64,000 bases of DNA, from NCBI GenBank assembly GCA_964199315.1, contig OZ116701.1, positions 11,470,001 through 11,534,000 of the forward strand, read 5' to 3'. A program made the position numbers and the translations under genes. Each line of letters starts with the position of its first letter. The first letter of the stretch is position 1. This stretch comes from Orbicella franksi (taxonomy: Eukaryota). This document shows, one piece after another, positions 1 to 64,000 of this stretch. The notes under the pieces were generated by a model, which was not told where the DNA came from, did not search any database, and saw only the letters and a list, made by a program, of their open reading frames with translations.

Positions 1-26300: not shown

Positions 26301-28967
26301 ACACACATCAAGAGGCACCAAGATTGAGTAGGAACTCAGTCGACCTCTTAAAAAAAGTGTGGCGCAAACTCTGATGGTGGAAATGCCATCGGGTGTGGAA
26401 ACCTCCTGCTGCTTTGGTAGTGGAGGCCAGAATGGCTCGTGGCTTTTTGAGCAGAATTTTGTGCAAACCTCATTCCAAATTGCAGTTTGAACATTCGTTT
26501 TGCTGTTATGCACGGAAAGTCTCGAGCCTTTCAAAGTCCTGAAAAATGGTTGAGAATCTTCATGTGTATTTTTGAAATTTGAAAGAAAACAGAATGTTGA
26601 TCTTAATTTACTGTGTGTGTTGTTGTTAGGTGTTAATCTCAGTCAGCCAACTCTGGATTGCATCTCTGCACGATTCAACAACAAGGCAGGAAATTTGAGT
26701 TTTGATGATTTCCTTCAGATTGTCTGCCGTGTCTACTCAATTAAAGGTGCGAGTGCTATTCCGTCATATCGTATTATGTTGTGTCGACAGACCGACTCAT
26801 TGACTGACTGACCGACCCATTGACTGACCAGCGGGTCAACTGGCCAGCTGACTTATCGACTTGCCAGCCAACTGGCTGGCTGACCAATCGAACATCCAAT
26901 CAACTGACTGACCGTCCGACTGGCTGGTAACTTTATTTTTACCATTATTGCTCAAATGTGCAGCGAAATCATCTTGACCATAGTTACATGTAATTGAGGG
27001 AAATGGTTAGGAAACTTGGCAAAGTTTTTTGTTGTATATTTTTGTTTGCTGTTTTGGGGGTTGACCCTGCTCAAAAGGTGGTTACGTGTGCTCATAAAAC
27101 TAACAAACAGGAGCATTGCGATTATGTAATTCATGCGTAGTCTATGAGGATAAAACAAAAGATGTGTGGGGTCAAGGACCTTCCAACAGAAATCTTAGCC
27201 TGTTTGTTTACTTCTTTGATGTTTACCGGCCTTCCTAACCATTTCCCTCTATTACCTATGTCTTGAGTGTATTGGAACTCACCATTTTTGTTTTTGTCCT
27301 TTTTAGACGAATTTGATAAGTATGCTGACCGAACCGGAAAAGCCACATTCGGTCTTGATCAGGTGGGGTAGTAGTCTTTTGATTAGCTTTACATAATATA
27401 TCGGTGCTCACTTATGATCTACTGGAGGCCACACGCATAGGTGACGTTATTGACATTTTTATTTCTTTATTGCTTAAAATTATGGGCTATAACTTAACTA
27501 ATGCCAGGAATGGAAATAGCATGTCGAAAATTTGTCGATAGCCAAGTTTGAGGTCCCTGGCATTAAAGGATTAGATTCTATGACGGTTTGAATTTTTGAA
27601 AAATTAAGATTTGTATAGCAAAGGTGGTTGGAGATTTTCCGAAAATTCAAATTCAACTATGGTCACCTGACCCCAGCTGCAAAAGGCCTCTAGATCCCAG
27701 AAGACGGCAAAATGTGGTAAGAACAACAGTGAGACACTCGTATAACGGCTCGTGTGCTACTTTTTTTTTCTTACCACGTTTTGATGTCATCTGTGATCTA
27801 TTACTGAACAGACGCACGGCAATAGAGAATCTATTTGTTAAATAACGTCAATAACGGACGACAAATAAACTGTGAGAGCTTTTGTCGACCTTGTCGAGGT
27901 CTGAGTGTTTTTCCCAGAGATGTACCAATTTATTTGATCGTCGATTTATGACAACGATGTTCTAAATGCAGTGACTTTCTTTTCGCCATGTAACATATGT
28001 AACATGTGTCGATGCATGACCCTACTTGTGGGATTTTCTTACCCCATGTGAAATCGGCACCTCTTCGCAGCGGTCAGACACATCAAAGGAAGCTGTAGTA
28101 TAAGGGACGGACCATTATTTTATTGAATTGGGGGGGCGGGGGGGGGGGGAAGGGGTAATGGGTAATCTCCAAAAACAAAAATTCCTGCGCCGCAAAAACT
28201 GCTGAAAAAAATCGAGCAGTGGGAGCCGTGGGGAAAAAAATGAGCAAGTGCTTTCTACTACCTAGGTCTGTTTTTTTTTTGATGTTAAAAAAATTCTTGC
28301 ACAAGCTATTGCCCGCCAACAAATATCATGCACAACCTAAAGTTGAGAAAAAAAATCTTATGCCCTAGAAAATTGTCCAACCCTCAACCCCACCCCCCTC
28401 AAAAAATAATGGTCTACCCCTAAATGCCTTCTTTTGGCTTACTTTGGAAAGGCCTTAAGTTATAATTATTTATGTGCTTCAAATGACTAGTTGTTTCGTT
28501 GTACATTGTCAGTCGTAGAAACAAGTACCGTGTTGACTAGTGACGTTTTAAGAAGAGCGGGCCGGGGGGGGGGAGGGGGGATTTGGTGTGGGAGTTGAGT
28601 AAGGGGAGTGGAGGGAAGACGTGATTAGTGGACGAAGGCGAATTTTTCTTAAAGTTGAACGAGACTTGTTCCTACGACATCCTTAAAGATTTGAGTTTTT
28701 ACAGGTATCCGATGGTCACGCAATTTTTCGAAATGGAGAGGTTGCGTGACAAGCTAAATACTTTGTCATAATGCAGTAATGCTGCATTTATTACACGTGA
28801 CTCATTTCCCTTTTAGTTTATCTCTTGGTTTGTAATCTGCCTTGTCACGCGACATCTGGGAAAGAAAGATCGTGACGTGCGAGCCACCGTCACTTAAATG
28901 CATGCGTGATTCATCATACGTGATTCTTTTTCCCTTTCAGTTCCTACGTGCCTGTGTTACTTTGTAG
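11364..28967 (+). CDS. Classical calpain (CysPc protease, C2-like domain III, penta-EF-hand), about 695 aa, 19 coding exons
   Basis: Exons: 11364-11522, 13364-13713, 14352-14541, 15209-15289, 16009-16097, 16853-16930, 17050-17241, 18122-18257, 19008-19225, 20478-20529, 21718-21795, 22088-22145, 22335-22371, 22770-22791, 24393-24461, 25516-25594, 26630-26746, 27307-27362, 28941-28967. All have GT-AG boundaries with matching phases and sum to 2088 nt. Catalytic triad in [17 protein letters not shown] and RNPWG; also FEDPEFP, GGCRN, PTTFEP and EF-hand DKDGSGTMD. Orthology (CAPN9/calpain-B-like) is not resolvable by eye. Confidence 0.93.
12858..12929. repeat. (AAT)n/(AAC) microsatellite
   Basis: aataataataataataacaataataac... 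in calpain intron 1. Confidence 0.95.
17505..17686 (+). mobile_element. 3' end fragment of RTE-clade-like non-LTR retrotransposon
   Basis: Translates with indels as [44 protein letters not shown], followed by a (TGA)n tail; this matches the typical RTE C-terminus. Confidence 0.7.
20052..20335. other. Assembly gap (N run)
   Basis: 284 N. Confidence 1.
21515..21627. mobile_element. Hairpin core of MITE-like repeat
   Basis: gtttttgtgatatccagaataatcaaggtc ... gaccttgattattctggatatcacaaaaac inverted repeat. Confidence 0.7.
22792..24392 (+). other. U12-type (minor spliceosome) GT-AG intron in calpain
   Basis: 5' splice site GTATCTTTT (consensus RTATCCTTT), branch motif TTCCTTAAC at 24374-24382, AG at 24391-24392, no polypyrimidine tract; frame-consistent (RSIIDLKD|DDKTGKL). 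Confidence 0.8.
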
Positions 28968-31900
28968 TCTGATGAAGACCAACTAATGTCTCGGTAATTG
29001 GAATGTAATCTACGCTAATGTTAATCCAGCTAAGAAAAAAGCATGCTGTAACATTCTTCCCTATGATCTTAACTGTTTAACGTTGCTTTATGTACATGTA
29101 GTGCAATTGTTAAGAATTAAACTGCTAGAGCATTCAGACGGAGTGAAAGGTTTAAAATTAAGGAAGGTTATAGAAGGTTAAAAATGCAGATTGCTCGCTG
29201 GTAGAGTTAGTTGGTACGACACAGTTAACAAACAGCTTTGTCCTCGTGACAATAACAACCCATTGCTTACAACGATCACAAACGCTCGACTAACAAGAAA
29301 TTCATCTTACTTACGTGAACATCGTATGGGACTCTTGAGTTCACTGCTTTATTGTCTCTACTTTACGCTGTTAAACTACGGAGTGAAGTGCAGTTTGCCA
29401 CTTCCGAAACGCGCGCTATGATTGGTCGATGGTTGCCCTTGGAAACCATGAACTAATCATCTCGCCATGCCAATTTTCCAAGCTGTCCCCCCCCCCCCCC
29501 CAAAAAAAAAAAAACGCTGGTGCCGCATTTTAAAGCTAGCGCTTAGTCCCTTAAACTTCTGGAGTGGAGACTTTATAGAGGGGATGTCATATCATGGACA
29601 GAATTCTCCCATCTGATTGGTTCTTATTGCATAATGATTGGCAGGTAAATGGAGCATGTGCAATGATTGCATAATACAGACGCGTTCTGTTCTATGTAAC
29701 AGAGCATTTTCACCCCCCCCCCCCCTCACCCCCCCTCACCTTTGTCCATTCTTGGGAAACCATTGACGTTCTGTAGATGAAATTATGATGACGATAGGAT
29801 TAAAAGGTCCGTATAATTCCTTAGTGGCGTGAACTAAACCTCCCGATTCATCCCAGAATTGTGTATAGGTGGCTTGTTGCCAATTGAGTTTTCCAGGTTT
29901 TTATTCAAAGGATGTTGTAAAAGAAAATTGAAGCGGCCAAAATCACCCAAACAGTTGTTGTGGAAATGAACTTAATTGTTACTACGAGCTTTCACTGCAT
30001 CGGTCGCGTCTTGTCGCTTCATGCACTTCAACCAGCATCGTGGCGAAAAAGGAGGAAAAATAACTTCGAAGGACACCGAACAAGCAAAAGCGACGCCGAC
30101 GCTGGGGACAACGCCCGATGAAAAATGAATTTATACGAACGCAGTGAGGTCTGTACACACGACCGGGGTCAAGATTCTCCCATACAGACCGACTAAGCTC
30201 GGTTAATAAGATGTTTATTATATGGCAAAGAAGAAAACTTTAATTCGTTCAATAGAACTGGTTTGCTTGCAAACGGAGATGGGTTTAACTTAAACCTGCC
30301 TAAATTTGCTCGTCCTCTTTACTTTTTTTTTTGTCGTCAGGTTTTTTGGCACTTCCATAAATGATTGAGATGAAAACAAAAGAAAACGGTGATATATAAT
30401 TCGCGATTATCTAGTCCGTAGATCTGCTCAGTTTGTCTCGCGTTGTTGCGGTGTGCTTGAGCTCCCTAATATCTCCAACGAGTGCGCCATATATCATGTC
30501 AAGTAACCAGTAAAAAGCGAGCGAAAAAACAAAGGCTTTCTGGTGTGTTCTTGAACTTCTACAAATAAATGTTCTTAATTAGCACTGGGAGTGTTTATGG
30601 GAACGGAACTTACCTTACGCACCGAAAGTTCTGGCGAACAAGTGACTCGAAAGATTGAAAGAACCTTGTTGAGGTACAGTTGAATTATGAAAGAATCAGT
30701 TCCCGAGGTTATTTCAACGTCTGTTAATCAATTTGACGGACATGACCTTCCTGTGTAATATCTACGATATCAGCCTGTCTTGACAAGAATGTAGACGGCA
30801 GTTTCATGTAGCTAAGTTTCAGCCTTCTCCTGGCTAAATTTCTTGGACTTCGTGATTACTTTAGCTCTTCAAGTCATTTTAGAAAGCAATTCTGAAAGAA
30901 GAGCTTAAGGTCCCTTAGCTGAGAAACTGATGGCCTGCCATTGCATTGTTGTGTGAGAGCAGAGTTTCCATTGGTTACAACAAATAGCTCTTAACTGTGG
31001 GCTCCTTTTGATGCCAACAAAACAGGAGTTGGACAATTGTAAACATCTCCAAAATAACGAATTTTTACAGGCTTTGTAGGCTTATTATGTCTCATCCTGG
31101 CTGCGCTTCAATCTTTAATTTTATAATCTCCTTTGAAAGTACATTCTTCCAACGTGGCGCATTGAAACAAAAAAGATGTCTTACGGTGTACATTGTTTCT
31201 ACTTATGAATGGGTCAAGATGCATGATGGGACAAGACGTAACAGTCGGCTTGCAAGGCATGCTGGCACTGGCTGCCATTGTACGAACAGCCGGGAGAATT
31301 TTAATTGCATTGCTTCGCGTCTTTGATCTGATGGAATTTACTTCCTTCGGTTTCTTATCCATCCTTCTAATAAAGACATGGAACATAACTGGCAGCCTAG
31401 CCTGCAAAGTTTTTCTACACTGACGGGGTCGTCTTCAGTAAATACCTAATTTTTGACGCGTTTGCCTACGATTGAAAACACTCATGAAAGCTGGGACTTA
31501 GGAGGTGGACTATTTGACTTGAAAGAAGGAGGTTGGGGGGGGGGGGGGGGAGAGCTGTTTTTGAAAAAAGTATCCTGCAAGCATACTTTTATCAAAACAT
31601 TCTGCCATTCAAGCACGTTCAGTGGGCCGGAAAAAAAGCATGTTATATGGAAGAAAGAGTATCATTCATACACAATCGTGCCTGTACCAAGTCACCCACC
31701 CCCCCCCCTCCCCTCAAAAGTCGAATGGTCTACTCCTAAGCAAACTTGGAAGACGCACTGTACCGTTTGACAATGTAATAACGTGGATCCTTTAGTGCAG
31801 GCCAAGGATGTGTTTGAACTAATCACTTTCTATTTGCTTTTCAGTTCATCATGGCATGCGTAACTTTATGATGTAACCGAAATGAGAAAGAAAAAGTCCC

Positions 31901-32468
31901 GGAAAACGTCCGCAACAAATCTCAAAGCGTGGATTTGAAGAAAATAACCGTCAAACTTGTAGCTTAGTTAGGTAGCATTTCATAACTTGGTACCATTCAT
32001 ATATCATCTTTTTTCCTTCGGGGGGGCCTCGACCCTTCTCAGAGTTGCCACGCAACGTGTCCTTTACGCATATTGCGTGACGATTCCGAGAATCACGTGT
32101 AGGTAAACCAATTTCTTGGTTGTTTCAATTATTCAATCTAATTAAAATTTCAACTCGATCAGTGTGAGCCAAGTTTAATTTTATAAATTAACAGTAAAAC
32201 CTGAATAACTTAACTGGAAATCAGTTTAAAGGAGTTCGCTGGTGAAGGGTATCCTTAGATAAACTATTAAGACAATTAAAATGTGTGGACCTAGCGACTA
32301 TCCCTTTTTTATTACTATTACAACTTATTTGTATTTGTAAGCGACGTATAATCTTAAAAAAAAAACAAGGGAAATAAAGGTGTTAAACCACACGTTTTGG
32401 AGTGTATTGTTGCTAGAACTGTACAAGTAAAAAGAAAAGGTCTTATTAAGACCACTACATCGTTCTCA

Positions 32469-35400
32469 TCAGAACTTGAATTCTTTGTATTTCTTGGCGG
32501 ACTTCCCACTGTCTGTGGCTTTCTTCCGTTTCTGCAAAGGATGCAACAGTTTCGTTATTTTCTTAAGCCATCTAAAACTAACTACTGTCTCCTCGCAAAA
32601 TTGCCCAAATAACTGTTCCAAGAATAGCTAAAATAGACTTTAAAAGAACGTCATCAAACCTAAGAGCAACTGACACTTTAAAAAAGCCTCGTTTAAATTT
32701 TCCAGTTCTCTGTAGCCTGAATAGCGGTCCTCCCCGCATTTAAGACGCACAAACTTTGAGACGAGAGCAAAATATTGGGGGAGGTAGAGGGGCTAGCTGC
32801 CCTAACTCTACTGCCATTTCTTGCTCTACTCTCAATTTTCACGCGGTCAAATCGCAGGAAAGTCTTATTCGTCCGGGAACGGTAGCAACGGAGGCTAAAT
32901 GTTTTGCAACGGATGACTTTGACTTTAACCAGGCCGCCTGGTTATGCATATTCTCCCTCGTAATAAGAGCCCGCTCCCAGTTTATCTTGTGTTTATCTTC
33001 AGTTTATCTCATTGGTGTCATATCTTAAAATAATTTGATCCTGGAATTGGAATTGGAATTTGGAGGCCCCACTGACTCTTGTGAAAACCTACTATCGCAT
33101 TATTGCTTGTTATTTCCGGTGTTTTTCGTTGCCGATAGAAATGGAATTGTGACGCTCACCTTTTGTTTAGCAGCGTGCTCTGCCACCATGTCACTAAGGT
33201 CCTCTTTTTGTAGTTGGCTTTCTCGTTCTTTCAGCTGTTCCTCGTATCTGAAATGCACCAAGACGACAAATTCAACGATGGCGTCAAAACCCGGGGGCAC
33301 TGCCTATAATGGCCTATACGGGAAGGTGCCGCTCGAAAGGCGTACCTTTTACTTACCTCAGTAATATAAAAGGGTAGGGATTTCACAAGTTGACGTGTGT
33401 GAAAGGGCAGAGAAATCTGTCTTTTGTGTCCAGCGTGAACATGAACCGAATATAAAATACTTGTTCTTCTGGTTTTGCTTGATGTTCTCTGGTAATATTG
33501 TTCATTAACTTCATTCCAAGGGTTAAACAAATGGACGCAGTGTTCTTGAAAAGGTATGTGAAAGGGGTACCACTTCTGTCAAAATGGTAAACAAAAGGGT
33601 AAGGGGCAGGGCCTTGGCGAGGAGCCCCCCCCCGTATAAAACCTTGTAGAGTATCACCCCGCCAGGGGGGGAGGGGGGCGTCAAAACTTTGTGTACTGAA
33701 CAAAATCCCATTAATGATTTTATTGATCCGTGCGACGTCCGGGACCGGTTTTCACTTGGCGCGGGAAGATCTGATTGATGGATCAATTCCATCACAGGTT
33801 TCTTTTGTGTGATTACCAGTACGAGAGGTGCACACATAACTAGAAACTAACCTGGCCTGCATAGCAGCAGGGTCCAACTCCAGTTCACTTGGGTCCAGTG
33901 CTACCTCGACACCTTCTGTCAATGGCGCTCCCGCCTGGTAACGAAAGTGGGAAAAGTCAGTTGGAAGCAAACTTGAAGACCTAATCTTTCTTGAGTACTA
34001 TACGTTAAACTGCAGGGCCTGGATGTTCAAAACTCCATTTAACTAATCCAGTATTTGCGTGAATTGGATAACAGTGTTACAAATTAGAAACACAAATTAG
34101 TGAGGTTTGTTTTTTTTTTATATATTTTCTGTTCTTCCGATTTGGAGTTTGTCTAATCTCAAACTATGCAAAATGTTTGCAATAAAAAATATTTTTGTAC
34201 GAGGGAAATATGAACACCGAACCACATTCAATCCTGGATTAGTGTTAATCGGCTTTAAAACAAACCGGCCTGTCCTAGGACTACGCAAAATTATAGCGTT
34301 ATTTCTATCGCAGTTTCTTTTTTACAGTCATGCCGTTAAGTGACGCAAGATCGACAAGGCAAGAGACAGAACGCAATGTCTACAAAGGAAACTTCGGTCC
34401 GTCTCTTTCGGTATGGTCTATACCTCGTTCAGCTGGTTCTCCTATTAAAATTTCAACATTTGGGACGTCAATTGTGTAAACTGAGAGATAAAGCGAGACT
34501 AATATAAACTTGACCACTGTCTCCTTGAACTTTATTAATAACACCAGCATGATTTAAAGAACTCATCAACTAAACTTACCTTTCTGGGAACTCCAGCAGC
34601 TGCCTACAAAACAAAACAAAACAAAAAAAAACACATTTAAAATGACCTGATCAAAAAAGGTGCGGACCAAACCCGTCGAAAAGGGAAATTGACATGTACA
34701 GCCACCCATCTTATAAGGCTGTCAGTGTACAATAGATGTACTGATGAAAATTAAACCTCGTTTCGCGAAGGTATATTAAAAGCTGACAAACCTGTGGTAA
34801 AGGGGTGGGGGTGGGGCGAGAAAAAGAGCCCCCCTCTTTTTCTCTGTAGAAAAAGAGGGGACTGGTAGTTGTTACAAAGAAAGTTGAACACACTACTTCC
34901 TTGATTGCTTCCACCGCAGGAACATTCACCGCCCTTCTTGCCGAGACTAAAAACGTGTCATGTTATTTTACAACAACGGTTCGTGCTGCGCGCGCAGAGA
35001 GAACATCCCCTACTTATCACAACTTACCGACGTTATGTCGTACACATGCGCAGATCCCATCATAGCAGCACCGACGTTCACTCTCTTCTCCGGCAACACC
35101 GTGTACAAGGTCTGCTGTTCGGCACCAGTCTCCATAGCTTCCTCGATATTTTTCCTCTTTCGCAGCTCGATCATGTCCGGTGTCTCCATGCCAGCTGGTA
35201 TTGACGTCAGTCCGCTAGGCGTAATCAGACCGCTGTACAAGACGCGAGGAAAAAAATTAAACTAACAAAAAAAACAACGAACTAACGCAAAATTCTGAAA
35301 CTGGCCTTTGGGTTTATTCCCGTCCAAACGTTTGCGGGCACTCTGATCCAAACAGTACGGTATCAAGTTCTAAACTTAACGCCAGGGTCGAATATATAAG

Positions 35401-38400
35401 CTCGCCTTCTCGACCCAGCGTTTCTTTTTTAAATTAAACAACTTTATTTAACTGTCAAATGTATTCAGTACTGTTGCGCCGGCTAATTGGGGACACTGTA
35501 AATAAATAACCGAATATTGCAACTGGAACATAAACTATCACTTATTGCAGTATGGAGAACTTACGTGTCAGCTGGAGTGATGAGGCCAGTTTGATCTTCC
35601 TCCTCTTCAGATTCCTCCTAAAAAATTGAGATAACACAATCAATCAAAGACGTGCTCCCGAATAGACAAATTTCGCCATATAAAAATTTAGCCTAAAACA
35701 ATAGACCTCAGTGCGAGGCTCTGGGGGATAACTACAGAGTTTGCGGGGTTTATCTCCCAGAGCCTCGTACTGAGGTCTATTGTTTTAGGCTGATTTTTAA
35801 TAGATCGAAATTGGTCTAAATTGCAGACACCGAAAAGGGATGTTAAAGGTCAGAAAGTTTCCCGTTTCAAGAATCCACCTTTCGAGGAGCATAGCAAGCT
35901 TGACAAAACAGCAATCATGAATCAGACTCCATCGCAAGATCGCACGCTTCTCTGACAGAAGCAGAAAGCAAACACCTTGCGTGACAACAGAATAGCTACT
36001 GTGAAGGTCACAAGTGGGTTGATGGCTCATATTCTTTTTTTTTCCAACAACAAAAAGATGCGTCTGAAGAAAGGCAGCACTTTATTGCGCCAGGAATAAA
36101 AGTTTACCGTATTTCCTATTTCTTTATTACTATAAATAACTACCTTGTACGTCTGTTTAGACAAGTCACGCACACTTATGTGACAAAGTCGCACATACCT
36201 CCGACTCGGACTCCTCCTCAGACTCAGACTCCAGCTCACCCCAGGGCTGGCTCTCAATCTGTTCGTCTTCCTCCACCACAGGAGCCTCCTGCTGTTGAAT
36301 GCCGAACACGTCACCGTACAGAGGCTTCCCCTGCTCATCCACTGGAGGCTTGCCCCAGCCCCCCGCATGATAACCAAATGAGGCGCCCTGGAAACAGCAC
36401 ATCAATAAAGCTGTTAATTTTCAAAAGAAATCAACATCTTACCGCCGAAATTCACAATTTTTACACTGACTAATAATGACTGCCACATAAACGCATTTAG
36501 TTTAACTCTTGTCGCCAATTTGTGCACGAATCCCCGCAACACAGATTTCTCTCTTAATCTTTGTGTGACACTGCGGCTTCATCTTGATCCACCTGTATCG
36601 TAAATGTATTACGCTGACGAACTAATCAATAGGCCCTTTGCAGCATAAAATTATCAGCTATAACTTAAAGAACGCCAGAAATAGGAAAAGCATGTCAAAA
36701 ATATCAAATTGTCCAAGTTTGAGACCCCTGGCATTAAAGAGTGAGATTTTGTGACGGTTGGAATTTTTTTTTAAAAAAATTAAAAATTACGAAGATTTGT
36801 ATGGAAGAAGTTGTTGGAGAGCAAACCCTTGCTCTCAAGCAACATAGCAATATTGTCACGTGACCCCAGCTACAAAGGGCCTATTATTCATGTCAGATGA
36901 ATTGTTCTAGAACGACAATAAATATGTTCATGGGCCACTTCAAAGTCTCTAATCTAAACGATAGCCTAACTAGTTAGACGAATAATATTTAAGAAATGCC
37001 CAAGACTGAGCCTTTTCTTACCTCAGGTATTGGTGCATTTAGACCAGGGATCTTGAGGTTGGGGTAGGAGGGAGGAGGTCCATACCTCTGCATGGCTATT
37101 AACCATGGCGGTGGAACCAGATGATTGTTAGGACCTATCGGCATACCAAGTGCTGTTCTTAGGTCATCTGACAGATCGCCTGGTTTCTTTTCTTTCAGTC
37201 GTGTTTCAAACTCTTTTCCCTGATGGTCAAAATGTACGACAATCACGATTATCATTTTCGTCAGCCTCCCATAGAACAAAACCCTTTGCAGCCTGCACAA
37301 GTGTCCACTAAGCAGAGGTGTGGGAGGTTCAAAATGTGCGTTTGTAAGGTGCCAAGGAATATGAGCAAGTGTTCCCTGGTGACAAAACGTCAGAGTACCA
37401 GAACATGTGCAAAGGTAGGTTAGAGCCAATTGAAAGAATGCTCCGCTCTCACTCGTTGAAAAGGCATTATATGGCGCTTTGCTTTAAGGTAAATTTTAAA
37501 AATCTGCACATGGATCATGACTTAGTGCCTTTTTAAATTAAGTACCACAAAAGTAAGAGGTTTTTAAGGCGTTTAACTTTTCACTTGTAAGGAAAATATA
37601 AACGCAAATATAGTCAATAACGCTCTGTGTGGAATCTATGCCAGAGAATCAATTAATTAAATCACCTACAGCGATAGAATAGAAGGTGAATGCTTTTATG
37701 TTTCGAAACACACACAACCTACCTCATAGTAAAGATCACCGTGAATTAACATTTTGGGTTTCGTTTGCCATCTGCAACGAAAATACCAATACAATCAGTA
37801 AATCGACAATTAAACAGACAAAGTGGGACAAACGTTCTCAGCAGTAAATTCAAATTGGAGAGCAAAAATGTTACACTCTTCCAATAATATTGAACTTTCC
37901 TACTTGTATCCAGTAAAACTGTAAGGAACTGAAAATGACAATCCAAAGATTAAGAAAAATCATACATTTATAAAAAAAATTAAGACTCACTTGAAAAAGG
38001 CATCATGAAGCTTTTGATAATCAATATCAATCTTTCCCATCTTTGGTCGAACCTACAAAACAATATCACATCAATTGGTAATGTCATTCCAACACATGCA
38101 TACATGTAAAGCTATACTATCGCACAAGAAAAATGAAAACATTAAAAACAATTGCAACAATGTTTTACCTTCTCTCTCATCTTTGCTTTCATGGTTTTTT
38201 GATCTTCCTGCAATGAAAAGATCAGACAATATTATTTTGATAGTATTGCTTTTGCAAATCACTGGTTCCAGGTTGAAGTCCTTTACCTTTGCATGAACTC
38301 CAGACATAAACATTAATTATCAATTTCAGCACCTTGCCCTAAAGGTTATGCAAATAGTCAGTGTGGCTGTGTTTATTTCAGAATGTTTGCTTCTGTTGTT

Positions 38401-41400
38401 CGAGGGGTTGGTTTCAGTGCCTCAAGAACTTTGTTTGTCCATGAGACATCTCGCTCCAAGTCTTCTCCTAGGCCTACATTCCGCACTAAATGTTAAATAT
38501 CACTTTCCAAGTGACCTGTCATGATTGTTTATTTGTTTCATAGTCTAGTGCCCAGTAATTACCTTTTCTTGCATTGCTTCTCTCATTTCCATGATTCCAG
38601 TTTTCTGTCAAAAGAAACAAGAAATGTAATTGTTATCAAAAATAGTCTGGAAAGAGCTACCTTTGGATTTATTCTCTATTTTTTGGCCACACAGACTGAA
38701 ACTGGTTTGTCTCTGTCAAACTTGAGACTAGATCTAATGACACTATATCTAAAAGTTGATCCAGTATTAAACAAACCAAAATTTCCTAAATCAACAAAAT
38801 AATAAATGTCCTAAATAGAAATTTGACACAAACATGTACAATAATTGCAATTCTCAACAATGGGAAGAAGTACAATAACTGATTCAATACAAACCTTGAT
38901 GAATTCTGGCAGTTCAAACGGTGGTTTCACAATCCCTCTTTTGCCCTGGAAGCCACGACAAACAAACACATTGTAGTTAATCTCCAAGGAAAAATAGCTA
39001 AAGAGTGTGGTGACTTAGCAGTAAAAAGTGCCTTTCATTCAATGAAAAATTATTTCAAGACAAGGGAAGCTATTTTTTCCAGTGGCTAATCTGGTTACCA
39101 TGGACATATCCTTTTATTCTTTCCATAGCCATAGGAATAAATATTTCTCCTTTTATATTCATTCTATAATGCTGATGTTAACTCTGTAAACAGTGCGCAA
39201 TAATAAAGAAATTGAAGTTATGCTGAGGTTCTTGTTCAACCATACACTGCAATCTGCAATCTTCACTTTAGCTATTCAAAATAATGAACACTTTAAAATC
39301 ATAGCAATTAATTAAATAAATATGTAAAGGCATTGTAAGATGCAGGGGTAATTGAACATTTTCTTGCCCTGCATGTAGAGATGCCATCACATTTGTCTCC
39401 CAGCCACACAAACACTGAACAGAGAAATGACACTTGTTCAGCTAAAAAGGTGTGTCTCTGGCAAGCTGCTAAGTGCACGTGGAGGTTAGTAACCTTACCT
39501 GAAGATATTTCCTCTTGAAACACCAATGTCTGGGCACAGGAACTGAATTGCGACATGACTGAAAAATACAGCAACAAAGAGATTAGTCAACTTCATTTTT
39601 TTTTTACTATTACAGAAAGTTTGATGCCAAAGACGTTGTAATGGATGAGAGATTGTTATGAAGCCCATTATACTTGACCCATACAATTTGCAAATAATAC
39701 AAATAGTCTATATCGGTGGTTTAATAACAATTTGGTCCAAAAATGTATACGTTTTAAATCCAGGTGTGCTCTCGGGTTAAGAATAAATTCACTACCTGAA
39801 TTTTAGAACATGATGTCCACTGATTCAACATAGTTTCCAGCAAAAAACATACTCTTACTATGTCAACCATTGCAACAATTCTCAACAACACCTTTTCTGT
39901 TAAGACACCCTGCGAGCAGAGTCTCCTTTGACCTTCCTTGAAAAATTAGAAACTTCCCCTTCCCTATTTTTCTAGCAAGATCAAAGGAGACTTTGCTTGC
40001 AGGTTACTGTTTAGGGTAATGTGCTGACAATGTAATCTACAAGTTCAGTTAAATGATCTGCTCTTATAGGAATGAGTTATGTCAACTACATGTGCTCTTC
40101 CCACAAAGAAATGCATTCACTGGGCAACAGGATACACGCCCAGTGAATCAAAGTGTGGGACATTCAGTTTCAAGAAAGGCTAACCTACAAACTATGAAAT
40201 TATTATGATGATCTTAATGCCAAAATGCCATAAGGTAAATATATAGTGGCAGTTTGCCATTGTTTGATTGACATTCATGGTGTTTCATTGTAAAGAAAGG
40301 AAAAACCATAAATCCTTAATCAAGGTTCATATTCTTTTTGAACTTTTCAAATTCCATGGCTTTCCATGACCTTTTCCATGATCTTTCCGAGTTTTTCATG
40401 ATGTATGTTAAGCAGTTGTTCTCAAATTTTTGTCCGTTGAAAACAATCTATTATTTACGGTATTTTCCCACATTATGATGCATAACATGCGTGGTAGTGT
40501 GTGTGCGTGTTTTTTTTTTTTTTTTTTTTTTTTACTGGAATGAACTGGTTTTCTGACTTGTCTGTTGTTTTTTCCACTTTTGATTTTTTTCCTGTTCATT
40601 CTTGGAAAGTTTATTACTTTGCCACAACTTTCCATGACTTTCCATGACCTACACTTCAATTTCATGACTTTCCAGGCCTGGAAAACAAAATTATAAAATT
40701 CCAAAACATTCCAGGTTTTCCATGACCCATACAAACCCTGTTAATAATGAATGAACAAACTCATTATTTCCCCTTCAATCTATATACTGCACTGAAACAC
40801 CACAAACTTCAATCAAAAACTGGTGACCATTGCAGGGTGATCTTATAGGCTTACAACTTCAGAACAACTTTTCCCAAATCAGATGTATATGTAGAATTTG
40901 TATTACTTGCACGAGTGATTTGCTACTGTGGCAGTCAGCTTGACATGGTTATCAATAGTGTACACAGATATAAAATGTTCTATCCCCCTAGTGAAGATGT
41001 AACAGGTATTATTAGCCAGGCAAGAAAACCTGTTAACAACCTTGGCCCTCTTTGTGTTCAGATGCACTGAAGGAAACAAAATTTTGGTACAACAGAAATT
41101 TACCTTTAGGAAGACAAGAAACTTTGGATCATGTGCAGTAACATCATGCATCTCAACCACATCAGGTCTTGGGACTAACTGTAGAGAAACAAATAACACC
41201 AACTTACATTACAGAGATGCAACACAGTGTACATGAAACACAACATTGAGAAAACTCGCTGGCAAAGTTTTAAATTTGTATGCTTGTCAAATTTTATTGG
41301 AGTTCTTAAATTTTATTTCATGAAATGATGACCTTTGTTTAGCATATTACACTTTTGAACAAAGCACCCACTGAGAGTGCTGTGTTGATTAACAGTAGTG

Positions 41401-44400
41401 ATCAAACCAGACAAACCTGTTTTAGTTCAGCCACACTCAGTCTGTTCATCTTTCTCAGTTTCTTCTTGGAAAGCTTAGGTTGCTCATCTTCAGCTTTTTT
41501 CTAAAACAAAATTAAAAAAAAAAAAAAAAAAAAACACTTGTAGCTTTATTGTTCAAAACTTCAAAATTATAAAATTAACAACTAATATAAACTTTTCACT
41601 CTTACCACCATGTCTTCATCATCGTCGTCGTCGTCATCATCATCATCATCATTTGTGAGATCTTTAACTTCACTTTTCTTTGCCTCCACCTGCAATGCCA
41701 CAAGGCAAATCCTTCAACAAAGTTTGTCATGATCTAGATATTACAAAATACTCATACAGGTACAGCTGTTCTACTTACAGTTTCTTCCTTTTTGTCTGTC
41801 TTTTTCTGTGCTGCTTCGTTTTCCACTGGATCTGAGAGCTATGTCAGTGAGAGAGAGACAGAGAGAAGAAAATGACAATATTATTATAATAGTAAAATAC
41901 TTACCAGAGCACACAAAAGAATATTGCAAATATATAAAAGCCCTAGCATTTCTTTTGAAGCTCGTAATATCAACATTAGCTCTAGGTTATCAGACCTCCT
42001 CCTAGAGCAGTTTTGGACAACCACAAATCTGTTGACATCAAGTGCACAGTATAAAGCTTAGCAGCTAGAACTAGATTTATCAAAGCCAAGCATTGCTTTG
42101 ACAATAACAATCTTTATGTGAGGCAGGGAAGGAAAAAAATTTTGAAATTATTACAGTTGAGCCTGTGGTCAAATATTCTTTTTAAAAAAAAAAAAAAGGC
42201 ATACAAGCGAGGCGAAACGGTCAATACGAAGCAAAATTGACTCTTGCGCCTCATTTGCACGTCAAACCACTGATAACTGTAATAACAGCTATTGCCCAGT
42301 GGCCCAGTAAATTTCAGTTTTCAGTTGCTCACACTAAAATATTACTTGTCTATGACCAATAGGCATGCAAGGCTCATAAATTGTGTACCTTGTCAACTGC
42401 ATCATTTTCTATGTACTGTCAGTGATAGACTGTAATAGAGAACAAATGCAAGCAAAGTATACCTGGATTCTAAATTAATCCATGCTTTCAACTCATTGTT
42501 TTGTTCATCTTGCAGTCTTGAGGTTTGAAATTGATTTTGATTGGAAATTAGCACTAACAAGACTACTGAGGCTCACTTCACTTTCCCACCGGACCACCAA
42601 ACTTCCACTTTTACCTGCCTAAGAGCAAAATTTACTTGCCCCGGTAATTAGACAGCTCTGGGTTTCTCCTGCCACTTAGTAGCCACTGGAACATCACAGG
42701 GGACTAGAAACATTCATGGCTTGAACAGCAATGGGAAAATACTAATATTAGATATTGTAGCCAAACAAATTAGACAATACCTTAAATGCTTCAAAAATCT
42801 TGGCAAATGCTCTATAGTTAGGATCCAGTGGACTGATTGACTCTGTGACATATTCCACCTCAACATCATCTGTTTCTTCCACATCACGTGGCTGCTCCTG
42901 AACAAACTACATTCAATCACAAAAATTGAGAGAGAAAAACAAAACAGTCAGATAGGTTCAAACAATTTTGCAGCTTAATTTTTTTTATCAACAGACACCC
43001 ACGAGAGCTGCTGCACCTGCATTAAGTTTGAGAGTATGGTAAGTCAGTCCAGAGCTTTATTAGGCTAGCTGGAACATCACATATTAATTAGAAACATTAC
43101 TGTTCTCTGTGCCTACCAGAGGGGAGGGTTACAGTATCTTTTTCAAGTTACCCCTAGCACTTTGTCAGCTTATGAATTGGATAAAGCTAAGTGGAGTGAA
43201 GCTCTGTGAGAATACAACTTTATAACTGCACTTCTGTAAGACGCCATTTCTACTGATCATAACTGCACAAGAGTCTTTATGTTAGACATTAATAACCAGA
43301 CTCACCTCAATTTTCTTCTTTCTCTTCTTCTTCTTCTTTCTCTTTTTCTTGTCTTTGCTCTAAGAAGAAAGGAATTATTAATAATACTCACTTAGAGCAC
43401 ATTAAAATGAATTCAATATTTCACAGCTGAAAAACTACCTCTCATGAATGAAGTACCCTACTGTAAACGAGTTGTGGTGCAACCCATACCTTAATTTATT
43501 TCAGAAGTCATTTCTCTCGAGTTTTAAAGCCATTCTAAAACTTGACTTTGCTTGGAGCATGGGAGGTCTCCAATGTACCACTATCAACCCTCCCCCCCCC
43601 CCCCCCTTGCCACTTTCATTAGAATAGGAGCACTTACTGGAATAGGGAATCTCACCTCAAAAATACGTTTACATGTAACTGGTCACCTTTGATTTATTGC
43701 AGGCACTTTTCAAAAAGAGGACACTAAATAGAATTATTTAAGATTGACATAAAAAACATATTTTTCTTCCAACACACAAAATTGTAAATATCTGGGATGT
43801 AGTTTTATTTCCCAAATTCGTCTACTCTGCATACTTCTGCAGGTTGTGGTTGGTCAGCTTCGTCATTGTCCATCCTCTGTTCATCATCATAATACTGGTA
43901 ATCAGCTTCTTCCTCTGCCTCCTGTGGTAGATATCTCTCATTCGCCATCTCCAGCTCCACTTGCTGGGATTCACGGGCCCTGTCTTTGGGAGGAAAATAA
44001 TTGTCCTGTTCCTCCGCAGGAGGATAATCTACCATCACCCATGGCTCACTGTCGTCATAAGAATCTTCCTGGTATTCTTGAGAATAAGCCTGCGACTGTG
44101 GAATAACTTGCTCGTTAGGCGTGTAAAACTCATCTGCCTGTTGCGCATTGACTGGGGTAGATTCCTGCATCCAAGGCGTTGATGAATCTTCTGCTGAAAA
44201 ATTTCCCTCCGATGTGAATTGTTCGTGATCAGGTAAAGGAGCTTCTGACACTTGTTGTTCGACTTGAATTTGTACTCCTCGACTTTGTTCATCAGGGATT
44301 TGTTCATCAGGGATTTGTTCATCATGGATTTGTTCATCAGGGATTTGCTCATGTTGGAACTCTTCTCCTTGAATCTGTTCATCTTGGACTTGCTCATCTC

Positions 44401-47331
44401 GAGTTTGTTCATAAATACTATCTGGCTGATAAACAGCTGTGTCTGGGACTTCTTCTTGAGACAATATCCATGGCTCCTGATCGTGATCGGCCACAGCACG
44501 ATCTGAAAATTCTTCTTGCACTGATGCTTCCTCCTCTGCTTGCTCAACGTAACTTTGCTGCTCGGGTTGCACTGGCAAGTTGTCACCTACAACAGTCTGT
44601 GGCTCTAGTGGTGGTCTTTCCTCTGAAATTACAATTGGTGCTGGAATGTGAGGGAAATTCTCTGTTTTCACAATGACAGGATAATGTTGCTCTGAATGAT
44701 GTATTGGTAGATGAGTCTGTGTTATTGGTAACATCACATGCACAGGTTTTGCATCTTCGTCTTCTTGAAAATGGGTTTCTTGTTCAATGGCAATAGGTCC
44801 CTCTTGAGCAGCATGTTCAGGCTCAGCTGCAAAATAACAACTTATTTAGTGAGCACAATACAACCTTTGCTTTTAAAACAAAGCCACTTCAGACTAACAA
44901 CGCAGAGAACCCAAGGACATTCTCAAGGGCATTAAATCTTATTTTTCAAGACACCACTCTCACTTGAGAAAATCTATCTTTTTCTACTTTTTGAGTTACA
45001 ATGTATATGAAGTACATTTAACTTGATATACATGTATTTATATGCATGTGTCAAGTACAACTCAAAACATATCAAAGTTATGATGCTAGACGATCAAATA
45101 AAACAAAAAATTTCAATAACAGCACGTAGAACATGTTCAGGGATTTCTGTTAAGTACTTTTGAGCCCATTGTTTCTTTGTATCCTTACTGTTCCTGAAAC
45201 TTGTGTCACAATGTCACATATAAAGTCAAAATCCACACAAAAAAGAGGAAGTTGATAAAAAAAAACTCAAGATTCTTGGACACTTTTCAGTTACATGTAA
45301 GTTTGCCCGAACAATCATTCTTACTGACCCCCTGAGCCTCCTGGGAAATTTTTCTACAATGTTATCAACTGGTGGTGACAGGATCGGGAAGTCTAAAACT
45401 CTGATGGAAACTAAACTAACAATCAAGTTACTGATGCACTACTGAAGTCAACTTAGTGGATGACAAGGGAGGATCAATGAGGGATACAGGCTATTTCAGT
45501 CTACACCAGACTCAAAAAAAACCTTGAATTCCAGCTTGCTCTTGGGACAAGTAGCTCCAATATTTTGCTTGTCCTGGGCAAGGCTTAGTTTGCTCTTTTA
45601 ATGATTTAGTTGACAGATGACTTGCCTGACCTCTTGCCCATTGAGCAAATGAGAATGAAAAGTTACTTGCCCAGAAGGAGAATCTACACTGCACTTGTCC
45701 CAGACGAATGGACAACACTTTTTTCTAGTCCTGTATATGTATACAAAGAGTATAATTTACACCACATCAACAGGATGCCATTACACCAACCCCTTTTTTA
45801 CCTCTTTGGTAGAACAAGCACAAAGGAAAATTTTGCTTTTCTCAATATTTATAAAACGTAGCAAACTAACCTTCAGGAGGGCCACCTTCTTGGAATTGAG
45901 TTGGTTGAGGATTTGGTACCTGAAACATTTAGATAATATTAATAATAGCTTGAGTCTCTAAACAAATAATTTATCTATTACAGAGAAAATAAATATTATG
46001 AACAACCTGGTGTGTCAGAAATCTCATGTAGACATTCATGGACACTGTAAAAACAGCTCATCAGCTTTTATCATCATTCACACCACTCAATTAACAACAA
46101 ATTTAAAAAGTAAAGTACCCTGCCCAACTTGATGGATCATTTTAATAGGTTGGTATATGACTTACATAATTAATTCTGCATTCACTTGATCCATACTACT
46201 CCACACACAAATGGCTTTCATGAAAAGAACCCTGGCATAGTCAATCAAACCTATTGAACAGAATTTCAATTGAACTCAATCAAACTGAATCTGACTCAAT
46301 CCATAGATTGACTTCGATCTAGTTAAGCAATCAAAACCGAACTCAAACAAAGTTTGGTTGCCAGTCAAACACAATCTAATGGATTGAGTTCACATTGGGT
46401 TTTCTTTCTCTAATGGGGTTGGATTGGTTCAGAAATCAAACTCACATGAGCTATGGTGTTCAATTTCATTCAATTGCCAAACTCAGTCGAACTCAATCCA
46501 AAGATTGAGCTTGATTGAGTTTGATTTCTGGGAGTCTGATTGACTATACTGGGATAGAACTCTCAAAACTGTAGGCATAACTAAGTCTGGGGTTATATCA
46601 AATCTTGCCACTAATCCCTCCAGTGGGATTACCGAAGCTGTTGTCATGATGTCTCCAGACACCACACATCAACACAAATTTAAACCTGATTGTTTCCATG
46701 GCATTAATTGTGCTCAAGATGACAAATGACATACATGTAGAGGTGAATTAAGCAATTTTGGACAACATGAAACGAGCTATAGGTGGCAAACTACAAGCAG
46801 GCGGCAATATGGCTCTCATTTAACATTGTTTTGAATGCTCTTTTGATCATCAGACCTTACCTCGAGCTCATCTGACATCAAGCAAGCCAAGCTAAGTACA
46901 AAGTTAAGCTATAAAATAAGCTTGAAAATCTACATAAGCTTGCATAACTTGACGCTTGAACCTTACCGACACAAAATAACTGTGAAGTCTTGCTATCAAC
47001 TCCGCCTTCAAACCTTGGAACAAAAATAAAAACAGTAAGAAATAAGATAAATGTGATTTTAAGCTCGGTAAGTCTGTAGAATTTCTGCGTGCACGTGGTT
47101 CACCAACAAATTAAGCTTATAGCTTAATACATTCGAACAGACTGGAAAGTTGCAGTATGACTTCGCCAACTAACAAAGCAAAAACCATCTCAATCAGTTC
47201 AATTTAAGGCAAAGAAATGACTTATTTCCTAATCTACCTGAGGTTTGTAGTCCAAGCGACGATAACCGAGCTTTTAGTTCAACAACTTTCAACTTTTTCA
47301 GCTCCTCCAAAGAAGGGATCTCTTCCTCCAT
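32469..47331 (-). CDS. SF3B2: Splicing factor 3B subunit 2 (SAP145)
   Basis: Exons (minus): 47238-47331, 46967-47013, 45871-45919, 43835-44826, 43306-43359, 42781-42897, 41779-41838, 41606-41689, 41417-41500, 41104-41178, 39499-39558, 38895-38945, 38563-38604, 38169-38207, 37991-38052, 37723-37771, 37022-37219, 36199-36387, 35565-35617, 35028-35232, 34580-34603, 33852-33934, 33160-33247, 32469-32531. Hallmarks: N-terminal SAP-like motif, PDVVEMHDV, VPVPRHWCFKRKYLQGKRG, QRYGPPPSYPNLKIPGLNAPIP, FGYHAGGWGKPPVDE, C-terminal KKYKEFKF. N-terminal exons are less certain than the core. Confidence 0.95.
35661..35820. mobile_element. Palindromic MITE in SF3B2 intron
   Basis: agcctaaaacaatagacctcagtgcgaggctctggg / cccagagcctcgtactgaggtctattgttttaggct inverted arms. 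Confidence 0.7.
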
Positions 47332-47481
47332 GTTGGATGTTGCGGCCTCGCGACGTTGCCGCGATGGATCATGGGTGCTTTTACCGTGAGAGCCTGAACC
47401 GATCTCAAAGAACGCCTGACGGAAAATGGACAATTTGTGGAAAGAATGACTCGACTTTATGATTAGAGTTTATGGTTGCAT
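47332..47481. promoter_or_regulatory. Probable bidirectional promoter for SF3B2 and ELAC1
   Basis: Divergent start codons at 47331 (-) and 47482 (+), 150 bp apart; locally CpG-richer. Confidence 0.7.
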
Positions 47482-50400
47482 ATGGAACTTCACTTTCTTG
47501 GGACAGGCTCTTGCTATCCATCTCCCCACAGGGGAGCATCGTGCACAATTCTTCGGCACGATACTGGCTGTTGGATGTTTGACTGTGGCGAAGGGACTCA
47601 AATTCAATTGATGAAGAGTTCCATTAAACCAACAAGAATTAACAAGATTTTCATCACGCACCTTCATGGGGATCATCTCTTCGGTTTGCCTGGTCTACTT
47701 TGCACTATGGGAATCAACTGTGCTGAAAATAGGGAGCCCATTGAAATCTATGGGCCTGTTGGCTTGAGAAAGTTCATCAGAGTGTCTTTGGGGTTGTCAC
47801 AATCATTGCTTGGCTTTAGCTACTCAGTGAACGAGCTTCACTGTGTTACTTCAGGTGAATTTTTAAGTTTAGTGGCTCATCTGAGGCCATAAGGTTTCCT
47901 CTATATCAGTATTTTGGATACTTTATTTGTATTTAAATACATTTACAGGTGTAGGAAGGGATTTCAACAAATGCCCAATTAATCCACTAAACATTCAGGT
48001 AGAGGGGTAAGATGAGTCAAATTGTAGCAAGATGGTAGTACCCTTGTATCTGGGCCAATATGTAAAAAAAGGCTTCAAGGAATATAACATGGTTTACTTT
48101 ATTTGTGAATGATACAAGATAATAAACATCGTGGCCATTGATTTGCCTTCCCTTGTAATTGATGAAAGAAAACAGTAAGCACAACATGAAAAAAAGCATT
48201 TGGGGCAGCAGTCACATCAGACTAGCATATTCCAGTGGATATCTCTTTTGGTGCAGAAAATACTGTGTGGACATTAATGGAGTGGGGGAGGTGGGGGGCA
48301 CTTCTGATTTTAGCACTTGTTCAATGTTACACACATACAGTATATCCATGATACTTTATTCTATCTCAGAGCAGCCTAAAATAGGCTAGTATCTCCAAGA
48401 AAATGAAAGTCAAACTAAAGTAACACTATGTATAGTGAATAAAATATTAACGTAGAAGAAGTTACAATTAGCCAATTAATTTTTGTTGTCGAATAATTTG
48501 CTTTAATTAGGTCATTGAGACAAGAAATAGCTCATAGTCTGTCAGGTAAAGCATTCCAGAACTTAGCTGCTGTATAAGTAAAGGAATTCAAGCCTTAAGT
48601 GGTAGTGCAAGGTTTAGGAAGGGTGAGGATATCAGTTCCTCACATAAAATAGTCTATAATAATTATGTTAAATTGGCCAATTTCATACATGCATGATGAT
48701 ATAAGCCCTAACCAGTTGCAAAAGGGACCTTCCCAGTGAAGCCAAGCAGAGCTAATTGTCAGGCTAATCCATAGTTAATAGAGGGAAATGGTTGTGAAAC
48801 CCAACAAAGTTCTGTGTTCTATGAATGCAAAACAAAAGATTGTGCATGGTCGTGGACCTTCCATTATAAGTCTCGGCATCTTTGTTTGCTCCAGCCCTGT
48901 GATGTTTGCCAGGCTTCATAGACATTTCTCTATGGCAAATCTAAAACAGAAATCTCTGCCACAGATTAACATAATCAACTTATTAGAAATGGATTTGCTT
49001 CCTAGCCGAGGGATATAGTAAATTACTCATTACTTAGTGTCTTCATGTTGCAAAAACCAGACTCCATTGACAAGGTCTCTGCTGTACTGACTGTACTGAG
49101 AGAAAATCTTTTATGCAGGTTTTGCTCAAGACAGCAGTGTGGAATGGACACACGCCCTCTCTGCATCAGATAATCTGCACCCAAATGAGACTTCTGGGAG
49201 GACAATTTATGAAGGTGATAATGGCAAATGGCAAGTTTGTCAAGAAGGAAATTTAACTGTGTTTGCAGCACCCCTAAAGCACCGTGTTACATGTTTTGGT
49301 TATGTAATACAGGAGCAACAGTTGCCAGGAAAACTGGATCCTGATCTTTTAAAACTGAGAGGTATTTCTCCAGGGCCTCTTTATGGAAAGATCAAGAACG
49401 GAGAAACAGTCACAGCTCCTGATGGCAGCCTGGTGATGCCTGCAGATGTCCTGGGACCACCGCGTCCTGGCCGTAAAGTTGTTATACTTGGGGATACATG
49501 TGACTCATCAAGGATTATGGACGTGGCTTCTGATGCAGATATAGTTGTTCATGAAGCTACTCTTGAAAATGAACTGATCGAAACATGCATAGATCATGGT
49601 CATTCAACTCCAGGTATTTTAATCAATTTATTTATCACTAATGGCGCTCTTCAAGATTTAATTCAATATCAATATTTGAAGGCAGAGTTCTAGTGTAAGT
49701 AAAAGGTACTCTGTATTGTTTGTGAAAAAATAGTAAATTAAAATGTTTTAAATAAGCATTTGATACAATCACAACTCTATTGTTATGGTACAAATAGATT
49801 TGTCATATCGTTGCCATTTGTCAATGATTAATTTTTTTTTCCACTAAGTCTTAAGAGAAAATGCAAAGATGGTCAGAGGAAGCATGCTGCTTAATAACAG
49901 CCTTAACAAATGGGTTGAATTCATTCACTGCAAATAAAGAAATAAAACCTCATTAAGTAATTTTTGATTGTCAAGGTAACGATACTGACATTGTAATAAG
50001 ACATTACAAATCAAAACTATCATCAAATTGAAGGAAAAATGAATGAAAATTAATTAAATAGTGATCTTTAACTCCAGTAGAAAAACACCAAAGATGTGAT
50101 AAATCAATAAATCAATAACATTAATATATAAAGACTATTGTAAATGTTTTATGATACACCATGTGTCACATATAATAAATATTGTTATTTATTTAGTTTA
50201 GGTTCTCTAACATTTTAGCTGTTCTCAATTATTGCATTCATGCTTGCACTTGTGTTTGTTCTTATCCCACAGAAATGGCTGGGTACTTTGCAGCAAAAGT
50301 CCAAGCCAAGAAGCTTGTTCTTACGCATTTTAGCCAGAGATATATGGGTTTTGGTGACAAAAGAGCAACCAAGACTGGTGACTGTGTTAGCATAGAAAAG

Positions 50401-50490
50401 CTTGTTAGGCAAGCAGAAATAGCATTTAAATCAGACAGTGTAATTGCTGCTGAAGATTTTCTGGTCATCAAACTTCCCCTCAAACACTAA
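47482..50490 (+). CDS. ELAC1: Zinc phosphodiesterase ELAC1 / RNase Z short form, 361 aa
   Basis: Exons 47482-47854, 49119-49613, 50273-50490 (phases match, 1086 nt). Motifs: [38 protein letters not shown], exosite [31 protein letters not shown]; AATAAA at 50540-50545. Confidence 0.95.
48541..48645 (-). mobile_element. Decayed L2/CR1-like LINE 3' fragment in ELAC1 intron 1 (duplicated at about 61496-61600)
   Basis: Minus strand reads [32 protein letters not shown], similar to the L2/CR1 RT C-terminus. Confidence 0.55.
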
Positions 50491-51273
50491 TGATAATGGA
50501 TCTTGGGATAAGAAAATGCATACATGTATGTTGTGGTTTAATAAAGGTATATTGGTTTAAAATGTTTCAAACCAGGTTGATCTTTTTTTTCAGTCTCATT
50601 GTTAAAGGGCCATTATAATTATTGTAGCAGACTCATGCAGACCTCAATGAAGCTGTACTCCCCTTGAAGATATTGTGAGTGGTGACATGAAGTGGGGACA
50701 TGCTGCACTGACAGTTTACCTCATTTGACATGCCAGTAGTTCTGTTGCAGGAACAAAATTTTGTTCCTACGACATGCATGAAATTCAGATGGGTTGAATT
50801 CGTGCACCATGAAGCAGGGACAAAATGACCTCAATTCTCAGTGTTGAATCATGTGAACCACTCTAGAAACTGTCTGTACAACAACATAGAAGTGACCCAG
50901 TATCTGTTTCATGTGCACCAGCTTGCATACTGTCTCCACAGCATGCATGCTATGCATACACACTAAGGGACTTGTCCACACTTTGTGTCCTTATGCATTT
51001 CTCCTAGTGTGTGCCAACCTTTAGGAGAATAGGGAGAGGGAAGCTCCCCAGGGAGGGAGATGGGGATGGTACCCCCCTATGAAGATGAGGTGGGTGTGAT
51101 CATGGCACCTTCTTGGGGCTCAAACTCGTCACTTGGCATGTCTTAATGTTTTCAAATCTGAAATGGGGAGCAGTTCAGTTATTCTAGTATCTTGAAAAAT
51201 GTGACAAATTAAAATGACTCGTCAGAAAGAATTGGTACCTCTTGTGGGGTGATAGTGAAGTGAAACCACTAGG

Positions 51274-51466
51274 NNNNNNNNNNNNNNNNNNNNNNNNNNN
51301 NNNNNNNNNNNNNNNNNNNNNNNNNNNNNNNNNNNNNNNNNNNNNNNNNNNNNNNNNNNNNNNNNNNNNNNNNNNNNNNNNNNNNNNNNNNNNNNNNNNN
51401 NNNNNNNNNNNNNNNNNNNNNNNNNNNNNNNNNNNNNNNNNNNNNNNNNNNNNNNNNNNNNNNNNN
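51274..51466. other. Assembly gap (N run)
   Basis: 193 N. Confidence 1.
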
Positions 51467-52308
51467 ATATACTCCTTTTTGCAATAACTATGTGACTTGT
51501 CAATCATGCTCTGGAAATGAGAATACAGGAAATGGGGCAGGAAAACATTGCAACAGTCTGTACTCCAGGGAGGAGTTCAACTCCCTGATATAAACACTGC
51601 TTGTGGAGACATATTGCATTTAAAAACATCACAAAGGGCTAACAAAAATATAGATTGATTTACTTTTAATTAAGTGTGATATATTTGTTAATCACAAAAT
51701 GCAGCATTAAAATTTCACAATGAAATTAATAGCAATATTTTACCAGAGCAATTTTGAAAAGTCAAAACTTACTTCTAAGATTATTATGGACATTACAAAC
51801 AAAATTTGATTGACTGAAAGTGTGAGGCTGGCAGAATGAACTGAGATGTGCCAATAAACTAGCTAACTCGACCAGCTTCAATCCTTGTCTGATTTTGTTC
51901 ATCAGTCATGAACGTGTTTAAAATCATAATCTTATGTGATTGAGGAATCATTTAAAAAGAAATAAATATGCAGCCAAGACCTTTAGCTACATCATAGTGT
52001 CATATTTGCATATTCAGTTTAAGTAGAACATGTCACAATGTCACAATGAGTCCCTAGAAGGAATGCTGCTGCTGTTGTGTATAGAATACTCAGTATTTAC
52101 AAAATGAAAAATAACTTTTAAAATGTTATGGGCAGTGCACATTTTTATTGGATATTAGTGAGTATAGATTACTCTAAGGCATTATTTTTAGGAAGTGCTG
52201 CCTCTTATATGACTCATGAACAAATCATTGATAATTCTGAAAGTAAAGTTTGGGCTAGCTTTATATTTTGCCACCAATGTTAGTAATAGTAATTAAATTA
52301 CTATTCAA

Positions 52309-53481
52309 TCATATAACTGCAAATGGATGGAGATCCAATCCGCCCAAGGCATCTCCATTGAAATAATACACAGGATACTGGTTATTTGGCTGCTGCCCAT
52401 TTGGTCCAGCTCCACCTGCATTTCTCCAGTGCTCTCTGAATCGATCTATTTCTTGCCGTCTTTGTTCCCCCCTCAGGTTGTAAATGCCATTTCCAATGAG
52501 ACCTCCCAATGTCCCTCCTACAGCAACACCAGCAGCCCCACTCCAGGGACCCAAGACAAAAGCGATGGCACCAATGCATCCACCCACCCCAGCTCCTATC
52601 TGGGCACCTGGGGTTCTGAGGGTGAGTGAGACCCATGTGTAAATGACTCCAAAGGCAAAGAGTATCATCTCTATGACTTCTTGAAGAACGTAGATAAGGC
52701 CAGCTCCCAGAAGCTCAACAGTTGCAGGATTCTCCAAGATAAGCCGGAAGATTTGAACAACAGGAGGGAGTGCAATTCCCAAGTTGTCCTCATCAGGGTT
52801 CAGCACGGTGCTAGTTATGATCAAGAAGTTCCTGACATTCAAGATCGCCTCTTGAACCGTCATGGATTTCCCCTGAAGGGTCTGGAATTTTTTCGCATCG
52901 TGATAGGCCCCCTCTAGCAGGCTGATCAGGGACGTGTATCCGGCAAAGTGGCCTGGTTCGGGCTTCTCTGCGCTGGTGGAGATTTCAACGCTTTTCTTCG
53001 CCAAGGAATTGGAAATGCTATTCCTCAACACTTGCTGATGATGCGGGCAGAGGTACAGATCTCGTTTGCCACTTTTCACCTCTGCGGGATTTATGTTGTT
53101 GCAGGAAGGGTGACGACAGACAACTTTGGTCGACATGAAGTTGGGATCAAACTGAAGAAGCACGATTTCTTCGTATGCTCCCAGGTGACCAGGATTTCGC
53201 AAAGTCACTTTGTTCTCAAAGTTGACTCCAAAAAGCTTTCTAGCGTCGAGAAACTTGGATTTGCTCACTTTCGGCGGTGTTGAGACATTTTTGAGGTTGC
53301 GATGAAGATCTCGATGCCAAGCTTGCACCGCCTTTGACACGACTTCGCCATTTATTCGGCCGTCCAACTCCGATCTCAAATACGAATCCTCCATTTTGTT
53401 TCCAACATTTTGGAGTAAAGTCGCGACTTTTCTGTATTGTTTAGCCTTTGATATCTCAGCGTCAGATGCGACTACCGCCAT
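52309..53481 (-). CDS. Uncharacterized intronless 390-aa protein (gene X1): Cys/His motif, helical region and glycine-zipper hydrophobic hairpin
   Basis: Uninterrupted ORF in a good start context (agaATGG); TATA-like motif about 45 bp upstream; a conserved paralog at 58189-59589 differs only by in-frame indels. Confidence 0.8.
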   Translation of the reverse strand: MAVVASDAEISKAKQYRKVATLLQNVGNKMEDSYLRSELDGRINGEVVSKAVQAWHRDLHRNLKNVSTPPKVSKSKFLDARKLFGVNFENKVTLRNPGHLGAYEEIVLLQFDPNFMSTKVVCRHPSCNNINPAEVKSGKRDLYLCPHHQQVLRNSISNSLAKKSVEISTSAEKPEPGHFAGYTSLISLLEGAYHDAKKFQTLQGKSMTVQEAILNVRNFLIITSTVLNPDEDNLGIALPPVVQIFRLILENPATVELLGAGLIYVLQEVIEMILFAFGVIYTWVSLTLRTPGAQIGAGVGGCIGAIAFVLGPWSGAAGVAVGGTLGGLIGNGIYNLRGEQRRQEIDRFREHWRNAGGAGPNGQQPNNQYPVYYFNGDALGGLDLHPFAVI

Positions 53482-53524
53482 TCTTGAAGTTACCGTGTTT
53501 TCCTTGCAAAGGCTATTTGTCTTA

Positions 53525-53700
53525 TTTTATAGAACTCGTTGGGGGAAGCCCCTTCAATCGGCTCCCCATGCAAACGTGCCTTGGGAGAATTTTGCACTCG
53601 TCTGATAAAACATGAGCTCTTCAAACACGATATTATCCTTTCCTGTGCTTGATGACTTGGCACAAATAGGCTTTGGCACGTTGCCCTTTCACTTTCGATC
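53525..53700 (-). promoter_or_regulatory. Putative promoter of gene X1: TATA, kappaB-like and ISRE/IRF-E-like motifs
   Basis: Minus strand TATAAAA (53525-53531), GGGGCTTCCCCC (53541-53552), GAAAGTGAAAG (53686-53696). Confidence 0.5.
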
Positions 53701-55020
53701 ACGCGTTGAGAGCATTTTTGGGAATAAATTATTTACTTCTTGAAGCAAGATTAGATTTTCCCCTTCTCACTGTTTGGGTTCGAACAAATGGTGCTTCTTG
53801 GGAAAGGAAAATGTATTAATGTTACAGTTTTTCAAATAAAAGACTAAGGTAATATTACAGTTTTGCAAATCATCAAAGACTAAATCAACGTTAAAAATAA
53901 ATTTGATTTGATGAGCAAAGTAACGCGGGGAAAACCCCTGGGTTACGTCATTGTTATCTATTGTTCTCCGAAGATCTCGCAAGGTGGCCTGGGATACAGG
54001 TAAGGACTCAATATGGCGGCAAAGGCCGGCCAAACTTAGTGCCGGCTAAGGCACAACAGGGTCGCTGTGACCATGACACAGGCCCCAGGGATTTTGCATT
54101 AGACGGCTAGGCAAACGTACATCAGCCAAGATTATTGCAACTTGTTGCCTAAGAAACAAGAAACCTCTCAAGGACCTCAAGCTTTACGTGTAAGGGGATA
54201 CTGTATTAATATTGTTATGTGCTTCCTTTACGGAAAGGTTGTGATCCGTTTAATGTAGGAGCTCATCATATGTTTTTGTTTATAAATCGATCGAAAGATA
54301 ACAGGAATTACACTTTTAAAAGAACTATGAATACTAATTTTGCTGTCTAAAGTAGTCCCTATATTCATCAGGTCTTTAATCTTTAATAAGTATCCTCCTG
54401 AAACAGTGGAACTATACTAGGAGTTGAAAATAACATAATAAAAGCACGTAATAAATAATTGCAATATGTATATATACAGTAAAAATTATAAGTTAGTAAA
54501 AGATAAAATAAAATAGATTAAGTATAATCTCGTCGAGATAAGTTAGGACGTCTGAATATACATTATTATAGGTAGCTATTATTAAACTCCAGTGTACAAT
54601 TTCACAGCCATAACTTCTACTAATACAATTTAAACTTATACGTAAAGCCATGGGCTAGCTATGGAAGAAGACATATCCCAGTAACCTGAACAAGCTCGAA
54701 AAAGTATCACAAAAGAACAATCAAACTCTACCACTCCCTTGAAAAAATATCAGTATCACTAATGGGCACAGCTTACTCAAAAAACAAACAAACAAACAGG
54801 GAGGAACTATTGCCCCCTCCCCCCCCCCCTTCTTTTTTCCACACCAGTCCTGCAAAAAAAAAAAAAAATGAAATGAACACAATCTTACATGAAAGTAGTT
54901 GTTTGGGCTGTAACCCCTCCCTCCTGGTATTTATACCCCTGTAATGGTACCACACCATGAAGATCAATATAAAGATATTTTAATTCTAGAGTAATAAAAT
55001 ACAATAATTCTCAGGACTAA

Positions 55021-55406
55021 GGCCCAGTTCAGATGTTGTGCCTCTGCTGTGCCAAACTAAATTCAGGAATAAAGTACAACAAAAGCGCAGCAGAAGCACA
55101 GTGTCTGAATCAAACCTTTGAATTAAGTTTGACAAGCTCTGCTGTGCTACACGACTCTGGTATGGCAGCGATTCAAACATAGTGCATCTGTCGTGCCAAA
55201 CAAAATTCACAAATTATATTACCGTGTTTTGGTGAAATTATGTTCCCACAGGAAGTTAGGAGGAGAACTGTTACGAGGCATTCAATAAATCCTGAATTTG
55301 GTTTGACTCTGGCATGACGTCTGAATCAGAGTTGTTTTTCTGCTGTGGTACAGACCAAAGTTTAATTTAGTTCAGCACGGCACAAGCATGATGTCTGAAC
55401 TGGGCC
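55021..55406. mobile_element. PIF/Harbinger-like MITE
   Basis: TIRs ggcccagttcaga / tctgaactgggcc flanked by a TAA target duplication on both sides (55018-55020, 55407-55409). Confidence 0.75.
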
Positions 55407-56540
55407 TAAAGTACTTAAATAAATTTACGTAAAAACTTTTGTTTTCATTGCTGGCATGCTTTAAATGTGGCTAAGTAAATGTTTTGAAGTAATTATTAAC
55501 CTCGTACTAACCAAGCACAAGGGCCATAGTTGGGAATATTGACCCAAGGTTGTGGTAGTATGGACCTAAAGCAGCGAGGCTTGTACAAAAATGACTGAAT
55601 GCCAATATTTCGCAGTACAGTTCAAGCCAGCTAGGTTGATTTACTAAGTACTTTATTGTACGGCACTCGGACCATTCTTGTTTCGAATTTACCTGCTTTG
55701 GAAAACAAAACATAGACAGCTTATATCTGTTTGCATGGAAATGGTCTCTGTGGCAAAATTTTGACAAAGAAAGAACCGACCAGAACGGGCAAATTTTCCT
55801 CAGACTACTGTATTGAACTGGAACAATGTGGAGACCATGAGCTGTCATTTGAGGCTTTGGTTTAATGATTATGTTACACAAAGTAAGAAATGATACAAAA
55901 AGATATATGTTTACCGATCTCAGGCAAATTTGAAACAATTGAATCAAAGGCTTAATTAAAGGTATACAATTTCTAACAAAAACTGTGAAGGCGATATAAA
56001 ATAGGGTGTAAGAAAGTAACACACAAGAAACAATAATTGGTTTGCATATTGCGATGAAACTAATGAAAACAAGATACAATATAGTTTTTTTGTCTTCAGT
56101 GTCTAGAATATTACATTATGTTAATACATTTGATACAATCGTAACTCTATTATTTACAGCAAAAAACCAGATTAATTTTTTTGATTACTTAGTGATGCAT
56201 TTTTGATAGCCTTCTGAATCCTGATGACTTCCATTAAAACTATTTTGCAAATCAAATTGCATTAGAACAACTGTGCAAGTCAAAGATTTCAATTGTCAAA
56301 GTGTGGACATGGAGTTTCTCAACTCCAATATAGTTCAAGACCCATTTAAAACAACAGCCATTTTTTGCAATGAACAGATCAAAACTACCATCAAACTGAA
56401 GAAATATTCCATGAGAAAAAGAGGATAGAACCTATCTTCTTCTTAAATATATACCAAGTTTAGGTTCTCAAACATAAAAGAGTTTCCTTCAATTACCTCA
56501 TTTAAGTTTGCTCTTGAATTTGTTTGTTTTTATCCTACAG

Positions 56541-56761
56541 AAATGGCTGGGTACTTTGCAGCAAAAGTCAATGCCAAGGTGCTTGCTCTTACACATTTTA
56601 GCCAGAGATATAAGGGAGTTGGTGAAAATGTAGCAATCAAGACTGGAGACTGTGTTAGCATAGAAAAACTCCTCAGACAAGCAGAAAAAGCTTTTAAATC
56701 AGACAGTGTAATTGCTGCTGAAGATTTTATGGTTGTTCACATTCTCCTGAAACTTAAATGA
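56541..56761 (+). pseudogene. ELAC1: Diverged orphan copy of ELAC1 terminal exon (frame open, acceptor intact)
   Basis: tatcctacag|AA ATG GCT GGG..., [36 protein letters not shown]; flanked by remnants of intron 2; no exon 1 or exon 2 nearby. Confidence 0.75.
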
Positions 56762-58188
56762 TACTGGATCTTGGGCCAATAATTATAAAATGCATATGTT
56801 GTGGTATGAAAATTTCAAAGCAGTTTGGTTTTTATTTTTCATTCTCAGTTACAGTTAGACTGTTCACAGCCTCTCTATATTTCAACGCATGTGAATAATA
56901 ATGTGAGCAAAGTGAGCATGAGTGCAAAAGCACGATGGGGTGGGGGTAGGGAGGCAAGCAAAGTGAGCTCTTAATTCATCTCAGTTCCACCCCATACCCT
57001 GTCAAGTCATCCATTTTGCACTTGTGCCCAGTTTTCCTAAATATGAGAGTCACTTATAAAAGAAGATAGAACAATAGGTAACAAAATCTATGCGAAAAGT
57101 GGCAGTAGGATTATGTAATCTATCACTAGGCTAACAATAAACTTGTACAAAATCTTAAATGAATATTTACAAAACAAGTTGACAAGGTATAATATCCTAT
57201 TGAGTTAACTAACAAATTTAAATATGCTACTGCGAGTTTGCTATTAATAATTATAGTTTACAAGGGTATACCCCAACTAAAGCAGGAGAACAAAATTTTT
57301 CAACGTTTATCGTTTTCTTCCTTTTGAATGCTTCTTAGTTCAAACTGTGACTTAATTCCCTATGACTGTTACTTAGTATGATTTATGGCAACCTCCTTCC
57401 CAGGGTCGCTGCCTGGGAACGAGGTTTGGCACTCCACAAACAGTACCTTTCAAACTTATATGAGAATTATGTGTGGATTTTGGGTCTCTATATAATTACT
57501 GTTTTACACATATATGACACAATATGCGGTAAATTCTCCCACGGAAGTGAAAGAGTTAATGAGTTAAAAGTTAATCCCGTAAAAGAATTTTGGGTTTAAG
57601 CTTTATAATAACCACAATAATAACATATTCATGTCGTGCCTTAATTTAGCACTCTAAGGGGCTTTACAAAGTGTTAAAGCTTAGTTCAACTGCTAAAACT
57701 AGTAATACAAATACAAAGGTAAGAAATAACGAGTTTAGCAAAATGTGTAAAATAAAAAAATAAAAAAACTAACTATACTAACTAATAAAACTAAGACTAC
57801 ACATGTTATGTAGAAAAAAACAGTTAAGATTAGTTTTAAAAGAACTCACAGTATTAGTTTCTTTTAATACATACAGTACCATGCCTGTGGTAACCTGTTC
57901 CAAAAAAAAGGCAAATCTTCATATCACTATTGCTTAGTCCTGGGGACACATAAATGAGACATGCAGAATGTAGACAATGGCCTTCCAGATGTGTATCTGA
58001 GTGTGTAGTAGATCAAAACTATGCAGGCAGGTGCTAAATTTACTTAATGCTTAATTAAATCCTTAATTTAATAATGAATTTAATTATAGTGCACATGAAA
58101 GTATTAAAGAAGAAAAATGTTAAAAATAATATGTTGTTCAACTGGCAGCCAGTGAAGATCCTTGAGTAATGGTACGGTGCAAGTTTTG

Positions 58189-59589
58189 CTAGCCATTATA
58201 GTAACATTTTTTGTTCTTCATATGGCTGAAATTAAAACGCAGATCCAACGTAAACCCTCCCTTGGCATCTCCACTGAAATAGTATGCAGGATACTGATTG
58301 TGTGGTTGCCTGTTTGGCCCCAATCCATCTTTTTCTTGCCATCTTTGTTCCTCCCTCAGGTTGTAAATGCCATCTCCAATGAGACCTCCCAAGGTCGCTC
58401 CTACAACAGCACTAGCCAGCCAACTCCAGGGACCCAAAGAGGCAAAAGCAAAGGCACCAAAGAATCCACACACACCAGCTACTATCTGGGCACCTGGGCT
58501 TCTGAGGGCGAGGGACACCCATGTGTAAGTGACCTCAAAGGCGGAGAGTATCATCTTTATAACATCTTGAAGGCTAGCTACCAGACGCTCAATAGCGTCA
58601 GGATTCTCCAAAATAAGTTTCAATATTTCAACAACAGGAGGCAGTGCTATACCCAGGTTGTCCTCATCAGGGTTCAGCACGGTGCTGGTTATGATCAAGA
58701 AGTTCCTGACATTCAAGATAGCTTCTTGGACCATCGGGGAATTTCCCTGAGGAGTCTTGAATTTCTTCGCGTCGTGAAAGGCCCCCTCTAGCAGGCTGAT
58801 CAGTGACGTGTATCCAGCAAAGTGGCCTGGTTCTGGCTTCTCTGCACTGGTGGAGATTTCAACGCTTTTCTCCGCCAAGGCATCGAAAATGCTATTTCTC
58901 AACACTTGCTGATGATGCGGGCAGAGGTACAGATCTCGTTTGCCACTTTTCGCGGCTGCGGGATTTACGTTGCTGCAGGAAGGGCGACGACAGACAACTT
59001 CGGTCGACATGAAGTTGGGATCAAACTGAAGAAGCACGATATCTTCGTACCCCCCTATGTAACCAGGATTTCGCAAAGTCACTTGGTTGTCAAAGTTGAC
59101 GCCAAAAAGCTTTCTAGCATCGTAGAACATGGAGTTGGTCACCTTCGGCGGCGTTGAGACGATTCCGAGATTGTGAAGAAGATCTCGATGCCAAACTTGC
59201 ACCGTCTTCGATTTCGATACTTCGCCGTTTATGAGGACATTCAGCCTGGGAGCAGGCTCTTTTGACTCTTCAATGTCTTCAGCCTCTTGGGGCTCTTTTG
59301 GTTCTTCGTGCTCTGCAGCCTCTTCACGGTCTTCAGCCTCTTCGGGCTCTTCAAGCTCCTTAGGCTCTTGAGGTTGCTGGCGGAGAAGGAGAGAAACTGG
59401 AGAAGGAAGGCGGTCTAACTCAGCTCTCAAATTCTCGTCAGGTTCTTCAGACTCGTCGAGAGGAAGGAGAGAAGTTAGGCTGTCTAACTCCGTTCTCAAA
59501 TACTCTAAGTTGTCTCCAACATCGAGTTGTCTGGATCGTTTGTTTTTGGCTTTTGATTTCCCTTTAGCGCCATATACTATTACTTCCAT
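58189..59589 (-). CDS. Uncharacterized intronless 466-aa protein (gene X2), paralog of X1 with acidic N-terminal repeat insertion
   Basis: Uninterrupted ORF; the core aligns to X1 (DARKLFGVNF, IVLLQFDPNFMST, KSGKRDLYLCPHHQQVLRNSI, QEAILNVRNFLIITSTVLNPDEDNLGIALPPVV identical). Confidence 0.8.
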   Translation of the reverse strand: MEVIVYGAKGKSKAKNKRSRQLDVGDNLEYLRTELDSLTSLLPLDESEEPDENLRAELDRLPSPVSLLLRQQPQEPKELEEPEEAEDREEAAEHEEPKEPQEAEDIEESKEPAPRLNVLINGEVSKSKTVQVWHRDLLHNLGIVSTPPKVTNSMFYDARKLFGVNFDNQVTLRNPGYIGGYEDIVLLQFDPNFMSTEVVCRRPSCSNVNPAAAKSGKRDLYLCPHHQQVLRNSIFDALAEKSVEISTSAEKPEPGHFAGYTSLISLLEGAFHDAKKFKTPQGNSPMVQEAILNVRNFLIITSTVLNPDEDNLGIALPPVVEILKLILENPDAIERLVASLQDVIKMILSAFEVTYTWVSLALRSPGAQIVAGVCGFFGAFAFASLGPWSWLASAVVGATLGGLIGDGIYNLREEQRWQEKDGLGPNRQPHNQYPAYYFSGDAKGGFTLDLRFNFSHMKNKKCYYNG

Positions 59590-60820
59590 TCCTGAATAAA
59601 TTGGACACCACTCGTTTCCTCTACCTTTCAGACAGGGCGACCGAACGTGAAAGTATTAAAGCCTGTTTGCCTTGCAATACATTGTTTTGGAACAGAAGTA
59701 GGGAAAAACCCCACGACTCGGCCCATGTTTACTTTCACTTTCGATCGCCCAAAGAAAGGCGTTTTGGTTGGAGTGCCTTTAATAAATCTGGACGTTTGAA
59801 AATACATTAGATTTCTCGAAGCAAGTTTAGATTTGCTGATTTGCACTGTTTTGAATTCAACACTATGGTATTTCTACAGAATAGGGAAACGTAGGAGAAA
59901 TGTATTTTATCGTTACAAATAACGTTGGAAATAAATTTGATAGGTTTGATATGACGGGTTAAAGTAAACACTTGGATGTTTTCGTTGGACAAAGGGAAAT
60001 GTCAGCCTTAAAAGCACAGGATCGGTATCGAACCCAGAACAATCAAGACATTGGTGTGTCTCAGTCACTGGAAAGCTGGCTCTCAGTAGTCTGAAACTGT
60101 AAGAATATATCGTATATAAAGTAAATACACACTAAGTGATCTTGGTGTTTTAATTTAGGCAGATGCTCTGTCATGCTTGTCAGGAAAAGTGATCTTCCCG
60201 CTCCTATGACGGTTTGTAGGGGAGGAGTGTTTACATGTGAGCACAAAGAGACCGTACAGCATCTGCGTAGGTGACCATTTGTCACAATGGACGGTCAGTA
60301 ATGATCAAATTAACACAATAAAGCAATAAATTAGAAAATAGATTATAGCCAAGCTCTATTTTAGTAGAGAAGTTAAATTGGGCTCAAGATTGATTGATTG
60401 ATTGCAGTAAATTTTCTTTAATCAATTGTCAACTGCAAACGTAAAATGTCACAATGAAATATTCATTTGCCTGAGAATACTAACATCTATGCATTTACAC
60501 AATAATTATCATGGATGGCATTTCAGACACAATTAGTCTACAATTGATGGACAGCTTGAACTTGATGATGTCAAGCTGGCAGAAATCAAGCTCGTCCCAC
60601 ATGCACTTCAATGTATGTAGTCTGATTTTGTTCATAGTCACAAACACAAACACGATCATTATGTGAAGATTGAATCACCTAGACATGTACAGAAATAACT
60701 GTGTGGCCAAGACAACAGAATAGTTTTCAGTCCCTCCTTATTATTTGTTAATCCTTAAGGAAATGATGTCATTGCAGGGCTGCTGGTCATGGTGTCGTCA
60801 TGGTGAAGCTTGTCAGAAGG

Positions 60821-63800
60821 AGTTTAGTGGCTCATCTGAGGCCATAAGGTTTCCTCTATATCAGTATTTTGGATACTTTATTTGTATTTAAATACATTTA
60901 CAGGTGTAGGAAGGGATTTCAACAAATGCCCAATTAATCCACTAAACATTCAGGTAGAGGGGTAAGATGAGTCAAATTGTAGCAAGATGGTAGTACCCTT
61001 GTATCTGGGCCAATATGTAAAAAAAGGCTTCAAGGAATATAACATGGTTTACTTTATTTGTGAATGATACAAGATAATAAACATCGTGGCTATTGATTTG
61101 CCTTCCCTTGTAATTGATGAAAGAAAACAGTAAGCACAACATGAAAAAAAGCATTTGGGGCAGCAGTCACATCAGACTAGCATATTCCAGTGGATATCTC
61201 TTTTGGTGCAGAAAACACTGTGTGGACATTAATGGAGTGGGGGAGGTGGGGGGCACTTCTGATTTTAGCACTTGTTCAATGTTACACACATACAGTATAT
61301 CCATGATACTTTATTCTATCTCAGAGCAGCCTAAAATAGGCTAGTATCTCCAAGAAAATGAAAGTCAAACTAAAGTAACACTATGTATATTGATTAAAAT
61401 ATTAACGTAGAAGAAGTTACAATTAGCCAATTAATTTTTGTTGTCGAATAATTTGCTTTAATTAGGTCATTGAGACAAGAAATAGCTCATAGTCTGTCAG
61501 GTAAAGCATTCCAGAACTTAGCTGCTGTATAAGTAAAGGAATTCAAGCCTTAAGTGGTAGTGCAAGGTTTAGGAAGGGTGAGGATATCAGTTCCTCACAT
61601 AAAATAGTCTATAATAATTATGTTAAATTGGCCAATTTCATACATGCATGATGATATAAGCCCTAACCAGTTGCAAAAGGGACCTTCCCAGTGAAGCCAA
61701 GCAGAGCTAATTGTCAGGCTAATCCATAGTTAATAGAGGGAAATGGTTGTGAAACCCAACAAAGTTCTGTGTTCTATGAATGCAAAACAAAAGATTGTGC
61801 ATGGTCGTGGACCTTCCATTATAAGTCTCGGCATCTTTGTTTGCTCCAGCCCTGTGATGTTTGCCAGGCTTCATAGACATTTCTCTATGGCAAATCTAAA
61901 ACAGAAATCTCTGCCACAGATTAACATAATCAACTTATTAGAAATGGATTTGCTTCCTAGCCGAGGGATATAGTAAATTACTCATTACTTAGTGTCTTCA
62001 TGTTGCAAAAACCAGACCCCATTGACAAGGTCTCTGCTGTACTGACTGTACTGAGAGAAAATCTTTTATGCAGGTTTTGCTCAAGACAGCAGTGTGGAAT
62101 GGACACACGCCCTCTCTGCATCAGATAATCTGCACCCAAATGAGACTTCTGGGAGGACAATTTATGAAGGTGATAATGGCAAATGGCAAGTTTGTCAAGA
62201 AGGAAATTTAACTGTGTTTGCAGCACCCCTAAAGCACCGTGTTACATGTTTTGGTTATGTAATACAGGAGCAACAGTTGCCAGGAAAACTGGATCCTGAT
62301 CTTTTAAAACTGAGAGGTATTTCTCCAGGGCCTCTGTATGGAAAGATCAAGAACGGAGAAACAGTCACAGCTCCTGATGGCAGCCTGGTGATGCCTGCAG
62401 ATGTCCTGGGACCACCGCGTCCTGGCCGTAAAGTTGTTATACTTGGGGATACATGTGACTCATCAAGGATTATGGACTTGGCTTCTGATGCAGATATAGT
62501 TGTTCATGAAGCTACTCTTGAAAATGAACTGATCGAAACATGCATAGATCATGGTCATTCAACTCCAGGTATTTTAATCAATTTATTTATCACTAATGGC
62601 GCTCTTCAAGATTTAATTCAATATCAATATTTGAAGGCAGAGTTCTAGTGTAAGTAAAAGGTACTCTGTATTGTTTGTGAAAAAGTAGTAAATTAAAATG
62701 TTTTAAATAAGCATTTGATACAATCACAACTCTGTTGTTATGGTACAAATAGATTTGTCATATCGTTGCCATTTGTCAATGATTAATTTTTTTTTCCACT
62801 AAGTCTTAAGAGAAAATGCAAAGATGGTCAGAGGAAGCATGCTGCTTAATAACAGCCTTAACAAATGGGTTGAATTCATCCACTGCAAATAAAGAAATAA
62901 CACCTCATTAAGTAATTTTTGATTGTCAAGGTAACGATACTGACATTGTAATAAGACATTACAAATCAAAACTATCATCAAATTGAAGGAAAAATGAATG
63001 AAAATTAATTAAATAGTGATCTTTAACTCCAGTAGAAAAACACCAAAGATGTGATAAATCAATAAATCAATAACATTAATATATAAAGACTATTGTAAAT
63101 GTTTTATGATACACCATGTGTCACATATAATAAATATTGTTATTTATTTAGTTTAGGTTCTCTAACATTTTAGCTGTTCTCAATTATCGCATTCATGCTT
63201 GCACTTGTGTTTGTTCTTATCCCACAGAAATGGCTGGGTACTTTGCAGCAAAAGTCCAAGCCAAGAAGCTTGTTCTTACGCATTTTAGCCAGAGATATAT
63301 GGGTTTTGGTGACAAAACAGCAACCAAGACTGGTGACTGTGTTAGCATAGAAAAGCTTCTTAGGCAAGCAGAAATAGCGTTTAAATCAGACAGTGTAATT
63401 GTTGCTGAAGATTTTCTGGTCATCAAACTTCCCCTCAAACACTAATGATAATGGATCTTGGGATAAGAAAATGCATACATGTATGTTGTGGTTTAATAAA
63501 GGTATATTGGTTTAAAATGTTTCAAACCAGGTTGATCTTTTTTTTCAGTCTCATTGTTAAAGGGCCATTATAATTATTGTAGCAGACTCATGCAGACCTC
63601 AATGAAGCTGTACTCCCCTTGAACATATTGTGAGTGGTGACATGAAGTGGGGACATGCTGCATTGACAGTTTACCTCATTTGACATGCCAGTAGTTCTGT
63701 TGCAGCAACAAAATTTTGTTCCTACGACATGCATGAAATTCAGATGGGTTGAATTCGTGCACCATGAAGCAGGGACAAAATGACCTCAATTCTCAGTGTT

Positions 63801-64000
63801 GAATCATGTGAACCACTCTAGAAACTGTCTGTGCAACAACATAGAAGTGACCCTGTATCTGTTTCATGTGCACCAGCTTGCATACTGTCTCCACAGCATG
63901 CATGCTATGCATACACACTAAGGGACTTGTCCACACTTTGTGTCCTTATGCATTTCCCCTAGTGTGTGCCAACCTTTAGGAGAATAGGGAGAGGGAAGCT
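60821..64000 (+). pseudogene. ELAC1: Near-identical partial duplicate of ELAC1 (exon 2 at 62074-62568, exon 3 at 63228-63445), lacking exon 1; runs off the window
   Basis: Constant offset of 12955 from 47866 onward with only scattered substitutions; begins 12 nt inside intron 1, so the exon carrying HxHxDH is absent. Confidence 0.85.

Follow-up and report, generated by a model that had tools for sequence, protein, structure and literature searches.

The window analyzed here, a stretch of 64,000 nucleotides of the Orbicella franksi contig OZ116701.1, contains two tandem members of a single gene family, X1 and X2, together with a set of short upstream features (Table 1). The X2 protein begins with an acidic low-complexity extension, and over the part common to both proteins it is 74% identical to X1, with a silent-site divergence (dS) of 0.37. 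The original prediction treated the two as orphan paralogs; this was not borne out, as the family ranges across stony corals and sea anemones and includes a Stylophora pistillata protein with 65% identity to X1 (XP_022803486.1, our P0031) and a homologue in Actinia tenebrosa confirmed at a profile E of about 1e-66. A further protein, P0001, is 98% identical to the X1 protein. No Pfam family scored above the cut-off in X1, and a search of the PDB and AFDB Swiss-Prot libraries with the AF2 model (pLDDT 82) gave nothing significant; by these same comparisons no homology of X1 or X2 to a vertebrate ISG was found. The top structural matches pointed to a ClyA-type pore-forming toxin fold, but are too weak (E 0.2-0.5, TM about 0.12) to count as evidence. 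The protein itself is unstudied, and a literature search by gene name found no mention of LOC110052401 or LOC111340838 in the main texts of papers. A bidirectional promoter joining X1 to ELAC1 was also considered and rejected, the sole ELAC1 first exon within the window lying at 47482-47889.

Table 1. Features of the X1 and X2 genes and their upstream regions (positions in the window)
Feature	Position	Strand	Remarks
X1 coding sequence	52309..53481	-	ORF; 390 aa, single exon
X1 TATAAAA box	53525..53531	-	44-50 bp 5' of ATG
X1 proximal kappaB-like site GGGGCTTCCCCC	53541..53552	-	includes GGGGCTTCCC, fits GGGRNWYYCC
Conserved words TTTGCAT (53568-53574) and AAATTCTCC (53584-53592)	53568..53592	-	
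X1 IRF-E/ISRE-type element GATCGAAAGTGAAAG	53686..53700	-	-219 to -205 from ATG
X1 upstream block alignable with X2	53717..53815	-	70% identity
X1 distal kappaB-like site GGGGTTTTCCCC	53927..53938	-	at -457
X2 coding sequence	58189..59589	-	ORF; 466 aa
X2 probable 5'UTR	59590..59652	-	block highly conserved in three clades down to ATG
Inverted degenerate third IRF-type copy GACCGAACGTGAAAG	59639..59653	+	adjoins X2 TATA-like box
X2 TATA-like box TTTAATAC	59653..59660	-	predicted core promoter
X2 kappaB-like site GGGGTTTTTCCC	59701..59712	-	19 bp 3' of IRF-type element
X2 IRF-E/ISRE-type element GATCGAAAGTGAAAGTAAA	59728..59746	-	two GAAAGT units plus AAA; -157 to -139 from ATG
X2 upstream block	59795..59893	-	homologous to 53717-53815

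The word GATCGAAAGTGAAAG is found 143-219 bp 5' of the ATG in X1 and X2 alike. As originally reported, the 15-mer CTTTCACTTTCGATC is exactly identical at 53686-53700 and 59732-59746, and the longer form of the X2 element, GAAAGTGAAAGTAAA, is present at 59728-59742. When up to two mismatches are allowed, CTTTCACTTTCGATC has 3 matches against 0.16 expected. Both promoters contain GAAAGTGAAAG, in which tandem GAAA cores are separated by a two-base spacer (GAAANNGAAA, with AANNGAAA half-sites); the consensus for such elements was taken from PMC7819612, which gives the IRF1 recognition words as AAGTGA/GTGAAA repeats. The degenerate inverted copy GACCGAACGTGAAAG near X2 is matched at the homologous position in a sister clade, clade B (loci L020, L023, L024 and L031), by a perfect GAAAGTGAAAG. 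The two upstream regions were compared by local BLAST and anchored views, as global MAFFT alignment misplaced the 15-mer. The original statement that the flanking DNA aligns poorly holds for the immediate flanks and for the stretch down to the ATG, but not further out, where the upstream regions are collinear and share the 70%-identical block.

The element is followed in the 3' direction by a TATA box in X1 (at -50) and by a TATA-like box in X2 (at -71), and then by the conserved block that is probably 5'UTR; some X1-clade orthologues have this block too, whereas it is deleted in the X1 of the window. Throughout the X1-clade alignment the X1 box is kept as ATAAAATAA, and that of X2 is conserved in clades B and C as TTTAATAC or TTAAATAC. 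Judging from the position of its TATA box, X1 transcription probably starts about 20 bp before the ATG. The transcription starts are predicted from these boxes; in principle the IRF-type element could instead lie within a 5'UTR. Additional conserved words occur between the proximal kappaB-like site and the IRF-type element of X1: AAATTCTCC is common to 5 of 11 clade representatives, and TTTGCAT adjoins the kappaB-like site also in the Acropora-like locus L005.

The three kappaB-like sites occur where the original prediction placed them. Their assignment to GGGRNWYYCC stands for the two X1 sites (GGGGCTTCCC and GGGGTTTTCC) and fails for the X2 site GGGGTTTTTCCC, which has one base too many and fits in no 10-mer register. 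Though off-consensus, the X2 site is conserved as GGGRTTTTTCCCTA over two clades, and clades B and C share the conserved module GTCGTGGGRTTTTTCCCTA, which is inverted in Orbicella. Among X1-clade orthologues the proximal site is kept or slightly varied (GGGGCTTCCC, GGGGGTTTCC, GGGGTTTCCC), and has decayed in two. The deeper clades possess one or two distal kappaB-like copies at about -380 to -430, and in L003 and L008 these sites form tandem pairs 26 bp apart. Canonical GGGRNNYYCC sites are present in 8 of 12 clades, as against 4.4% of genomic windows (P about 3e-10), and in 13 of the 29 distinct promoters, having been lost or degraded in several lineages. Actinia tenebrosa has two family genes, and the 437-bp spacer separating them also holds two good kappaB-like sites and no double-GAAA site. 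The kappaB-like sites are thus conserved across the family, less strictly than the IRF-type element.

The 15-mer shared by X1 and X2 is by itself weak evidence, because 400 alignable neutral bases at a dS of only 0.37 should, by our estimate, yield about 0.7 identical 15-base runs, and because the loose motifs are at the background level in the window. Motif frequency was named with the original prediction as a check: in the window as a whole GAAANNGAAA has 9 matches against 7.1 expected and GGGRNWYYCC has 7 against 3.4, both counted as background. The case hence rests on position and conservation rather than on the frequency of the motifs. The exact 11-mer GAAAGTGAAAG has 6 occurrences in 3.3 kb of promoter sequence versus 2 in 134 kb elsewhere.

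Among close orthologues the entire proximal promoter is conserved and the motif does not stand out; in the X1-clade alignment CGAAAGTGAAA forms an invariant block of 11 columns. An identical 13-15-mer is found 5' of the orthologues in L001, L003, Orbicella L004 and L007. For 29 distinct promoters of the family 220 bp or more of upstream sequence was available; exact GAAAGTGAAA is present in 23 of these and GAAANNGAAA in 28. By clade, 10 of 12 representatives carry GAAANNGAAA, compared to a genomic rate of 6.8% among 500-bp windows (tail P about 1e-9), in a test that treats homologous promoters as independent and consequently measures retention, not independent origin. An unbiased k-mer count over 11 clade representatives recovered AAAGTGAAA and GAAAGTGAA as the most widely shared 9-mers, and only 2 of 200 shuffle sets have any word shared as widely. 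Clades in which the motif persists are separated by a silent-site dS of 0.95-2.2, and the motif is found out to lineages saturated at silent sites (dS 1.2-2.5). Comparison of orthologous promoters, a check of the kind proposed earlier, identifies the IRF-type element as the best-conserved word across stony corals, and its presence in nearly all promoters and most clades, together with its rank among the k-mers, is retention of the kind produced by purifying selection, far beyond the neutral expectation. In the cross-clade variants GAAACTGAAA, GAAAATGAAA and GAAAACGAAA the two GAAA cores are kept, while the spacer and flanks vary. A double-GAAA site is absent from L038 and L039, the coral-metagenome members that diverge most.

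Published expression tables provide information on relatives of X1 and X2. After 2'3'-cGAMP the Stylophora gene XP_022803486.1 rises about 15-fold (log2FC 3.95, padj 1.6e-36; PMC13319465, Supplementary Data S22/S23), and the Nematostella orthologue XM_001629490.3, whose orthology rests on the published OrthoFinder assignment, about 650-fold (log2FC 9.35; PMC13319465). The latter probably corresponds to LOC5508998, which ranks second by induction in the original table. Nematostella encodes five IRFs whose DNA-contact residues are conserved, and one IRF1/2-like gene also ranks with the genes most induced by cGAMP (log2FC 9.0, about 500-fold). The earlier proposal that X1 and X2 are pathogen-inducible, ISG-like genes thereby gains indirect support from the conservation of the promoter across species and from the cGAMP induction of the Stylophora and Nematostella relatives. 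By analogy with these, X1 and X2 would be expected to be inducible in Orbicella franksi itself.

Taken together, these observations suggest that both 15-mers are probably the same functional element of the IRF-E/PRDI/ISRE type, forming part of an immune-response promoter with the kappaB-like sites. This promoter would combine, just upstream of each of the two tandem genes, an IRF-type element having two GAAA cores two bases apart with one or two kappaB-like sites of the p50 type. Sensing of nucleic acids or cyclic dinucleotides, via cGLR-STING or RIG-I-like receptors, would activate an IRF1/2-like factor and NF-kB, which are predicted from the sequence to occupy the IRF-type and kappaB-like sites 5' of the TATA box. 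Transcription of X1 and X2 would then climb sharply, chiefly in immune-type cells.

It is also conceivable, if unlikely, that the element is functional and conserved but is read by a zinc-finger or other non-IRF protein recognizing the longer GATCGAAAGTGAAAG, and that the GGGG...CCCC sites are bound by another Rel-homology protein, such as NFAT, rather than NF-kB. The conserved GATC prefix (or AATC, GTTC or GATT) lies outside the usual IRF consensus, and vertebrate PRDM1 binds almost the same word as the IRF-type element. PRDM1 as the binder was judged unlikely, since a comparative survey leaves Prdm1 out of the set shared by cnidarians and bilaterians (PMC4760075). In Nematostella, expression induced by cGAMP was not lowered when any one of the five IRFs was knocked down singly, and NF-kB accounts for only part of the cGAMP programme in this animal (PMC8713801). 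The papers that could be searched gave no binding data for any cnidarian IRF on this or another element. The core, however, is a textbook IRF1/2 site (PMC7819612), the tolerated variants keep the GAAA cores as expected of such a site, and the Nematostella orthologue shares both its induction and its expression pattern with IRF1/2-like genes, all of which favors an IRF.

A second alternative, to which we give a similarly low probability, is that the element specifies cell-type identity: a basally active IRF1/2-like factor would maintain constitutive expression in immune-type cells, and the whole-animal fold changes would reflect kappaB-driven induction or the expansion and activation of immune cells rather than acute inducibility through the element. 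The Nematostella orthologue indeed marks an immune cluster, being detected in 60% of its cells versus 5.5% elsewhere, and within immune cells it differs little between poly(I:C) and control (average log2FC just 0.35, and -0.41 in another contrast; PMC13319465). IRF1-2a has been reported to mark immune cells in the basal state, and IRF1 drives the basal expression of defence genes (PMC7819612). On the other hand, the rise of about 650-fold in polyps given cGAMP, where the mean count is very high, and the increase in Stylophora are hard to obtain without induction per cell. The IRF1/2-like gene is, moreover, steeply induced itself. The third alternative, that the 15-mer and kappaB-like strings are a remnant of the tandem duplication or a dispersed repeat lacking a regulatory role, draws on the low X1-X2 dS, at which a chance identical 15-run is not rare in alignable neutral DNA, and on the background frequency of the loose motifs, but is very improbable and largely refuted: the element is retained in lineages at dS 1.2-2.5, in which alignment of the DNA around it has been lost, the 11-mer is nearly absent outside promoters, orientation and copy number shift between clades while presence is kept, as is typical of binding-site turnover, and the flanks differ between copies, so that there is no larger repeat around it.

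The proposed IRF-type immune promoter can be compared with several known systems. The vertebrate IRF-E/PRDI/ISRE similarly comprises two GAAA cores with a 2-base spacer and is promoter-proximal and near kappaB sites; GAAAGTGAAAG includes the AAGTGA and GTGAAA hexamers that defined IRF1, and some family members read GAAAGTGAAACT, the ISRE core. The coral element differs in having the conserved GATC prefix in place of the usual G/A-rich 5' flank and in occurring in a lineage without interferon or known ISGF3, and X1 and X2 have no vertebrate counterpart. In the human IFN-beta enhancer PRDIII-I adjoins PRDII. X2 and clades B and C show a comparable layout, in that the IRF-type site lies 19-20 bp 5' of the kappaB-like site and both would be about 50-100 bp from the start if the predicted TATA-like box is used. 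In L003 and L006 the two kinds of sites abut or overlap; in X1, in contrast, they are 133 bp apart. Orthologues of X1 and X2 are among the most induced genes of the Hexacorallia cGAMP/STING programme (Margolis 2021; Li 2023; PMC13319465). These studies list the gene as unannotated, and the portions of their texts that could be searched contain neither promoter motifs nor a demonstration of IRF dependence.

The cnidarian response to cGAMP and dsRNA is broad and interferon-like in the absence of interferon. In the X1/X2 family a promoter that is both short and conserved to great depth, and that contains kappaB-like sites along with a textbook IRF site, stands in front of a gene that, per published tables, is among the most strongly cGAMP-induced in Hexacorallia; this combination suits the family to direct tests of which transcription factors read the signal, and makes it a candidate sensitive marker of coral innate immune activation. 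Tentatively, and with considerable doubt, we propose that an IFN-beta-like composite of IRF-type and kappaB-type sites just 5' of the core promoter already existed in the stony-coral ancestor, perhaps in that of all Hexacorallia, where it would have switched on a lineage-specific effector gene directly downstream of STING/RLR signalling. If so, virus-inducible enhancer logic would predate interferon, and this family would be its best-preserved natural cnidarian reporter. A parallel for the kappaB-like sites exists in the Nematostella TRAF3 promoter, where similar G4/C4-rich sites less than 1 kb from the start (GGGAAAGCCCC and GGGGAACTCCCC) bind Nv-NF-kB in EMSA and are required for reporter activation (PMC10329013). 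The X1 sites GGGGGAAGCCCC (plus-strand reading) and GGGGAAAACCCC are not identical to these in sequence, but share the same style of a G-run followed by a C-run.

The 15-mer GATCGAAAGTGAAAG (gene sense), described in the original prediction as identical upstream of the tandem minus-strand paralogs X1 and X2, is exact at 53686-53700 and 59732-59746, beginning 219 bp upstream of the X1 ATG and 157 bp upstream of the X2 ATG, and in X2 it reads on as GAAAGTGAAAGTAAA, as had been claimed. The three kappaB-like strings also lie exactly where they had been placed, and the observation as such is confirmed; the X2 site departs from the GGGRNWYYCC consensus, the other two sites not being counted as misfits. 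A third copy of the 15-mer, degenerate and inverted, is present at 59639-59653. The flanking DNA had been said to align poorly; in fact the upstream regions are collinear, with a 70%-identical block (53717-53815 and 59795-59893), and both remain from a single duplication. As standalone evidence the shared 15-mer is not very strong: at a synonymous divergence (X1 versus X2) of just 0.37, we estimate that 15 consecutive identities arising by chance within a few hundred bases of alignable neutral DNA would be nothing unusual. The comparison of motif frequency with background, suggested earlier as a check, turned out negative, as both loose consensus forms occur at the background rate of the 64-kb window (GAAANNGAAA, 9 found versus 7.1 expected; GGGRNWYYCC, 7 versus 3.4).

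X1 and X2 had been regarded as orphans; a protein search instead recovered 222 relatives, including named proteins from Stylophora pistillata, Orbicella faveolata and Acropora muricata, and a profile search gave a family of 141 clusters at 50% identity. One cluster member comes from the sea anemone Actinia tenebrosa, a homologue which, at the sequence level, confirms the presence of the family in sea anemones. Our sample comprised 50 genomic loci with family members, including metagenome contigs, which represent genomic DNA and show collinearity to the window; the 43 family genes located in these loci fall into about eleven clades. The Actinia locus (WAHB01000349.1; L050:1451-4203) contains two head-to-head family genes separated by a 437-bp spacer.

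The IRF-type element was searched for within 500 bp of the ATG in 29 distinct family promoters for which 220 bp or more upstream were available. The exact GAAAGTGAAA occurs in 23 of the 29 and GAAANNGAAA in 28; the element most often follows GATC or a word close to it. In the same loci the exact IRF-type 11-mer has six occurrences in 3.3 kb of promoters and two in the 134 kb of DNA outside them. When one representative per clade is considered, GAAANNGAAA is present in 10 of 12, versus 6.8% of genomic 500-bp windows (tail P about 1e-9) and about 9% of dinucleotide shuffles, statistics that gauge retention and not independent invention, as the clades are homologous. An unbiased word count over clade representatives ranks AAAGTGAAA and GAAAGTGAA first among the common words (6/11 clades), followed by GATCGAAAG, ATCGAAAGT and the unrelated AAATTCTCC; any word reached a count of 6 in just 2 of 200 shuffle sets. 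The dS between X1 and the clades that keep the element is 0.95-2.2, and the surrounding DNA does not align there. The presence of the element is kept across clades though its orientation and copy number differ: it forms a palindromic pair in Orbicella, a cluster of three or four GAAAGTGAAACTGAAA copies in one clade, and two copies in the Acropora-like locus. This pattern is typical of a selected binding site, not of a frozen repeat, and the 15-mer is very probably a selected cis-regulatory element. In Orbicella faveolata (L004:3830-3900) a segment with one IRF-type copy and a kappaB-like site is inverted relative to X2 of the window, and this copy forms a near-palindrome of about 70 bp with a second, sense-oriented copy.

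Features of the X1 and X2 promoters and genes; promoter rows are ordered towards the gene (minus-strand genes)
Feature	Position	Strand	Remark
X1 distal kappaB-like site	53927-53938		
X1 conserved block	53717-53815		
X1 IRF-type element	53686-53700		
X1 word AAATTCTCC	53584-53592		found in 5/11 clades
X1 TTTGCAT	53568-53574		octamer-like
X1 proximal kappaB-like site	53541-53552		
X1 TATAAAA	53525-53531		
X1 ATG	ends at 53481		
X1 coding sequence	52309-53481	minus	single exon, 390 aa
X2 IRF-type element	59728-59746		
X2 kappaB-like site	59701-59712		
X2 TTGCAAGGCAAACA	59664-59677		
X2 TTTAATAC	59653-59660		TATA-like
X2 inverted IRF-like copy	59639-59653		
X2 conserved block	down to ATG at 59589		probably 5'UTR
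X2 coding sequence	58189-59589	minus	single exon, 466 aa

Judging from this layout, transcription of both genes would start downstream of the TATA or TATA-like boxes. AAATTCTCC and TTTGCAT are two further conserved promoter words. In X1, and likewise in the two Acropora-like genes, TTTGCAT adjoins a kappaB-like site, and the two words were noted also across the family loci L002, L003 and L005.

Canonical GGGRNNYYCC sites are found in 8 of 12 clade representatives versus 4.4% of genomic windows. Such a site is kept in just 13 of the 29 family promoters, with decayed versions in several, which is a looser conservation than that of the IRF-type element. The X1 distal site, GGGGTTTTCC(CC), has counterparts in many orthologues at about -380 to -480, in some cases two in tandem, 26 bp apart, and the non-canonical X2 site belongs to a module, GTCGTGGGRTTTTTCCCTA, conserved in two clades, where it lies downstream of the IRF-type element at a distance of 19-20 bp. 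The Actinia spacer contains the kappaB-type sites GGGGAAATCCC and GGGGGTTTCCC and no double-GAAA site. In their G-run/C-run style the family sites resemble those of the Nematostella TRAF3 promoter, which are bound by Nv-NF-kB and needed for reporter activation (PMC10329013). A perfect palindromic kappaB decamer, GGGAATTTCC, within the X2 coding sequence (58737-58747) is probably a chance occurrence.

Published expression tables cover orthologues of these genes. The gene for S. pistillata XP_022803486.1 (P0031 in our set), 65% identical to X1, responds to 2'3'-cGAMP in corals with baseMean 1488, log2FC 3.95 and padj 1.6e-36 (PMC13319465, Supplementary Data S22; Stylophora values from the data of Li et al. 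2023). By the orthology given in that study, its OrthoFinder orthogroup (OG0005172) pairs it with Nematostella XM_001629490.3, an immune-cluster marker (average log2FC 4.46; detected in 60% of the cells of this cluster and 5.5% of the others) that reaches baseMean 96,902 and log2FC 9.35 in the re-analysed Margolis et al. cGAMP data and, inside immune cells, changes little with poly(I:C) relative to control (average log2FC 0.35; PMC13319465). Given the near-identical values and the accession numbering, this gene probably corresponds to LOC5508998, which ranks second by induction in the original Margolis et al. table (log2FC 9.30). X1 and X2 are thus likely to be immune-inducible in this coral, and their earlier interpretation as pathogen-inducible, ISG-like genes is supported, chiefly by evidence beyond the reach of a sequence-only reading. 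Their promoters would represent a new instance of a known promoter kind in a lineage without interferon; specific to this family are the depth of conservation and the tie to a top-induced, still unnamed cnidarian cGAMP-response gene.

With regard to the binding factor, GAAAGTGAAAG includes both AAGTGA and GTGAAA, units that defined IRF1 binding (PMC7819612). In Nematostella the DNA-contact residues are conserved in all five IRFs (PMC8713801), and an IRF1/2-like gene is cGAMP-induced (log2FC 9.0; Margolis et al. table) and marks the same immune cells as XM_001629490.3. Single IRF knockdowns in Nematostella left the cGAMP response unblunted, which counts against an IRF, although redundancy or incomplete knockdown could explain the result according to the authors (PMC8713801). 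For cnidarian IRFs, our literature search turned up neither a published binding site nor a reporter test. Vertebrate PRDM1 recognises a similar word; a comparative survey did not place PRDM1 in the gene set common to cnidarians and bilaterians (PMC4760075). On balance we lean towards a putative IRF-type site that contributes, together with the kappaB-like sites, to induction by the STING/RLR pathway.

The X1 and X2 proteins are 74% identical across 344 common residues, with an extra acidic N-terminal stretch in X2, and a Pfam search yielded no family above the cut-off for either. At the protein level the X2 lineage is fast-evolving, with a dN/dS of 0.50-0.87 for X2 against its own orthologues (L004, the second gene of L007, and L030) and 0.16-0.25 for X1 against its own, a difference consistent with one paralogue being under relaxed or diversifying selection. 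AlphaFold2 gives a confident model for X1 (mean pLDDT 82, pTM 0.80), which is mainly helical and includes a small beta region as well as a glycine-rich hairpin of low confidence. Searches of the PDB and AFDB Swiss-Prot libraries with this model gave no significant match, the top, non-significant ones being ClyA-type alpha-pore-forming toxins. Residues C122, C127, C145, H148, I186, R217 and N218 are invariant in 48 family members.

Plus-strand ELAC1-like exons are interleaved with X1 and X2 (47482-47889, 49130-49630, 56540-56760 and 62085-62585), the second exon being present twice. A bidirectional promoter shared by X1 and a complete ELAC1 copy is ruled out by these positions, since the only first exon in the window is at 47482-47889 and the terminal exon at 56540-56760 has no upstream exons nearby. 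A segment of about 2.3 kb (54205-56538) that is missing from the 94%-identical contig L011 contains a MITE-like element (55020-55407) whose terminal inverted repeats span 44 nt and are 80% complementary.
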